Below the pieces are notes generated by a model. That model worked only from the letters and a program-made list of their open reading frames with translations, was not told the origin of the DNA and did no database searches. Shown piece by piece: positions 1 to 64,000 of a DNA stretch of 64,000 bases (the first letter of the stretch is position 1; each line of letters begins with the position of its first letter). The DNA is taken from IMG/VR virus record IMGVR_UViG_3300019458_000024, positions 1 through 64,000 of that record; one strand, 5' to 3'. This DNA comes from a virus. Made by a program: the position numbers and the translations under genes.

Positions 1-1230
1 GCGCAAGTTGAGTCCGCTCCAGATTCTGGTGCGTTCGAGTATCTCGACACTATTACCACCACAAGTGATGTAACTACTGTAACGTTTTCGTCAACCGGAG
101 ACGGTGTGCGGCTCGCACCTCTAGATGGCAACACTGATGAAGAATATTATTGCCGATACCACATAGTCCAGAACGATGCTACAGGACCTGGCTACAACGT
201 AAGACCGAACGGCATCACTACCAATCAGGACTATGAGAATGTATTTAGTTCAAACGGAGCCGCGAGCGCAACTACGGGCACTGATTTACGCATAGCGGGC
301 GCTACGAACAATGCCGAAGGTCATGCGGGTTGGTTTTCTCTTGTCGCGAAGACAGGGTTGCCGCGTTATATGGAGAGCCATTCTGCTACTTATGATACCA
401 CTCCGTCATTTACTGCTAACAGTTTTTCAAATCGTGGTGCTCTTTGGAATGACACTACTACAAATATCACCAGTTTAGCCATTGTAGCCACTTCTGCCAG
501 TGGTATTCGTTCCGGCAGTAGATTCGAACTCTTTAGAAGAAAGTCTATGCGCAGTGCTGCAACTTCAGCAGCTACGTATGAACGACAAGTGACTGCTGCA
601 GTCGATCCCAGCGCATTAGTAACGACAGAACAAACTACTGGTGGTGTAACATTTACTGGTTCATTAATTGGTTTTTCTGCGCGACTAGAGGAAGCAGTTA
701 CTGCTGGTACGATTACTGTCAACATTAAGGTCGGTGGTGTAACTAAGCTCACTGGAGTATTAAATACTACTAACACAACTTTTATTAGAGCAAGTGCTGG
801 TTTGGGCGTGTATGCAGTGGTGCCTGGTGACAACGTTTCTGTAGAAATAGTTCCATCGGGATACACTAATACCGGCGCAGTGGTTTCGGGAATCACCGTC
901 AATACTACACTAGTCAACAGTGGCATATTCCAACCTGTTGATAATAGACGCAATGTAACAGCGGTTAAGACTGCTGCATATACTGCGATTATAAACGATT
1001 ATATTCCGTGTGATCCGACAGCGGGTACGTTTAGCGTAACCTTGCCGTCTGCTTCTTCTAGCGGAAGCGGTGCTGTGATTCGTGTCAAACATGATTCAAC
1101 TACAGGTAACAGCTTCTCTGTAGTGAGATCTGGAACTGACACACTTGATAATCTCACTACACTCGTAGTGAATACTCAAGAACAATATGAGTTCACTAGT
1201 GATGGTGTCTCTAAATGGAGGATTGGATAA
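1..1230 (+). CDS. Tail fibre/baseplate-associated structural protein, 5'-truncated by window edge
   Basis: Frame is open from base 1. Thr/Ser/Gly-rich; paralogous to 2250..4070 (DGNTDEEY, WNDTxTNITSL, YERxVTAxVDP); C-terminal TAVKTAAYTA...SDGVSKWRIG domain. Confidence 0.7.
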   Translation, partial: AQVESAPDSGAFEYLDTITTTSDVTTVTFSSTGDGVRLAPLDGNTDEEYYCRYHIVQNDATGPGYNVRPNGITTNQDYENVFSSNGAASATTGTDLRIAGATNNAEGHAGWFSLVAKTGLPRYMESHSATYDTTPSFTANSFSNRGALWNDTTTNITSLAIVATSASGIRSGSRFELFRRKSMRSAATSAATYERQVTAAVDPSALVTTEQTTGGVTFTGSLIGFSARLEEAVTAGTITVNIKVGGVTKLTGVLNTTNTTFIRASAGLGVYAVVPGDNVSVEIVPSGYTNTGAVVSGITVNTTLVNSGIFQPVDNRRNVTAVKTAAYTAIINDYIPCDPTAGTFSVTLPSASSSGSGAVIRVKHDSTTGNSFSVVRSGTDTLDNLTTLVVNTQEQYEFTSDGVSKWRIG

Positions 1231-1979
1231 TGAGTTATTCTCCTAAACGTAATAACTTACCGTGGTGGTTTCCAGCAAAGAACACGCACGCACTCACAGA
1301 TTATTTCGAAACTAACACATTGGCTGATTACACACTATCATCTACGGTGTCTGGTTCTGCCATAGATCCTGATGCTACTTTCTCAAGTGGCGGGCCTCGT
1401 GTGTCCTTTACAGGTGCCGGACTTCAAGTTCAACCAGAGATTGACGTTACCTGGACTATAACCAAGCCAACTACATTTGCAACAAATGTATTTGTAATGG
1501 TGTTATTCACAGCGGGTGGACGTGAAACTCAAAATATCCAAAATCATCAGGCTGGTTTGAGTGCAATTGTGTTTAGCGAAAATGCAACACAGACCGGTCA
1601 TTATGCGCACACTACAACGCAAGTTGTCACGGCCGCCACCTACTATATGCCAACGATGATCATCAATCATACAGCTGGTACGGTAAAGAAAGAGGCTGAT
1701 GATAACGGCTTTACAGATTGTCGTGAGTTTGCCGCTACTCAATACGCAGCGGTGGCGATGCAAAAAATTAGCAATAACTACCATGGTTATGCGATTACCC
1801 ACGCCGGCAACTGGTTCAATATGGGAGTAACAGCATATTCAGGAAATACTTTAGATAATTTTATCATTCCATTTTATTCCGTTGACGACGTTGCGGCATT
1901 CCGTCGTGGCAATCCAATACACACCATTCGAGCCATCTACACTGTAGATGCCATCGTAGTTCCAGGATCTATGAAGTAA
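1230..1979 (+). CDS. Putative receptor-binding/lectin-like structural protein (MSY-type partner)
   Basis: ATG overlaps the upstream TAA (TAATG); beta-rich composition; tail-gene context. Confidence 0.5.
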   Translation: MSYSPKRNNLPWWFPAKNTHALTDYFETNTLADYTLSSTVSGSAIDPDATFSSGGPRVSFTGAGLQVQPEIDVTWTITKPTTFATNVFVMVLFTAGGRETQNIQNHQAGLSAIVFSENATQTGHYAHTTTQVVTAATYYMPTMIINHTAGTVKKEADDNGFTDCREFAATQYAAVAMQKISNNYHGYAITHAGNWFNMGVTAYSGNTLDNFIIPFYSVDDVAAFRRGNPIHTIRAIYTVDAIVVPGSMK

Positions 1980-1984
1980 CTTAT

Positions 1985-2248
1985 ATGCATTATGTAATTT
2001 GCCTAAATAATCCAGATTTTAACGGCTCTTACGATACGCAAGAGGATGCCGAAATTGCTGCTATTGCCGCATTGGGAAAACTAGGTCCACCGATGTTGGT
2101 ATCCACTTCTGAAGAACCAATGGATTGGATCGTTAGATTTGTTGCCTGTCCGTGGGATATGGAAAACAGTCCGAACAGGTTCGAAAGAGGAGAAAATGCA
2201 GAACGGGACGCTCGTATAGCTGAAAAAATAGCGGAGTTCAACGAATAA
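1985..2248 (+). CDS. Small acidic hypothetical protein (possible fibre chaperone)
   Basis: 87-aa ORF tightly packed between fibre genes. Confidence 0.4.
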   Translation: MHYVICLNNPDFNGSYDTQEDAEIAAIAALGKLGPPMLVSTSEEPMDWIVRFVACPWDMENSPNRFERGENAERDARIAEKIAEFNE

Positions 2249-2249
2249 C

Positions 2250-4070
2250 ATGAAACTCTCACATCAAATAGGGCCGCCTCCATCAGGAACACTAGATGTC
2301 ACTACACAGAAGTTTGTTACGGATACCGTTTCAACTCCTCTGTCTAGCGGCATGGAGCTGGTGGACAAAATTACACTGACAGCTAATGCACAGAATGTTA
2401 CGTTTTCAGCCACAGGCGATGGTCAGTTTAAGCACGATGTTAATGGCAATACTGATGAAAGATACATTCTGATTTGCAGGATTTTGAATAACAGTGGAGG
2501 CGGTCCCACCTATACCTTGAAACCGAATAATCTCACCACCAATCAGCAAACGGAAAGCGTAGCCGTTAGCGGTGGCGTTGTTACAGGAACTGTAACCTCT
2601 GATATCCTATTTATTTCTACAGCATCAACTAGTTTGTTTATTAATTCAGATATTCAGGCCAAAACAGGGTTTGAGCGCCTCATACATTCTAGAACTGTAG
2701 CTTCTGCGGCAGGTGATGATTTACAAAGGATGTCCGGATCGGTCTGGAACGATACTTCTACAAATATCACTAGTTTAGTAATTAGTTCTTCATTGGCCAA
2801 CGGTCTTGGTACCAACTCTGTTTTTGAACTCTATAGAATTAGAGCTTTACGACCTGTTGTTTTGACTAAAGCAATCGGTAGCCTAGAATTTTTAGACAGG
2901 ATTGAAGTAACTGCAAATACCACTTCAGTAACTTTTGGCGCAACTGGGAATGGTCAATTACTGCGGGCACTAGACGGTGACGTAGATGAAGAGTATGTTT
3001 GTCGATACCGTTTTGTCAAAAATGGCAATCCTGTTTACAGTCTGCAACCGAATGGTATAGCTACCGGTCAGTCTTTTGAAGCTGTTGTAAGTGCTGGAGG
3101 TGTTGCATCAGCATCAGCTCTGACTGAGTTAAGAATTACTGGCGCGTCTGTTGGTGCAGAAGAATACCACGGTGAATTTAGATTACATGCAAAAACTGGT
3201 CGTCCACGTAGATTCAAAACAGCTGACACTGGTATAGATACTAGTTCGTTTGATGTTTCATTTTATGTAAATGGGGGTGGCGCCTGGTCTGATACTTCTA
3301 CTAATGTTACGTCACTTGTTATTGCTTCAAGCCTTGCAAGTGGTATTGGTATTGGTTCTACTTTTGAATTGTATCGCGTTACCTCAAAAACTGTGCGAGC
3401 AGACTCTGCTGCGTCTTACGAGAGGTTGGTAACTGCCCTTGTTGATCCAGGAGCACTCGCCACTACAGAGCAAACTACAGGTGCTATTGCCTTTGGAGGA
3501 TCTCTTCTAGGCTTTTCTGCTCGTTTAGAGGACGCAGTTACGGCAGGAACCATTGCTGTAAATGTCAAGGTGAACGGAGTAACTAAACTCACTGATACTT
3601 TGAGCACTACGCAGACTACTTTCATCCGTGCCGCAGCTGGCGTTGGAACATACCCGGTAGTGGCTGGTGACAATGTTTCCGTAGAAATTGTACCAACTAG
3701 TTATACCAACAGTGGATCAGTGGTTTCTGGCATAACTGTTAATGTAATGTTTATTAACAGTTCTCTAACCCAACCTCCTGTAATACAAACTGTTACGGCA
3801 GTCAAAACTTCTGCTTATACAGCAAATTTCTGGGAGACGGTGTTGGTGAACCCATCCGCTGGTTCGTTTGTTGTAACACTTCCAAATGTCAATCCTCATG
3901 ACATTGGCTCGGCGGTTGAAGTCCATATTGATGCCAATACGTCGAACCAGATTACAGTAGATGGTGATGGCTCCGATACCATTGCTGGCGTGAGCGATTT
4001 CTCCTTTGCTGGACCATACACTACTGCTGTGTTTCGCGCGATTACAACTTCAAAATGGATAGTAATATAA
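2250..4070 (+). CDS. Tail fibre/baseplate-associated structural protein with internal domain duplication
   Basis: Two copies of a ~170-aa module (MELVDKITLT/LEFLDRIEVT ... FELYR), then the same C-terminal domains as 1..1230. Confidence 0.7.
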   Translation: MKLSHQIGPPPSGTLDVTTQKFVTDTVSTPLSSGMELVDKITLTANAQNVTFSATGDGQFKHDVNGNTDERYILICRILNNSGGGPTYTLKPNNLTTNQQTESVAVSGGVVTGTVTSDILFISTASTSLFINSDIQAKTGFERLIHSRTVASAAGDDLQRMSGSVWNDTSTNITSLVISSSLANGLGTNSVFELYRIRALRPVVLTKAIGSLEFLDRIEVTANTTSVTFGATGNGQLLRALDGDVDEEYVCRYRFVKNGNPVYSLQPNGIATGQSFEAVVSAGGVASASALTELRITGASVGAEEYHGEFRLHAKTGRPRRFKTADTGIDTSSFDVSFYVNGGGAWSDTSTNVTSLVIASSLASGIGIGSTFELYRVTSKTVRADSAASYERLVTALVDPGALATTEQTTGAIAFGGSLLGFSARLEDAVTAGTIAVNVKVNGVTKLTDTLSTTQTTFIRAAAGVGTYPVVAGDNVSVEIVPTSYTNSGSVVSGITVNVMFINSSLTQPPVIQTVTAVKTSAYTANFWETVLVNPSAGSFVVTLPNVNPHDIGSAVEVHIDANTSNQITVDGDGSDTIAGVSDFSFAGPYTTAVFRAITTSKWIVI

Positions 4071-4071
4071 T

Positions 4072-4566
4072 ATGAGTTACTTTGGCAGACCTGATAAGCC
4101 ATTTACGGCCAGTAGTCACATTGGCATCTATACCATCGCTCCACTAGATGCGAGTGGTTTATATGGAACCTTTACCGCTGCGCCGACCTTAATACCACTT
4201 AATAAAGCCCTTCAACCTTGTGCGGGTGTTGCGATCAATAATGGGGGTTTACTGTTGGACAATGGCTCATACTTAATTACCACTCCAATTGGGGCCCGCT
4301 CTGTCGCTGGCGTAGCAGCCTCTATTGAAACCACTTGGGTTATCAATAGTAACTTTGCAAACTTTACACAACACACTGCATCATTTTTTGCAAATTCGGC
4401 TAATACAAATACAGTCGGCTCTTGTCGTCAAGGGGGGGTAGGTCCGACAGCTTTTGTCACCACTACGGCACAAGTCACGCTATTCTTCGTGGTTACAGCA
4501 GTTTCAGGACAGACTTGGAATATCGAGACATATTCCACACCTATCATTGTTATGAGGACAAGTTAA
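4072..4566 (+). CDS. C1q/BclA-C-like beta-sandwich structural protein (MSY-type partner)
   Basis: Starts MSYF one base after the upstream stop; G-V-x-x-x-x-G...G-x-Y-L pattern shared with the next gene. Confidence 0.45.
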   Translation: MSYFGRPDKPFTASSHIGIYTIAPLDASGLYGTFTAAPTLIPLNKALQPCAGVAINNGGLLLDNGSYLITTPIGARSVAGVAASIETTWVINSNFANFTQHTASFFANSANTNTVGSCRQGGVGPTAFVTTTAQVTLFFVVTAVSGQTWNIETYSTPIIVMRTS

Positions 4567-5456
4567 TGGATGCAGGACTATTCAAACTTTCCGCTAATCA
4601 AACAGCCCTAGACACAAACGGTGAATTGATTGTTTTCAACAGCACGTTGAAATCTTGCAGTGGTGTATCCCTATCAGCAGGTGCGTTCACTCTCTCTGCT
4701 GGCGGTCCATATCTAGTGCTTGGAAATTTTGATTTTACACGAACTGCTGGTTCTGTAGGTTTTACTTGGGTCAATTGGTACCGTAATCCATTAAGCACGC
4801 CTGAACTATATGGCGGTCAATTTTCATGTCTGCATCCATCGCAGGACGCATCAAATGGGTATGCTGGTGGCCTTGGCCCATCTACTGTATTTGTACAAAC
4901 TGGGCAAGATCTTACGCTTGGACCATGTGTGAATCCAGCCTCCGGGCTTACATATACGGCCAATTCAGCCTATACCTCATGCTGTATCATCAATTTTGAT
5001 CGTCAACTTGCAAGTTCCGGGCTTTACGATCTAAGTGCGACCCAAACCAATGTCGATACAGTCGGGGAACAAATCATATGGAATCGCACTCTTCGCGCGT
5101 GTAGCGGCGTGACCCTTTCGAGTGGTGCTTTTACTTTCGCTAGTGGCGGCCTCTATATTGCCATTGCGAATTTTGGATATAATCGTACAAGCGGAACTGG
5201 TAACTCCATTGGTACTCAATGGACAACGGATTCCACCGGAGCTGGGACAACGGCCTACGCAACTGCTGTTGCTTCACGATGTTCTACCGGAGATGGAACG
5301 GCAAATACCGGAAGTAACAGCGGACCGATTGCCGTTGTGGATACAACGGGTGGGGCGGTCACCATTGGCACCAATGTGGAATCCGTTCCTGCAAGTACGG
5401 TCTTTCAAGCAAATACGGGTAATGGTAATGGCGTCATGATCATGAGGCTTACCTAG
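4566..5456 (+). CDS. Structural protein with two tandem C1q/BclA-C-like domains
   Basis: TAATG-coupled start MDAGLF. Internal repeat AGLFKLSANQT..CSGVSLSAGAFT..GGPYL versus SGLYDLSATQT..CSGVTLSSGAFT..GGLYI. Confidence 0.5.
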   Translation: MDAGLFKLSANQTALDTNGELIVFNSTLKSCSGVSLSAGAFTLSAGGPYLVLGNFDFTRTAGSVGFTWVNWYRNPLSTPELYGGQFSCLHPSQDASNGYAGGLGPSTVFVQTGQDLTLGPCVNPASGLTYTANSAYTSCCIINFDRQLASSGLYDLSATQTNVDTVGEQIIWNRTLRACSGVTLSSGAFTFASGGLYIAIANFGYNRTSGTGNSIGTQWTTDSTGAGTTAYATAVASRCSTGDGTANTGSNSGPIAVVDTTGGAVTIGTNVESVPASTVFQANTGNGNGVMIMRLT

Positions 5457-5492
5457 AGGTCTGTGGAGTTTTGCCATAGTGGAGGTTTTTAA

Positions 5493-5816
5493 ATGAGAGT
5501 AGCTAATCAAATACCACCAATATCCGGCGTATTCATACAAACAAGTACCAAGACTACGACATACACTGCTCAAGTTGGTGAGTTAGTGCCTGTGGACCCT
5601 TCTGGTGCTGGGTTCACAGTGAACCTTGCTGCAATTACTGCGGCAAATAAAGATGGTATGATCTGTATAAAAAACATCACAAGTAGCACAAATGTCGTAA
5701 CACTAGACGGTAACGGAGCCCAAACTATTGATGGTTCAGCGACGTTTTCTATGAACATCGGTTTCCAATCTATTTGGCTAGTGTCTGACGGTTCGTCAAA
5801 CTGGATGGTCATCTAA
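5493..5816 (+). CDS. Stand-alone docking domain (T4 gp9/gp10-like) structural protein
   Basis: GGAGG SD; KTTTYTA..VDPSGAGFTVNL..IKN..QTIDG..SDGSSNWMVI, paralogous to the C-termini of neighbouring fibre genes. Confidence 0.55.
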   Translation: MRVANQIPPISGVFIQTSTKTTTYTAQVGELVPVDPSGAGFTVNLAAITAANKDGMICIKNITSSTNVVTLDGNGAQTIDGSATFSMNIGFQSIWLVSDGSSNWMVI

Positions 5817-5817
5817 T

Positions 5818-6258
5818 ATGTCATATGCTCCAGCAGATAGTAGAAGTTTGATCATTATCAGCAATAGTGCGCCTGAGACTTACACCTCAGAAACAGATAT
5901 TACATTCGATACGACTGATCGACAGCGGGGCGATCTCACGCGTTCTGGAAGCCAGATTTTAGGGTTGAAGGCAAACAAGACTTATTTGGTGATGGGCGTT
6001 CTTTCCGGCAGTGGTTCATTGGCTGATGATGCACTTTCTGCCCAAATTTATGATGTAACAGGTACTGCGTACCTTGGTTCGTTAATCGCAACCAGTGTGT
6101 ACTTAGTCGCTGCGACTACTACCAACACCATTCAACCGCTTTCCTACTTCCTGTTCACACCCACCGTCAACACTACAGTGTCATTTCGCATGAAAGCAGG
6201 AGGCAGCGGCACAGCGACAGTAAAAGCTAAAACCAGCCTCATGGTAATTGAGCTGTAA
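5818..6258 (+). CDS. C1q-like structural protein (MSY-type partner)
   Basis: Starts MSYA one base after the upstream stop; beta-rich; ends LMVIEL. Confidence 0.45.
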   Translation: MSYAPADSRSLIIISNSAPETYTSETDITFDTTDRQRGDLTRSGSQILGLKANKTYLVMGVLSGSGSLADDALSAQIYDVTGTAYLGSLIATSVYLVAATTTNTIQPLSYFLFTPTVNTTVSFRMKAGGSGTATVKAKTSLMVIEL

Positions 6259-6323
6259 ATCCGAGCGTTTAGACCAAGACAGGAACCCTTTTGAATTGGA
6301 ACTCCGTGATACTAACCTAATAT

Positions 6324-6332
6324 TGCTATAAT
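6324..6332 (+). promoter_or_regulatory. Extended -10 promoter candidate
   Basis: TGCTATAAT in a 183-nt intergenic gap upstream of 6442. Confidence 0.35.
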
Positions 6333-6441
6333 GTACGATAAATGATTACTTCTCTGACTACACCGGACCTGGACCTGTAAACAACATACTGGTGCATAAA
6401 CGATACGGCTTTACCAACAACTAAAAACAATTTAACTTTTC

Positions 6442-6897
6442 ATGAGTACAATATTACGAAGAACAGGGACTAAACTAGGCATCTTTAAAGAAAGAAGCGC
6501 CAGTCCGTCACCCGTTGCAGGCTCTGCGCAAATTTACGCAAAACTATTTTCTGGTAATACCAATTTCTTCGTAATGGATTCAGTTGGCAATGAATACGCA
6601 TTGTTAGTTGGAAGTGTAGTTACAGCTGTTAAAATTGCTAATTATTCCGCTAATGTAGGTGAAACTGTGAGGGTAAACCCCACCGCAGGCGGTTTCACTA
6701 TAACTTTACCTGCTATTTCAGCAGGTAATGCAGGCGGTAAAATTACTATTAAAAATCAAAGTAATAGTATAAATTCTGTAATTATTGACGCTACAGGCGC
6801 GGACACAATAGACAGTGTAGGATCGTTTACAATGAATTCAGCCAGAGAAACACTGTCTCTACAAAATGATGGAATCTCTGACTGGATGATTGTCTAG
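6442..6897 (+). CDS. Docking-domain structural protein
   Basis: TAVKIANYSA..VNPTAGGFTITLP..IKN..DTIDS..NDGISDWMIV, fourth copy of the domain. Confidence 0.55.
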   Translation: MSTILRRTGTKLGIFKERSASPSPVAGSAQIYAKLFSGNTNFFVMDSVGNEYALLVGSVVTAVKIANYSANVGETVRVNPTAGGFTITLPAISAGNAGGKITIKNQSNSINSVIIDATGADTIDSVGSFTMNSARETLSLQNDGISDWMIV

Positions 6898-8660
6898 TGA
6901 CCTACAAAAGACAAATAACTCCAGAAGCTTTTGGAGCTGTGGGTGACGGCATAGCTGATGACGGTGTAGCGTTACAAGCGTGGTTGGATTCTACAGAGGG
7001 CGCGACTGTCAATTCAGCCAGACATTTAGTAGCTCGCGGACAGTACAAATTTACTAATGAGCTACTACTGGCACCTACAGGCAGTACTCGCGTAACTATG
7101 GATTTTCAAGGAGCGCGTTTTAATTATGCCGGAGTTAGCGGCATTCGTGTAGAAGGTCTTACTCTTACTTTCGACGCGGCGGGAAAGACTATCACAAGAT
7201 CAGCTGGAAGTTTCATTACGGACGGGTTCACAGCTGGTCGCAAAGTGTTCATTTACGGATCTTCCCTGAATGACAAGCTATTCAAGGTGTCTAGCGTCAC
7301 TGCATTGGTACTAACCTTGGACCCATTAGACATTCTTCAAGATGAAGGGCCAGTATCAGACTGTCGTGTGGAAGATTATAGAAACCTTTTTACTTTAGGA
7401 GATCCATATAACAGTAGAAAACTGTTTTGGAGTCGAATCGAAGGTTTGTTTTTGGGCGCATCCACTGGAACGAACACAAACGCCTTACTAGTCCATCACG
7501 CGGATTTCCTTACGGTAGTGAGCGGATCTATAGGTGCACATGGTCGTGCTTTGTTCTTGTGTGGTGGAGGTGGGGGGCCAGTGGCATCTTCTGCAAACTC
7601 AGCAGCATTTCATCAAGTTACCATGACAGGAGGATATTACGAAACAGCCCTAATGATGGGTAATGTTTGGTCTATAACAGGCAACAGAAATCAACAATCA
7701 CAACACGCAACAGCTGGATTTGGAATTCACGCATACAAATGTTCTGTATTTGAAATATCTAATGTTGATTTCAGCTTGCACAAAGGTGGTGCAGTAAAAA
7801 TAAACAAAGCAGGTAATGGTAAAGTTCACTTCTACTCAGAGTCAATAGGAACGGGGGTTCCAGACAATGACACTAAAGTTATTCACGCCATTCTCAGTAA
7901 TAATGTACAGATCAATGCAACTAGTTTGAACTGTGCACAAGGCGGAACGAGTTCAGGCAATCACACTGATTACGGTATGTATTTGGAAAGTTGTTATGGA
8001 TTTCAAATGCACGCTAACGGGCTGCTGCCGATGAAAGCCTTCTTGTTTTTGGACTCAGCTTGTGGTCCCAATGAGCTTATGTTTGCGTCTAACTGTGATC
8101 ACAAAGGCGATGATGATCAAACATATCCCGGACCTATTATTGATAATGGTAAGTTGTTAAAAAATAGTGCTAAGGGCAAGTTCCTTACTCCAGTCTCCCC
8201 AAGTGCTGTAAATCATCTTGATCCTGATCTGTCTAACTGGACGTATGCTAATGGTGCTGTTTATTCAGGTAGTACTGTTCCATCCGATGATTTGAGTGGA
8301 ACTGTCAATATTATCGAGCTGGATAAAGCTAATATTGGTGATTATTCTTCTTTAACATTCCTGAGTTCTGCTACTACTGGCGCGCCTACTAAAGGTATAC
8401 GAATTCGTCTAAAGAGCCGTTTTGTGGCTTTTAGGGATCCGCCTACTAAAAGGATGGCCATCCTGGAAATATTGATTCGTAATTCGGCAAACTACGCACA
8501 AGTAGTGAGAAGAGACTTTAGGATTGGTGACAATTGGGATTGGCATGAACTTACGTGGTTCCCTCCAGCAGACAGCACTTTTGACGTATTCATAAATCCT
8601 AGAGAATCTTGGGAACCAGTAGATATTGCCATTGAATCAATTGGCATGATCGTGGAATAA
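6897..8660 (+). CDS. Tailspike-like protein (pectate-lyase-like beta-helix, C-terminal carbohydrate-binding-like domain)
   Basis: TPEAFGAVGDGIADDGVALQAW motif typical of beta-helix tailspike N-caps; GTG start overlaps the upstream TAG. Confidence 0.65.
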   Translation: MTYKRQITPEAFGAVGDGIADDGVALQAWLDSTEGATVNSARHLVARGQYKFTNELLLAPTGSTRVTMDFQGARFNYAGVSGIRVEGLTLTFDAAGKTITRSAGSFITDGFTAGRKVFIYGSSLNDKLFKVSSVTALVLTLDPLDILQDEGPVSDCRVEDYRNLFTLGDPYNSRKLFWSRIEGLFLGASTGTNTNALLVHHADFLTVVSGSIGAHGRALFLCGGGGGPVASSANSAAFHQVTMTGGYYETALMMGNVWSITGNRNQQSQHATAGFGIHAYKCSVFEISNVDFSLHKGGAVKINKAGNGKVHFYSESIGTGVPDNDTKVIHAILSNNVQINATSLNCAQGGTSSGNHTDYGMYLESCYGFQMHANGLLPMKAFLFLDSACGPNELMFASNCDHKGDDDQTYPGPIIDNGKLLKNSAKGKFLTPVSPSAVNHLDPDLSNWTYANGAVYSGSTVPSDDLSGTVNIIELDKANIGDYSSLTFLSSATTGAPTKGIRIRLKSRFVAFRDPPTKRMAILEILIRNSANYAQVVRRDFRIGDNWDWHELTWFPPADSTFDVFINPRESWEPVDIAIESIGMIVE

Positions 8661-8693
8661 TAAATGACAAGGCAGTTACTAGGAGTATTTTAA

Positions 8694-9230
8694 ATGGCAG
8701 GCGGGTGGGGATCAGGGCCATGGGGATCAAGCCCATGGGGTAGTGGAGAAGATGAAACACCAGCGTTTACTGATGTAAACGTTGCTGTTGTAAAAATAGT
8801 GGCATTGGACATGGTTCAAATCATTTTTAGTGAACCTATGAAAAATAATGCTGTATTGCAAGACGCAGCGTCGTACACAGTCACGGCATTTAATCCTGGT
8901 GTGGGTGTACCTGTTACTGTAAGAGAAGTTAGGACAGGAAAAGGGATTTCTGCTTTAAGTGTTTTGTTGGTTATTTCTCAACCTACAGTAGGGGCTGTAT
9001 ATGATGTAACTGTGGTTGGAAATATAGTGTCACTCAATAACGTGGCACTAACCATCAACACCAAAAGAGGAAAATACAGAAAAACAAAAAACGACAGTTT
9101 GTTTACCACTAGGCCCTCGATGTATGATCTTAGACCACAGTCTGTGTATAGAAATGTTCTCACGGCTATTGGTCTTGAAGATGATCTAATCGGCGGCTCT
9201 GAAAATGAGGGTGAAGACATTTTTAGGTGA
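8694..9230 (+). CDS. Virion structural protein, Ig-like with N-terminal GxxPWG repeats
   Basis: AGGAG SD; MAGGWGSGPWGSSPWGSG; IIFSEPM..Y..V Ig-like pattern. Confidence 0.45.
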   Translation: MAGGWGSGPWGSSPWGSGEDETPAFTDVNVAVVKIVALDMVQIIFSEPMKNNAVLQDAASYTVTAFNPGVGVPVTVREVRTGKGISALSVLLVISQPTVGAVYDVTVVGNIVSLNNVALTINTKRGKYRKTKNDSLFTTRPSMYDLRPQSVYRNVLTAIGLEDDLIGGSENEGEDIFR

Positions 9231-9233
9231 CAC

Positions 9234-9674
9234 ATGGATAATGAGACTAAGAAGACGTTAGACAAAGTAGTAGATTGGATTAAATCCAATAAAGAAACAC
9301 ATGGAGGCAGTAAATCTCCTTGGAGCCTAGTTGTAGGTTTAATGACTGCTGCGGTAGCTCTTTTGGCTACAGGATTCATGTATTATCGCGCCTGGAAGCA
9401 AGGTAAAGTTATCGCAAAACTAAAGCATGAGAAAGACTTAGCTGAGCAGGTTAAATTAACTGGAGAAGTCGCCAGACAAGTTTCCAAAAATAAGGTTCAA
9501 GCTGCTATACTTCGCAAAAAGGGTAAACTTGCTGAAGAGAAAATTAAGGAGCTTGATACTCAACTAAAGGAGCTTGATGATGTTAGGACTAAGACCACAA
9601 ATGATATCAAGGCTATCAATTCTTGGAGTGATGTTGATAGCTTTTTGTCTAAACGCAAAAACGGCGAAAGCTGA
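9234..9674 (+). CDS. Membrane-anchored coiled-coil protein (i-spanin-like)
   Basis: Single TM (WSLVVGLMTAAVALLATGFMYY) followed by a Lys/Glu coiled coil. Confidence 0.4.
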   Translation: MDNETKKTLDKVVDWIKSNKETHGGSKSPWSLVVGLMTAAVALLATGFMYYRAWKQGKVIAKLKHEKDLAEQVKLTGEVARQVSKNKVQAAILRKKGKLAEEKIKELDTQLKELDDVRTKTTNDIKAINSWSDVDSFLSKRKNGES

Positions 9675-10047
9675 GTTACCAAAAGGGGATAGAAGGGGTT
9701 CCGGTAGTTCTGAGGTCATGTGCTATGACCTTGAAAACTTTACACTTCTATTGCAAATGGACTCCGATTTGACAATATGTCACGCGGAAGTCACTATTAG
9801 AACACACTTAGCAGATGACCTAAAACTTCAGGTTAAAACACTTAAAGAACTGGTAGCTGTTACAGAAGACAATAACACTATTCTGAAGACCGAGAATACC
9901 AGGCTATTCGAACTATGGAAGGAAGAGAATAAACGGCGCCACGAGGCGGAGAATGCGCCTAAATGGGGTTCTTGGATGGGTTGGATAGTGGCAGGGGTAG
10001 CGACTGCTGTAGCTGGTGGGGCAATTACATACGCAGTGGTGAAATGA
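9601..10047 (+). CDS. Secreted coiled-coil protein with C-terminal TM (spanin-partner-like)
   Basis: Signal-like MISRLSILGVMLIAFCLNAKTAKA; coiled coil; C-terminal WIVAGVATAVAGGAITYAVV; overlaps the 3' end of the previous gene. Confidence 0.4.
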   Translation: MISRLSILGVMLIAFCLNAKTAKAELPKGDRRGSGSSEVMCYDLENFTLLLQMDSDLTICHAEVTIRTHLADDLKLQVKTLKELVAVTEDNNTILKTENTRLFELWKEENKRRHEAENAPKWGSWMGWIVAGVATAVAGGAITYAVVK

Positions 10048-10460
10048 ATGAAGGTAACGAACCTTGTCTGGTCCTTAAAGTAACTGGACAAAAATCAGGT
10101 AAAGTCGCGCTTTTTATGAAGTTAGACGCACTTTTTCCCGAGTGCTCCTACCTCATAAAAGGCGCAGATCAGCTGTATCCACTCTTTTGTCTTAAAAATA
10201 ACGTATGTCCTAGAAACGCTAACTGTATGGAAAGATTAGCAAAAAGAACAAAATACGTGTTTGACACGTTTCCAGACGCGGATCTACTACTACTATACTT
10301 CAGGTATGCAGATATGCCCAACTCTCACAGAGCTGGAGTGTTTTGGAGAGATATGAGAGAGCCCAGATACGTGACTTTTAATAGAGCAGTATGGGAAAAG
10401 ATGAAGAAAGTAGGAATTGTATATGAATGGGTCCTGCCTGATAACCTATTCTTATCTTGA
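10044..10460 (+). CDS. Hypothetical protein
   Basis: ATGA-coupled start MNEGNEP. Confidence 0.45.
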   Translation: MNEGNEPCLVLKVTGQKSGKVALFMKLDALFPECSYLIKGADQLYPLFCLKNNVCPRNANCMERLAKRTKYVFDTFPDADLLLLYFRYADMPNSHRAGVFWRDMREPRYVTFNRAVWEKMKKVGIVYEWVLPDNLFLS

Positions 10461-10486
10461 CGCGTAAACAGCCATTATTTTATAAT
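10457..10486 (+). promoter_or_regulatory. Sigma70-like promoter
   Basis: TTGACG-N18-TATAAT, 13 nt before ATG 10500. Confidence 0.6.
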
Positions 10487-10499
10487 AGAAAGCAACCAT

Positions 10500-11000
10500 A
10501 TGTCGGTAGATCTGCAAAAAATTTCTGCGGTGTGCAATGCTCTAAAGAACGGAGATTTGGACTATACGAAGGGCACCGTCTATTGCTTGGAGCGTTGCGC
10601 TTTGAAAAAATCGTGGAGCAAACAACCAAGTTATTGGATTGATTTATTGTTTTGTTCTGAGACTGGGTATTATCAAGTATTCAAATACTGGAGTTGGATT
10701 GGAAAAGACAAGCTAGTTAAAGAAGGCAGAGTACCGCATAAAGGTTCTACAAAAGACAACCACACAGCGGTTTGTAATTATTTTTGTGCAATTGAGGCTA
10801 AAATGATCAGCGGTGGTTGGGGTGTTAGTGAGCGGCAACACTCTGCGGCAACGCCAGTACGCGATTTTGATAAGAAAATCGCTAGCATCAAAAATAATAT
10901 ACCTGCAATCAGCACTCCAATCATTGAAGTGAAACCTGTACAAGATAAAAAAGAACCTAAAAAGCTACTTTCCAGAAAACCGGTGAAAGATTGGTTTTAG
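10500..11000 (+). CDS. WGR-domain-like protein
   Basis: YWIDL...YQVFKYWSWIGKD...AKMISGGW resembles the WGR nucleic-acid-binding pattern, with WGR replaced by WSW. Confidence 0.35.
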   Translation: MSVDLQKISAVCNALKNGDLDYTKGTVYCLERCALKKSWSKQPSYWIDLLFCSETGYYQVFKYWSWIGKDKLVKEGRVPHKGSTKDNHTAVCNYFCAIEAKMISGGWGVSERQHSAATPVRDFDKKIASIKNNIPAISTPIIEVKPVQDKKEPKKLLSRKPVKDWF

Positions 11001-12406
11001 CTTCGTCATGTACTATTTTAGTTGGTGAAGTTAACTCCGTAATATCCGGTACTTTTCCAATAGATGCTGTAAGAGAAATAACCTCATACAGAGTTGAAGG
11101 ATATCAATTCACACCAAGATTTCGAGACGGCCACTGGGATGGAAGGAAACACTTATTCAACAAGAGATTAAGTGCCTTTCCTACTGGGTTGCTCGACGAT
11201 GTTATTGACTATATTAAAACAGCATATCCTACAATTGACCTAGAAGTTAAGTGGGCGGGAAAGCCTATTCCAGAACCTAAAAACTTGGGTTTCGATCTTC
11301 AAAGTATTGAATTTGGTAAAGGCAAGTATGATTATCAATTAGGTGCTGCTATTGCGATGATAGAAAAACGTAGGGGTATCATAAAGATAGCTACCAACGG
11401 TGGTAAAAGTGAAATAGCATGTGCAGTTACAAAACATATAGGACATCCAACACTGTTTTTAGTGGAAAGAAAGGAACTATTATACCAAACGAGGAGACGC
11501 TTCTCAGAAAGACTCGGCATTGCAGAAGCTGAAATTGGTATTGTAGGAGATGGAAACTGCGTGGTGAAAGATATAACCATTGCCTCCCCACAAAGCTACT
11601 TAAACAGGCTGGAAGAGGGAAAAGTTCCTACAGACTGGACTGTGTTGTTCGGCGATGAATGTCAACACTTGCCTGGGGATACTTACTATTCGGTAGTGTC
11701 ACAAATAACTGCCCCTTATAGGTATGCATTATCTGGAACACCGCTGAACCGTGCTGATGGAGCAGACCTGAAACTTATAGCACAAACCGGTCCAGTGATT
11801 TTTGAGGTCAGAAACAAGTTGTTGGTAGAACGTGGCATTTCTGTAATGCCGAGCGTGGAGATGCTTCCTATTAAAGAACCCAGTATTCTTAAAAAAATGA
11901 GCTACGCTCAAGTGGAAAAACTGGGGATTCGAGAAAATAAGCAATTAAATGACTTAGTAGTTGACAATGCAATTAAACACGCTAAAAACAAAAAACAAGT
12001 TCTAATACTAGTGGACAAAACCAGTCATGGAGAGACTATAAAAAAATTATTGGACGGTAAAAAAACATCTCCTATGTTTCTCTTTATCCACGGCAAAGAA
12101 AATACTGAAACCAGACTTCAAGCACTGGAAGACTATAAAAGCGGTAAAATTAGAATTTTGATCGCCACTCCGATATTGGACGAAGGCATTAACTTGCCGT
12201 GCATTGATGTACTCATCCTAGCGGCCGGAGGAAAGAGTAAAATTAAACTACTGCAACGTGTTGGAAGAGGTCTCCGATCTGGAAAAGGTAAAGAAAATCT
12301 TCTGGTTATAGATTTTGCGAACTTTACACACAAATACCTACTGAAACACTCCTTGACACGTCTACAGACGTATGAAGATGAAGATTGTTTTGTAATATCA
12401 GGTTAG
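10991..12406 (+). CDS. Superfamily 2 DNA helicase (UvsW-like)
   Basis: Motifs ATNGGKS, DECQH, SGT, ILDEGIN, QRVGRGLR. Confidence 0.85.
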   Translation: MVLASSCTILVGEVNSVISGTFPIDAVREITSYRVEGYQFTPRFRDGHWDGRKHLFNKRLSAFPTGLLDDVIDYIKTAYPTIDLEVKWAGKPIPEPKNLGFDLQSIEFGKGKYDYQLGAAIAMIEKRRGIIKIATNGGKSEIACAVTKHIGHPTLFLVERKELLYQTRRRFSERLGIAEAEIGIVGDGNCVVKDITIASPQSYLNRLEEGKVPTDWTVLFGDECQHLPGDTYYSVVSQITAPYRYALSGTPLNRADGADLKLIAQTGPVIFEVRNKLLVERGISVMPSVEMLPIKEPSILKKMSYAQVEKLGIRENKQLNDLVVDNAIKHAKNKKQVLILVDKTSHGETIKKLLDGKKTSPMFLFIHGKENTETRLQALEDYKSGKIRILIATPILDEGINLPCIDVLILAAGGKSKIKLLQRVGRGLRSGKGKENLLVIDFANFTHKYLLKHSLTRLQTYEDEDCFVISG

Positions 12407-12524
12407 TAGAGCATATCCTGCAAGTGGCGTATAATAAATCAACGAAAGTAATTTGTTGATTGCAGAATCCAATTTTTTAGACTGTAATATACTGAACTAC
12501 TTGTCATAGGATTCCCCACTACCG

Positions 12525-13178
12525 ATGGCCAAAAAACAAAACGATATTTTTTATAATTTTAAAGGGCTTATCCCAGATGAGTTGTTGCTTGCACTAAAGG
12601 GAGAAGTTCGAAGAAAGGATGAAATTGTACATTCTATTGAATATGAGACTTCAATTGAACGACTAAGTGATTTAGATTTCACGACAGACGATATTGGAAC
12701 AGTTGTAAAACAAAAAAGTCCTTTAAGTTGGTGGCTTTTAACGTCTGTCTCCCCTCCTGTGTGGGTAGAGTTGACTGCGACCGGTGGACCTACAGGTCCA
12801 GCAGTAAATACTGTATTTGTATGGGGTAATCAAACTGTAGGAGCTTCTGCTACTACTAGATTTTTGATTCCTGGTTGGGGAGATGTAGTAGCACCAACAT
12901 CTGCAATCCAATTTCGATCTCCTACAGCAGGTACTATAAAAAACTTATACATACGACATAATACACCAGGTGTAGGAAGTACGATTACCTATACAGTTAG
13001 AATAAACAATGTAGCTACTTCACTCTCTGTAGGTCTGGCTGCTTCAGGCACTGATGCTAATAATACTGCTAATTCAGCGGCCGTATCTGTTGGAGATCTT
13101 ATAGATATTCAAATAACAAAAGCAGCTATCACTACCTCACCACAAAATGTTACAGCTGCTGTCCAGGTAGAGCAATGA
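12525..13178 (+). CDS. Virion structural protein
   Basis: C-terminal YTVRINNV..VSVGDLIDIQI resembles the ITVNIKV..VVPGDNVSVEI domain of the fibre genes. Confidence 0.5.
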   Translation: MAKKQNDIFYNFKGLIPDELLLALKGEVRRKDEIVHSIEYETSIERLSDLDFTTDDIGTVVKQKSPLSWWLLTSVSPPVWVELTATGGPTGPAVNTVFVWGNQTVGASATTRFLIPGWGDVVAPTSAIQFRSPTAGTIKNLYIRHNTPGVGSTITYTVRINNVATSLSVGLAASGTDANNTANSAAVSVGDLIDIQITKAAITTSPQNVTAAVQVEQ

Positions 13179-16100
13179 GCGTTTTCCGTTACAGATTGAC
13201 CGGTCCTAAAGCCGAAGATATTGACGATTTTCTTACGTCTACACCTACCGTAGCCGATCCTGCTCCTCCAATTTTTGTTGATGTTACTTATTCAGGATTG
13301 CAATCAGATCTTGATGATGTGATGAGGGGGCTCGGATATACATATGATTCTACAGATCCGACGACGCCTCCAATAGAAGACTCTGGCGTTGAGTTGGTTG
13401 TAAATAAAGGTGCACCTGATGGTTACGCACCACTAGACAGCACAAGTAAAGTTCCTGCGGTGTATTTACCTTCTTACGTAGATGACGTGTTGGAGTACGC
13501 AGATTTCTCATCGTTTCCAGGAACAGGAGAAACAGGAAAGATTTATATAGCTATAGATACCGGAGACATTTACCGATGGTCCGGATCTGTTTATGTCAAT
13601 ATTTCCAGTGATTCAGGAATAACCCAACTTACGGGTGATGTTACTGCGGGCCCTGGAAGTGGCTCTCAAACAGCTACAATTGCCAATAACGCTGTCACAA
13701 ATGCAAAGGCCGCAGATATGGCGGCAAACACTGTAAAAGTTAATGATACGGCAGGCACAGGAGACCCAGTTGACCTTCCAATGGGGTCCAGTACTATACT
13801 CTCTCGTCTGGCTGCTGGAAACATTGTTGCGGCCACTCCTTCACAAATCAATTCGTTGTTAGGCACAGGAGCGCTAACTAGCACTGCTCCAGCAGATGTT
13901 ACTAAAGCGTCCGCTGCAGTGGGAGTTTCTACAGAATCTGCACGATCAGATCACAAACATGATGTTTCTACCGCTGCGGCGATAGATCTTACCGATGCTA
14001 CCAATGCGGAGGGCACGGCTACTAGTCTGGCTAGAAGTGATCATACACACGCGCACGGGTCCAGAGGAGGTGGCACACTCCACGCAGACGCCACTACATC
14101 AGTGTCTGGATTCATGTCGGCCGCTGATAAAACTAAACTAGATGGGGTGGCTTCAGGAGCTGCTGCATTAACTAGCACTGCGCCAGTAAATGTAACAAAA
14201 GCAGCAGCAGCAGTGGGCGTAGGAACCACCGCAGCCAGGCATGATCATAAACACGACATAGATACGGCTGCTCCTGCGGACATAGGAACAGCTAATGCTG
14301 AAGGAGCGTCTACATCTCTCGCTAGGGCAGATCATGTTCACAATCTACCTTTTACCCCAGTACAAACTGCACTAGCAGCAGCTACCGGTTCTATATCAGT
14401 TAACAACAATTTCATTACTGATGTTCTTGATCCGGTTAATCCTCAAGACGCAGCTACTAAGACTTACGTAGACGGCTCTTACGGAGTTGCTAACTGGTCT
14501 GGTATTCGTTACTTTGCAGTGGACTATGATTTCGGCAGTGATTCCAATCTTGGATACTCAGATGTATCTATGGCCGCCGCAGGGGCTGTTGCTATTAAAA
14601 CTCTAGAACACCTAAAATTCATCTTTCCAGTAGCGGGCGGTGGAAATACAGCTGTAATTGCAATCGCGGCCAGAGCTGGCGGTGCAATGTATCGCAATAT
14701 AGCAAACACTGCTGATGACGAATTAAGACTTCTTGGCATACATGGGTATGCGTATGTTCTAGTGCGAGGAACTGGAACTGTTGCTACCGCTGGTGCCGTA
14801 AAATTTGCTAATGACACAGCTGATAAGATTGCCTGCGGATCTCAGATTTTTGCAGGTACAAATGCAGGTGGGTACAACCCTGCGGGTACCATTTCGGCAG
14901 CTACTTTTGACTGCACTTTAGCAGGAGGAGGAGCGCCGGGATTAGCTGCGGAGCCGACTCTTATAGGCAAGCGTATACGATTCGATTCAACCACCACAAC
15001 CGTAGCTCTTAGAAATATCTGCAGAATGATTCATGCAAATGATACAGACACTATCACAGTAGATAATAATCTACCTGCAACACCAGTTAGAACTGATGTA
15101 TTTTATATCGAAGAACCGTCTGTTTCAGTTGACCGTATTCAAGTACACGGTTTTAGTGGGTCTACTCAAGCACTGCTTCCTTCTTTTGCAGCAAGTGGAT
15201 TAAATATTGCAGGCATTAGAATGCCAAACACTACCGCAGGATTTGTCCCCTTTGCAGCTCGATCAATTCAGGCCGGATTTCGTGTATCTTTTTGTGATTC
15301 TTATTCGCCGGGTTTCACTAATTGTACCTGGGGAAATATTTCTGCTGTTACAGTAAACAATGCATACATAGACGAAACATTTGCGACAATTACTACTGGA
15401 GTTGGGTATGCTTGTAATGGTTGGGGCGGAACTATATCTGGAGTAGGATCATTAGTTTTAAGCTCTTCTGCAAATCGTCTTGGACGTTGGCAAATTTTAG
15501 GAGTTGGTCCTGGGGCCTTTGGTGTAGGCAGCGCAGGAGGGTGCTATTTTGGAAACGGACTTTTGTTTCAAAATTGCAAATCTTCTGGAGGTACACAGAA
15601 TACAACTGGTGGAAATCTTTTAGGAAGTAACGCATCCGCAACTGTCAGGAGGACTAGACTATTGGTTGGTTTTGCTGGCTCTGTACTTTCAATGCAACAC
15701 ACTCCAATAATGATTCGTGGAGTAGATATACAAAGCGCTGGCGCTTTGTCACTGATGAGCATAACCGGTCTTGGAATAGATGCAGTTATTAATGACGTAG
15801 TTGGATCTACTGGAAATACTGGTAACGGACTAGATTTAACTCTTACGCGCAACAGCAACATACTTCTTGGGCAGCTTAATGCAAATACTTTTACAGGAGC
15901 TGCTGGGCAGGATATTGCGTGTTCAAGTGGAATTTTTTATGTCCACGCAGACTATGCTAGGACGGACTTAGTAGATTCTTTTAATAATCTAGTGCAAGGC
16001 ACTGCAGGAACACAATTAGGCACTGCTTCACTAGCGATCAACGATGCAACTGCTAATATAGGACAATACCAAATATGTAGGGCTACCGCCATAGGAGTAG

Positions 16101-16426
16101 TAAGAGCAGCACGAGCAGATACCGCAGCGAACGCTGCTGGAGTGGTTGGAGTTTCTCAATCAGCGTTTACTACAGGCGGAGCAACAAATAAAGCGATGTT
16201 AGCTTTTTCTGGCGGTTCTTGGGTGCAATTTGATGCCGCACCGACCGCTGGAAGCATTGCATATCTATCAACCGCTACGGCTGGAAACGCACAAGTAGCA
16301 GTACCTACATTTTCTTTTACCAATCAAAAACTTCGTCTTGGACGGGTCTTGGCTGTTTCCGGTACACTTGGTTATGTAAACTTTGAACCTGATAATCTGC
16401 CAGTTACCGCAGATGGTGCAGCGTAA
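13175..16426 (+). CDS. Long tail fibre protein (1083 aa)
   Basis: GYAPLDSTSKVP, GFMSAADKTKLDG and DAATKTYVD fibre motifs; repeated ARxDHxH; Ala/Gly/Thr-rich. Confidence 0.8.
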   Translation: MSVFRYRLTGPKAEDIDDFLTSTPTVADPAPPIFVDVTYSGLQSDLDDVMRGLGYTYDSTDPTTPPIEDSGVELVVNKGAPDGYAPLDSTSKVPAVYLPSYVDDVLEYADFSSFPGTGETGKIYIAIDTGDIYRWSGSVYVNISSDSGITQLTGDVTAGPGSGSQTATIANNAVTNAKAADMAANTVKVNDTAGTGDPVDLPMGSSTILSRLAAGNIVAATPSQINSLLGTGALTSTAPADVTKASAAVGVSTESARSDHKHDVSTAAAIDLTDATNAEGTATSLARSDHTHAHGSRGGGTLHADATTSVSGFMSAADKTKLDGVASGAAALTSTAPVNVTKAAAAVGVGTTAARHDHKHDIDTAAPADIGTANAEGASTSLARADHVHNLPFTPVQTALAAATGSISVNNNFITDVLDPVNPQDAATKTYVDGSYGVANWSGIRYFAVDYDFGSDSNLGYSDVSMAAAGAVAIKTLEHLKFIFPVAGGGNTAVIAIAARAGGAMYRNIANTADDELRLLGIHGYAYVLVRGTGTVATAGAVKFANDTADKIACGSQIFAGTNAGGYNPAGTISAATFDCTLAGGGAPGLAAEPTLIGKRIRFDSTTTTVALRNICRMIHANDTDTITVDNNLPATPVRTDVFYIEEPSVSVDRIQVHGFSGSTQALLPSFAASGLNIAGIRMPNTTAGFVPFAARSIQAGFRVSFCDSYSPGFTNCTWGNISAVTVNNAYIDETFATITTGVGYACNGWGGTISGVGSLVLSSSANRLGRWQILGVGPGAFGVGSAGGCYFGNGLLFQNCKSSGGTQNTTGGNLLGSNASATVRRTRLLVGFAGSVLSMQHTPIMIRGVDIQSAGALSLMSITGLGIDAVINDVVGSTGNTGNGLDLTLTRNSNILLGQLNANTFTGAAGQDIACSSGIFYVHADYARTDLVDSFNNLVQGTAGTQLGTASLAINDATANIGQYQICRATAIGVVRAARADTAANAAGVVGVSQSAFTTGGATNKAMLAFSGGSWVQFDAAPTAGSIAYLSTATAGNAQVAVPTFSFTNQKLRLGRVLAVSGTLGYVNFEPDNLPVTADGAA

Positions 16427-16443
16427 AATGGAAAGGATAAGTT

Positions 16444-17178
16444 ATGTATAATTGGGTATTTTAGACATATGAAGGAGTTCAATATTACGTTACAAGCAAT
16501 GAAGAACTATATGACGACGCTTGCGAAGATCTTAGAATCTATACTGGACTAGCACCTGAACAATTTGTAGAGTTTAAAGGGCTGTTAAACCCAAACAAAT
16601 CTTATAAAGAACCAGCAAGTGTCTCCCATATAGGAGATGTTTTAAATAGAAGTACCAAAGCACTCATATTAGATGTCGATTTAGCTGATTTTCCAGAGGA
16701 ATTTTGGGTACATAACCCAGACCTTACTGGTTTAGAAAATGTTCCCGACTATTACTGGAAAGTTGAAGATGACACTCTTTCGGAAATGAACCAGAGCGAA
16801 AAGGATGCTGTTGATGCATCAAGATTGGATAATCGTAAAAAAGAAAGATACACAGAAATAGACAGTCGCACTGACGCATTAATTGCACAGGGTTTTATGT
16901 TCGCCGGCAAAAATTTCAGTCTTAGTGCTAATGCTCAAATGAAAATGATGGGCATTAATCAAATACGTGATGATGTAGCTGTTACTTATCCAATAGTTTG
17001 GAATACTAAAAATGATACAGATTCGTACGATATTCCAAACTCAGCAACGGTTCGTGGTTTCTATTTAACCGCAGTGGGCACGTACAGGGCGCACGTAGAC
17101 ACAGGGTCTGCCCTTAAAGCAGCAGTGCGCGCGGCGACCTCTATTGAAGCCGTGGACGCTATAGTTGACAATCGATAG
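16444..17178 (+). CDS. Tail fibre assembly-like protein (DUF4376-like C-terminus) with in-frame TAG at 16462
   Basis: Track ORF 16786..17178 extends stop-free back to 16465. Upstream ATG 16444 has a purine-rich SD-like tract but is followed by TAG at codon 7. Confidence 0.5.
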
Positions 17179-17188
17179 GAGAATATAA

Positions 17189-17386
17189 ATGAGTCCAACT
17201 ACAATATCAGTACTGGTAGGTATTCTATTCCTAGTAATAGTAGGTTTTGATATCTATCTAGCTACTGATTCCATTAAAGGTAATACATACAGTGCAAGAA
17301 TCAGACAGTGGGGCCGGAAATGGAAATGGTTTCCATACGTAATTTCACTGGGGTTTGGAGCACTTACAGGACACTTCTTTCTATGA
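17189..17386 (+). CDS. Small two-TM membrane protein (holin-like)
   Basis: AGGAG SD; 65 aa; two hydrophobic segments separated by a basic loop. Confidence 0.4.
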   Translation: MSPTTISVLVGILFLVIVGFDIYLATDSIKGNTYSARIRQWGRKWKWFPYVISLGFGALTGHFFL

Positions 17387-17463
17387 AAAACAAAATTATA
17401 AAAGGTGCATTTCTAGTCACTGTATTTGTCATTGGAATGATTGGCGGTTCTTTGTGGTGGTAG
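17383..17463 (+). CDS. Tiny single-TM peptide (26 aa)
   Basis: ATGA overlap; MKNKIIKGAFLVTVFVIGMIGGSLWW fills the gap exactly. Confidence 0.35.
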   Translation: MKNKIIKGAFLVTVFVIGMIGGSLWW

Positions 17464-17910
17464 GTGGATTCAATCCACATTACTGAAATAGTGCCAGGCG
17501 ATGTTTTACGCATCGCTATGAAGCCAGGAAGACATTTAGAGCCTGTTTTATCTCCTAGAGGTAGTCAACATAGACTTCTTCCAGGCAGGGCGTCTGCTAA
17601 TGGCAGATCGCTACAGGCAAAAAGCTTCTCACGAACTGTATATCTTGGATATGTAACACAAAACGACACTATAAACGGGGTCTTAGCTCTTCAAATTGAA
17701 AATCGAGGACAACGACGAGAGCATCTAGCAGCCACTGTTCCGTACAAAGACATTAAAATTATTCAGAAATTCATTACCCCAACCAAACACATGGGCGCTA
17801 AAATAGTACCATTAAGTGGTGCTAAAAATGCAATTAGAAGACCTGGTGCAATTGCGAAAGGAGTGTTAGATCCTAAAGGATTCATGAACTTAGTTAGAGT
17901 ATATTTCTGA
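17464..17910 (+). CDS. Hypothetical protein, paralog of the 47822..48547 N-terminus
   Basis: IxIxEIVxGxVxR ... VxxNDxxN ... PY pattern shared. Confidence 0.5.
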   Translation: MDSIHITEIVPGDVLRIAMKPGRHLEPVLSPRGSQHRLLPGRASANGRSLQAKSFSRTVYLGYVTQNDTINGVLALQIENRGQRREHLAATVPYKDIKIIQKFITPTKHMGAKIVPLSGAKNAIRRPGAIAKGVLDPKGFMNLVRVYF

Positions 17911-18368
17911 TGTTTATCACAATGGTAAAAGAAGATCCATGTTGGGTTCAATTACAAGGAGCTTCCAGACAGCTGATTGCGAACATAAAAGCAACAGTCC
18001 GTCCTTCTAATAGAAGGAAATATGACGTTGATTCAAATATGTGGTCTGTGCACTGGCACTGGTTGTCTGTTGTAGCGACATTAGCTAAGAACCTTGGGCA
18101 CACAATAGACTGGAGCGCTTTACCAGAGCGTTGGCAAATGGTAGCTGCAGGGGCTTGTACAGCAGCAGATGCGCAAGTTATGGATCAGGTTTCAAATGAT
18201 CCTTTTGATGTACTATATATAACTACAGACGCACCTCAAGTAGTTATCAAGGCTGCGTACAAAGCTCTTGTCAGTGTTCACCATCCTGATGTTGGAGGAA
18301 ATGTAAAAGATTTCCAAAAAATAGACGACGCCTACAAGAGAATTCTGAAACTTAAAGATAAAGGATAA
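17910..18368 (+). CDS. J-domain (DnaJ-like) protein
   Basis: DPFDVL...IKAAYKALVSVHHPDVGG...FQKIDDAY with intact HPD. Confidence 0.8.
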   Translation: MFITMVKEDPCWVQLQGASRQLIANIKATVRPSNRRKYDVDSNMWSVHWHWLSVVATLAKNLGHTIDWSALPERWQMVAAGACTAADAQVMDQVSNDPFDVLYITTDAPQVVIKAAYKALVSVHHPDVGGNVKDFQKIDDAYKRILKLKDKG

Positions 18369-18386
18369 ATTTTTTACAGTCTTCAT

Positions 18387-18416
18387 TTGACAACTTTTGA
18401 TCATTGATGGTAGTGT
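18387..18416 (+). promoter_or_regulatory. Sigma70-like promoter for the replication block
   Basis: TTGACA-N18-TAGTGT with TG extension; followed by inverted repeat TCGTCTCA/TGAGACGA and GAGGAG SD. Confidence 0.5.
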
Positions 18417-18482
18417 AAAACTTCGTCTCATAAAGATTTTAGGTAAGTCTTAGATTTCTGAGACGATTGAGGAGTACTGCGC

Positions 18483-19532
18483 TTGGAATACCTATTTGTT
18501 AAAAATCTTCTTTTAGAACTTTTAAAACTCCTCTCATTACGTAATTGGGAAACCAAATTTACGCACAATGATGTAAAAGAAATTCTAAAATGTGAAGAAC
18601 CTACATGTGGTCTTGTTGTATCCTTAGGTGTGGAAAAAGGGTACTTTGAATTACAATTTCAAGACTACGTAATAACAAAAAATGGTAAGAGTGTAGGCGC
18701 TCAAATGAGCATGTGTATGACACCTTTACCTACATGTAAAAGTGACGTAAGTGTTGAAAAAGACTCAAAAGATTTTTTGGGTCCTACCCTCAAAGCGACA
18801 GCTTTCTCAATTTCTAGTGTTCTAAACAATGATCTCAAGGATCAAATAGATCTTAGAGATCTAGGTATTTCTACAATTACTAGTAATACGGTGTCGCGTG
18901 CGCGTGCGCGCGTGAACGTAAATAACCTTAAAATAGCTAAAAAAGAAGAAGAAGTGAAATCCATTCTCTCAGGAGAGACTGCATCAGGAGATGATGAAAC
19001 TGCGAAGTGTTGGTTAATGGCAAAAGTTTATGAACAACAACTTCGTGAGTATAGAAACAAACCGTATATGGTGTTCTTTAAGAAATCTGAGTTGTCCCGT
19101 CAGACAAAAACAGTGCTTAAACGAGCCTGTGCCTTTGCAGATGAACTTGGTGTAGATTTCACGACATATGTTCGAGCGCAGTTTTGGTGGTTTGATACCA
19201 ACTTCTCACAGGCTCCTGAACTTCATTACCTTGCCTCCAGTAGGTCCAAGTTCAATGCCAAGGAGCGCGTGAAGGTATTCTTGCAGGAAGCCTCTACAAC
19301 GCAGCTAATGAAGCCTGTGAGGAGCAGAGAGATGGTTCCTCCAAAATGGAATAACTCAGCTAAATTTGATCAGTGTGATGTGGTGTTGAAGCGTATGATG
19401 ACTAACTATAAACTAACCGAAGAAGAAGTGTTTAAAGCTTTTAAGGGGCACAGTATTGATTTGTTCTTTGATTCTGCGTGGTTAAAGCAGAATGAAACAT
19501 ATAAACGACTTAGAGCAGCGGGCGAGGTTTAA
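18483..19532 (+). CDS. Putative replication initiator/DNA-binding protein
   Basis: N-terminal wHTH-like segment; central low-complexity linker with SRARARV; first gene of the replication cluster. Confidence 0.4.
   Translation: MEYLFVKNLLLELLKLLSLRNWETKFTHNDVKEILKCEEPTCGLVVSLGVEKGYFELQFQDYVITKNGKSVGAQMSMCMTPLPTCKSDVSVEKDSKDFLGPTLKATAFSISSVLNNDLKDQIDLRDLGISTITSNTVSRARARVNVNNLKIAKKEEEVKSILSGETASGDDETAKCWLMAKVYEQQLREYRNKPYMVFFKKSELSRQTKTVLKRACAFADELGVDFTTYVRAQFWWFDTNFSQAPELHYLASSRSKFNAKERVKVFLQEASTTQLMKPVRSREMVPPKWNNSAKFDQCDVVLKRMMTNYKLTEEEVFKAFKGHSIDLFFDSAWLKQNETYKRLRAAGEV
18831..18914. repeat. Four GATC at 9-nt spacing plus a 20-nt alternating purine/pyrimidine tract
   Basis: GATC at 18831, 18840, 18849, 18858; CGCGTGCGCGTGCGCGCGTG at 18895-18914. 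Confidence 0.6.
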
Positions 19533-19536
19533 ATCT

Positions 19537-22500
19537 ATGTCAGATAATAAGTCGGGCGGTCTATTCGCGTCCGGTGTGGATTACGTTCGTGAAGGTTCGG
19601 CTGTTTATGTAGGTGAGCCTTCTCCATTGTCTGATGATTTTGTTCCTAGCGGAGAGAATCCTAAACTAAAGATTAATGAAAACTTTACTTTAGGACAATC
19701 TGACCCATTCAAAAGTGTTGAATGGGAATTTCGAGACGTAGTTCTCACCAACCCACAGACAGGGGAAGAGGTTTTTAGTGGAAAGAATCTGGAATTTCCC
19801 AAAACTTGGTCACAGAACGCGGCCACGATTGTAGCTGAAAAGTATTTCAGATTCGTTCTGCAGGATGACGGTACGAAGGTTAAAGAGATATCTGTAAAGC
19901 AGATGATTTCAAGGGTCGCTAGTACTATTGCACGTTGGGGGCAAATTGGCGGCTACCTCAGTGAGATTGGCGCTCGAAAGTTTTATAATGAATTGTCTTA
20001 TATTCTTGTGAACCAAATAGCTGCGTTCAACAGTCCGGTTTGGTTCAATATTGGAACTAATAAAGGGCTGCCTCAAACAGAAGCAGCTTCAGCATGTTTT
20101 ATTGTTTCTTTGCAAGATACTATGGAATCGATTCTTGAGCTGGCTAAGACTGAAGGTACTCTTTACAAAGGCGGATCAGGCTCTGGGGTGAATTACTCAA
20201 ATCTTAGATCATCTCGTGAGAAATTGAGTGTTGGAGGAACTTCCTCTGGTCCTGTTCCTTTTATGTTGAAAGATGATTTCAATGCAGGTGCTGTGCGCAG
20301 TGGAGGTACGTGCCTAGCTCCCTACCAGAGGGTATATACCGCTGAAGGGCCCGTGGCTGTAGAAGAACTTGCTAAACTGGAAAGCTTTATTGTTTTGAGT
20401 TTTGATCCTCCTGCAGGTCGTTACAAAGCCAAGAAGGCGCGTGCGTGGAAAGCTGGTAGAAAGAATGTAGTTAAGATTGTTACTGATAAGGGTGAATTTC
20501 ACGTAACTGATGACCATCCTATTAAACTGTCGTCAGCAAACTTTGTGAAAGCGGGCGACCTAACACCAGGTTTGTCTTTATTTGCTTGTTGTATTGACGA
20601 CCGGGCCGGTTATGTTCGTGTTAATTTGCGAAATGGTCGAAAAGGTAAGGAGTTTTTCCATAGATTGATAGCTTCCGATGTTGGTGGGTATGATATAGAC
20701 AATCTTGTTGTGCATCACAAGGACCACAACAAAATCAACAACGCACTTTCAAATCTTGAGGTGATGACACAATCTTCGCACGCCTTTCAACACAATAAAG
20801 AACTAGTAGATGTGGGAGACCATGTATTCCAGCGTAGATCATTTCCAAAGGCTGGTCGTGCAAATGGTATGCACAGCAGTTCTGCGTTCTGGGACTCTCC
20901 GGAAAAATTAACTGCCTATCGATCACGTTTAGCCGCTGCTATTAAGCCTCACGCACGAGAAATGCAAAAAGCAGCTGGTCAACAACGCATGATGAACACC
21001 GCGTATACACTACTTAATGCTGGGTGTGCAATTGATACATTTGAGCAATATGTGGTGAGTAGAAAGCAGATTTTAGGACGTATTAGTAGTGTTTCCAAAT
21101 TAAGGAAAATGCTTAACCATAGATTTGATAATTACGATAATTTTCTCAAAGAAGTAAATGCTAACAATCACCGTGTAATCAGTGTTGTTCGTGTAGGAGA
21201 GATGGACGTTTATGACGTTGAGGTTGAGTGCCCCACGCTAGATGACAAAAGCCCAATGACCGGGCACAATTTCGTTATCTGGTGTGACGATTCCAATTTT
21301 GGCTCTGGTGTTGTTGTAGCAAACACACGCAGAGCGGCAAAAATGACAATTCTAAATATAGACCATGGAGATATTTTAGAATTCATTCAATGCAAAGCTA
21401 AAGGGGAGGAAGTAGCACATGCTCTGATTGATTCCGGTAAATTTTCTGGAGACTTCAGAGACCGCTGGGGTGCTTATGCTATTGCTCCATTTCAAAACGC
21501 CAATCACTCAGTACGTGTGACTGATGAATTCATGAAGGCTGTTGAGAATGACGATACTTGGAATCTACTAGCCAGGGACGGCACTGCGTTGCAGATTGTT
21601 AAAGCACGCACTCTGTGGGATGAGATTTGTAAGGCTGCTTGGTTTTGCGGTGATCCTGGTTTGCAGTTTGATACTACAATTAATAAATGGCACACCAGTC
21701 CAGCTAGTGGACGAATTAGCGGATCAAACCCGTGTTGTCTGACTGGTGATACGCTAGTTGAGACTTCTGAGGGGCGGATTCGAATTGATAAGCTGGTTGA
21801 TATGTATAATGCGGGTGAGAAACTACCGCAAGCATTTGCTTGGGATGAGTCTGCAAACCTTCCCGTGCTGCGTCCCATAACCAAGGCGTGGAAAGCTGGG
21901 GACACTACTTCGCTTGTTATTGTCACAACCGACAAGGGCGCGACAATCAAGTGTACACCCGAACACAAGTTTTTGTTGCGTAACGGTTCGTGGGTTCAAG
22001 CTTGTGATTTGAATCCTGGAATGCGGCTACGTAAAATAGGACGTTGGGCCAATGAACAGCGGTCTGATCGTTGGCACATCAATCACAAAACAACCATGTC
22101 CGCCCCAAATGGAACTTCTATCCAAGCCCGATGGATGTGGGAACAAGCTAACGGACCAATACCTCCGGGCTATGCCATCCATCATTTAAACGGTGACCCC
22201 ACTGATGATCGACTTTCAAATCTAGAGATGATAACGCGTTTTGAGCACGCAAGTGGCCACGCAAGCGGTGCTGAAAATTCTCGCTTCATGGAAGTGCGCC
22301 CAGAAGTGTTGGTAGAAATTTACGAGGAGATTGAAGCTACTCCAAAACGGACCCATAAAAATGGTATTGCGGTTACGCCGGCCCGATGGAATAGCTTCAT
22401 AAAGAGAAGAGGGCTTATTGGAAAGGTGCCAATGGCACAGAGTCCGTCCACAGGTGGACGTATACAAGGTATGGCTTGGAGCCAATTTGTTGAGTTCATT

Positions 22501-24243
22501 GAAGACCACCGTGGCGATGTTAATGACTGTGTAGTGTCTGTATCTAGAGACGACCGCACAGACTCTACATGTTGGGCTGTGTATGATTTAGAGATTGAAG
22601 GTGTTCATAATTTTTCCGTCGGTACGCAAGGCGTGGACCACGGGATTATTGTTCACAACTCAGAATACATGTTTCTGGATGATTCAAGCTGCAACTTAGC
22701 GTCGATCAACTTGCTCAAGTTTTTGCGTTCCGATGGGATGTTTGATGTTGATGGTTACCTTCACACGATTGACGTATTGATTACGGCAATGGAAATTCTT
22801 GTTGGATATGCAAAATATCCGACTAAGAAAATTGAGGAGAATAGCCACAATTTCCGCCCTCTAGGTCTGGGCTACACTAACCTCGGGGCTTTGCTGATGT
22901 CTCAAGGAATGGCTTACGACAGTGTTGAAGGTCGTACACAAGCGGCATTGTTAGCTTCAATCCTTACTGGTCGCGCGTATCGCCGTAGTGCTGAAATAGC
23001 CTCAGTAGTTGGTCCTTTCGAAGATTATGATGTCAATCGTGCTTCCATGTTGAATGTTATGAATATGCATCTCAATTCTATGAATGCAGTATCTGCCCGG
23101 ACGGACCAAGAGTCTTTGTTGGAAAATACTGCTAAAAACGCTTGGAAAGAGTGTATTTCTCTGGGCAACAAATATGGTTATAGAAATGCACAAGCAAGTG
23201 TGATGGCACCTACTGGAACTATTGCTTTTTTAATGGACTGCGACACCACTGGCATTGAACCTGATTTATCGTTAAATAAAACGAAAAAACTCGTTGGTGG
23301 TGGGACAATGAAGATTGTAAATAAACAAGTTGAACCAGCTTTGAAGGCTTTTCGCTATTCAGACTCTGATATTACAAGTATTTTGACCAAGATTAGGGAA
23401 ACCGGGTCCGCCGCTAATTCTCCTTTATTGGAGTGTCACCAAAATGTGTTTGCGACAAGTTTTCCAGATCCGGTGAGTGGTAGATTCATTAGACCTGAAG
23501 CGCATGTTCTCATGATGGCGGCTATCCAACCATTCGTCAGTGGCGCTCTATCCAAGACAGTCAATATGTCAAACACAGCTACTGTGGAAGACATTGGCAA
23601 AGTATATATGGAGGCTTGGAAGCTTGGCCTCAAAGCTATTGCTTTATACAGAGATGGCTGCAAGCGCACACAACCGTTGTCTGTTGAGAACGCTGTTGTA
23701 GAGTCTGAAACAGCGCCAGAACCTTTGCAAGTTCGTAGGAAATTACCCAACGACTGTGTAGCGCACAGGCACCATTTTAAAATCAGTCAACACGCAGGAT
23801 ATCTGCATATCGGGCTGTATCCAGATGGAAAACCTGGAGAACTTTTTATTCAAATGGCCAAAGAAGGTTCCACCGTGTCTGGTTTGATGGATGCAATTGG
23901 GGTTCTTACGTCTATTGCGCTGCAGTATGGAGTTCCTCTTGACGTATTGGTGGAAAAATTCTCTTACACTCAATTTGAGCCGGCCGGCATGACTAGTAAT
24001 GAGGATATAAAGTTCGCGCAAAGTCCTCTAGACTATATTTTCAGATTCCTTGGCTCTCAGTTTTCAGTTGAAGAAAATCCAACTGTTGAAGTAAAAGACT
24101 TGTCAAAAAGTGACGATACACGTATAAAAAGTGTGCTTAACGGCGCTTATGGTCAAGTATGTACTAATTGCGGCAATGGAATGCAGCGCGCCGGATCTTG
24201 CCTAACGTGTTCAACCTGTGGTAATACATCAGGATGTGGTTAA
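19537..24243 (+). CDS. nrdJ: Class II (B12-dependent) ribonucleotide reductase with two inteins
   Basis: FNSPVWFN, SACF, GSGSGVNYS, TRRAAKM, NPC/SE, CNLASINL, RPLGLG, MAPTGT, SKTVNM; C-terminal TSCPD-like domain and Zn ribbon. Confidence 0.92.
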   Translation: MSDNKSGGLFASGVDYVREGSAVYVGEPSPLSDDFVPSGENPKLKINENFTLGQSDPFKSVEWEFRDVVLTNPQTGEEVFSGKNLEFPKTWSQNAATIVAEKYFRFVLQDDGTKVKEISVKQMISRVASTIARWGQIGGYLSEIGARKFYNELSYILVNQIAAFNSPVWFNIGTNKGLPQTEAASACFIVSLQDTMESILELAKTEGTLYKGGSGSGVNYSNLRSSREKLSVGGTSSGPVPFMLKDDFNAGAVRSGGTCLAPYQRVYTAEGPVAVEELAKLESFIVLSFDPPAGRYKAKKARAWKAGRKNVVKIVTDKGEFHVTDDHPIKLSSANFVKAGDLTPGLSLFACCIDDRAGYVRVNLRNGRKGKEFFHRLIASDVGGYDIDNLVVHHKDHNKINNALSNLEVMTQSSHAFQHNKELVDVGDHVFQRRSFPKAGRANGMHSSSAFWDSPEKLTAYRSRLAAAIKPHAREMQKAAGQQRMMNTAYTLLNAGCAIDTFEQYVVSRKQILGRISSVSKLRKMLNHRFDNYDNFLKEVNANNHRVISVVRVGEMDVYDVEVECPTLDDKSPMTGHNFVIWCDDSNFGSGVVVANTRRAAKMTILNIDHGDILEFIQCKAKGEEVAHALIDSGKFSGDFRDRWGAYAIAPFQNANHSVRVTDEFMKAVENDDTWNLLARDGTALQIVKARTLWDEICKAAWFCGDPGLQFDTTINKWHTSPASGRISGSNPCCLTGDTLVETSEGRIRIDKLVDMYNAGEKLPQAFAWDESANLPVLRPITKAWKAGDTTSLVIVTTDKGATIKCTPEHKFLLRNGSWVQACDLNPGMRLRKIGRWANEQRSDRWHINHKTTMSAPNGTSIQARWMWEQANGPIPPGYAIHHLNGDPTDDRLSNLEMITRFEHASGHASGAENSRFMEVRPEVLVEIYEEIEATPKRTHKNGIAVTPARWNSFIKRRGLIGKVPMAQSPSTGGRIQGMAWSQFVEFIEDHRGDVNDCVVSVSRDDRTDSTCWAVYDLEIEGVHNFSVGTQGVDHGIIVHNSEYMFLDDSSCNLASINLLKFLRSDGMFDVDGYLHTIDVLITAMEILVGYAKYPTKKIEENSHNFRPLGLGYTNLGALLMSQGMAYDSVEGRTQAALLASILTGRAYRRSAEIASVVGPFEDYDVNRASMLNVMNMHLNSMNAVSARTDQESLLENTAKNAWKECISLGNKYGYRNAQASVMAPTGTIAFLMDCDTTGIEPDLSLNKTKKLVGGGTMKIVNKQVEPALKAFRYSDSDITSILTKIRETGSAANSPLLECHQNVFATSFPDPVSGRFIRPEAHVLMMAAIQPFVSGALSKTVNMSNTATVEDIGKVYMEAWKLGLKAIALYRDGCKRTQPLSVENAVVESETAPEPLQVRRKLPNDCVAHRHHFKISQHAGYLHIGLYPDGKPGELFIQMAKEGSTVSGLMDAIGVLTSIALQYGVPLDVLVEKFSYTQFEPAGMTSNEDIKFAQSPLDYIFRFLGSQFSVEENPTVEVKDLSKSDDTRIKSVLNGAYGQVCTNCGNGMQRAGSCLTCSTCGNTSGCG
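20311..21324 (+). mobile_element. Intein 1 in NrdJ (338 aa) with HNH endonuclease
   Basis: GGT|CLAPYQ...TDDH...HRLIA..VVHHKDHNKINNALSNL...VYDVEV..HNF..VVAN|TRRAA. Confidence 0.88.
21736..22659 (+). mobile_element. Intein 2 in NrdJ (308 aa) with HNH endonuclease
   Basis: NPC|CLTGDT...TPEH...IHHLNGDPTDDRLSNL...VYDLEIEGVHNF..IIVHN|SEY. Confidence 0.9.
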
Positions 24244-24278
24244 ATGAATTTTCTATCCAGCGTCTTAGGGGGTAAATA

Positions 24279-24488
24279 ATGTCCGGTAAAATAAATCTAA
24301 CAGTGGGTGAGATGCAAGGAAACTTGCGCCAGCTGTTGGAATCTGATATTAATCTTAGTCCAGAGCAGCGTTACAGTTTAGTAGCTGCTATAGAGACTAT
24401 TGATTTTCTGAAAAAGATTTCACCAGGACTTAGAAAGGCTTTAGGTGAGCATGGTAGTGGGAAAGGTGCAAAGCAAAAACGTAAATAG
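24279..24488 (+). CDS. Hypothetical protein
   Basis: AGGGGG SD; 69 aa. Confidence 0.5.
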   Translation: MSGKINLTVGEMQGNLRQLLESDINLSPEQRYSLVAAIETIDFLKKISPGLRKALGEHGSGKGAKQKRK

Positions 24489-24512
24489 TACTTTTTTTGT
24501 TTTTATTAATTT

Positions 24513-25958
24513 ATGAACGCACAGAAGTTCTCTTTTGGTAGAGACTTCCAGATAGGGATCTTAGCGCTGATGATGCAGCGCTTTGAATTTCTATTAATGG
24601 CAGTTGAACTCGTACCAGCAGACTCATTTGAGGACAAGATTCTCATTTGGTTTTTTAATACGACGAAAGAATATTATACACAACATAAAGAAGCTCCCTC
24701 TAGATCTGTAATTGAAAATGAATTACTTAAGGCGTGTAAAACAAAAATTTTTAAGGAAAATGAGATTGATGAGTATTTCAAAGTCTCCGAGAAGTTGTGG
24801 GAAACTGTTCAATCTCAAAACTATGTAGTGAATGAAGTTATTAGGTTTTGCAGGAGACAAGCCTGCCGTAAAGCATACCTTGAGACTGCTCCTCTTATGG
24901 ACTCTGCTGGTGAGGATGAGTGGGATCAGATTGTAGACAAAATAACTGACGCCAGAAATATAGGATTAAATTATCTAGAGGACGGGCACTGGTACTTCAA
25001 AGAAGTTAGAGCAAGGTGTAACAGAAGATTGAATAACATGGCAGTAAAGCAATCCCACACAGGAATATCAGGATATAACCCTACTTTCAAAGTAAAGGTA
25101 AATTTGGATGATATTTTAGGCGGTGGGCTAAACCAAGGACAATTAGGTATTTGGATGGGTAAGAGCGGCGGAGGTAAATCCATTGCTCTTTGTCATATTG
25201 GGAAACGTGCAGTTATTCAGGGGCAAAAGGTCATCCATTACACTCTAGAATTGGATGAGGATCAAATTGCCAGCAGGTACGATGCTAATTGGGCGGATGT
25301 AGACCATAGGAAACTAGTAAAAAACACCGCTAAAGTAGTTTCTGAGATCGAGAGGCTTGGAACACTTCAAGGTTATGAGGACCGTTTAATTATCCAATTC
25401 TTTCCAACCGGATCTGTGACTGTTAATGCAATTAGAAGCCATTTACGTCAACTCGCCAGTGTAGGATGGCTCCCAGATGTTATTATTGTTGACTATATAG
25501 ACCTACTTAAACCGACAACTAACTACAAAGATCAATATCAAGACCTTGGTGTTATTTCTCAAGATCTTAGAGGACTTGCTGGTGAGTTGGAAGTACCAAT
25601 GTGGACGGCTTCTCAAGTTAATCGTCCCGGTTACAATCTAGAAGTTGTGGATTTAGACCATATGGGTGATAGTATGCAGAAGGCATATATAGCCGATGTG
25701 GTTCTGGCCATTTGTGCTGATAGAGATGAGAAGCAGAAGGGAATTATGCGGATCAACGTAGCAAAAAATCGCAATGGTCCAGATAAGATTCAGGTGGGTA
25801 TTCGTACTGATTTTCCTAAAATGTCTTTGTATAAAGAATCTGCTGATGCGACGGACTGGCCAAGCCCTTCAGCAAAGAAGAAGGCCAATACCAATATTCC
25901 TGAAGAAGATCAAGCACCTGGGTTGCCTGATAAAAACGTGCATGAGGAGGATAAGTGA
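24513..25958 (+). CDS. Replicative DnaB-family helicase (T4 gp41-like)
   Basis: GKSGGGKS, TLEL, IIVDYIDLL, WTASQVNR, AKNRNG. Confidence 0.88.
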   Translation: MNAQKFSFGRDFQIGILALMMQRFEFLLMAVELVPADSFEDKILIWFFNTTKEYYTQHKEAPSRSVIENELLKACKTKIFKENEIDEYFKVSEKLWETVQSQNYVVNEVIRFCRRQACRKAYLETAPLMDSAGEDEWDQIVDKITDARNIGLNYLEDGHWYFKEVRARCNRRLNNMAVKQSHTGISGYNPTFKVKVNLDDILGGGLNQGQLGIWMGKSGGGKSIALCHIGKRAVIQGQKVIHYTLELDEDQIASRYDANWADVDHRKLVKNTAKVVSEIERLGTLQGYEDRLIIQFFPTGSVTVNAIRSHLRQLASVGWLPDVIIVDYIDLLKPTTNYKDQYQDLGVISQDLRGLAGELEVPMWTASQVNRPGYNLEVVDLDHMGDSMQKAYIADVVLAICADRDEKQKGIMRINVAKNRNGPDKIQVGIRTDFPKMSLYKESADATDWPSPSAKKKANTNIPEEDQAPGLPDKNVHEEDK

Positions 25959-26509
25959 GTTCAACTAACAGAGGGTCTGTAAGAAAATTAGATGATTTGT
26001 ACGAGACACCAGAGTGGCTTACAGAGTCTATAATTCCAGAATTATTGAGTAGAATTGTAAGACCTCAAGATTGTAAGGTTTTAGAACCTGCTTGTGGAAA
26101 AGGACTAATGGTGAGGGTTCTTAATAAGTATTTTCACAACATTACTGCTACTGATATTAACAGCTCGCCATCCGTAAACTTTTTGAATTCCAATATGCCA
26201 CCAAAACCTACATTCGATTTGATCATCACCAACCCACCTTATATACATGCAATGGAGTTTATTAAAAAGGCTCTAGAATGGCGTAGGACGCCTGAATCAG
26301 TGGTAGCTATGTTGCTTAGGCTTAACTTCTTAGGAAGCCGTAGAAGGGCTGTATGGCTTCGTGAGCATATACCAGCCGTGTATGTCACACCGCACAGACC
26401 GTCTTTCATAAATGGTAAGACAGATTCTACAGAATATGCTTGGTTTATATGGCAACAACCCTTTGAAAAGACTAGTGAACTTGGAATATTGGAAACAGAA
26501 AACACCTGA
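25955..26509 (+). CDS. DNA N6-adenine methyltransferase (small phage type)
   Basis: DLYETP, VLEPACGKG SAM motif, ITNPPY catalytic motif. Confidence 0.8.
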   Translation: MSSTNRGSVRKLDDLYETPEWLTESIIPELLSRIVRPQDCKVLEPACGKGLMVRVLNKYFHNITATDINSSPSVNFLNSNMPPKPTFDLIITNPPYIHAMEFIKKALEWRRTPESVVAMLLRLNFLGSRRRAVWLREHIPAVYVTPHRPSFINGKTDSTEYAWFIWQQPFEKTSELGILETENT

Positions 26510-26532
26510 ATGTCATACTAGTATGTGAAACT

Positions 26533-26829
26533 ATGTTCAGATCATATGATTTTTGTTGTGATGATTGTGTTTTGACATTTGATGCTCTTGTGGATAAAGA
26601 GGCAACGGAAGAGCCTTGTCCTGATTGTGGTAAGCCGGCGTACAAAATAATGAGCGCTCCGAGTATTATAACTGGCAACGATCCTGAGTCTAGAAAGCAA
26701 AAATTGTTGAAAAGATCCCAAGAACACACTAGGTCTGAACATAAAAAAAATCCGGAAAAATTGGCCGCGCAACTAGGTGGAACTCCTAAAGCTCAATCTC
26801 CTTGGAATATAAGATCTTCAAAGAAATGA
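26533..26829 (+). CDS. FmdB-family zinc-ribbon protein
   Basis: YDFCCDDC...CPDCGK..KIMSAP. Confidence 0.65.
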   Translation: MFRSYDFCCDDCVLTFDALVDKEATEEPCPDCGKPAYKIMSAPSIITGNDPESRKQKLLKRSQEHTRSEHKKNPEKLAAQLGGTPKAQSPWNIRSSKK

Positions 26830-29042
26830 ATACTTTAGCTACAGAAGAGATTGTTCAAGTCAAGAAATTGGTCCCTAAGTTTTCTTCTAGAAGCTGGGAG
26901 GGTGTTAGGGGAGGTGTTTATTATCTTGTCGAAACTATGGAACAGTACCACGAGTTTTGGCAGGAGTGTAGAAAGCAAAAAATACTAGCAGTAGATACAG
27001 AGACTAGCGGTCTCAATTGGGTGCGTGCTCATGCTTGCGGTATTGTTATTGGTTGGGGTGTTGAATATAATTTTTACCTACCCATTGCGCACACCACAGG
27101 TGAAAAACAGTTAAATCTTGATGACATTAGAGAGTCATTAAAAGAAATTCTAGAAGACCCGACTGTGCAAAAGGTCTTTTGGAATGAAAAATTTGATCGT
27201 CACTTTTTGCGAAAGTGTGGGATTGATGTAAAAGGTGCCATACATGATGGTGTTGTGATTGTTCACCTTTTGGATGAAAACACAGATAAAGCCTTAAAAG
27301 ATTTCAGTAAAGTACGAATACATCCACAAGCTGATAAGTGGGAAAAAGATATAGACAAGTGGAGAAAAGAAGAATCAAAAAAGAGGAAGAAAGCTTATAG
27401 CGATCTTGTAACGGCCTATGTACGAGACCACCGGCCAGAGGTTGAAGCTCAAGCACTTCCGTACGCCTCTTTTACGGGGCTGACTAAGCAGCAAATTCTC
27501 GCTAGATTAAAAAAATACGTACGAGAGAATATATTGAATGGCCATCCTTTGTCCTTTTGTAAAAAGGAGCATGTTTCTTACGATCAGGTACCTTTGGAGA
27601 TAATGACTCCTTACGCCTGTGCGGACGTTCATTACACGCTGCTGCATTACAAGGATTTAATCTCAAAAGTATCACTGCATGATGATTTGAAACACTTGTA
27701 CATTACGGAGATGGAATTGTCCGACACGCTATATCACACAGAGCGAATAGGACAAAAGATTGATGTTCCTTATTTAAGACGCATAGAACCTGATTATGTG
27801 AAAGAAGTTAAAGACTTCGCCGAAGAAATTTTTGCGGATGTAGGTTTCGAGTTTAAAATTGATTCTAATATTCAATTAATTGAAGCACTTACAAAAGTAG
27901 GCGTTAGACTTACTAAGCTCACAAAAGCAGGCAAGAAGCTTCAAAAAGCTGGTGGCAAAGTTGAACTTAAACACTTTAGTGTTGACGATGAAGCTTTAGA
28001 ATATCTAGCTACCACGCATCCGTTCGCGGCGAAAATTCAAACATACAGAAAGAAACAAAAGGTTTTAAATACCTATATACGTAAAATTGCACAAATGGTA
28101 GATGATAACCATTTTCTACACTCCACGTTTAATGCAAATGTTTCTACAGGGCGCATGTCTTCACACGAGCCTAATACACAGAACATTGGAAGTAGAGATC
28201 TTTCCATTCGAAGAGCGTTTACTGTTCCTGAGGTAGTGGGTCGGGAAGGTTTGGATATTGAATCCAGTGAATTTGTTTACTTATTCGCAGATTATAGTCA
28301 GGTTGAATTGAGACTAACTGCCCATCACAGCCAGGACCCTACTTTAATTGCTGCTTACCCATGGGTTGGAAAAGAACTGGATGTTCATTCTATCACTTGT
28401 GCAGAAGTTGTGATGAATCGTCCCTTGGATGAAGTTTTACTGATAAATGGAGATGAAGATCACCCGGAATATTATGATGTGTCTTGGTATAGAAATATTG
28501 CGAAAAGAGTGAATTTTGGTATTATCTACGGGGCTGGCCCTGATGCTATTCAGCGACAGGTATCGACACCTGCCCGTCAAGTTTCACGAGAAGACTGCAG
28601 TGACTATATAGACAAGTATTTTGTTAAGTACGGTGGTGTTGAGTCTTGGATTGGAAACGTACAACGCGCATTGAAAAAATACGGGTACTTACAAAATACT
28701 TTTGGACGTTATAGGCGTCTTCCTGATAGTCAGGTAAGGGAGAAGTGGAAGCGTGAGCGAGCAGGGCGGCAAGGAGTTAACTTTTTAATTCAGGGTGATG
28801 CTGCTGATTTGTTTAAACAAGCCATTGTACGTATAAGAAATTTGTTGCGAAAAGAAAATGCAAAGACTAGGATTGTTAACTTCGTACACGATGACATTCA
28901 GTTTTATTTGCATAAAGATGAATTTCATTTATTAGAGCCGATTAAACAGACTATGGAAGACTTTCCACAATTTTCAGTTCCTATTCGGGTTTCAATGTCA
29001 GTTAGCAAAAGGGATTGGGCTTCTAAAAAAGCTCTTAAGTAG
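26826..29042 (+). CDS. polA: Family A DNA polymerase with 3'-5' exonuclease
   Basis: DTETSG, WNEKFD, YACAD; TGRMSS, ADYSQVELR, AKRVNFGIIYG, FVHDDI. Confidence 0.92.
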   Translation: MNTLATEEIVQVKKLVPKFSSRSWEGVRGGVYYLVETMEQYHEFWQECRKQKILAVDTETSGLNWVRAHACGIVIGWGVEYNFYLPIAHTTGEKQLNLDDIRESLKEILEDPTVQKVFWNEKFDRHFLRKCGIDVKGAIHDGVVIVHLLDENTDKALKDFSKVRIHPQADKWEKDIDKWRKEESKKRKKAYSDLVTAYVRDHRPEVEAQALPYASFTGLTKQQILARLKKYVRENILNGHPLSFCKKEHVSYDQVPLEIMTPYACADVHYTLLHYKDLISKVSLHDDLKHLYITEMELSDTLYHTERIGQKIDVPYLRRIEPDYVKEVKDFAEEIFADVGFEFKIDSNIQLIEALTKVGVRLTKLTKAGKKLQKAGGKVELKHFSVDDEALEYLATTHPFAAKIQTYRKKQKVLNTYIRKIAQMVDDNHFLHSTFNANVSTGRMSSHEPNTQNIGSRDLSIRRAFTVPEVVGREGLDIESSEFVYLFADYSQVELRLTAHHSQDPTLIAAYPWVGKELDVHSITCAEVVMNRPLDEVLLINGDEDHPEYYDVSWYRNIAKRVNFGIIYGAGPDAIQRQVSTPARQVSREDCSDYIDKYFVKYGGVESWIGNVQRALKKYGYLQNTFGRYRRLPDSQVREKWKRERAGRQGVNFLIQGDAADLFKQAIVRIRNLLRKENAKTRIVNFVHDDIQFYLHKDEFHLLEPIKQTMEDFPQFSVPIRVSMSVSKRDWASKKALK

Positions 29043-29055
29043 AAAGGGGAAATTT

Positions 29056-29550
29056 ATGAATTTGCCAGAGATTGAATACAATAACTACAATACTAGAGAA
29101 TTTGAAAAAGACGTATCGATTGACCGTACTAATTTAGATGAAGAGTTTGCCACTCATGCTGAAAAGTTTGCTTACTACGCATTCTGCGCAGCGGAGGCAA
29201 GGTATCTTTCTGATTTGAAAAAATCCGAATTTAAACACACAGAGTCTGTTGTTTATATGGAATTCAGGACCAATGCGATGTTGAGTTCTCTTAAGGTTAC
29301 TGAAGCTATTTGTGAACATGAAGTTAGAAAAGATTCACGTTATAAGACTGCTCTTGAAGAGTCACAAAAAGCCGAACTCAAGGCTCAGCAGCTAGAGGGT
29401 GCGGTTAAAGCCATGTCACAGAAAAAAGATATGTTGATGCAGATGGGAGCTTCAGCTAGAGTAGCTGCGGTGCCTCCAAGGATATTGGCTGCACAAGAAG
29501 AACAGGTTAGAGATATTATTACTAGGAACAGAAATCAACAAGGAGAATGA
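29056..29550 (+). CDS. UvsY-like recombination mediator
   Basis: IDRTNLDEEF..HAEKFAYY helical protein directly upstream of the SSB and RecA genes. Confidence 0.5.
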   Translation: MNLPEIEYNNYNTREFEKDVSIDRTNLDEEFATHAEKFAYYAFCAAEARYLSDLKKSEFKHTESVVYMEFRTNAMLSSLKVTEAICEHEVRKDSRYKTALEESQKAELKAQQLEGAVKAMSQKKDMLMQMGASARVAAVPPRILAAQEEQVRDIITRNRNQQGE

Positions 29551-30422
29551 AAATGGGTGTAGACCTTAATAAAGTAGATCAGCAAAGACTGGAACTAGAA
29601 CAAAAGGAAGCAGCCCGTGCCGTCGGGCCAGTTAGGTGGTGGACACCTGAACAAGGTCAAAATAATATTAGATTGCTTCCTCCTTGGACAAAGGAAGGCA
29701 GGAATGCTAATTCTTTTGCGCGAGAAATTTACACGCATTGGAATATTGGTGATGGAGACGATACCACTGCCTTTACGTGTCCACTAAAGACTCCAGATCT
29801 TGGAGAGGCTTGCCCTATTTGTGAAGAAGTTGACCGTTTGCGGGCTACTGGCGATCCTGTAGACGCAGAGAAGGCTAGCGATCTCAGAGCTAAGCAAGGC
29901 TTCGTGTCTAATATCATTGATCTTGATGACCCAATTTTTACTAAGAAGGATTACGATACGGTTGTAGCTTCAGGTAAGGATCCAACTTTTTCTGTTGGTG
30001 ATACTAAGGTTCAGGTATTCCGCTACGGACCTATGATTTATAAGGCTCTATTAGACAATTTCAGTCTGCTCAAAATGGATCTTACTGATCCAACGTCGGG
30101 GCGAGACTTGATTGTTAACAAAACTGGTAAGGGCAAGACTGGCACGAAGTATAGTGTTCTTGTGCAGCCTGCTGCCTCTCCTGTTGTGGTTCAAGGACAG
30201 GAGTCTCTTGATAAGAGGATGTATAATCTCGACTCTATTAACAAGCCGAGGTCGTCTGCTGAGATGTTCCAAGCATTGAACGGTGGTCCATTGCCAATGG
30301 CTTCTCTTCCTCCTATGGCCAAACCTCCAGTGCCTCAAATTACTGCTAACCCTGTGCCGACTGTTAACGCGGGTATAAGCGATCTACAACAAAAAATGAT
30401 GGATGCTCTTAAAAATGGCTAA
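29547..30422 (+). CDS. Single-stranded DNA-binding protein (T4 gp32-like)
   Basis: GQNNIRLLPP, H...TCP...CPICE Zn site, DPTSGRDL..KTGKG..TKY. Confidence 0.7.
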   Translation: MKMGVDLNKVDQQRLELEQKEAARAVGPVRWWTPEQGQNNIRLLPPWTKEGRNANSFAREIYTHWNIGDGDDTTAFTCPLKTPDLGEACPICEEVDRLRATGDPVDAEKASDLRAKQGFVSNIIDLDDPIFTKKDYDTVVASGKDPTFSVGDTKVQVFRYGPMIYKALLDNFSLLKMDLTDPTSGRDLIVNKTGKGKTGTKYSVLVQPAASPVVVQGQESLDKRMYNLDSINKPRSSAEMFQALNGGPLPMASLPPMAKPPVPQITANPVPTVNAGISDLQQKMMDALKNG

Positions 30423-31509
30423 AATCAAACAAAATCCAGATGACTCTAATATTGAAGATGTTCTTGAGAACCTTCAAAGTGACCTGAATAAATACTTTGG
30501 AGCAGGCTCAGCTACAAGATTAAATGATCCTGGAGTTTTATCTAAAGTAGATTATTGGGTATCTACCCGAAGTATGGTTGTTGATTCCATACTTCGTGGT
30601 GGGCGCCCTCCTGGTGCCTCTTTGTTGCCTTTTGGCCGGCAAGTAGAAGTTAGTGGAAAATCCGGCAGCGGCAAAACTACCCTGTGCGCACAAATATCTG
30701 CTGAAGTACAAGCCAATGGCGGTCTGGTAGTTATTACTGACACAGAGGAGAGAGTAGATGATATTTATTGGACTTCTCTTGGTGTAGACGTTTCTAAGGT
30801 TATTAGAATTCAAGCAACTGATGTTAGTGAAGTCTTTAATAAGCAATATAGAGCACTGCAGTTTGCCAGGGAACACGCCGCAGATCGTCCTTTACTACTA
30901 ATTTGGGATTCTTTAGGAGGCACTGCTGGCGCTGAAATGTTAGAAATGGGATCAGATGAATCCCCTATGGAGCAGGCTTCCAAATTCGGTATGCGTCAAG
31001 CTAAGGTTATCTCTGATGGAATGACTTTAATCAATACTATCGTAGGTCAGACCAGAGCTTGCTATTTGTATACTAACCATGTATATACTGATTTTAATGT
31101 GAAATACGGATCTCCAATCAAAACTCGTGGTGGAGACAAACCAATTTTTATGGCCACTGTCCGTTTGCAACTATCCTCTGCAGGCCAAATTAAGGAACTA
31201 GACTCCGCATCTGGAAATGAGACGGTAGTTGGTCAAAAGATTAGGGTAAAGGCATTAAAAAACTCCATGGCAGGACGATTGATGGAGCGCGAAGCTGTAA
31301 TTATGGCAGGCCGTGGATTTGTAAATTCATATTCCTGTTTTGATATGGGTACTAATCTCGGAATAATTATAAAGTCGGGGTCATGGTATACATGGACGAC
31401 GCCAACAGGTGAACAGATTAAGTTTCAGGGCTTCAGTGGTTTTGAGGACAAAGTGGTTACTCATCCTGAGTACGATTCTCTGTACGCTGCTGTTGAGGCG
31501 GAATTGTAA
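30415..31509 (+). CDS. recA: RecA/UvsX recombinase
   Basis: GKSGSGKTT, DTEE, IWDSL, YTNH, RGG, LKN, KSGSWY. Confidence 0.88.
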   Translation: MAKIKQNPDDSNIEDVLENLQSDLNKYFGAGSATRLNDPGVLSKVDYWVSTRSMVVDSILRGGRPPGASLLPFGRQVEVSGKSGSGKTTLCAQISAEVQANGGLVVITDTEERVDDIYWTSLGVDVSKVIRIQATDVSEVFNKQYRALQFAREHAADRPLLLIWDSLGGTAGAEMLEMGSDESPMEQASKFGMRQAKVISDGMTLINTIVGQTRACYLYTNHVYTDFNVKYGSPIKTRGGDKPIFMATVRLQLSSAGQIKELDSASGNETVVGQKIRVKALKNSMAGRLMEREAVIMAGRGFVNSYSCFDMGTNLGIIIKSGSWYTWTTPTGEQIKFQGFSGFEDKVVTHPEYDSLYAAVEAEL

Positions 31510-32010
31510 ATGCGCGCGTTACAATTGACAGATAAGCAGTTCGGTCGATGGTTGGTCGTAGCACGCGGTGATAATTCGTTACAAGGCAAAACACAGTGGT
31601 TATGCCAATGTGTTTGTGGAGAGTTTTCACTTGTATTGGGAACAAGCTTGACTAGAGGGTTTTCTCAATCTTGTGGTTGTTTGTCAATTGAAAAGACTTC
31701 GAAAAGAAATGCTACTCATGGTGCTACTAAATCAAATAAAGACAAAAGTATTTATAATATTTGGTGTACTATGAAAGCTCGTTGTAGTAATCCCAATAGT
31801 CATAAATATAAATCCTATGGAGGTCGAGGCATAAGGGTCTGTGACCGTTGGCGAGATTCTTTTGAGAATTTTTTAAACGATATGGGTGAACGTCCTGGTA
31901 AAGGATATTCAATAGATCGTATTGACAATGATGGAAATTATGAACCCGGAAACTGCCATTGGGCCACCGCAAAAGAGCAAAGATTGAATCAAAGAAAAGT
32001 TGGAGTGTGA
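31510..32010 (+). mobile_element. Free-standing HNH-type homing endonuclease
   Basis: FGRW..WLCQCVCG..SCGC..MKARC..YGGRGI..SIDRIDNDGNYEPGNCHWAT; paralog of the 34737 N-terminus. Confidence 0.8.
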
Positions 32011-32012
32011 CT

Positions 32013-32516
32013 ATGAATGAACTTGTTAATAATCTGTTAACTAAGTTTAATGTAATTCCTCATCAGAATCCCGATAAGTTTTTACATGAATTTGCTAAAG
32101 ATCAATTAGCTATTGGTAATGGAAGAACTATCATAGTAGATGGGAGCGAATACCTCACCAGAATTTATCTCAGACAAGGTCAACCTGATTTTGGTATGTT
32201 TTTACATTATTTTCATAAAGGTGATCAAGTTCGGGATTTGCATAGCCATCCGTGGGAATATGCATATAGTATAGTACTCACCAGTGGGTATGATGAGGAG
32301 AGATGTGAAGGTCCAACTGGAAAGATTGTACATGTTTCCCATAAACCAGGAGATGTTAATGTATTAACTAAAGATACATACCACAGAGTTGACTTACTAA
32401 ATGGCGGTGCTTGGACTTTATTTATAAGGGGACCGCGAATCCAAGGATGGGGATTTCTTAATAGAGAGACTAGAGAATATACATCCATGGATGCGGATGA
32501 TTCTACAAATGACTGA
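32013..32516 (+). CDS. Cupin-fold protein
   Basis: LHYFHKGD..DLHSHPW...GYDEE...YHRVDL...AWTLF. Confidence 0.6.
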   Translation: MNELVNNLLTKFNVIPHQNPDKFLHEFAKDQLAIGNGRTIIVDGSEYLTRIYLRQGQPDFGMFLHYFHKGDQVRDLHSHPWEYAYSIVLTSGYDEERCEGPTGKIVHVSHKPGDVNVLTKDTYHRVDLLNGGAWTLFIRGPRIQGWGFLNRETREYTSMDADDSTND

Positions 32517-32808
32517 TGATGACACTTTTTCTGATGATAACAGCTGGATAGTTAAGCCTACTTCTTTTCGCAAACTTGCAGAAGAGGAGATGGCGAGGCG
32601 ATCAGCTCTTTTAACCGCATATTCATTTAGTGATGAATCTGTTCAAATCATTTGTGAGGACGGCTCTGTTTTCTTCATAAGAAATTCATTTTTTGAAGAA
32701 TGGGGAGAAGCTGACAGAATTGGTGAATGGCTTTTTGTATATTGTGAGCATTATCCTGATATGTGTTTTGATACTGATGACCTTATTTACTGGGGGTCGT
32801 CAAAATGA
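32509..32808 (+). CDS. Hypothetical acidic protein
   Basis: Tightly packed ORF. Confidence 0.45.
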   Translation: MTDDDTFSDDNSWIVKPTSFRKLAEEEMARRSALLTAYSFSDESVQIICEDGSVFFIRNSFFEEWGEADRIGEWLFVYCEHYPDMCFDTDDLIYWGSSK

Positions 32809-33122
32809 ACGCGTGCGGGGTATTGTGTCATTTGTGTAATAGTGCAGTGTCGTGGGTGCCGTCTTGTCATACTTATAAAAGATTTGATACGTGGATGTCT
32901 TGTGTATTGTGTGACAGTGCTGTTTTATGGTCTTGTGAATCATGTGATTGGAGCTATACAGAGGGATTGAATAAAAATAATCCCAGATCCGAGGATAATG
33001 AGAAAAAAAGACCGCCTTGGATTGATGATGAAGGATCACACATATACAAAGTCTTAGTGGCAGATCCCGTGGTCAACTTAACAACCAGGACCAGAAAAGC
33101 TGGAGTCGCTAGAAGGAAATAA
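32805..33122 (+). CDS. Cys-rich putative zinc-binding protein
   Basis: CHLC, CVLC and CESC motifs with a short internal repeat. Confidence 0.45.
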   Translation: MNACGVLCHLCNSAVSWVPSCHTYKRFDTWMSCVLCDSAVLWSCESCDWSYTEGLNKNNPRSEDNEKKRPPWIDDEGSHIYKVLVADPVVNLTTRTRKAGVARRK

Positions 33123-33124
33123 AA

Positions 33125-33646
33125 ATGAGATCAGAGCAAGACAAGGCTTTAGTATTGAAATATCCACTTACTTTTGCGCACAGATACAGGTCTATGCAAG
33201 AAACGTGCATGTGTTGGGGTCTTGAGGTTGGTGATGGTTGGGTTAAAATAATTGATGACGCAGCATCTAAGATAGAGCCTATTTTGGAGAAGTTGCGAGA
33301 AACAGCCACCGTATGTGATTGTTATCACGAAAACTCATCTCACGACGAAAACGGAAAATGTAAAGAAGTATCAACGTGGAGGGGTGAGACTACTCACTGT
33401 AGATGTGAAAAATTTGTTCCTTATCTTCCTACGTCTTCCCAACTCAAAGAGAAATACGGAACTTTACGATGGTATTGGACATCCTATACAAAAGAAATTG
33501 ATGATATAGTTGACCAAGCAGAAGAACTATCTGCTAAAACCTGTGAAGAATGCGGTGAACCTGGAAAAATTCGAGACGAAAGTTATTGGGTCACCGTCAG
33601 GTGTGATAAGTGCTACGCAGAAGATTGTAAAAGGTGGGAAGGTTGA
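33125..33646 (+). CDS. Phage hypothetical protein with zinc-binding motifs
   Basis: VGDGW, QLKEKYGTLRWY, TCEECGEPG, VRCDKC. Confidence 0.55.
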   Translation: MRSEQDKALVLKYPLTFAHRYRSMQETCMCWGLEVGDGWVKIIDDAASKIEPILEKLRETATVCDCYHENSSHDENGKCKEVSTWRGETTHCRCEKFVPYLPTSSQLKEKYGTLRWYWTSYTKEIDDIVDQAEELSAKTCEECGEPGKIRDESYWVTVRCDKCYAEDCKRWEG

Positions 33647-34740
33647 GAATAGTTCTCTTCAGTGACTTGCATTGTCATCCATTTCAGCCTTACGCGACTA
33701 TATTAGCTAATGGTATGAATTCAAGGTTGGCTGATGCTATTAGTTGCATAGACCAGATAGTGGCGTACTGTGCTGATCCAAATAATCACGTAGATTTGGT
33801 TTTATTCGGCGGTGATTTGTTCCATGTTCGCAAGAACATTTCTGTAGCTGCGTTCAATGAAGTGTACGCTGCTCTGTCACAATTTGCTGCGAACGACATT
33901 CCACTGGTTTTGATACACGGTAATCATGATCAAGCCAGTAAGGACGGCAGTGTTAATAGTATAAAGACGTTTCACAGTATGGCTCACGTTATTGAACGTC
34001 CAGGATGGTTGGAATTACGAGGTCGGTGGGGAGACCCATATTCCATTCTCGGCGTTCCATACACGGAAAACATTGAACACCTAAAAGATATTGTAAACAT
34101 TCCTAACCCAGAGCCACTAGCTCCTAGCATATTGCTAGCTCATTTAGGTGTGCAAGGCGCTAAGGTAGGGGCTGATTTTGTGTATGCCACTCCGTACGAC
34201 GCCAAAGTAGAAGACCTGAACTGTGGAGCGTTTGACCGTGTTTATCTTGGTCATTATCACATGCACCAACAACTGGCGTCGAATGCTTGGTACATCGGAG
34301 CGCCACTGCAACACAACTGGGGTGACAAACATCAGTGGAGAGGTTTTTTGGTATATAATACTGACACCAAGAGTCATGAGAAAGTTGATTTGAAGTCACC
34401 AAAGTTTGTTGAAATTGATAATACCTCATTAAATATGGATACCTCACTGTATAGTGATGATTTCGTAAAAATTGTAGATTCTTCTACCGACAGTTGGTCA
34501 AAAACACGTATTGAGGAAGAAAGGATTAGGTTAGGCGCTAGATCACTAGAAATAGTGGTGAGGGAGAAAAACAGTGCACCTTTTGTCCCTAGATTAGATA
34601 TTTCAACTAACACATCCTTTAAAGACGCCATGGAAAAATATGTTAGGTCTGGTTTGTCTTCCGTTGAAGGGTTGGACGAGTCATATTTGTTGCAAATTGG
34701 AAATGAGATCTTGGAAGAAGTAGAAAATGGAGAAAAATGA
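33634..34740 (+). CDS. SbcD/Mre11-like nuclease (gp47-like)
   Basis: SDLH, GGDLFH, GNHD, LAH, LGHYH. Confidence 0.85.
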   Translation: MGRLRIVLFSDLHCHPFQPYATILANGMNSRLADAISCIDQIVAYCADPNNHVDLVLFGGDLFHVRKNISVAAFNEVYAALSQFAANDIPLVLIHGNHDQASKDGSVNSIKTFHSMAHVIERPGWLELRGRWGDPYSILGVPYTENIEHLKDIVNIPNPEPLAPSILLAHLGVQGAKVGADFVYATPYDAKVEDLNCGAFDRVYLGHYHMHQQLASNAWYIGAPLQHNWGDKHQWRGFLVYNTDTKSHEKVDLKSPKFVEIDNTSLNMDTSLYSDDFVKIVDSSTDSWSKTRIEEERIRLGARSLEIVVREKNSAPFVPRLDISTNTSFKDAMEKYVRSGLSSVEGLDESYLLQIGNEILEEVENGEK

Positions 34741-35726
34741 TGGGCATCCGATTAAATTTGGAGAATCAAAAATTTGGATATCTTACTGTACTGCGTGATG
34801 CAGGGAGAGCTTCTTCTGGCGCCGTCAAGTGGATGTGTCAATGTGATTGTGGCAAGAAAAAAGTCGTCGCCTCTGATTCTTTGAGAAGCGGAAGAGTATA
34901 CCATTGTGGCTGTCAGGGCCGACGTGCTTTGCATGATTTAGAGTTAATTGGAAAACAGTTTGGAAGACTGACGGTACGTTCGAAACAGGGTTACGAAAAG
35001 AAAAGCCAAGCGCTCTGGAACTGTGTTTGTAGTTGTGGTAAAGAGGTAGTCGTGCGTGGAGGAAATCTAGTTTCCAGTAACACGCGTAGTTGTGGTTGTG
35101 CTATAGCATTCAAACACGGAATGAGTCGTACGTCTGAGTATATGATCTGGTCTGGTATCAAAGCTCGCTGCTTTAATAAAAATAATTCGGCATATTCCTA
35201 TTATGGCGGTCGTGGAATTACGATGCACGATCCTTGGATAAATGATTTCATGAAATTTTTTGAATATGTTGGAAAACGTCCTGGGCCTGAGTATTCTATA
35301 GATAGAATTAACTCAGACGGTAATTATGCACCAGGAAATGTTAGATGGGTGACAGACGGTGAGCAAATGATTAATAGAAAAGCCAGGGGAACGACATTTA
35401 ATTACTATCAAAATAATACGAAAAAGACGGCTATTTATCCAAAAGAAGACCCGTTCGTTGCTATAGTTTATTGTGCGCTAGGTTTGTCCTCGGAAGCAGG
35501 TGAGATCGCGAGCAAGATAAAAAAATGCATGAGGGATAATGAGGGGATAATAGATCGAGAAGTCAAAAATTCGTTGATTGGTGAGATTGGTGATTGTTTT
35601 TGGTATTTAAGTGAATTGTCATCCAACTTGGGAGTGTCCTTAGACTACGCCGCTAAGAAAAATTTGAGCAAGTTGATGGGAAGAAAAGAGCGCGGTACAT
35701 TGAAAGGTAGCGGCGATAATCGTTAG
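34737..35726 (+). CDS. HNH homing endonuclease fused to a MazG-like NTP pyrophosphohydrolase
   Basis: Two FGxLTV/CxCG repeats plus YGGRGI..SIDRINSDGNY; then TFNYYQ..TAIYP..LGLSSEAGE..EIGDCFWY..GSGDNR. Confidence 0.8.
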   Translation: MMGIRLNLENQKFGYLTVLRDAGRASSGAVKWMCQCDCGKKKVVASDSLRSGRVYHCGCQGRRALHDLELIGKQFGRLTVRSKQGYEKKSQALWNCVCSCGKEVVVRGGNLVSSNTRSCGCAIAFKHGMSRTSEYMIWSGIKARCFNKNNSAYSYYGGRGITMHDPWINDFMKFFEYVGKRPGPEYSIDRINSDGNYAPGNVRWVTDGEQMINRKARGTTFNYYQNNTKKTAIYPKEDPFVAIVYCALGLSSEAGEIASKIKKCMRDNEGIIDREVKNSLIGEIGDCFWYLSELSSNLGVSLDYAAKKNLSKLMGRKERGTLKGSGDNR

Positions 35727-35751
35727 TTAGTCAATTTAAGGGGGTGGTACA

Positions 35752-37914
35752 GTGTCTTGGCAGGTTATTAAAAGTGACTGTTTATCAGCATTAAAAACGT
35801 TTAATGATGAGTCTGTTCATTCTATTATTACTGATCCTCCATACGGACTAGGCTCTGAGCCTACTCCTGAACAATTAATTGCGTTTATCAGCGGGGATGA
35901 CGTTCGACTCAATGATAAAGATTTCATGGGCAAGGATTGGTCAATTCCTTCTGTGGCTGTTTGGAAGGAATGCTTTCGCGTATTGAAGCCAGGGGGACAT
36001 TTGCTAGTATTCGGTGGAAGTCGCACGTTTGATCTCATGTCTCTTGGTATTCGTACGGCTGGATTTGAATACCGAGACACGGTTATGTGGATCTATGGTT
36101 GTTTGTCAGAAGACACAGAAATACTTGTAGATGGAGAATGGGTACCTTACTTCAAAGCAGTAAAAGGTAGGCACGCACTTTGTTATGATAGAGAATCTAA
36201 TAGTTATTCGTGGGAAAAAATCAACAATTTGTACGTGTATGAATACAACGATATCGCGTACAAAATTACGTCAGATAGTACAGACCAACTCGTCACCAAA
36301 AACCATCGCTGCTTGGTTGAACAAAACGGAAACTTTGAATTCAAAGAAGCGTGGGAAGCTGCACTGGACGCAGAAACACGCGTACCCGTTTTGGAAGGTT
36401 TGTCAGAATTGCTTAACTGTATTCCCCTGCCGGACAAACGAGCAGGCTTTGAGGAAAAGGGCGTGCTCGACACTATGTGCGGGCCGCTTAATTTCAAAAG
36501 CAAGGAAAGGGAAATACAGAACCCTAGTAAGAGTTTGTGTAATTTGCAAGAAATCCTACCGTGCGTACATCAGCAAGAAACGAGCCTCGAACAGAAAATT
36601 CTGCAGCAACAGGTGCAGAATAATCTGGAGGAAAAAGAATCCACACTTATGGGATCACCTTTACAAGGTGGGGCATCTGGGCAGAAGCGGATGGACAGCG
36701 GAATCAATGGCGTCTTACAAATTAAAAATGAGTGGCAGCAAAAACCCTGCATGGAAGGGAGGGATTACGAAGTTGAAAGCCAGAGGCAATTACAAGAATG
36801 TTGTTTTGGTTCGGTGTCCGCCGGAGTTTCACAAGATGGCTCAACAGAACGGGTATGTATTGGAGCACAGGTTAATAGTAGCAAAACAGATCAAAAGAGT
36901 ATTGACACAAAAAGAAGTTGTTCACCACATGGATCACAATCCGCAAAACAATGCAGCTACGAATTTAGCATTGTTCAAGACAAACAAAGATCACAAACTG
37001 TTCGAGCATCATGGAAGACCGCTGCCTCTCTGGCAAGGTTCGAAGAAATAGAATACTCAGGCATTGTTTGGTGCATATCAGTTCCTACGGGTGCTTTTGT
37101 AGCAAGACGAAATGGTAAGATATTTGTTACAGGTAATTCAGGATTCAATAAGGGAGGAGATATCTCGAAAAAGATTGATAAATCCCTCGGTGTAGAACCT
37201 ACAGTTATCGGAGAAAATCCTAATCACAGGCCGCTGTCCGGCGTTAGTTATGAAGGAATTTATGCTGGTGGCAATACTGGAAGCAAGTATGTTACTGCGG
37301 CTACTAGTGATGAGGCAAAGGTGTGGGAAGGTTGGGGCGTATCGATTAAGCCAGCTCACGAGCCGATAGTCATGGCAAGAAAACCATTCAAGGGAGCATT
37401 ATTTAAAAATGTGTTGAAGCACGGCACCGGTGCAGTGAACATTGATGCCTGTAGAATTCCAACAGAAGACAAACTGACAAGAAAACTGGGAAAAACGACA
37501 GAATCAGATGCCGGCTGGAAATCCGTCAATCGATCAGAAATTGCAGGAAAAGATGGTGGTAGAGTGCCTGCAAATGTAATCCTTGACGAAGAGGTTGGAG
37601 AGATTTTAGACTCTCAAGAATCTAAATCTAAGCCTGCCCGTTTTTTTTACTGCGCCAAAGCTTCAAAGTCTGAAAAGAATGAGGCTGGGCCTAATAATCA
37701 TCCAACAGTGAAGCCGGTAGATTTGATGCAGTGGCTGGTTAGACTAGTTACTCCTCCTGGTGGTGTGATATTGGATCCGTACGCAGGTAGTGGCACTACT
37801 GGGGTAGCTGCGGTTTCCGAAGGTTTTTCCTTTATAGGAATAGAAAAGTGCCAAGAGTATGTTGACATTGCAAGACAGCGAATTGAGCATATTGAATTCG
37901 AGAATCGCGAATAG
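35752..37914 (+). CDS. Beta-class N6A/N4C DNA methyltransferase with intein
   Basis: TDPPY, LKPGG, KPAHEP, HPTVKP, LDPYAGSGTT; spliced product about 374 aa. Confidence 0.88.
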   Translation: MSWQVIKSDCLSALKTFNDESVHSIITDPPYGLGSEPTPEQLIAFISGDDVRLNDKDFMGKDWSIPSVAVWKECFRVLKPGGHLLVFGGSRTFDLMSLGIRTAGFEYRDTVMWIYGCLSEDTEILVDGEWVPYFKAVKGRHALCYDRESNSYSWEKINNLYVYEYNDIAYKITSDSTDQLVTKNHRCLVEQNGNFEFKEAWEAALDAETRVPVLEGLSELLNCIPLPDKRAGFEEKGVLDTMCGPLNFKSKEREIQNPSKSLCNLQEILPCVHQQETSLEQKILQQQVQNNLEEKESTLMGSPLQGGASGQKRMDSGINGVLQIKNEWQQKPCMEGRDYEVESQRQLQECCFGSVSAGVSQDGSTERVCIGAQVNSSKTDQKSIDTKRSCSPHGSQSAKQCSYEFSIVQDKQRSQTVRASWKTAASLARFEEIEYSGIVWCISVPTGAFVARRNGKIFVTGNSGFNKGGDISKKIDKSLGVEPTVIGENPNHRPLSGVSYEGIYAGGNTGSKYVTAATSDEAKVWEGWGVSIKPAHEPIVMARKPFKGALFKNVLKHGTGAVNIDACRIPTEDKLTRKLGKTTESDAGWKSVNRSEIAGKDGGRVPANVILDEEVGEILDSQESKSKPARFFYCAKASKSEKNEAGPNNHPTVKPVDLMQWLVRLVTPPGGVILDPYAGSGTTGVAAVSEGFSFIGIEKCQEYVDIARQRIEHIEFENRE
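36100..37137 (+). mobile_element. Intein in MTase (346 aa)
   Basis: WIYG|CLSEDTEIL...TKNH...YSGIVWCISVPTGAFVARRNGKIFVTGN|SGF. Confidence 0.88.
36185..37051 (+). CDS. HNH endonuclease overprinted in the +1 frame inside the MTase intein
   Basis: CQNC..ACSTLC, CVIC..FCSNRC, KNPAWKGG, GYVLEHRL..EVVHHMDHNPQNN..NL..H; true start uncertain. Confidence 0.8.
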   Translation: MIENLIVIRGKKSTICTCMNTTISRTKLRQIVQTNSSPKTIAAWLNKTETLNSKKRGKLHWTQKHAYPFWKVCQNCLTVFPCRTNEQALRKRACSTLCAGRLISKARKGKYRTLVRVCVICKKSYRAYISKKRASNRKFCSNRCRIIWRKKNPHLWDHLYKVGHLGRSGWTAESMASYKLKMSGSKNPAWKGGITKLKARGNYKNVVLVRCPPEFHKMAQQNGYVLEHRLIVAKQIKRVLTQKEVVHHMDHNPQNNAATNLALFKTNKDHKLFEHHGRPLPLWQGSKK

Positions 37915-37917
37915 CAA

Positions 37918-39837
37918 ATGAGATTCCTTTCGGTAGAAATTCAAAATTTCATGTCGTATGGAGAGCCAGCACAGACTCTCCGTTTGGAAGACTTGGGTTT
38001 GGTATCTATTGTAGGTATTAACAAGGACGCGTTGGGTGCTTGTTCAAATGGTTCCGGAAAGTCTTCTATCATGGAAGCGATTGTATGGACATTGTATGGA
38101 CAGACAATGCGTGGTTACAAGGGGGACGAAGTAGTCAATAGAACAAACAAGGAGAACTGTTTTGTTAGACTGGCCTTGGAAGAAAATAACTCACTATATG
38201 AAATCAAGAGAACCAGAAAAGTTAATCAAAAACGTTCTAATGATTTGTGCTTGTTTATAGACGGTGTAGATGCTTCGCAAGGAACCGTAGCAGACACACA
38301 AGCAACTATTCAAACTATCATTGGTATGGATTTTTGTACATTTACGCAAAGTGTGATGATGTGGCACGGTACGCAACCCTTCAGTAAAATGACAGATAAA
38401 GAGCAAAAAGAGGTCCTGGAAGACATACTTCAAATAGACCAGCTCGCTAAGGCCAAAGATATTGTTAAGAATAAAATTTCTAAGGGACAAGAAAGTCTAA
38501 AAAATCTGACAAATAGAGTGTTGTTTTTAGACGCGACAATAGAAGATCTTTCCTTGTCTATTTCCAAACTGTCTTCACAAGACTCTCAATACGCTGAAAC
38601 AATCAAACAAAGACGTATTGCGCTGTTAACTAAAAAAGTAGATACGGAACTAAAAATAAATGAATTATATAAAAACACCGGGCTCGACAAACTAATTAAA
38701 ATTAGAGAAAATATAAGTAGTAAATTAGAGGTTATAGGCAATAGCCGAAGACATGTACAAACTGAAAAGCTTATTGTTGCCCGTTCGTTTGCTGAAAAAA
38801 AAGCTGCCTTATCAAAAAGAGAAGGCGTGGTCCAAGGAAGGATCATACAACTCCAAGAGGATATCAAAGCATTTAACACCCTCGCTGGGAAAGTATGTCC
38901 AACGTGCAAGCAAGAGTTCCACGTTGAGACAGCTTCATCCTGCATGGACATCTGGGCTAAAGAAGCCGAACGGCTACGATCACAAGAGATTGGCCCCATC
39001 GTCAACGCGCAAGAGGCTCTCCACGGAGACGAGCAATCTGAACTCAGTGCATTGGCGATTGAAGAAAGCCGTATCAATCAGGAAATTGGAACGGCCCAAG
39101 CCGAGCTGCAAAGCGCGGATGATAACGTCCGTAAAAGGAAGGCCACGCTTCAAGTTGTCTGTGAGTTGGAGCACCAGGCTCTTGGAATCCAAAAAGAACT
39201 CAACCAGCTTGACGAAGAGAAAAATCCGTATTCCGGCCTCATTGAGGAGAGTAGGAAAAAGCGAGACGACTGCGAAGGAGAGCGAAGATCCCTTACCTGC
39301 AAGATTGATTCTCTTTCTTTTGAATTAAGCCACCTAGAATACTGGAATCACGGTTTTGGTAATAGCGGATTAAAGTCTTACATACTCGATAATGTAGTTC
39401 CTTTTCTTACAGAAAAAGCGCAAGAATATGCTGATATAGTATCTGGAGGGGATATCAGGTTGGAGTTTTCTACGCAAACAAAGCTGAAATCTGGAGAGAT
39501 GAAGGACAGCTTTCAAGTCAAGGCTGTTAATCTAAAAGGCGCAGATGTTTATCACGGAAATTCTGATGGAGAACGCAGACGTATAGATATTGCCGTTGGT
39601 TGGGCTTTGGCAGACCTAGCAGCGACAAGAGCTAAAAAACCTATATATTTTAGAGGTTTAGATGAGCCTTTTGAACACTTAGATACTGTTGGCGAAGATT
39701 TGGTAATAAAATTACTTCACAAAGTTTTGCCAAGGTATGAAACTGTAATGTGTGTCACACATAGTGCACACCTAAGAGATCAATTTCCGAAGGAGGTTGT
39801 GGTAACATTTAAGAATGGATTTTCGAAAATTTCGTAG
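37918..39837 (+). CDS. SbcC/Rad50-like ATPase (gp46-like)
   Basis: QNFMSY, NGSGKSS, coiled coil with CPTC hook, variant signature NSDGE, LDEPF, VTH. Confidence 0.88.
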   Translation: MRFLSVEIQNFMSYGEPAQTLRLEDLGLVSIVGINKDALGACSNGSGKSSIMEAIVWTLYGQTMRGYKGDEVVNRTNKENCFVRLALEENNSLYEIKRTRKVNQKRSNDLCLFIDGVDASQGTVADTQATIQTIIGMDFCTFTQSVMMWHGTQPFSKMTDKEQKEVLEDILQIDQLAKAKDIVKNKISKGQESLKNLTNRVLFLDATIEDLSLSISKLSSQDSQYAETIKQRRIALLTKKVDTELKINELYKNTGLDKLIKIRENISSKLEVIGNSRRHVQTEKLIVARSFAEKKAALSKREGVVQGRIIQLQEDIKAFNTLAGKVCPTCKQEFHVETASSCMDIWAKEAERLRSQEIGPIVNAQEALHGDEQSELSALAIEESRINQEIGTAQAELQSADDNVRKRKATLQVVCELEHQALGIQKELNQLDEEKNPYSGLIEESRKKRDDCEGERRSLTCKIDSLSFELSHLEYWNHGFGNSGLKSYILDNVVPFLTEKAQEYADIVSGGDIRLEFSTQTKLKSGEMKDSFQVKAVNLKGADVYHGNSDGERRRIDIAVGWALADLAATRAKKPIYFRGLDEPFEHLDTVGEDLVIKLLHKVLPRYETVMCVTHSAHLRDQFPKEVVVTFKNGFSKIS

Positions 39838-39998
39838 GGACTCCTGGGTAGGGCAGCACAGACATGATCTGATGTACTCTGTTTCCCCCTTCCGAGTTCC
39901 CAGATCAAGCGCCTGAGTCTGTGTAGTGGTAGGCAGTGATTAGTTAATACTAATCCGGCAGTTAAAAATGGCGCGCGAGACAACCTGGGAGTCCCTAC
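39834..39998 (+). ncRNA. Candidate structured non-coding RNA of unknown class
   Basis: 16-bp closing stem with two G-U pairs, nested internal stems and a downstream T run. Confidence 0.5.
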
Positions 39999-40020
39999 CT
40001 TTTTAAATGGGAATGTAATT

Positions 40021-40398
40021 ATGAATGAAAATGTAAAAGAAGTGCAAAGTAGGTTATTTGCGGGTGTTGATCCCGATACCCCTGTAGACCAGATTCCACA
40101 AACCGTAAAGGACAGGTTGTTTGCCATTGTTTGGCAATTATTTCAAAGCCATAGAGTTTGTGAGTTGTTAAAAAATAATATTACTATCGTGGATCGAATA
40201 GATCCTGACAGTAAGACTATTGAAACTCTGGTGGTGGAAAACCCTGTTTCCGTTGGTCCCCCTCTTACCAGTGGCCAAGTAGTAGAGTTGCAGACTTTGC
40301 TCAAGATAGCCGGCTGCAAAAGTCCTGACAAAATCTTTCAAAGCGTCATGAAGATATTTGGACAGGAAGGTCCTACTGTTCATTTGGGAGGCTCTTAA
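40021..40398 (+). CDS. Hypothetical protein
   Basis: 125-aa ORF in operon. Confidence 0.5.
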   Translation: MNENVKEVQSRLFAGVDPDTPVDQIPQTVKDRLFAIVWQLFQSHRVCELLKNNITIVDRIDPDSKTIETLVVENPVSVGPPLTSGQVVELQTLLKIAGCKSPDKIFQSVMKIFGQEGPTVHLGGS

Positions 40399-40400
40399 AC

Positions 40401-40769
40401 ATGGCTAATCGCAATAAGCAACGCGGAAACGAACTGGAAAGAGCGCTAGTCCAGGAAGCCAAAGAGGCCGGCCTATCTGCAATTCGCGCTTGGGGCAGCA
40501 ATGGAAGGGCTCTAGGCGAGGCGGAAACAGTAGATTGTATAGTTGATAACGTACGCATCCAGGCTAAAAGGCGGAAAAAGTTACCCGAATATTTACAAGT
40601 TCCTGAAGGAGCCGACATAGTGGTTTTTAGGCAAGACCGCTATGAGCCGCTGGCACTCATTCCCTACTCAGAGTGGCTGCGACTACGATTGCTAGTATCT
40701 AAATTAGAAGATCTGAAAAAGAATGATGATAATGACAAAAAAGAACCAACAACTACCAACAATCCCTAA
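40401..40769 (+). CDS. Holliday junction resolvase-like PD-(D/E)xK nuclease
   Basis: NKQRGNELER..AIRAWGS..VD..IQAKR; GGAGG SD. Confidence 0.7.
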   Translation: MANRNKQRGNELERALVQEAKEAGLSAIRAWGSNGRALGEAETVDCIVDNVRIQAKRRKKLPEYLQVPEGADIVVFRQDRYEPLALIPYSEWLRLRLLVSKLEDLKKNDDNDKKEPTTTNNP

Positions 40770-40829
40770 ATGTCCAGATTGCAAAGAGTCTATGCTTTAT
40801 TGCAAATGCCTCAATAAAAGCTTGAAGAA

Positions 40830-41303
40830 ATGAAAAAATATGTAGCTCACTGTGACGGTTCTATTTCTGGGGGTAATCCTGGAGGGTGGGCTGTAGGAGG
40901 GTGGGTGCTGCGTAATGATGAATCTTGTGAAGTTGTACAATACGGCTGTGTTGATTTAGGGAAAAATGAACACAACACTAACAATATGGCGGAATACGCG
41001 GCTGTTTATGGGGTAATGTGGTGGGCTTATTTACACACGCCACCAACATCTCGTATTGATGTATTTAGTGACAGTCGATTGGTTGTCATGCAACTGAAGC
41101 AGCTTTGGCAGTGCAACCGTGCGCAATTAATCCGATTCAGAGATAGTATTTGGAGTTTGACTAAAAAATTTGAAGTTTCGTATAACTGGCTTCCCAGAAA
41201 CGAAAACAAAGACGCCGATGCTGTATCTAGACTACTTTATGGAGATAAGATTGTAGAACCTTGGACAGCGGAGGAAAGCTACACAATTCCGTTATGCGCG
41301 TGA
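40830..41303 (+). CDS. Ribonuclease HI
   Basis: CDGS..GNPG, TNNMAEY, SDSRLVV, WLPRNENKDAD. Confidence 0.85.
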   Translation: MKKYVAHCDGSISGGNPGGWAVGGWVLRNDESCEVVQYGCVDLGKNEHNTNNMAEYAAVYGVMWWAYLHTPPTSRIDVFSDSRLVVMQLKQLWQCNRAQLIRFRDSIWSLTKKFEVSYNWLPRNENKDADAVSRLLYGDKIVEPWTAEESYTIPLCA

Positions 41304-41791
41304 TGGAGCAACCAAACCTGAAACTTAAAATGCGGAGAGATGACCCGCAAAGTTGGCTTGCACGCATGGCGCCTTGCACTGTATTGCCTGGAGAGATTTT
41401 AGCCGGGGCAGGTGGGCTAGAGGAAAAAAGAAAGATTGTCGCTGCTTTTTTAGTGCAACTTCCTAAGGGAGGACGTTTAGCCACTGTAGCGAGATGTTGC
41501 AACTCCGGATATGAGTTGGTAGATAAAATTACCAAGACTGGTTTTGTATTACCGGAACTTCCACTCATACCCAATAATGAAATTATTGGATTAAAGCCAA
41601 GCAGTGCTGAATATATCTCTTACAGTAATATTTATAGAAACAGGTCAAAAGATATCGACGAAAAAGAGAAGAAAATCATAGAGTTTATTACGCACGTCTT
41701 AGGTGTTTCAATCACAGATAAGCTGGAAATGTCTTTACCAGATGTTTTTCCAGTTACTAGGATTGATGTTGGCATGATTTGGGAGAAATAA
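41294..41791 (+). CDS. Hypothetical protein
   Basis: ORF abutting terminase; start uncertain. Confidence 0.45.
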   Translation: MRVMEQPNLKLKMRRDDPQSWLARMAPCTVLPGEILAGAGGLEEKRKIVAAFLVQLPKGGRLATVARCCNSGYELVDKITKTGFVLPELPLIPNNEIIGLKPSSAEYISYSNIYRNRSKDIDEKEKKIIEFITHVLGVSITDKLEMSLPDVFPVTRIDVGMIWEK

Positions 41792-43621
41792 GTGCCTGAT
41801 CAGATAAAACCTAAGAGAAAGGCTGCTGTCTTTGCTGGTGGCACTCCATCCGCTCCTGGTCAAGCTACTCCGTACCTTAAAGGCATTCAACCTCTAGATG
41901 TACAAAAGACTATTGCACAAGCTACTCCATCACAATTGTCCTTTTTAATGGGCAATAACTTTGCGCTATGGGCACAGTATGCAGGTATTGAAGTAGATCA
42001 AAGAGTATTTGATTTTGATCACCACAGATATTTGCTTCCAATTTATCTTTGTGACGCCAAGGAGATGGCGTGGATGAAGAGCGCTCAAATGGGGGCTACT
42101 ATTTATGAAGTATTGAGGCTCTTGTGGTTTTGTAGGTATCACCAAGTTAAGGCGGCGTTATATTTCCCTACTTCCGACGGTGTAACCAAACTGGCTAAGG
42201 ACCGGCTGAACCCTATCATTTCTTCCAACAAAGAGTTGTCTGATAATTTGAAAGATGGGGATGCGCTAGGACTCAAGCACATAAACAATATTCACGGAAA
42301 ACAGTCCTCTTTGTATATGCTGTACCTCGGGGGAACCGCTTCTAAAGACTCAGTTCCCTTGGATATTTTAGGTTTCGACGAAGTTAGACTTTGTGATAAT
42401 AACGATATAGACCAAGCCAGAGAGCGTGTGTCGCACTCTATGTGGAAGTACATGATGTACGTTTCTACTGCAGGGCATCCATACAACGACATTGACGCCA
42501 GATTCCAACGTGGTACGCAGAATTTTTGGCATGTGAAGTGTGGTGGCTGCCTTGATGGTTTTATCCCATCCGAGTGTTTTCCAGATTGTATAATTGAAAC
42601 CAGGGATAAACAAGTTTTTCTTAGATGTCCGCGTTGCAAATCTATTATCAAGGATCCGCAGAACGGAAATTATGTTCCACACAACCCTGGTGCGGACTAT
42701 CCTTCATTTCATATTAGTCAATTTATTTCCAAATTCATCTCTCCAAAAGAGATTTGGACACACTACAACACGTCCACAAATAAGAAAGAATTTTACAACG
42801 CTAAACTTGGCAAACCTTACGTGGATGAGGAGAACATGCCAATCAACGATGATGTGTTGGAAAGTTGCGTAAACACAGATTTGCGGTGGCTAGCAAAAAG
42901 TGCCAATAAAGCAGATAAAAAGAATTGCGCTATGGGCGTGGACCAACACGGTGGAAATGTCTACGTAACCATCATGAAAAGGGGTAAAGACAACAAAAAG
43001 CAAATTGTACATCTTGAAGTAGTAGATTGTGATAACCCAAATTATTGGGAAGCTGGCAAGCCTGTAAGTCCATTCAAAAGACTACATGAACTTATGAAGG
43101 AGTTTGATGTCAGTATGTGTGTTATTGACTGTATGCCCAACTACAACGAGGCTACACAGTTTGCTAGAGATTTTCCAGGACGCGTGTTCGTAGCTTGGTA
43201 CGGAGGACCGGAACAGAAAGACATGGTTCTGTGGCACGATAAATTGCGTACAAAAGAAGCCATGAGGAAGGGGTCTAAGCAAATTAAGATCAAGTGGCAA
43301 GTCACTATAAACAGGTACACGGGCATTGATTTTGTTTTGAATGAGTTTGTAGATAGAAATATTGAAATGCCACACCCAGATGGCCTGGTTCAAGTTGCCC
43401 GCAGTCCACAGGGGCGATGGGAAGCTGAAAACATCTGTCGGGCTAGATACTGGCTTCATCTAAAGAGTATTGTTCGTCAAAAAACTTGGATTGATGAACA
43501 AACTGGTCGTTTCAAAATGGAATGGGTATACTTAGGTAGAGACCCGCATTTTGTACACTCTAGTTTATATTGTAGTATTGCTATTGAAAGAATGAAAAGA
43601 CAAACCATATTCGTTTTTTAA
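41792..43621 (+). CDS. Terminase large subunit (lambda GpA-like)
   Basis: KSAQMGAT Walker A variant, FDEV Walker B, VST, CxxC/CPRC, FYNAKLGKPY, MGVDQ nuclease motif, DPHF. Confidence 0.8.
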   Translation: MPDQIKPKRKAAVFAGGTPSAPGQATPYLKGIQPLDVQKTIAQATPSQLSFLMGNNFALWAQYAGIEVDQRVFDFDHHRYLLPIYLCDAKEMAWMKSAQMGATIYEVLRLLWFCRYHQVKAALYFPTSDGVTKLAKDRLNPIISSNKELSDNLKDGDALGLKHINNIHGKQSSLYMLYLGGTASKDSVPLDILGFDEVRLCDNNDIDQARERVSHSMWKYMMYVSTAGHPYNDIDARFQRGTQNFWHVKCGGCLDGFIPSECFPDCIIETRDKQVFLRCPRCKSIIKDPQNGNYVPHNPGADYPSFHISQFISKFISPKEIWTHYNTSTNKKEFYNAKLGKPYVDEENMPINDDVLESCVNTDLRWLAKSANKADKKNCAMGVDQHGGNVYVTIMKRGKDNKKQIVHLEVVDCDNPNYWEAGKPVSPFKRLHELMKEFDVSMCVIDCMPNYNEATQFARDFPGRVFVAWYGGPEQKDMVLWHDKLRTKEAMRKGSKQIKIKWQVTINRYTGIDFVLNEFVDRNIEMPHPDGLVQVARSPQGRWEAENICRARYWLHLKSIVRQKTWIDEQTGRFKMEWVYLGRDPHFVHSSLYCSIAIERMKRQTIFVF

Positions 43622-43634
43622 GGAGATTGTTATT

Positions 43635-44423
43635 ATGAAAATTGATGAGAAGAAGAATTTATTTCCCACTACTAACCCCAATGCCTACAAGGGGTCATTC
43701 TATGAAGAAATGAGGAAAACCGAGCCGTTTAAACAAGGTAGTAAGGAGTTTTGGGATCCGATTAAGGCAGAGTCGCCGCCTTTTGAAATAAAACTTGAAA
43801 AATTGGACGTAGATAAGTATTTAAATGAGAAAGCTACTGCTCTGTACAACACTAAGCTTGGTAGTACTGTTATTGAGTATTATCAGTGTCCTACGGATGG
43901 TGATCGTTTTGCACTGGCTATTGGCACCATTCCAGTTGCGAATTTAACAGATCCCGATGACCCAATTAAATATGTAAATAGTGAACCGACTTGGGAACTT
44001 AAGTGTTCCTTGATTCATTATTTAGGTGTTCGGTGTGTTGCTGATTCGCACGGTCGTCCTCCTGAAAAATCTGTAAAAAAGTGGGCTGAGGTTCTTAACA
44101 GGTTGGCTGATTCTGGTGTGTGGCAATTCGGCACATTAGCCTCTGCTTTTTGCTTTCCTTTGTTGGTAGATGCGAAAGGTGAACTTTTACTGGAAAGAAG
44201 TTTGGACAATCCTTTTGGAGATATTGACACATCCCAAAAAACTGTTCGTTCCAGAATCGGCAAACGAGGTCAGCAACTAATGCTTACTACTTACATAGGC
44301 GTTCATCCTGCTTACGCTGTAAAAGACTACGAAAAGGGAGTGGAGCTGCTGAACCAAAAATATGGAAATTTCTTTGTATTTGAAGGAGAGACCGGACGAG
44401 AGGTCTGGAATGACAATGAATAA
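43635..44423 (+). CDS. Hypothetical protein
   Basis: AAGGAG SD; 262 aa. Confidence 0.55.
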   Translation: MKIDEKKNLFPTTNPNAYKGSFYEEMRKTEPFKQGSKEFWDPIKAESPPFEIKLEKLDVDKYLNEKATALYNTKLGSTVIEYYQCPTDGDRFALAIGTIPVANLTDPDDPIKYVNSEPTWELKCSLIHYLGVRCVADSHGRPPEKSVKKWAEVLNRLADSGVWQFGTLASAFCFPLLVDAKGELLLERSLDNPFGDIDTSQKTVRSRIGKRGQQLMLTTYIGVHPAYAVKDYEKGVELLNQKYGNFFVFEGETGREVWNDNE

Positions 44424-45022
44424 TGGCTGATGATCTCAAAGATCCTGCGGACAGAAGCAAGTGGACTGAAGCTTTAGAAGTCACTCACGCTTTTGACATA
44501 GAGGAACGCCGGCTTGAGGTGCAACGCCTCAAGTTTAAAGGCGGCACTGTGCGCGGCATTGCTGCTCAACTAGGTGTCAGTCCTAGTACTATTCAGTTGG
44601 ACATCAAAGCAATAAAGGCGGCTAATGCCGCTGCTGAAGGAGAAATTACTAGTGAAGATCGGTTAGCTGAGGCTATGGTGCACTACAGAGAGTTAGAAGC
44701 ACAGGCATGGAGGTCATACCACGCGGCGCAGGAAGGCTCCATGCAGGCTCTTAAGGCGTTGGATCTGTTGAGAGTTATACAATCTGATAAAATCAAAGCA
44801 CTTAGAGATACTGGATTTATCAGAGATGCTCCTGCACAAGTGGAGGTCCAAGTCAGTCACAGATTGGAACAAATAGCTACGCCTGAGCTTATGGCTGAGC
44901 TTTCTATAGCTCTTATAGAAAAAGGACTGACTCCACAGCTAGCAGAGCCTGTTCCGGAGAATGAAATTTTAGATGCGGAGGTTGTTGAATATGACGAGGA
45001 AAATGACACCGGACAGGACTAG
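44423..45022 (+). CDS. HTH protein, candidate terminase small subunit
   Basis: RRLEV..GGTVRGIAAQLGVSPSTIQLDI HTH followed by helical segments and an acidic tail. Confidence 0.5.
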   Translation: MADDLKDPADRSKWTEALEVTHAFDIEERRLEVQRLKFKGGTVRGIAAQLGVSPSTIQLDIKAIKAANAAAEGEITSEDRLAEAMVHYRELEAQAWRSYHAAQEGSMQALKALDLLRVIQSDKIKALRDTGFIRDAPAQVEVQVSHRLEQIATPELMAELSIALIEKGLTPQLAEPVPENEILDAEVVEYDEENDTGQD

Positions 45023-45470
45023 TAGAACTATGCGGAGTAGTTCTTGGGAATACGACACCCATCTTAAAATGGAAGATATCATCAGCTCATTTATAGATGA
45101 TAGTGGTCATTTTGTGCTTAGGATGACGCCTGAGACGGCTTTGGCGTTGCACAGAAGCGCATTGTACCATACAGGTCAGCTTTCACTTACTCCAACTACA
45201 GGTTTTGTTGAATTAACTTATCAATGCCCGTCCGGGCCTATGAAAGTTATTCCCTGCGAAAAGGGTTGGAAGCCTTTCATTGGGTTTGACCCTCTGCCGG
45301 ATGGGGTTGGCTTAGTGTATAGGAATATTAAAGGTTTACCTGCATATCTATTTGATTTCAGAGGGCCTTATGGGAAAATATGCAAAGATTTCAGTGCTAT
45401 AAGAGAGGCGCTGGGATTTGCCCCGAAGCACTATATTAAAGTGCGAAAAGACGCTCTTTGGAATTTTTAA
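44973..45470 (+). CDS. Hypothetical protein
   Basis: ORF in operon; start uncertain. Confidence 0.4.
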   Translation: MRRLLNMTRKMTPDRTSRTMRSSSWEYDTHLKMEDIISSFIDDSGHFVLRMTPETALALHRSALYHTGQLSLTPTTGFVELTYQCPSGPMKVIPCEKGWKPFIGFDPLPDGVGLVYRNIKGLPAYLFDFRGPYGKICKDFSAIREALGFAPKHYIKVRKDALWNF

Positions 45471-45491
45471 TACCCCTGGGATGCTTAGATT

Positions 45492-45767
45492 ATGTCTGAA
45501 GAATTAGAGAAAGTATGGCGCAAATGTTTGCAATGTGATTCTGATTTTTACATTAAAGAAGCTGATCAAGAGTTTTTTAAACTTAAAAACTTAGAACTGC
45601 CTAAACGTTGTTGGACTTGCCGTCAAAAAAATAGAAAGGAAGCTATGGAGGCTAGGATGCGACAAGCTGAGGCAGACAGAATCGCTCGCCTGAACGGTAA
45701 GTTGAGAACGGGACGTTCTCCAGTTGACAAGGAAATGTCTCCTGGTAAGATAGTGCGGAAGAGGTGA
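45492..45767 (+). CDS. Zinc-ribbon protein (zf-trcl-like)
   Basis: KCLQCDSDF..DQEFF..PKRCWTCR. Confidence 0.65.
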   Translation: MSEELEKVWRKCLQCDSDFYIKEADQEFFKLKNLELPKRCWTCRQKNRKEAMEARMRQAEADRIARLNGKLRTGRSPVDKEMSPGKIVRKR

Positions 45768-45774
45768 AAAATTT

Positions 45775-46347
45775 ATGAAATTGAAGCCGGTGGTAATTGC
45801 ATTTTTAGGACGGGCTGGATCAGGAAAATCAACTGCCGCCAAGTACGTAGAAGAGACTTACGGTGCTAAGAAAGTTGGGTTTGCTGGTCCTGTAAAAGAG
45901 CTAGCACGACTGGCGTATAATTTCACTGATGAGCAATTATATGGGTCGCAAGCGGTGAAAGAAGCTGTGGATCCTCGTTATGGATTTTCCTCTCGTGAAG
46001 GTATGCAGCGTATTGGTGAGGGCGCCAGGCAGATCATAGGTAGAGACGTATGGGTGACAGCTTGCTTCAAATATATTGAGAGCTGTGGTGAATCAATTTT
46101 TGTTATCGAAGATTGTCGATATGTTAATGAAGCCAAGGCCATTATTGAGGCGAGCGGTTTTCGTGGCATTGTAATTAAGCTTACATGTCCAGATTCTGTC
46201 TCTGTAGCCAATGCAGAACATCCTAGTGAGGCGGAGGTGGATAAGGTCCCTAAGGAGTACATTACCACACATATTGAAAGTCGCGTTTCTCCTGGATCCA
46301 AAGATTTACTGGAAAAAGTTCACGCTGCTCTTACTGAACTTATGTAG
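45775..46347 (+). CDS. Deoxynucleoside monophosphate kinase
   Basis: GRAGSGKST, FAGPVK, REGMQRIG, IEDCRYVNE, HPSE. Confidence 0.85.
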   Translation: MKLKPVVIAFLGRAGSGKSTAAKYVEETYGAKKVGFAGPVKELARLAYNFTDEQLYGSQAVKEAVDPRYGFSSREGMQRIGEGARQIIGRDVWVTACFKYIESCGESIFVIEDCRYVNEAKAIIEASGFRGIVIKLTCPDSVSVANAEHPSEAEVDKVPKEYITTHIESRVSPGSKDLLEKVHAALTELM

Positions 46348-46355
46348 AATGACCT
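46343..46355 (+). promoter_or_regulatory. TGTAGAATGACCT motif, copy 1
   Basis: Exact 13-mer, 7 nt before ATG 46363. Confidence 0.6.
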
Positions 46356-46362
46356 TACAGAT

Positions 46363-46716
46363 ATGACGCAGTATTATTTACTAGACGATAATGACATGCC
46401 AGTCACTTACACTGGTACTTTTGACGAATGGGTTGAAAAGTGGGAAGATATGAAAGGCAGCAGTAAACACCCATTTCAACAGGCAGTGTGTAAAAATGTA
46501 TGGGTATCTACTACATTTGTAGGTTACAGCTCTTTGAAACTGTATGAAACCATGGTGTTTGGTGGGTCTCTTAGCGGAAAATGTGCGTATTCTTCTGATA
46601 AGGAACAAGCTAGGGCAATTCATGATGAATTTGTCTATAAGGTGAAGGAGTCTGAGGGCTTGAACGCACTGGACAATATAAAGAAACAACATCGCAATTC
46701 TAGGTGGGCATTTTAA
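46363..46716 (+). CDS. Phage hypothetical protein
   Basis: VSTTFVG..LYETMVFGG..A...H pattern. Confidence 0.5.
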   Translation: MTQYYLLDDNDMPVTYTGTFDEWVEKWEDMKGSSKHPFQQAVCKNVWVSTTFVGYSSLKLYETMVFGGSLSGKCAYSSDKEQARAIHDEFVYKVKESEGLNALDNIKKQHRNSRWAF

Positions 46717-46717
46717 A

Positions 46718-47482
46718 ATGGCTAATTCTTCTGAAAAATTCAATATGGCTGAAATCGCGGCTGGTAGGTTGACTCCATCCATGATTACTGATCTTGTCAC
46801 CACATATCAACAATTGCACAGTCTATCCCCGGTAGACGGAAAAGCTGGTGCAGCAACCAGGGCGCACTTGTCCTCTGCACTGAAAGTAGTCCCCACACCT
46901 GTTTCAGCGAAATGGTTGCCGTGGGATGGACCAGAGTCCAAACAACCCGTTACGCGCGCAGACATATATGAAATGTTTGGCAATCCAGGGGTGGGCAAAG
47001 CTGACTCTGCTTGGGTCAAAAATAATATTGTAGGTGCTGAAATTCCTGGCCTTCCTAAGAAAATTTGGGTTAACAAGCGCATAGAACCGTATCTACGTGA
47101 GGCCGTTCGCAGAGTCCTTCTGGCACGTCCTGATTTTAAGATTGTTTCTTGTGCTGCTCACGTGTTTCGACATACGCGGCACGATCCAAAACTGCCATTG
47201 TCTTATCATTCATGGGGTATTGCTGTAGATTTTAATCCTGATGAGAACTTCGGAAAGGAGTTTCCGAAAGGTAAAGCGCCTGAGCTATGGAGTTCCGCTT
47301 ACAATTCTGTATGGCCTCCTGGTCCTAGAGTTGTGGATCAGGTTGTAATAGACGCGATGGCCTCTTGCGGCTTCGCGAGCGGTGTTGATTGGAATGAAGA
47401 TGGTTCCTCTTTAGATACTTCTTACTTCGATGTGATGCATTTTGAATGGGTTGCCAGGGATGGCAAGGATAAAATGGTATGA
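46718..47482 (+). CDS. Endolysin, M15-family peptidase with N-terminal PG-binding-like segment
   Basis: YQQLHSL..VDGKAG..T; R..LSYHSWGIAVDFNP; DVMHFE. Confidence 0.8.
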   Translation: MANSSEKFNMAEIAAGRLTPSMITDLVTTYQQLHSLSPVDGKAGAATRAHLSSALKVVPTPVSAKWLPWDGPESKQPVTRADIYEMFGNPGVGKADSAWVKNNIVGAEIPGLPKKIWVNKRIEPYLREAVRRVLLARPDFKIVSCAAHVFRHTRHDPKLPLSYHSWGIAVDFNPDENFGKEFPKGKAPELWSSAYNSVWPPGPRVVDQVVIDAMASCGFASGVDWNEDGSSLDTSYFDVMHFEWVARDGKDKMV

Positions 47483-47829
47483 GTAGTTCTGAAGAGGTTA
47501 CTAAGTACTTAGATGAGCTAACTGAGAAGATGCAGACGCGAGAGGCTAAAGAGGGCGCGCAGAAGCTTTTCGACGCTTCCCCTGAAGAGTTGGGTCAAGC
47601 CGCTGTAGACGCAGCCAAGTCAGAAGAGGTTCCACGTCTTGAATTTATTCCTTCCAAGTATGCCCGTAGAACTTGCGGCAGCTGTCGTGGTTCGGGGGAG
47701 TTGCGCATTCATCAACCGTTCGAAAAGGGGAGTAAGAAGGTTGTACCCACGGCCAATAAAATTGCTGTTATTCCCTGCGGGTGTGCAATTAAACGGTATA
47801 CGAAGGCCATGAAGGATCTTAGTGCCTGA
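47479..47829 (+). CDS. Hypothetical protein with CxxCxGxG/CxC zinc motif
   Basis: TCGSCRGSG..PCGC. Confidence 0.5.
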   Translation: MSSSEEVTKYLDELTEKMQTREAKEGAQKLFDASPEELGQAAVDAAKSEEVPRLEFIPSKYARRTCGSCRGSGELRIHQPFEKGSKKVVPTANKIAVIPCGCAIKRYTKAMKDLSA

Positions 47830-48547
47830 CACTTCCATAATTACCATTGACGAGATTGTAGTCGGTACGGTAGTGCGTGTTCTGCTCCCATCTTCCAGCA
47901 AAGGATTTAGACCGAGGAACACTGGGCTGTTTAGAGTATTAGATGGAGGTGAAAGAACTTCCATTAACCAGGTTGACTGGCGCAGGGTTGTTGGTTTGAA
48001 CCGACGAAAATTCGTAGCCAGAGTCATAGAAAACGATGTTGATAACCGTGAAATAACCTTAGTTCTTGAAGATAGCCACACTACCAACAATAGGAAAATC
48101 CGGTACGAGGTCCAGCTTCCATATAGCTCGTTTTTACGCGTTTCCAGGTTGGTGCCTCAATCGAGAGTGTTCGATTCCAACGAAGAGGAACTTGCCTTTA
48201 GAAGGCAAAACCGGCAATCTGCTGTTAATAAAGGTTATTTTGATGCTAAAGACAGATTTATTGGTGTTGAACTTCTTGCAATTTTAGGAGATACGGAAAT
48301 GGTCATTAATTTTACGTTTCAAGTAGGGGTAAGCGGTAGTAGTTTTACAGTACCACTTCCGGCTAATGCTGTAGATGATGCTGACTATACTGTAGTTTCT
48401 GGGTATAATACTGTAGTGGGTGCTGCGGCACCTATGTTGATGACTGCAGAATCGTCTAGAACAATTAATAACTTTTTGGTAGCGACTGCTGATGGGTCTT
48501 CTGTAATGGCAGGTACTACCATCGATTTTGTAGTAAAGGCAAGGTGA
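47822..48547 (+). CDS. Hypothetical two-domain protein, possibly structural
   Basis: N-terminal paralogy to 17464..17910; C-terminal beta-rich fibre-like domain (DADYTVV..TINNF). Confidence 0.45.
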   Translation: MPDTSIITIDEIVVGTVVRVLLPSSSKGFRPRNTGLFRVLDGGERTSINQVDWRRVVGLNRRKFVARVIENDVDNREITLVLEDSHTTNNRKIRYEVQLPYSSFLRVSRLVPQSRVFDSNEEELAFRRQNRQSAVNKGYFDAKDRFIGVELLAILGDTEMVINFTFQVGVSGSSFTVPLPANAVDDADYTVVSGYNTVVGAAAPMLMTAESSRTINNFLVATADGSSVMAGTTIDFVVKAR

Positions 48548-48552
48548 CGTAA

Positions 48553-48888
48553 ATGTATAAATATTTATTCAGTATTTCACTTCTACTAGGTTGTCAAGTT
48601 GGCGCCGACGATAACATGTCTAGTTTCACACCGGGTCCTGACTACATGGCTCCAACGTTAACTCACATAGAGGGCAGTTGGCGTAGTCAGGATAATGAGT
48701 TTGTGATCGAAACCGGTAAGATTAAATGCTCTGGTGCGGAAGAAACTATTACTGTGTATCAAAAACATGTGGAATTGGACCGCCCGGCCTGTAGTGTAGG
48801 CTACACTGCTCTGTATCAGTTGCCTCCTCCATACGACGCACTTAGAATTCAAGATTCATTTGGTATCAGTTCTTACTATAGAAATTAA
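48553..48888 (+). CDS. Putative lipoprotein
   Basis: MYKYLFSISLLLGC lipobox. Confidence 0.55.
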   Translation: MYKYLFSISLLLGCQVGADDNMSSFTPGPDYMAPTLTHIEGSWRSQDNEFVIETGKIKCSGAEETITVYQKHVELDRPACSVGYTALYQLPPPYDALRIQDSFGISSYYRN

Positions 48889-48912
48889 CTAAAAACTGAA
48901 GGGGTTGGTGCG

Positions 48913-49374
48913 ATGTTGTCTATTGCGGTGATGTCTGTTGTCTGTAATGCTACTATATTTGGCTACGCCGGAGACAAGTGGGCAGGAGGAAATGCTTCCT
49001 ACTTAAAACGTCCTGTAGCGTCTTATGACGTTGGTGTGGCGCACAGAACTTGGAAACTAGGGTCAACGGTATTGGTTAAAAATCCTCGTACTAAGCTCAC
49101 TGCGTTGGCCTTGGTAGTGGATCGTGGACCTTATGGCGCTACAGACGACAGTGGTATGTGGGTTTTGAAGAGGAAGAGAGAAGATCCAGGGCAGTGGAGA
49201 GGATGTGTAGATTTGACGCCCGCGCTTGCTAAATCAATTAAACACAACGGCTACGAAAAGGTGTATATTAGGCGCGTCAAGCTGCAGGAACTTGTTAGCA
49301 CGGTGATTAAGAAAATTGAAGAGCAAAGCGAAGTAAAGGACTTAATTATATTTGCATTAGCTACCAGAAACTAG
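48913..49374 (+). CDS. RlpA-like double-psi beta-barrel protein
   Basis: VAHRTWKLGSTVLVKNP..VVDRGPY..VDLTPALA. Confidence 0.7.
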   Translation: MLSIAVMSVVCNATIFGYAGDKWAGGNASYLKRPVASYDVGVAHRTWKLGSTVLVKNPRTKLTALALVVDRGPYGATDDSGMWVLKRKREDPGQWRGCVDLTPALAKSIKHNGYEKVYIRRVKLQELVSTVIKKIEEQSEVKDLIIFALATRN

Positions 49375-49375
49375 T

Positions 49376-49486
49376 ATGGAAACCTTTTTTACATCAGATA
49401 CTCCGAATGGTTTTATACACGGCACGTTAGAAACTTCTTATTCTAATGTTTGTACTAAAGAGATGGTGACAAATGGGCCGCTATAA
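49376..49486 (+). pseudogene. Orphaned 5' fragment of a metallophosphoesterase gene
   Basis: 36-codon ORF starting METFFTSDT, matching motif I; similarity stops just before the conserved His. Confidence 0.55.
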
Positions 49487-49495
49487 CGTGCAATA

Positions 49496-50482
49496 ATGGC
49501 TGGATTTAGATGGTCCGAGACAGAGGATTCTGTTTTAATTACGCATTGGCGCAATTTTAAAAAGTCTGAATTAATGGAACTTTTGCCTGGTCGCACTTGG
49601 GCTGCTGTCTTACTTCACGCTGCCAAGTTAGGATTAACAAGAGATACAACATCCACGACTGTTAATACTCACAAGGCAAAGAGCTATATAGACGGGACAT
49701 CAAAGATCTCAGCGCTATTGGAAGAAACTCCAGAGGCTTATTACTGGGCGGGATTTATTGCAGCCGATGGTCATATTAGTAAAAGACGCAGATTGCGGAT
49801 TACATTGGCTCAAAAAGACGAAGCACATTTACAATTATTTTGTAAATTTATTAATGCTAATCCACCTAAAAAACGACTTTCAAATACAGGATATGGCCAG
49901 TGCTACATTTCTCTGCAGGACTTAGGCTTCCTTCCTTTTACGGAAAAATTTAACATAACGTCTAGAAAAACCTATGATTTGCGCACACCGAACATTCCTG
50001 ATGACTCCTTATTTTTATCATTTTTAGCCGGGTTTGTTGATGGGGATGGAGGTATACGAACGCTGGATGGTCGAAGCGATGTGAATTTGCATTTAGTGGG
50101 ACATGTTAATTCTCTTTCAGTGTTTATGGAATGGGCCGATCGGTTTAATTCACTTATTCCTTCTTCGCAAACTAATAGTAGGATTACTGCAGGAAGTGTG
50201 CCAAGAATTGATTCCAGCGGTTATGTTCGTTGGTGCATCTCGAATAATGAAACCATTCGTGCTTTTAAACGATCGTTGCTGTCATTAAATTTGCCATTAA
50301 TGGCTAGGAAATGGGATTTAGTTGACATTAATAAAAAATCTAAATACGTTTTATCTGATATACGAAAACAGTGGTATTTTGAACTTACAAAAGCTAATTT
50401 TTCACGAACCGAAATAGCAAAGGTTCTGGGGGTTGGTATGACTTATACGTATAGGTATACTGCTAATAGAGGCGAGATATGA
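49496..50482 (+). mobile_element. Double-motif LAGLIDADG homing endonuclease
   Basis: YWAGFIAADG and FLAGFVDGDG; N-terminal Myb-like WSETED..GRTW; C-terminal HTH (EIAKVLGV). Confidence 0.85.
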
Positions 50483-51087
50483 TATACTTTTCCTCCGACG
50501 GTCACCATGGTCACGCTAATATTATTAAGTTTTGCTCACGCCCATATAAAGATGTGAATGAAATGAATGAACTGCTAATTCACAATTGGAATTCGGTTGT
50601 GAGACCCGATGATGAAGTTTACTACTTAGGGGACTTTAGTCTAACTAGAGGTGTTGTGGAACGAACAGCACCTAGATTACTGGGAAAGAAGTATTTAATT
50701 CCAGGCAATCATGATCACTGTCATCCCGCACACAAAAAAGGCAGGAAGAATCTTCCAGAACAGGTTAAATTTTATGAAAACCACGGATTTACGGTACTGC
50801 CTATCCACTATCATATGGATATTCCTGAAATAGGGCAGGTAAACCTTTGTCATATGCCTTATAAAGGTGATTATACTGATGAAAGATATACAGAATATAG
50901 GATGGAGAATGACGGCAATTGGTTACTGTGTGGGCATGTTCATGAAAAGTGGTTTCATAAAGAACGAATGATCAATGTCGGCGTGGATGTTCATGATTTC
51001 AAGCCAGTAGCACTGGAGTGGTTGGTTGAATACATGAAGAAAAAAGCTAATGAAAAGCTCTGTGTCACTGGACTGTGCAAGAAATAG
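50479..51087 (+). CDS. Calcineurin-like metallophosphoesterase
   Basis: SDGHHGH, NWNSVV..LGDF, GNHD, CHMP, CGHVH, INVGVD. Confidence 0.85.
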   Translation: MIYFSSDGHHGHANIIKFCSRPYKDVNEMNELLIHNWNSVVRPDDEVYYLGDFSLTRGVVERTAPRLLGKKYLIPGNHDHCHPAHKKGRKNLPEQVKFYENHGFTVLPIHYHMDIPEIGQVNLCHMPYKGDYTDERYTEYRMENDGNWLLCGHVHEKWFHKERMINVGVDVHDFKPVALEWLVEYMKKKANEKLCVTGLCKK

Positions 51088-51164
51088 ACGTGGACGGACA
51101 CAAAGAACGCAATCAAACTTGACAATGTAACGAGGCTCTAATAGCCTTACAGGACTGTGTAACT

Positions 51165-51650
51165 ATGACTAGACCCGATTGGCGATCATATTTTATGGAC
51201 ATGGCATACCTAGTTGCCACCAGGGCTACGTGCCCTCGTAAGCAAGTAGGTGCGGTATTGGTTGATCCTGATTTTAGGGTTGTGGCTACTGGTTACAATG
51301 GCAGCCCTGCTGGCACTCCGCACTGTACGGAATTTGGTTGTGAGATTGTAAATATTGATGGAAGAGACAGTTGTGTGCGTACGTTGCATAGTGAATCTAA
51401 TTGTATAGACTACGCAGGTAAAAACGCACGAGGCTGCACTTTATATGTTACGTGCCATCCATGTTTGGAATGTGCTAAAAGAATTGTCAATGCAGGTATT
51501 CACGCAGTTGAGTATGACGAGTATTACGTAAGCCAAAAAACTGATTTAGCTAATGAGTTTCTTTGTAAGGAATTGTGTAACGAGTATTCAGATAGGCACG
51601 GTTACATTTCCTGCGTTCGCGACTATGGGTATGTGAGGAGCACAAAATGA
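51165..51650 (+). CDS. dCMP deaminase
   Basis: RATCPRKQVGAV, TGYNG, LHSE, PCLEC. Confidence 0.88.
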   Translation: MTRPDWRSYFMDMAYLVATRATCPRKQVGAVLVDPDFRVVATGYNGSPAGTPHCTEFGCEIVNIDGRDSCVRTLHSESNCIDYAGKNARGCTLYVTCHPCLECAKRIVNAGIHAVEYDEYYVSQKTDLANEFLCKELCNEYSDRHGYISCVRDYGYVRSTK

Positions 51651-52261
51651 AAACTCTAAGAATACTAGTGGACATGGATGAGATCACCGTCAATTTAATG
51701 AGTGATTGGCTGCGTATATACAACCAAGAGTGGAATGACAATCTAACTCATGACAAGATTCTCGATTGGGATGTTCATCAGTTTGTTAAACCTGAGTGTG
51801 GAAAAAAGATCTATCAAATTCTCAAACGTCCAGGTTTGTTTGACTATTTGCCTCCTATGCCGGGCGCTGTGGACAGCATCACAGAACTAGTCAAGGCTGG
51901 TCACGATGTCAGGTTTGCTACTGCACCTCCATCGTCAGATGCTGCTAGGGGTAAAATTGAGTGGGTTTTACGTAATTTTGGTCACCTTGATTTCAAGATT
52001 GATCATGTTATGCAACTCCACGATAAGGCGTGGATTAACGCTGATGTGCTAGTTGATGATAAGCCTGACACCATTAAGAAATGGCACATGTTGGATCGTG
52101 GTTTTGGTAACGACCCCGTAGTCATGGCCATTGCCCATCCGTGGAACACTAATTGTTCCGATATTGCAGACGTGTATGCAAAATCTTACAAGGAACCAGA
52201 AAAAGCTTGGAAAACTATAGTATCTGCAATTCACAAATTGAGTAAAAAAGGAGAAAAATAA
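51647..52261 (+). CDS. 5'(3')-deoxyribonucleotidase (HAD family)
   Basis: VDMDE, ATAP, K..W, LVDD. Confidence 0.82.
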   Translation: MKTLRILVDMDEITVNLMSDWLRIYNQEWNDNLTHDKILDWDVHQFVKPECGKKIYQILKRPGLFDYLPPMPGAVDSITELVKAGHDVRFATAPPSSDAARGKIEWVLRNFGHLDFKIDHVMQLHDKAWINADVLVDDKPDTIKKWHMLDRGFGNDPVVMAIAHPWNTNCSDIADVYAKSYKEPEKAWKTIVSAIHKLSKKGEK

Positions 52262-52545
52262 TGGGCGGATTACCAAGAAAAGCACCTGTCACCGAATCTA
52301 CAGAAGCGATGCCTCCAATTGAGTGGACTATCAAGCCTGTTGCTCTGCTAACTCTAAAAGCGTCTTACAAAATGCGAAAACAAGGCTTTGTGGAGCGTTT
52401 TGGGATGGTTAGGGGTTTGGTAGCACATCAGGTGTGGTGGATTCTACACAATTGTCTGGTGCATCCATTGGCTGGGCTTCTGCCATTCAAGCCTATGTTC
52501 GCGTTGCACAACTTTACAGTTAAGCTGGCTACCGGCAGAAAGTAA
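52261..52545 (+). CDS. Hypothetical protein
   Basis: HNCLVHPL..LH motif; GGAG SD. Confidence 0.45.
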   Translation: MGGLPRKAPVTESTEAMPPIEWTIKPVALLTLKASYKMRKQGFVERFGMVRGLVAHQVWWILHNCLVHPLAGLLPFKPMFALHNFTVKLATGRK

Positions 52546-52551
52546 ATTTAG

Positions 52552-52585
52552 TGTAGAATGACCTTATATTAAGGGGGTCATTCTA
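52552..52585 (+). promoter_or_regulatory. TGTAGAATGACCT motif, copy 2, forming an inverted repeat over SD and start
   Basis: TAGAATGACC (52554-63) pairs with GGTCATTCTA (52576-85). Confidence 0.6.
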
Positions 52586-52770
52586 TGAAGAAGTCTTACA
52601 AAGTAGCTATCGGCGGTAGGTACAGTATAGTTAATGGAGAAGCGCAAGATACTGTTGAAGAATCTCTTCAGAAAGCAATTGACTACGCTTACAACACGGC
52701 GAATTTACATGAATACGTAGAAATATCTGATGATGCTGGTCTTTCCTTTTGGTTTGTAAAGAAGCAGTAA
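52585..52770 (+). CDS. Hypothetical protein
   Basis: AAGGGGG SD; 61 aa. Confidence 0.5.
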   Translation: MKKSYKVAIGGRYSIVNGEAQDTVEESLQKAIDYAYNTANLHEYVEISDDAGLSFWFVKKQ

Positions 52771-52771
52771 C

Positions 52772-53338
52772 ATGTCTGATATTGCAGTGTATGTAGAGGT
52801 TCTTGAACCGTCCGGTGCGTGGCGTTTCTACGAGTATCGGAGATTTGCAGAAGCCAATGAATCCAAATCCGTGTTTAGGGAATTGGCAGGCACTTCTGTT
52901 GGGTGGTTATACAGGGGTTTTCCGACGGATATGTCCTCAGACACTCGCGAGGAGATCGATTGTGATCCTGGAGTTAAAAATGGCCATTGGCTGTTTTTGC
53001 GTGAGCTGCTGGAAATGAATCTGCATAAGCTGCAGGAGGATGTGTACGGTTGGGCTGATTTGAAGGATTGGCTTGAGTTTAATTCGACCGGTTCTATAAG
53101 GAAGATCAAGAAAGTGGCCAACCCAATTTACTGTAAAGAAATTAGCTCCTTACAAATGTCTATGCATGTGCATGGAATTCTTAATTCCCCCCCAGAGATT
53201 ACCCCTATTACCAACGTAGCTCTGAAAGTCACCTCCGTTGGTTCTTTCGTTAACTACTTCATTCCTGAGCTGTCTGCTCTGTCCGTCAACACTCCAGCAG
53301 GTGGAATGGGTATCAGGATTATCTACTATTTTGTATGA
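52772..53338 (+). CDS. Phage hypothetical protein
   Basis: RGFPTDMS..HWLFLRELL..IRIIYYF pattern. Confidence 0.5.
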   Translation: MSDIAVYVEVLEPSGAWRFYEYRRFAEANESKSVFRELAGTSVGWLYRGFPTDMSSDTREEIDCDPGVKNGHWLFLRELLEMNLHKLQEDVYGWADLKDWLEFNSTGSIRKIKKVANPIYCKEISSLQMSMHVHGILNSPPEITPITNVALKVTSVGSFVNYFIPELSALSVNTPAGGMGIRIIYYFV

Positions 53339-53451
53339 AATCACGTCCCTGTCAAATTTGTGGTTTTAAACCAATGGGCTGCGTTTGCCCGTGCCTTATA
53401 TTCAGTGTAGTAGTGCTGCTTTTAACTGTAATATACAGTTATTGGTGGTAA
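53335..53451 (+). CDS. Small Cys-rich single-TM peptide (38 aa)
   Basis: ATGA overlap; MKSRPCQICGFKPMGCVCPCLIFSVVVLLLTVIYSYWW. Confidence 0.35.
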   Translation: MKSRPCQICGFKPMGCVCPCLIFSVVVLLLTVIYSYWW

Positions 53452-53461
53452 GTTAATAACT

Positions 53462-53662
53462 ATGGACGAGGAAAATTTTGTGGAAATAGACGGTGTTAAG
53501 GTAGTTATTGAAACCGAAAAAGCAATACTCTGCTTAATTCATGACGAAGAGGTCTGGGTCCCAAAAAGCCAAATAATGGAGCATAGTCAAGTACAAGGGG
53601 AGGGAGATGAGGGATTTCTTTCTATTACCAAGTGGTTTAGTGAGGAAACTGGCCTTGAATGA
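53462..53662 (+). CDS. Small acidic phage protein
   Basis: ETEKAIL..EVWVPKSQI..ITKWF. Confidence 0.55.
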   Translation: MDEENFVEIDGVKVVIETEKAILCLIHDEEVWVPKSQIMEHSQVQGEGDEGFLSITKWFSEETGLE

Positions 53663-53692
53663 TTGACCTGTAAACTTCTAAGATGCTAACAT
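53663..53692 (+). promoter_or_regulatory. Sigma70-like promoter
   Basis: TTGACC-N18-TAACAT with TG extension, upstream of 53703. Confidence 0.4.
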
Positions 53693-53702
53693 TATAGGAA
53701 CT

Positions 53703-53966
53703 ATGAAGTTAAAGAAAGAAACTTACATGCCGATCAGGTCTAATGCTCGTTATGCCGTCGGTCTACTGGCTTTGCTTGCTTTTGTGTTATTTTCGTATTC
53801 GTTTATGTTATCACTGGCTGTAGTGTCTGTGCTCGTTACAGATGGGCCAATCGGTGCTATAGTCATGTCCTTGTTCACGGTGGTTCTCTTCTTTTGCATA
53901 GCCTTGTTCCACCCCGGTGAGGGTAGTCTAAGGTCCAGGTTTGTTTTTTCTAAACGTGTAGAATGA
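53703..53966 (+). CDS. Two-TM membrane protein
   Basis: Two hydrophobic helices. Confidence 0.5.
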   Translation: MKLKKETYMPIRSNARYAVGLLALLAFVLFSYSFMLSLAVVSVLVTDGPIGAIVMSLFTVVLFFCIALFHPGEGSLRSRFVFSKRVE

Positions 53967-53969
53967 CCT
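53957..53969 (+). promoter_or_regulatory. TGTAGAATGACCT motif, copy 3
   Basis: Exact 13-mer, 7 nt before ATG 53977. Confidence 0.6.
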
Positions 53970-53976
53970 TGTACGT

Positions 53977-54087
53977 ATGAAACTGATTAAATCTGCTATT
54001 CAAGGTTTTGTGGTTTGCGGCGCTTCCGTCGTTTTTGGCGTTCCAGGTTTGATTGTAGGTGTATTGATCGCATGTGCTATTGAGTAA
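53977..54087 (+). CDS. Small hydrophobic peptide (36 aa)
   Basis: MKLIKSAIQGFVVCGASVVFGVPGLIVGVLIACAIE, directly after the motif. Confidence 0.4.
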   Translation: MKLIKSAIQGFVVCGASVVFGVPGLIVGVLIACAIE

Positions 54088-54221
54088 AGAAGGGTTACTA
54101 GGGGGATGATGACAAAGATAGACTGGTTTCAGTCCTCTAAATCTATTGAGGATTTGAAGGAAGAGGCGGAATGCGAAAACACACTCAAGCTTCTTTTCCA
54201 GATCTTGTCTGTGGTTAATAA

Positions 54222-54422
54222 GTGTCTAGGCCTCCGGCAGTACTTGCAGATTTAGATATTTTATTGAGGAAAATAGAACAAGACAATAAGCTTCATCCTA
54301 CATCAATATTGAGCTATGGAGATACGTTTGACGCGTATTCTGGAACTTCCTACGCGAAAAAAGGTAACTGGAAGAATTCCATATCTAAAATTGCTGCTAT
54401 TCTAAAACAAAAAGGAACGTAA
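54222..54422 (+). CDS. Hypothetical protein
   Basis: Short ORF; start uncertain. Confidence 0.3.
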   Translation: MSRPPAVLADLDILLRKIEQDNKLHPTSILSYGDTFDAYSGTSYAKKGNWKNSISKIAAILKQKGT

Positions 54423-54425
54423 TTC

Positions 54426-54665
54426 ATGAGCATTAGCAAAGATCGAAAGCTAGTATACCTTAAGGACGTTGTTTTTTCACTACGCCACCTTATAGGCGTT
54501 CAACCATACCAAAAAACAGAATACGTCCAGGGTAAGGTTGTTGTTTTGTGGGAAGGTACTTCCATTCACTTATTTAACCCACAAGATGGAAAAGCAGTCA
54601 CTATGTATAGTAAGGTGGATACTGAAGTTGTCATAGCGGAAATCAGAAAGGTGTCCACTCTATGA
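54426..54665 (+). CDS. Hypothetical protein
   Basis: ORF coupled to the next gene. Confidence 0.45.
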   Translation: MSISKDRKLVYLKDVVFSLRHLIGVQPYQKTEYVQGKVVVLWEGTSIHLFNPQDGKAVTMYSKVDTEVVIAEIRKVSTL

Positions 54666-55009
54666 AAACAATTATTGCAGGTTCTAGGGACATTATTGAC
54701 TATGACTTCGTTAAGGATGTCATAAATTCTTGCCCGTGGGAAATCACTGAAGTAGTTTCAGGAGGAGCCACTGGTGTAGATACGCTGGGGGAAAAGTGGG
54801 CAGGGGAAAAAGGGATTGCCGTGAGAAAGTTTCCTGCTGAGTGGGACAAGTGGGGCCGGAGTGCAGGACCCCTGCGAAATACACAAATGGCAGACTACGC
54901 AGACGCGTTGGTACTGGTTTGGGATGGAATTAGCCAGGGATCTGGTCATATGTTAGAGATTGCCCTAAAGCGCGGACTCACTCTGCATTGCAGGAAATAT
55001 CAAAAGTAA
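54662..55009 (+). CDS. SLOG/DUF2493-like protein
   Basis: IIAGSR, VVSGGATGVD, AGPLRNTQM, WDGISQGS. Confidence 0.75.
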   Translation: MKTIIAGSRDIIDYDFVKDVINSCPWEITEVVSGGATGVDTLGEKWAGEKGIAVRKFPAEWDKWGRSAGPLRNTQMADYADALVLVWDGISQGSGHMLEIALKRGLTLHCRKYQK

Positions 55010-55012
55010 AAG

Positions 55013-55705
55013 ATGTTGTTGCATAAACCTAAATATGATTGGTTTCGCCGACGAACTGAGGTTTCTCACGGTGGCGACGTTATCGAGGAAATGGATAATG
55101 TACTGAAGATCATGTATGACTTCCGGTACCTTGGACCTGTTATAGCTGGAGGTTGTTTATGGTCGTGGGCTGCGGGACAGAAGTCTCGTGACGTTGATAT
55201 ATTTTTTCAAGATAGTGGTGAGACGATGGATGCCCTTAGCAATTTTGACAAAGTATACAAAAATCCAGAAGAAGATTTCATGGGTATGGAGGTAACGCAT
55301 GATGAGTACGGTGACATTGTCGGAGAACAGGAACGTGCGATTCGAGTATTTAATGGCAAGATAAAGTCTTCAGACACTGCTATTCAGCTTACTGTCACGC
55401 AAGAAGAGTCTGAATATATTACGAATTTTTTCGATTATGAGCACGTGCGCGTATCATGGTCACCCCATAATTTTGTGACAGATGGCGCAAAATTTTATGC
55501 TAAGGCAATCTTACAACTCGTGGACAATGTGCACGCCAGGGTGCCCGGCAACGCACGATCAGAAGAAAAGATTATGTCAAAAATTATTGCCAAAATGTGG
55601 GGCAATCCTCATGCCCATGCCGCACTTTCACAAGTGGGTAGATTTCTCAACAACGGCTACAATCAACTTGTGTCTGTTAAAAATTATGAGGATATTCCTT
55701 TTTGA
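55013..55705 (+). CDS. Pol-beta-superfamily nucleotidyltransferase-like protein
   Basis: IAGG..RDVDIFF..IQL..FFD. Confidence 0.6.
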   Translation: MLLHKPKYDWFRRRTEVSHGGDVIEEMDNVLKIMYDFRYLGPVIAGGCLWSWAAGQKSRDVDIFFQDSGETMDALSNFDKVYKNPEEDFMGMEVTHDEYGDIVGEQERAIRVFNGKIKSSDTAIQLTVTQEESEYITNFFDYEHVRVSWSPHNFVTDGAKFYAKAILQLVDNVHARVPGNARSEEKIMSKIIAKMWGNPHAHAALSQVGRFLNNGYNQLVSVKNYEDIPF

Positions 55706-56166
55706 AAGGAGAATTTGTGGAGAAAAAAACACTACAGGACTACGGTCAAGATTTGCTAGACAACATCAAGTTTAATATTGCAGCACTTGAAGAGCTAAAA
55801 ATTAAAATAAGCGGGGAATGGCAAGAAGAAGATGCGGTGTACCGTTTTTACCACGGTAGTTTTAAGGTATATAGACTACAAGCACTTACCAAAGAAATTG
55901 TCCAATTCTTGGCTACGTTAGATCCTAAGGAATCTAAGTACTTGGCAACATACTTTAACGTTATTGTAGACCGAGGAACTAATCTTGAGTTTGACTTGAA
56001 GCACAACGGAGATTGGCTTGGATATGCCAGACCCATTTTGGAGGCGTTTTGGCACGCTAAGTATTTTTTAGAAATGTGTATAAAGTATGGGAAAGAGCTG
56101 GAGAAGGCGCCACGTACTCTTCCATCTGGCTGGTCCGCCGCGCTTTATCTGTATTGCATCAGGTGA
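55702..56166 (+). CDS. Hypothetical protein
   Basis: YRFYHGSFKVY..LEAFWHAKYFL..LPSGW. Confidence 0.5.
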   Translation: MKGEFVEKKTLQDYGQDLLDNIKFNIAALEELKIKISGEWQEEDAVYRFYHGSFKVYRLQALTKEIVQFLATLDPKESKYLATYFNVIVDRGTNLEFDLKHNGDWLGYARPILEAFWHAKYFLEMCIKYGKELEKAPRTLPSGWSAALYLYCIR

Positions 56167-56238
56167 CTTACACACTTTATGCTAGACATGTCTAGTTAGG
56201 TGGTTTATAACCATTCAACCAAACTTTTTTGGGAGGAA

Positions 56239-57021
56239 ATGAAACAAATGAAATCTATTATGACTGTTATTGTATGTCTACTAATGGCTTCGCCAGTCCT
56301 GGCAAGCTCTGTTACTTCCGTTCCTGAGGCTAAATTGGTCACAGGGAAGAAGGTTACTGCTGATGTGAAGACTAAGCCGGTTGTCAACAAGCAACTGATC
56401 AAGGATGATTGTCCACCTTGCAATAAGCCGAAGAAGAAGAAGCGGAAGCCTTCTCCTAACAAGCCGAAGCAGTGCTCTGAGTGTACTCCGACGGTTGTTC
56501 TGGTGTGTCCACAAGGCCCTGTTGGTCCCGCTGGTCCTCAAGGTGCAAAAGGAGATAGGGGAGTTACACAATACGCTTCTCTGTATCCTGGTGTTGGGTA
56601 TATGGCTGTGGGTCTATGGCCGAAGAAGGATTACGCATGGGCACAAGGTGTTAGTCTACGTTTTGAGTCCATTCTTAACGCGGATAATACTATGCTTGTT
56701 CAAATTGGCTTCGCCCCCGGTCGAGATGGCGCTGTGATGGGTCAGGTTGCTATCCGGCACTGGTTCGATAATACTTTTCTCGGATTTGATTCTGCCCTTA
56801 GTTTTGGCCTGTTTGGTCAGGTTATTGGTTTGAACGATAATAGAGAAAATGGTTACTATGCTGGTTTTACTCCTCAGCTTGTTCTGAGTCGTAATATTTT
56901 CAGCAATTTTATCTTGTCTGTTGAGGCTGGTCCCGTGTTGGGGTTGGCTAAGTATGAGACTACAGATACTGATGTGGTTGGTGGTGTCCTTGGTGGTGCC
57001 GGCCTTTCCTGGGAGTGGTAA
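56239..57021 (+). CDS. Putative outer-membrane beta-barrel protein with collagen-like segment
   Basis: GGAGG SD; signal peptide ending VLA; Lys/Cys/Pro linker; GPVGPAGPQGAKGDRG; amphipathic strands ending AGLSWEW. Confidence 0.55.
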   Translation: MKQMKSIMTVIVCLLMASPVLASSVTSVPEAKLVTGKKVTADVKTKPVVNKQLIKDDCPPCNKPKKKKRKPSPNKPKQCSECTPTVVLVCPQGPVGPAGPQGAKGDRGVTQYASLYPGVGYMAVGLWPKKDYAWAQGVSLRFESILNADNTMLVQIGFAPGRDGAVMGQVAIRHWFDNTFLGFDSALSFGLFGQVIGLNDNRENGYYAGFTPQLVLSRNIFSNFILSVEAGPVLGLAKYETTDTDVVGGVLGGAGLSWEW

Positions 57022-57023
57022 AT

Positions 57024-57398
57024 ATGGAAAACGTAAACGCGAAAATTGTGGTAATGGCTATTATTTCAACTGTTATTGCTGTGCTGGCTCTCAGCTCTTG
57101 TGCTGAGTATGGTGGGCACAGTGGTTCTACAGTGAGCGGTCCTACTGTTCCAGGAACTACCGATCCAGGCCCAACTACAGAGCCTGATCCTGTCCCGGAA
57201 CCTGAACCTGAGCCTCCCAACACTTGTGACAGAGATCAGTGTGACGAAGTGTGTTATGAGTCTAAGTGTGAGTGTGAACGCAATTGTCGTTACGGTAACG
57301 ATAATTACGAATGCCGAGAAGATAGGGACTGTCACGAAAGCTGTGAGCTAGCTTTTGGCTGGTGTGAATGCAGTTGCGAAGCTGAGTGTGGATCGTAA
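57024..57398 (+). CDS. Cys-rich lipoprotein
   Basis: LALSSC lipobox, PE-rich linker, C-terminal domain with 13 Cys. Confidence 0.6.
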   Translation: MENVNAKIVVMAIISTVIAVLALSSCAEYGGHSGSTVSGPTVPGTTDPGPTTEPDPVPEPEPEPPNTCDRDQCDEVCYESKCECERNCRYGNDNYECREDRDCHESCELAFGWCECSCEAECGS

Positions 57399-57706
57399 CT
57401 AATTAGTAAGTCCTCACCGCAACACATACAACAACCAAGGCAGCTTAAATTAGCTGCCTTTTTCTTTTTGTATCTTACTGTTCCTACAACAGATCCAACT
57501 ACACTGCCAACTATACTAGAAACTGCTACAGAAATGTCATGGCTGGTAAATGCCACCCACCACACAGGTGCCCAATGAGAGGCTCCTAATAGTGCGGTGA
57601 TAACTCCTAACCTATATAGATCTCCACGCTCTCTAGCGTTTTGCCACTCTACCGACAAAAAATCACTAACAGCTGCGATTGCGAAGAATACAAGTAGTAG
57701 GGTCAT
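57332..57706 (-). CDS. Membrane protein
   Basis: About three hydrophobic segments; GSxVG repeats. Confidence 0.45.
   Translation of the reverse strand: MTLLLVFFAIAAVSDFLSVEWQNARERGDLYRLGVITALLGASHWAPVWWVAFTSHDISVAVSSIVGSVVGSVVGTVRYKKKKAANLSCLGCCMCCGEDLLISYDPHSASQLHSHQPKASSQLS
57437..57469 (+). terminator. Rho-independent terminator
   Basis: AAGGCAGCT-taaatt-AGCTGCCTT followed by a T-rich run, at the convergence of + and - gene blocks. Confidence 0.65.
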
Positions 57707-57921
57707 TTTTCTAGTCTCCAAGTCTTATCTATAGATATTTGCGGGTTATCTACATCAATTTGGTACATGATTGTGTCTCTGTCTTTTCTGTGTTTGGATC
57801 CGCCTACACGGTCACCAATCACTTTTACTTTTTTAGCTAACTTTATAGCTTGTGCGATATTTTCAGCTTCTATATAGACATCCGCAGTAACTGTAAATTT
57901 ATACTTCCTCTGCCCTCGCAT
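57703..57921 (-). CDS. Hypothetical protein
   Basis: GAGGTG SD; YIEAENIAQAI. Confidence 0.5.
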   Translation of the reverse strand: MRGQRKYKFTVTADVYIEAENIAQAIKLAKKVKVIGDRVGGSKHRKDRDTIMYQIDVDNPQISIDKTWRLEK

Positions 57922-57924
57922 TTT

Positions 57925-58539
57925 TCACCTCTTCCCTATTGATATAGCGTACAAACTCTTGTCGTCGCCCTTCCATTGCGTTCCGTTCCACCACAGTTTC
58001 ATTAGCTTTTCTTTTGGTAAAATATGTATGCCGTGTTCTTTTTTGTTGTTGATTGTGTTTTGTGGGTCGAACACTGTTACGCGATCCCCGGATGTACTGA
58101 ATGCAAGGCACCAATGCGACCACTTGCTTACACACAAGATTACGACTCTAGCATGAATCAAGGCTCCATGGAGCCAAAGCCAAGCTTCGTCCCTGCTTTG
58201 TGATTTAAACTCGGAGGCTGTTAAAAGATCAGCTCCAAAATGCCTCACCGCTGCTAGTATCCCGTCGTACGTAGTGCCTGATACGCATTCACCCTTTGCG
58301 GCCTTCCGGAATCTGTCGCATTGTGTACACTCACACTTCCAGCGGCCCTCCTTACACTTTCTTCGTTTTAGTGCAGCGGCTACTTCTCTACAGTGCTTAC
58401 ATTTACCGGCTGGAACGGTTCCTGCCACAGGTATAACTTCAGCTTCGTTGAGATTTACGCTAAAGCACTTAAAGGCGTTGACCACAGAAGCAGAGCCGCA
58501 AGACCAGGTAAATCTTTGGAATTTCATGAAATCATTCAC
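57925..58539 (-). CDS. Peptidase C39-like cysteine protease with Cys-rich insert
   Basis: Q..WSCG, GT, HW, FDP; CKHC..C..CECTQC insertion. Confidence 0.6.
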   Translation of the reverse strand: MNDFMKFQRFTWSCGSASVVNAFKCFSVNLNEAEVIPVAGTVPAGKCKHCREVAAALKRRKCKEGRWKCECTQCDRFRKAAKGECVSGTTYDGILAAVRHFGADLLTASEFKSQSRDEAWLWLHGALIHARVVILCVSKWSHWCLAFSTSGDRVTVFDPQNTINNKKEHGIHILPKEKLMKLWWNGTQWKGDDKSLYAISIGKR

Positions 58540-58867
58540 CTCTTTTGAAATACACCACTGTCACTGGACTATATTCCGTAACATCGTGTCCTTCGGCTCT
58601 GAGATTGCTTACAAAGGCTTCTAATCCGGGTGCCCCTGTAGCCCACAAATCATCTTCACTCAGGTCTATAGCAGCGCAGAAGCGCACAGAGGTAATCTGT
58701 ACAGGGATCTCTACTATTACTCCGTATCCATTATTACTGTAAAAAGTGGCTTTTCCTCTTGACACGTTCTTTTTACCTGCAAAGGCAATCGCAGATATTA
58801 GACCATCGTCTATAAACCACTGAAGACTATAATCTATTGGCAGGCGCATATTTCTAGTATGCCCCAT
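58532..58867 (-). CDS. ASCH/PUA-like domain protein
   Basis: VQITSVRF..LSEDDLWATG..F..L..VTVVYF. Confidence 0.45.
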   Translation of the reverse strand: MGHTRNMRLPIDYSLQWFIDDGLISAIAFAGKKNVSRGKATFYSNNGYGVIVEIPVQITSVRFCAAIDLSEDDLWATGAPGLEAFVSNLRAEGHDVTEYSPVTVVYFKRGE

Positions 58868-58910
58868 TTTTAATCCCCCTTGGCTCTTGTGTTATAACAT
58901 ATTGAAACTA

Positions 58911-60572
58911 TTACACTAAAGTGGTCCAGTGTCCGTCAACAACGAAGAGCATTTGACGCTTACCATTGGGGTGGATGACATTGTGAGCATGTGCCCATGA
59001 ACTGGGACCTTTAGTGTAATCCAGCTTAAGTGTGGTAGAGGTGCCTACTTGGTGACATCCAAATCTGATTCCAGGCTTGTGGACATGAGCTATTGAGCTT
59101 TTAACACCTATCTTAGCGAATTGATTGATGTTTCCCTTGGAGCCATTGATTCCGTTGTGTCCGTGCATCCCTACTTCCACGTCACTAACCATGTAGCTCT
59201 CGTCTGGTGCTAAGAACCGGACCGGAACCTTGCTTTTTCCAGTTATCCAAACTGCTAGTGGATCTTCGTGCACTATGCCGTGTTCTTTAAAAGATACTGA
59301 TTCAATGAGGGAACTCCACAGAGATAACCACGCTTTTGCATTCCACGGTTCTTCAGTTGGTGCGTTAACTTCTTTCATCCATCGTAGTAGGTGACCGTGG
59401 TGATTACTAGATACGATTATATTTTCAGCCCAGTCTGGTGTGGTCGATTCTATGTGTTTTAGGGTTAGCTCTAGTTCTCTCTCTACCAGATGATGCCCGT
59501 GCATGTGTTTGGAGTACTGTATAACCGGATCTTTTCTATTGTGGTGAGAGATTGAGTACCCGTCAAAAACATCGTGTCTAACAATTTTCTTTGGCCGCAA
59601 TGTGTTGACAATGGAGTTTTTGTCTAGATATGTAGCTGCTCTGCATTTGCTGTCATTAATCATCGCGTGCTCGTCGCCCGTGATTAACGCTAGCGCACCG
59701 TCAGACTTACTCATTCGATCTGGGCTGTAATACTTATTCAGATCGTAGAATCCACCATTTTTCCGGTCGTTAGTTACTGACCTGATATAGAATCTGGGTC
59801 CATCCGTTTCTACAATTACTGCACCTCTACTGTGGTGGAATTCTCCGTTCACACCAGCTCTGGAATCAGAATATTCGCGTACACTGGTGCTCCCAGTTGT
59901 ATACATGACTTTAGGTAGCTTGTTTTGTGGAGTAGCTACCATTTCCATAGCGAGTTGTGGATGTCCAAAAACTGCAGAGGCACCTTTTGATAGGGACTCT
60001 AGTCCGCTTAGTGGAGATGTGGCGGTAGGTTGGACTCTAACATGCCCCATCACCCACAAGTGTTCGTGTAGTTTTACGAGTTCATCCGTTGCGTACGGCT
60101 CTATTTCCTCGGGCCACCACGCCTGGTACACTTTGCACTCTTGTGGGGAAGTAGGGTTCCTATATCTGATAGGAATGACAATTATTTCTGCGTCGTTTTC
60201 TTTGGCATACACATTGATACTATTCCAGACATCCATGTCTAGAGCTGCGTTGTTCTGCGCGGAAGTAATTATGAATCTTTTTGCATTGCGAATTCTTTTC
60301 TTGCGATCTTTTGAGAGAGAGTAAATGATGTCCTCTGGTCTCACTGTTTTTGGCTTCTTCTCTTTTTCTTCAAGTTTGCCCATGTAGTCAACGAGGGACC
60401 CTTGGAGACTTAGCCTGCTCTTATATCTCTTGTGTGCGTTAAATAACGCATCCACAGTTATCAACTCTTTTGTTTCTTTAGATAAAGCAGTGGCAAGATC
60501 GCTTGTGGTGCTAACCTTCTTGCCACACTTTTCTAAAAGCCCCTTTTCAAAGAGCTTCGTCCAATTTGGCAT
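58911..60572 (-). CDS. T5 A1-like protein (metallophosphoesterase-fold nuclease)
   Basis: ITSAQNN, FGHPQL, TTGS, FHHS.GA, GDEH, HDVFDG, SNHH, HGHNG, HVH, GPSSW; 553 aa. Confidence 0.65.
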   Translation of the reverse strand: MPNWTKLFEKGLLEKCGKKVSTTSDLATALSKETKELITVDALFNAHKRYKSRLSLQGSLVDYMGKLEEKEKKPKTVRPEDIIYSLSKDRKKRIRNAKRFIITSAQNNAALDMDVWNSINVYAKENDAEIIVIPIRYRNPTSPQECKVYQAWWPEEIEPYATDELVKLHEHLWVMGHVRVQPTATSPLSGLESLSKGASAVFGHPQLAMEMVATPQNKLPKVMYTTGSTSVREYSDSRAGVNGEFHHSRGAVIVETDGPRFYIRSVTNDRKNGGFYDLNKYYSPDRMSKSDGALALITGDEHAMINDSKCRAATYLDKNSIVNTLRPKKIVRHDVFDGYSISHHNRKDPVIQYSKHMHGHHLVERELELTLKHIESTTPDWAENIIVSSNHHGHLLRWMKEVNAPTEEPWNAKAWLSLWSSLIESVSFKEHGIVHEDPLAVWITGKSKVPVRFLAPDESYMVSDVEVGMHGHNGINGSKGNINQFAKIGVKSSIAHVHKPGIRFGCHQVGTSTTLKLDYTKGPSSWAHAHNVIHPNGKRQMLFVVDGHWTTLV

Positions 60573-60653
60573 GTAGTTATTTGCTCCTGGCTATTAGATG
60601 CCTGGATCAAATCTACCACAAGCAGCGGCGGTGTAAACTATTTAAGCCCTAAA

Positions 60654-61295
60654 TTAGGGGAAATACTTAGCTAAAACACCGCCGCCAGTCTCTTCCCAAT
60701 TCTCTGAAGGTCCCATATCTACATAGCGCCAATCAATAATACCCACAACTTCCCAATATTCGTTGAATACGGGTCCGCCGCTATTTCCAGGGACAACGTG
60801 CATACTTACCCAGAAGTCGTCTTCTTCGTCATATGCGAATACTCTTCCACATTTTGTAGTGATAACGTCAACAAGACCGCCGCCACCTGTATAACAAATG
60901 ATGTCATCGATTTTAGGTGCAACAGTGCTTACTGGCATCCAGTTGTTCAAATCACTCTCTGATTCTAGTCTGGCTGCGTCTTTCTTGCTTTGTGCAACGA
61001 GTTTAGCTTCAATTTTCGTGCCATTCCACAGCCTAATTTGAACTCTTTCCAGGGGACAATCCACCACATGATATGCAGTAATTACGCTCCGTTTACTGAT
61101 AGCCACGCCAGTTCCCATGCTGCGTGAGCCGTCTTTGCAAGTAGTGAATATTCTTACCACCGACTTATACCTATTTTCAGTTGCGTAGCTTTTGTATTGT
61201 CCGCTGTCTGCACTGGGAAGCGTGTGCCTTTGTGGACCTTGAACGTTGCATGACGTGAAAAGTCCAAGAAGTAATAGAATTATTGAATATTTCAT
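60654..61295 (-). CDS. Trypsin-like serine protease lipoprotein
   Basis: LFTSC lipobox; TAYHVV, DAARL, GNSGGP triad motifs; GGAGG SD. Confidence 0.8.
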   Translation of the reverse strand: MKYSIILLLLGLFTSCNVQGPQRHTLPSADSGQYKSYATENRYKSVVRIFTTCKDGSRSMGTGVAISKRSVITAYHVVDCPLERVQIRLWNGTKIEAKLVAQSKKDAARLESESDLNNWMPVSTVAPKIDDIICYTGGGGLVDVITTKCGRVFAYDEEDDFWVSMHVVPGNSGGPVFNEYWEVVGIIDWRYVDMGPSENWEETGGGVLAKYFP

Positions 61296-61401
61296 AAATG
61301 GTGAAACCTCCTACACTTACTTACAGGATACCTTCATACGGCGAAAATGTGGCAAAAAATCCACATTATTGCAACTTGAGAATATTGCTTTGTAAAGTAT
61401 A

Positions 61402-61414
61402 TGTAGAATGACCT
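61402..61414 (+). promoter_or_regulatory. TGTAGAATGACCT motif, copy 4
   Basis: Exact 13-mer in the divergent intergenic region, 10 nt before ATG 61425. Confidence 0.6.
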
Positions 61415-61424
61415 ACTATTTAGT

Positions 61425-61523
61425 ATGACTAAAAAACTGCTCGCGCGGTTGAAAAATGCGATTAGGAAATTCATACGCAGAGAAATGAAGTGGGCGGCGT
61501 TTTCGAAGTGTAGAATGACCTAA
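61425..61523 (+). CDS. Small basic amphipathic peptide (32 aa)
   Basis: MTKKLLARLKNAIRKFIRREMKWAAFSKCRMT, between two motif copies. Confidence 0.3.
   Translation: MTKKLLARLKNAIRKFIRREMKWAAFSKCRMT
61509..61521 (+). promoter_or_regulatory. TGTAGAATGACCT motif, copy 5
   Basis: Exact 13-mer, 7 nt before ATG 61529. Confidence 0.6.
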
Positions 61524-61528
61524 TAAAT

Positions 61529-61846
61529 ATGAAGAAAGAAGGCACTCTCCTATTTCTGGCCTCCACGACTCTTATTCTTAATGTAATTGACGCTCTTTGC
61601 ACCATGCTGTGGGTGTCGATTTTGGGAGTGGGTAGGGAAGCTAATCCTGTTATGGCATTTTTCCTTAATAGAAGTCCTACGCTATTTTTGGTAGTCAAGC
61701 TTTTGTTGGTGGAGGTCAGTGTTTACGTGTTATGGAGATCTCGATCACACGCGCTGGCGAGGTATGGGTTGTTGTTAGTGTTCCTTGTCTATTCTTTCAT
61801 CGTATTTTTTATACATTCTCCTATGTTAGTTAGGGTGTTGGGATAG
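61529..61846 (+). CDS. DUF5658-like membrane protein
   Basis: LNVIDALCT..REANPVM..VVK; three TM segments. Confidence 0.65.
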   Translation: MKKEGTLLFLASTTLILNVIDALCTMLWVSILGVGREANPVMAFFLNRSPTLFLVVKLLLVEVSVYVLWRSRSHALARYGLLLVFLVYSFIVFFIHSPMLVRVLG

Positions 61847-61847
61847 T

Positions 61848-62882
61848 ATGAACATTGCCTACGGCATACATGGCTACGGTTATGGGCACGCTACACGCTC
61901 TATGGCCGTAATAGAAGGTCTGCAAATTTTGGGACACTCTGTTACTGTGTTTGCCGGGGGTAGGGCAATAAAACTTCTGGACGGACTGGTGGAGGTAAAG
62001 GAAGTGCCGTGCTTCGCTTTCCACCAGAGCACTCCTGGGAAAACGGATCCTTTTCTTACCGGCCTTAGAAATGCCCCATATGCCAAGGATCTTATATTTC
62101 GTAAGCGTCGTTACAAAAAAGTTAAACAAGCGCTCAAAGATTGCAAACCTGATATTTTGATAACAGATTCTGAGGCTTGGACTGCGTGGGCAGCCAAGGA
62201 TTTAATGATCCCCACCATTAGCTTTGATCATTATGGAATCATTGCGTGGTGTGACGTAAAAATGGGTTTGATGGACAGGCTGCGTGCCCAAATAGACAAA
62301 GAACTTTATCGTCTAATGATCCCGAATCCTGACAGGGCTCTGATATCTTCCTTCTATTACGCGGAACCCATATCTAGTAACGTAAGTGTAATACCGTCAA
62401 TTCTACGAAAGGAAGTAGAGCAAAGGAAGGCCACTAAAGGTAACCACATCCTGGCTTATTTTTCTATGGGGATGAGTCAACGTGACTTTGACAGTCTCCA
62501 ATATTTTGACGACGTTAGGTTGTATGGCACTGCCCGATCTGGTGTTGAAGGTAACATAATCTACAAAACACCTAGCAATGACGCATTCCTTGATGACTTG
62601 TCATCATGCAAAGCTGTTATTAGTGGTGCCGGCAATCAGCTTATAGGCGAAGCCGTATTCTATCAGAAGCCTGTGTTGGTCATACCTGAGAACAGCGTAG
62701 AGCAGAGACTAAATGCGCACTACGTAGAGTCTATGAGCATAGGAATGACTACTAGTAAGTTGAATGAGTCTGTGTTCAAAAAGTTTTCCAGTAAAATGGA
62801 GTCGTTTAACAGCAGCAAATTATCTAACGGAAGACTGCAAGCACTGGAAATCATTGAAAAATGGTTGGGCGAGTTGTCATGA
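61848..62882 (+). CDS. GT-B glycosyltransferase (MurG/MJ1255-like)
   Basis: GYGYGHATRS, PDILITDSE, ISFDH, SGAG..LIGEA..KPVLVIP..EQRLNA. Confidence 0.8.
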   Translation: MNIAYGIHGYGYGHATRSMAVIEGLQILGHSVTVFAGGRAIKLLDGLVEVKEVPCFAFHQSTPGKTDPFLTGLRNAPYAKDLIFRKRRYKKVKQALKDCKPDILITDSEAWTAWAAKDLMIPTISFDHYGIIAWCDVKMGLMDRLRAQIDKELYRLMIPNPDRALISSFYYAEPISSNVSVIPSILRKEVEQRKATKGNHILAYFSMGMSQRDFDSLQYFDDVRLYGTARSGVEGNIIYKTPSNDAFLDDLSSCKAVISGAGNQLIGEAVFYQKPVLVIPENSVEQRLNAHYVESMSIGMTTSKLNESVFKKFSSKMESFNSSKLSNGRLQALEIIEKWLGELS

Positions 62883-63316
62883 ATGTAAAACCTTATCGTG
62901 TAAGGGTGGTAGCTATCAATGAGATGATTAAGGTTACTGTTAACAACGTGCTGATTCCAGGCGCCTATTTCCTGTGGCGTGGCTACGGAATAAACGATGA
63001 GGATCCTTTTCCAATGGCATTCTCCCCGCCTCCTAAGGTAAAGGCTAACGAGTTCTTAATCATATCTGCAACAGATGTGATGACACGTAAAGAAGTGTGG
63101 CGTGACAAATACCTGCGTCGTTATAAACACGGTAAGTTGTCTTGGGATCTGATACATACAACTTACAAAGGGCCTAATAAACTCCCTCACCGAACGCGCA
63201 TGAAAGCACCGGAGCCGGAGAAACCGACCATCACTAAGTCTCCTAGTAAGGATGAAACAGCGAGAATGCAACGTTTGTGTGACGAACGAAAAAAGAAAGC
63301 GTTATGGAACTTTTGA
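62879..63316 (+). CDS. Hypothetical protein
   Basis: ATGA-coupled start; ends KKALWNF, similar to DALWNF at the end of 44973..45470. Confidence 0.45.
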   Translation: MNVKPYRVRVVAINEMIKVTVNNVLIPGAYFLWRGYGINDEDPFPMAFSPPPKVKANEFLIISATDVMTRKEVWRDKYLRRYKHGKLSWDLIHTTYKGPNKLPHRTRMKAPEPEKPTITKSPSKDETARMQRLCDERKKKALWNF

Positions 63317-63355
63317 AGTTTTACTCTGTGGGCAATTTAATGTAATGTAGGAAGA

Positions 63356-63700
63356 GTGGGAGAGTGGTTCAAAGAATTGTATAAGAGTGTAAAATATTAC
63401 TTTTCTTTGTATCTGTGTTCGTGGATGGGGCACAAGTTTGGACCTTACCAACACTCCGTAGTACCGTTGGGCGGACCGTATGTGCTCGAAGGTAAGTTTT
63501 CATACTGTGAAAGATGTGGCGCCCGATGCAAAGGTCGTAATACTAAAGCTGTTCCTTTGTACGACCCAGACGATTCCAGACACCCGTGGAAACTGAAAGG
63601 ATGGCAATACAATAGAGAAACAAAAAACTGGCAACATCCCGATTTTCCAGGTGAAATTAGAACTCTAGAAGACAGAGTCGCATCTGGTAAGGTAATCTAA
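63356..63700 (+). CDS. Hypothetical protein with CxxxGH..CERCG motif
   Basis: LCSWMGHK..YCERCG. Confidence 0.45.
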   Translation: MGEWFKELYKSVKYYFSLYLCSWMGHKFGPYQHSVVPLGGPYVLEGKFSYCERCGARCKGRNTKAVPLYDPDDSRHPWKLKGWQYNRETKNWQHPDFPGEIRTLEDRVASGKVI

Positions 63701-63708
63701 TTAGAGTC

Positions 63709-64000
63709 ATGCCTATTATTAACATACCTACAATTACAGCAACCGGAGTCTGGACGGTTGATCCTACTATTACAGTTACCAGTGACAAGTTTGTCTTTAC
63801 CCCAAACCTCCCTGCGCATACAGCTATCTTGACTTCTAGTGTTCCTATGGCTTTATGGGTAGAATTGTTCGAACTTTTTGAGAAAAAGCTCACACAGAAA
63901 GATTTGGATGATTTTTGGGCCCGCTGGAATGCTTCCATGTCCGGCGTTGCGTGCCCTGTGTTGCCAGGCGCCAGAGGCCCCGTTGTGGATTTGAAATCTG
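63709..64000 (+). CDS. Hypothetical protein, 3'-truncated by window edge
   Basis: ATG 63709 (MPIINIPT), open to the window end. Confidence 0.35.
   Translation, partial: MPIINIPTITATGVWTVDPTITVTSDKFVFTPNLPAHTAILTSSVPMALWVELFELFEKKLTQKDLDDFWARWNASMSGVACPVLPGARGPVVDLKS

Follow-up and report, generated by a model that had tools for sequence, protein, structure and literature searches.

The window analysed here is a stretch of viral DNA of 64,000 nucleotides, which forms the first part of a single 162,637-base contig carrying phage replication and packaging genes. Its positions 35752..37914 (+) hold an open reading frame of 720 aa for an N6/N4 DNA methyltransferase (PF01555, E 2e-34), into which 346 codons without a stop are inserted at WIYG|SGF. 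The N-extein (35752..36099, +; 116 aa) has a GTG start and a DPPY motif, ends in WIYG and is 73% identical to the intein-less protein P0143. The C-extein (37138..37914, +) begins with Ser+1 and contains the DPYAGSG motif. Read in the host frame, the insert (36100..37137, +; 346 aa) is an intein running from Cys1 to Thr-Gly-Asn before Ser. It consists of an N-terminal splicing domain with blocks A and B (36100..36396, +; block-B His of the TKNH motif at 36304), a linker (36397..37000, +) and a C-terminal splicing domain with blocks F and G (37054..37137, +).

The marks of a class 1 intein (C1, TKNH, N346 and S+1) are all present. Thus, the full, stop-free intein with Cys1, TKNH and TGN before Ser, which a first-pass annotation had read from the sequence, is confirmed. 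The block-B histidine, H69, is invariant in 38 aligned inteins. A penultimate His is common in class 1 inteins, if not universal; here the penultimate residue is Gly, as in 91 of the 91 distinct loci described below, and the published ShiLan-type intein has the same ending, Gly before the terminal Asn. A profile of the intein family matches the solved AceL NrdHF intein 6zgq (E 3.5e-9) over the N-terminal part only. The Pfam model Intein_splicing is matched by 3 of 38 family members, below the cut-off, and the window intein goes unrecognised by Pfam (E 0.038). A group I intron was also considered and rejected, since the region 35500-38200 gave no Rfam match up to E 1, and since the host frame is open and selected at both ends.

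A nuclease gene in the +1 frame

The same DNA is open in the +1 frame from 36164 onwards and encodes an HNH nuclease of 270 aa (36239..37051, +; 813 nt), with a likely start at ATG 36239 and a TAG stop at 37049-37051. A further ATG at 36185 would give a product of 288 aa. The first-pass annotation had proposed this longer frame (36185..37051), which is indeed present, but 36239 is the likelier start. The product contains two Cys4 clusters, C55/58/76/80 and C100/103/122/126 (36401..36616, +), a putative zinc-binding DNA-recognition region whose eight Cys are invariant among 54 aligned HNH proteins. They are followed by an NPAWKGG motif and the HNH catalytic core with H229, H230, N238, N242 and H252 (36743..36994, +). 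PHROG HNH families match the protein at E 1.5e-15, in line with the earlier identification of an HNH nuclease with two Cys4 motifs. HNH_3 is matched at E 8e-5, under the Pfam cut-off, and the ESM Atlas gives HNH_3 clusters at 0.95-0.96 for the nuclease.

An AlphaFold2 model of the 270-aa product, based on the 54-sequence alignment, has a mean pLDDT of 89 and a pTM of 0.51, and predicts N-terminal helices at residues 7-15 and 20-37 with a pLDDT of 94-98. The best fold match of the catalytic core, a weak one (Z 5.7, rmsd 3.5, 73 residues), is the intron-encoded HNH homing nuclease I-HmuI (PDB 1u3e), in which the Cys4 region and the N-terminal helices of the window nuclease are unmatched. Foldseek with the nuclease model against the PDB returned nothing at E 0.001, a PDB sequence search using the +1 alignment nothing below E 0.05, and an Atlas search with the N-terminal 52 residues no usable match. 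The +1 product is a putative HNH homing endonuclease, which likely spreads the intein.

Conservation of the layout and selection by frame

A scan of viral contigs with the window intein as a single sequence found nothing, and alignments were therefore needed for the family search. The intein region matches 1119 of 5908 candidate proteins. In the best 120 of these 1119 matches, 98-100% of the host-frame intein aligns, its junk centre included, at 37-45% identity (the query aside), and all 120 end in TGN|SG. An HNH alignment search detected at least 527 HNH relatives among 600 viral stretches. Of the 80 that were kept, this intein houses 52 at +1 and an intein-less methylase 26, likewise at +1; the other 2 are free-standing.

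A set of 80 intein loci, 78 from the search and two annotated records, shares one insertion site. It comprises 71 inteins with a +1 HNH, 3 mini-inteins and 6 with an in-frame LAGLIDADG-like centre, ShiLan gp65 being one of the six. Pooling this set with 34 loci from genome contigs, followed by de-duplication, resulted in 91 distinct loci with intein and HNH. In all 91, which are related to each other and do not count as independent, the HNH is at +1, the host frame is free of stops, and Cys1, Gly-Asn and Ser+1 are found; no HNH is in frame or at +2. The +1 frame, which the first-pass annotation had required to be conserved or expressed if its reading was to stand, is kept throughout. We rejected the reading as a canonical bifunctional intein on the same counts (nuclease in frame in 0/91 loci, at +1 in 91/91). 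Two odd loci were also seen. L163:2212-3375 has an intact intein and +1 HNH, with unrelated sequence in place of the C-terminal splicing domain and the C-extein; it is probably a truncated copy. The mini-intein L132:2516-2947 shares the insertion site, and its codon 7 is an in-frame stop; it comes from either a dead gene or a recoded phage. Annotation takes the inteins of this family for degenerate, and a large family of nucleases thereby becomes invisible.

The absence of host-frame stops is far beyond chance. Redrawing the codons of the window HNH protein at constant amino-acid sequence predicts 17.6 host-frame stops over 200 codons, and not one of 20,000 draws was free of stops, a stronger result than the 3e-5 which the first-pass annotation had estimated for the open overlap. 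Frame-specific selection was analyzed in 86 representatives at under 95% identity. Over the HNH they show 0 host-frame stops versus 1057 expected, and 918 versus 705 expected in the control +2 frame; a stop falls within the analysed HNH stretch in 2 of the 86. Variability peaks at the host-frame third position (1.6-1.7 bits) throughout the exteins and splicing ends; within the HNH core the peak moves to the third position of the HNH codons (1.2-1.66 bits versus 0.5-0.7).

We calculated dN/dS by the Nei-Gojobori method for 9 disjoint pairs; all 26 pairs show the same pattern. The values for the host and the +1 frame, to be read knowing that dual coding itself slows substitution, are 0.18/1.23 for the first 45 intein codons, 0.31/0.59 for the block-B region, 1.51/0.24 for the Cys4 region, 2.01/0.12 for the HNH core and 0.07/2.27 for the C-terminal splicing domain. 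Selection acts on the splicing ends through the host frame and on the nuclease through the +1 frame. This is what had been predicted from the window, namely purifying selection at +1 (0.12 in the HNH core) and mere stop avoidance in the host frame (2.0), and the proposed composite selfish element, intein ends plus a +1 nuclease, is supported. Because of these frame-specific values we consider the linker, with a host-frame dN/dS of 1.5-2.0, to be a by-product of the HNH frame that is kept stop-free. No amino-acid selection on the linker was seen in its hydropathy, which does not differ from a fairer null introduced after a first one had proved biased (47 of 84 loci above null). A slight acidic excess over the null in 71 of 84 loci may reflect dinucleotide bias.

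At +1, a host-frame stop consists of an HNH wobble T followed by AA, AG or GA, and changing this T to C is always silent. The overlap would be cheap, because every host-frame stop opens with a wobble T of the nuclease and can be purged silently. In 84 loci, wobble T occurs before AA, AG or GA in 0 of 4173 cases, versus 2585 of 10,317 elsewhere. The same purge is seen in 29 intein-free inserts (0 stops observed versus 235 expected). A literature search did not find wobble-T purging of host-frame stops at +1 in print.

A segment over block B selected in both frames

The first-pass annotation had described the central intein codons under the nuclease as meaningless-looking. This picture holds for the linker, but not for about 50 codons of the splicing domain, which are constrained in both frames: positions 36239..36396 (+) encode block B in the host frame and a predicted two-helix N-terminus of the HNH protein at +1. 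The +1 frame of the family is open from about 36236, 50 codons ahead of the first Cys, across block B. In the 86 loci, +1 stops across the block-B segment number 6 versus 149 expected; they are not depleted in the first 45 codons (185 versus 155) or the last 29 (92 versus 89.5 expected). In 82 of the 86 loci, which we term the overlap type, the +1 frame is open across block B, and +1 stops interrupt this segment in 6 of the 9 inteins of the mini- and LAGLIDADG types. Both readings of the roughly 50 block-B codons are under selection. A literature search, with most subscription journals outside its reach, did not find such two-frame selection over block B in print.

One relative of the nuclease appears to carry this extension outside any intein. 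L037 is a free-standing HNH protein that adjoins a helicase-like gene. It scores 35.6 bits against a position-specific profile (PSSM) of the extension, where shuffles average -9.3 (SD 3.8; 0/3000 as high), the next best of 44 non-intein HNH ORFs reaches 4.6 bits, and the +1 readings of mini- and LAGLIDADG inteins range from -11 to 6.6 bits. By this PSSM test, and as a single case, L037 is predicted to retain the segment. A plain HMM of the extension gave only E 0.096 with L037, nhmmer found no match between its DNA and the intein DNA, and a block-B fossil in its shifted frame is visible by eye and not significant by HMM.

Block B is common to unrelated inteins, and three of the four HNH inteins without overlap group with the LAGLIDADG type (99/91) and start just past block B. 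From these two observations we infer that the extension arose by overprinting. We lean, if only slightly, towards the reading that an HNH start about 28 codons further upstream created a new segment over block B, that this predicted two-helix N-terminus came under selection and that it was kept in the escaped L037. Three mini-inteins branch at separate places inside the overlap type, and their +1 signature is gone, as a loss of the nuclease would lead one to expect. Moreover, a +1 HNH cassette already purged of host-frame stops may move between spliced and unspliced housing. At L084:2516-3433 the splicing domain groups with the overlap type and the HNH, which does not overlap block B, with the intein-free inserts (96/91); the locus is a candidate for the capture of a splice-free cassette by an intein. 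The block-B overlap lends itself to studying how a folded segment can arise de novo over the active site of an enzyme, and the interest of the finding rises if the overprinted segment proves functional.

Expression, mobility and relation to known systems

We assign a probability of roughly 0.78 to the reading that the locus is a phage methyltransferase intein with a separate HNH gene at +1, for which splicing, a start codon of its own and homing are likely. The 720-aa precursor would splice by the standard Cys1/Asn/Ser+1 route to yield a methylase of 374 aa, and the excised intein would take the junk linker with it. Ribosomes initiating at ATG 36239 would produce the 270-aa nuclease, which would nick or cut empty alleles close to the codons for YG|SGFPK; the whole intein would then be copied in during repair.

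ATG or GTG is found at the 36239 position in 47 of 86 loci (30 expected); a Shine-Dalgarno match as strong as -6 kcal/mol or stronger accompanies 30 of the 47, compared to 211 of 1230 other +1 ATG/GTG codons. Upstream of the conserved segment, 79 of 82 loci have an ATG or GTG (65 expected). Moreover, a +1 stop lies no more than 6 codons upstream in 14 loci, and every one of these carries an ATG at the 36239 position or two codons earlier. No single start is universal, however, because 39 of 86 loci are without ATG/GTG at the 36239 position (18 have ACG) and yet keep the catalytic residues. These 39, in which the frame also stays open, could be explained if, in some lineages at least, ribosomes translating the methylase frame entered the nuclease frame shortly ahead of block B, by a +1 frameshift or by re-initiation. 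The same applies to the 3 of 82 loci that have no ATG/GTG in the open stretch, and to the window, whose ATG 36239 has no Shine-Dalgarno match (+0.8 kcal/mol). We nevertheless regard this route as unlikely in view of the excess of start codons, the 14 tightly bounded loci, the Shine-Dalgarno enrichment at the common start and the finding of no conserved RNA structure there in 30 aligned loci, chosen among the ATG-bearing ones. A local hairpin at 36228..36264, which covers ATG 36239 in the folded strand, is not significant versus shuffles and not conserved, and no sense-strand match to a sigma-70 promoter was found. The first-pass annotation had named internal initiation and frameshifting side by side; these counts favour separate initiation, likely at 36239, and disfavour the frameshift.

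It is also conceivable, though improbable, that the layout is real and the nuclease of this particular copy is poorly expressed or decaying, so that the intein only splices. The window HNH sits on a long terminal branch, neither ATG 36239 nor ATG 36185 has a Shine-Dalgarno match, and the three separately nested mini-inteins show that HNH loss happens. Against this, the window frame is intact with its eight Cys and the catalytic His and Asn, and by the same crude measure a strong Shine-Dalgarno match is found in fewer than half of the long ORFs of this genome (35/76).

A nuclease that is expressed and spreads the intein, as we prefer to read the locus, fits the distribution of alleles. Among 73 methylase loci, 60 of the 61 insertion sites found are empty, and P0143, the best relative of the N-side extein among short proteins (73% and 64% identical), is an empty allele. 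All 15 pairs whose intein DNA is 83-99% identical, pairs which were picked by intein similarity and overlap each other, have both exteins less similar than the intein, and in the closest pairs identity steps up at the intein junctions. Some pairs with near-identical N-exteins hold distant inteins, in one case with 93% identity in the N-extein and 64% in the intein. The pattern fits homing; in 10 pairs, no co-conversion tract was clearly one-sided. The step at the junctions, the predominance of empty sites and the weak fold match to the homing nuclease I-HmuI all argue against a domesticated partner of the methylase, restriction-like or aimed at competitors, that would not home to this site. 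We hold this to be very improbable, even if the HNH family is tied to the methylase family within the intein, in the next loop and, at L174:981-3067 of a Curtobacterium plasmid record, directly downstream of an uninterrupted methyltransferase gene. Finally, two compensating sequencing errors that shift an ordinary in-frame HNH out of frame, which the first-pass annotation had named as a possible refutation, are excluded because the 91 distinct loci, from many samples, share the +1 phase with none in frame, and the best 120 proteins align over practically the whole host-frame intein, even though the window rests on one assembly. The one public run with this stretch (single contig, depth 209, no indel), beside which no RNA data set was listed, is the probable source of this DNA and thus not an independent confirmation.

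In the 29 intein-free +1 inserts, wherever the motifs were found, the HNH lies between SGFPK and the LKP motif, a site that is distinct from that of the ShiLan domain. A literature search did not find this HNH family at +1 without an intein in the next methylase loop in print. In a quick tree, all 40 intein HNHs that were sampled fall into one branch (98), together with 27 of the 29 intein-free and 3 free-standing HNHs. The trees interleave intein and intein-free forms, but a single intein clade is compatible with the AU tests (p 0.66; p 0.48), and we therefore claim no order of swaps between them. A more distant HNH was seen at +1 at another site, near the C-terminus of a different methyltransferase without an intein (L185:1746-2261). 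The canonical, mini-, out-of-frame and splice-free forms, all located at this one site or next to it, provide a natural series on the gain and loss of nucleases by inteins.

Inteins with a nuclease in another frame or strand have been described (Gosselin et al., bioRxiv 10.1101/2025.01.02.630785), as has an out-of-frame LAGLIDADG nuclease, with two-frame dN/dS, in a cyanobacterial dnaX intein (Phillips et al., bioRxiv 10.64898/2026.09.14.751524). The general kind, an out-of-frame nuclease inside an intein, is already published, and the novelty implied by the first-pass annotation does not stand; in the accessible parts of this literature, a nuclease start inside the splicing domain was not found. 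As far as the accessible text of Gosselin et al. goes, their actinophage inteins, like those analysed here, are full inteins that leave the host frame open and carry the nuclease ORF out of frame on the same strand. They reside, however, in DNA polymerase, minor capsid, terminase and thymidylate synthase genes instead of a methyltransferase, and their nuclease is EndoVII-like and in frame 3, not an HNH with Cys4 clusters at +1. Moreover, their second ORF typically lies outside the splicing domain, whereas here it overlaps block B (82/86). The dnaX intein of Phillips et al. shares the disordered host-frame centre, the separate ORF with a Shine-Dalgarno motif, the dN/dS flip and the presence of full, mini- and empty alleles. 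It differs in its LAGLIDADG nuclease, its chromosomal dnaX host and the position of the ORF between the splicing domains; which shift its label "+2 ORF" means is ambiguous.

The ShiLan domain is a splice-free HNH in a methylase (Arsenault et al. 2025, PMC11855218). According to the parts of that paper available to us, it is likewise an out-of-frame HNH in the same phage methylase family with a stop-free host frame, but it has no splicing domain, is shifted by +2 and is inserted after the TALKP motif. Its HNH is distantly related to that of the window (24% over 181 aa, E 5e-9). The window insert was rejected as a ShiLan domain, since it has a splicing domain, a +1 and not a +2 shift and a different site. 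Closer analogues of the ShiLan domain are the 29 inserts at +1 that have no intein, of which nearly all occupy a different site. A canonical intein of this methylase family is known from the mycobacteriophages ShiLan, Bobi and Dorothy (Gosselin et al. 2023, PMC9957025). In the portion of that work we could consult, it has the same site, YG|SGFPK, and the same ends as the window intein, and the splicing domains are related (58-79% over the last 28-45 aa). Its centre, in contrast, is in frame, with LAGLIDADG-like motifs seen by eye and no Pfam match, where the window has an out-of-frame HNH. A +1 HNH in a methylase intein was not found in print by a literature search that left most subscription journals outside its reach. 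With its ORF in another frame, its contiguous stop-free intein and its purifying selection, the window insert belongs with the inteins that have an out-of-frame nuclease.

Several further features of this genome were noted. Upstream of the methyltransferase, at 34737..35726 (+), one reading frame joins an HNH endonuclease (PHROG 374, residues 68-230) and a MazG-like pyrophosphatase (212-329), and an ATG at 35367 could start the MazG-like part alone. Inside an SbcC-like gene, 38738..39325 (+) is an open +1 frame of 196 codons, probably a by-product of codon bias. On G000:C1, three more intein-like inserts lie near 92616, 102726 and 150260 (+), one short and two with in-frame centres; up to 1.1 kb from their ends, no other frame of the same strand holds a long ORF. 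An HNH match lies at 143575-143730. Finally, the ribonucleotide reductase at 19492..24243 (+) contains at least one canonical intein, with an end near 22660, and two in-frame HNH domains (about 371-429 and 880-920), so that the same phage uses both in-frame and out-of-frame HNH inteins.
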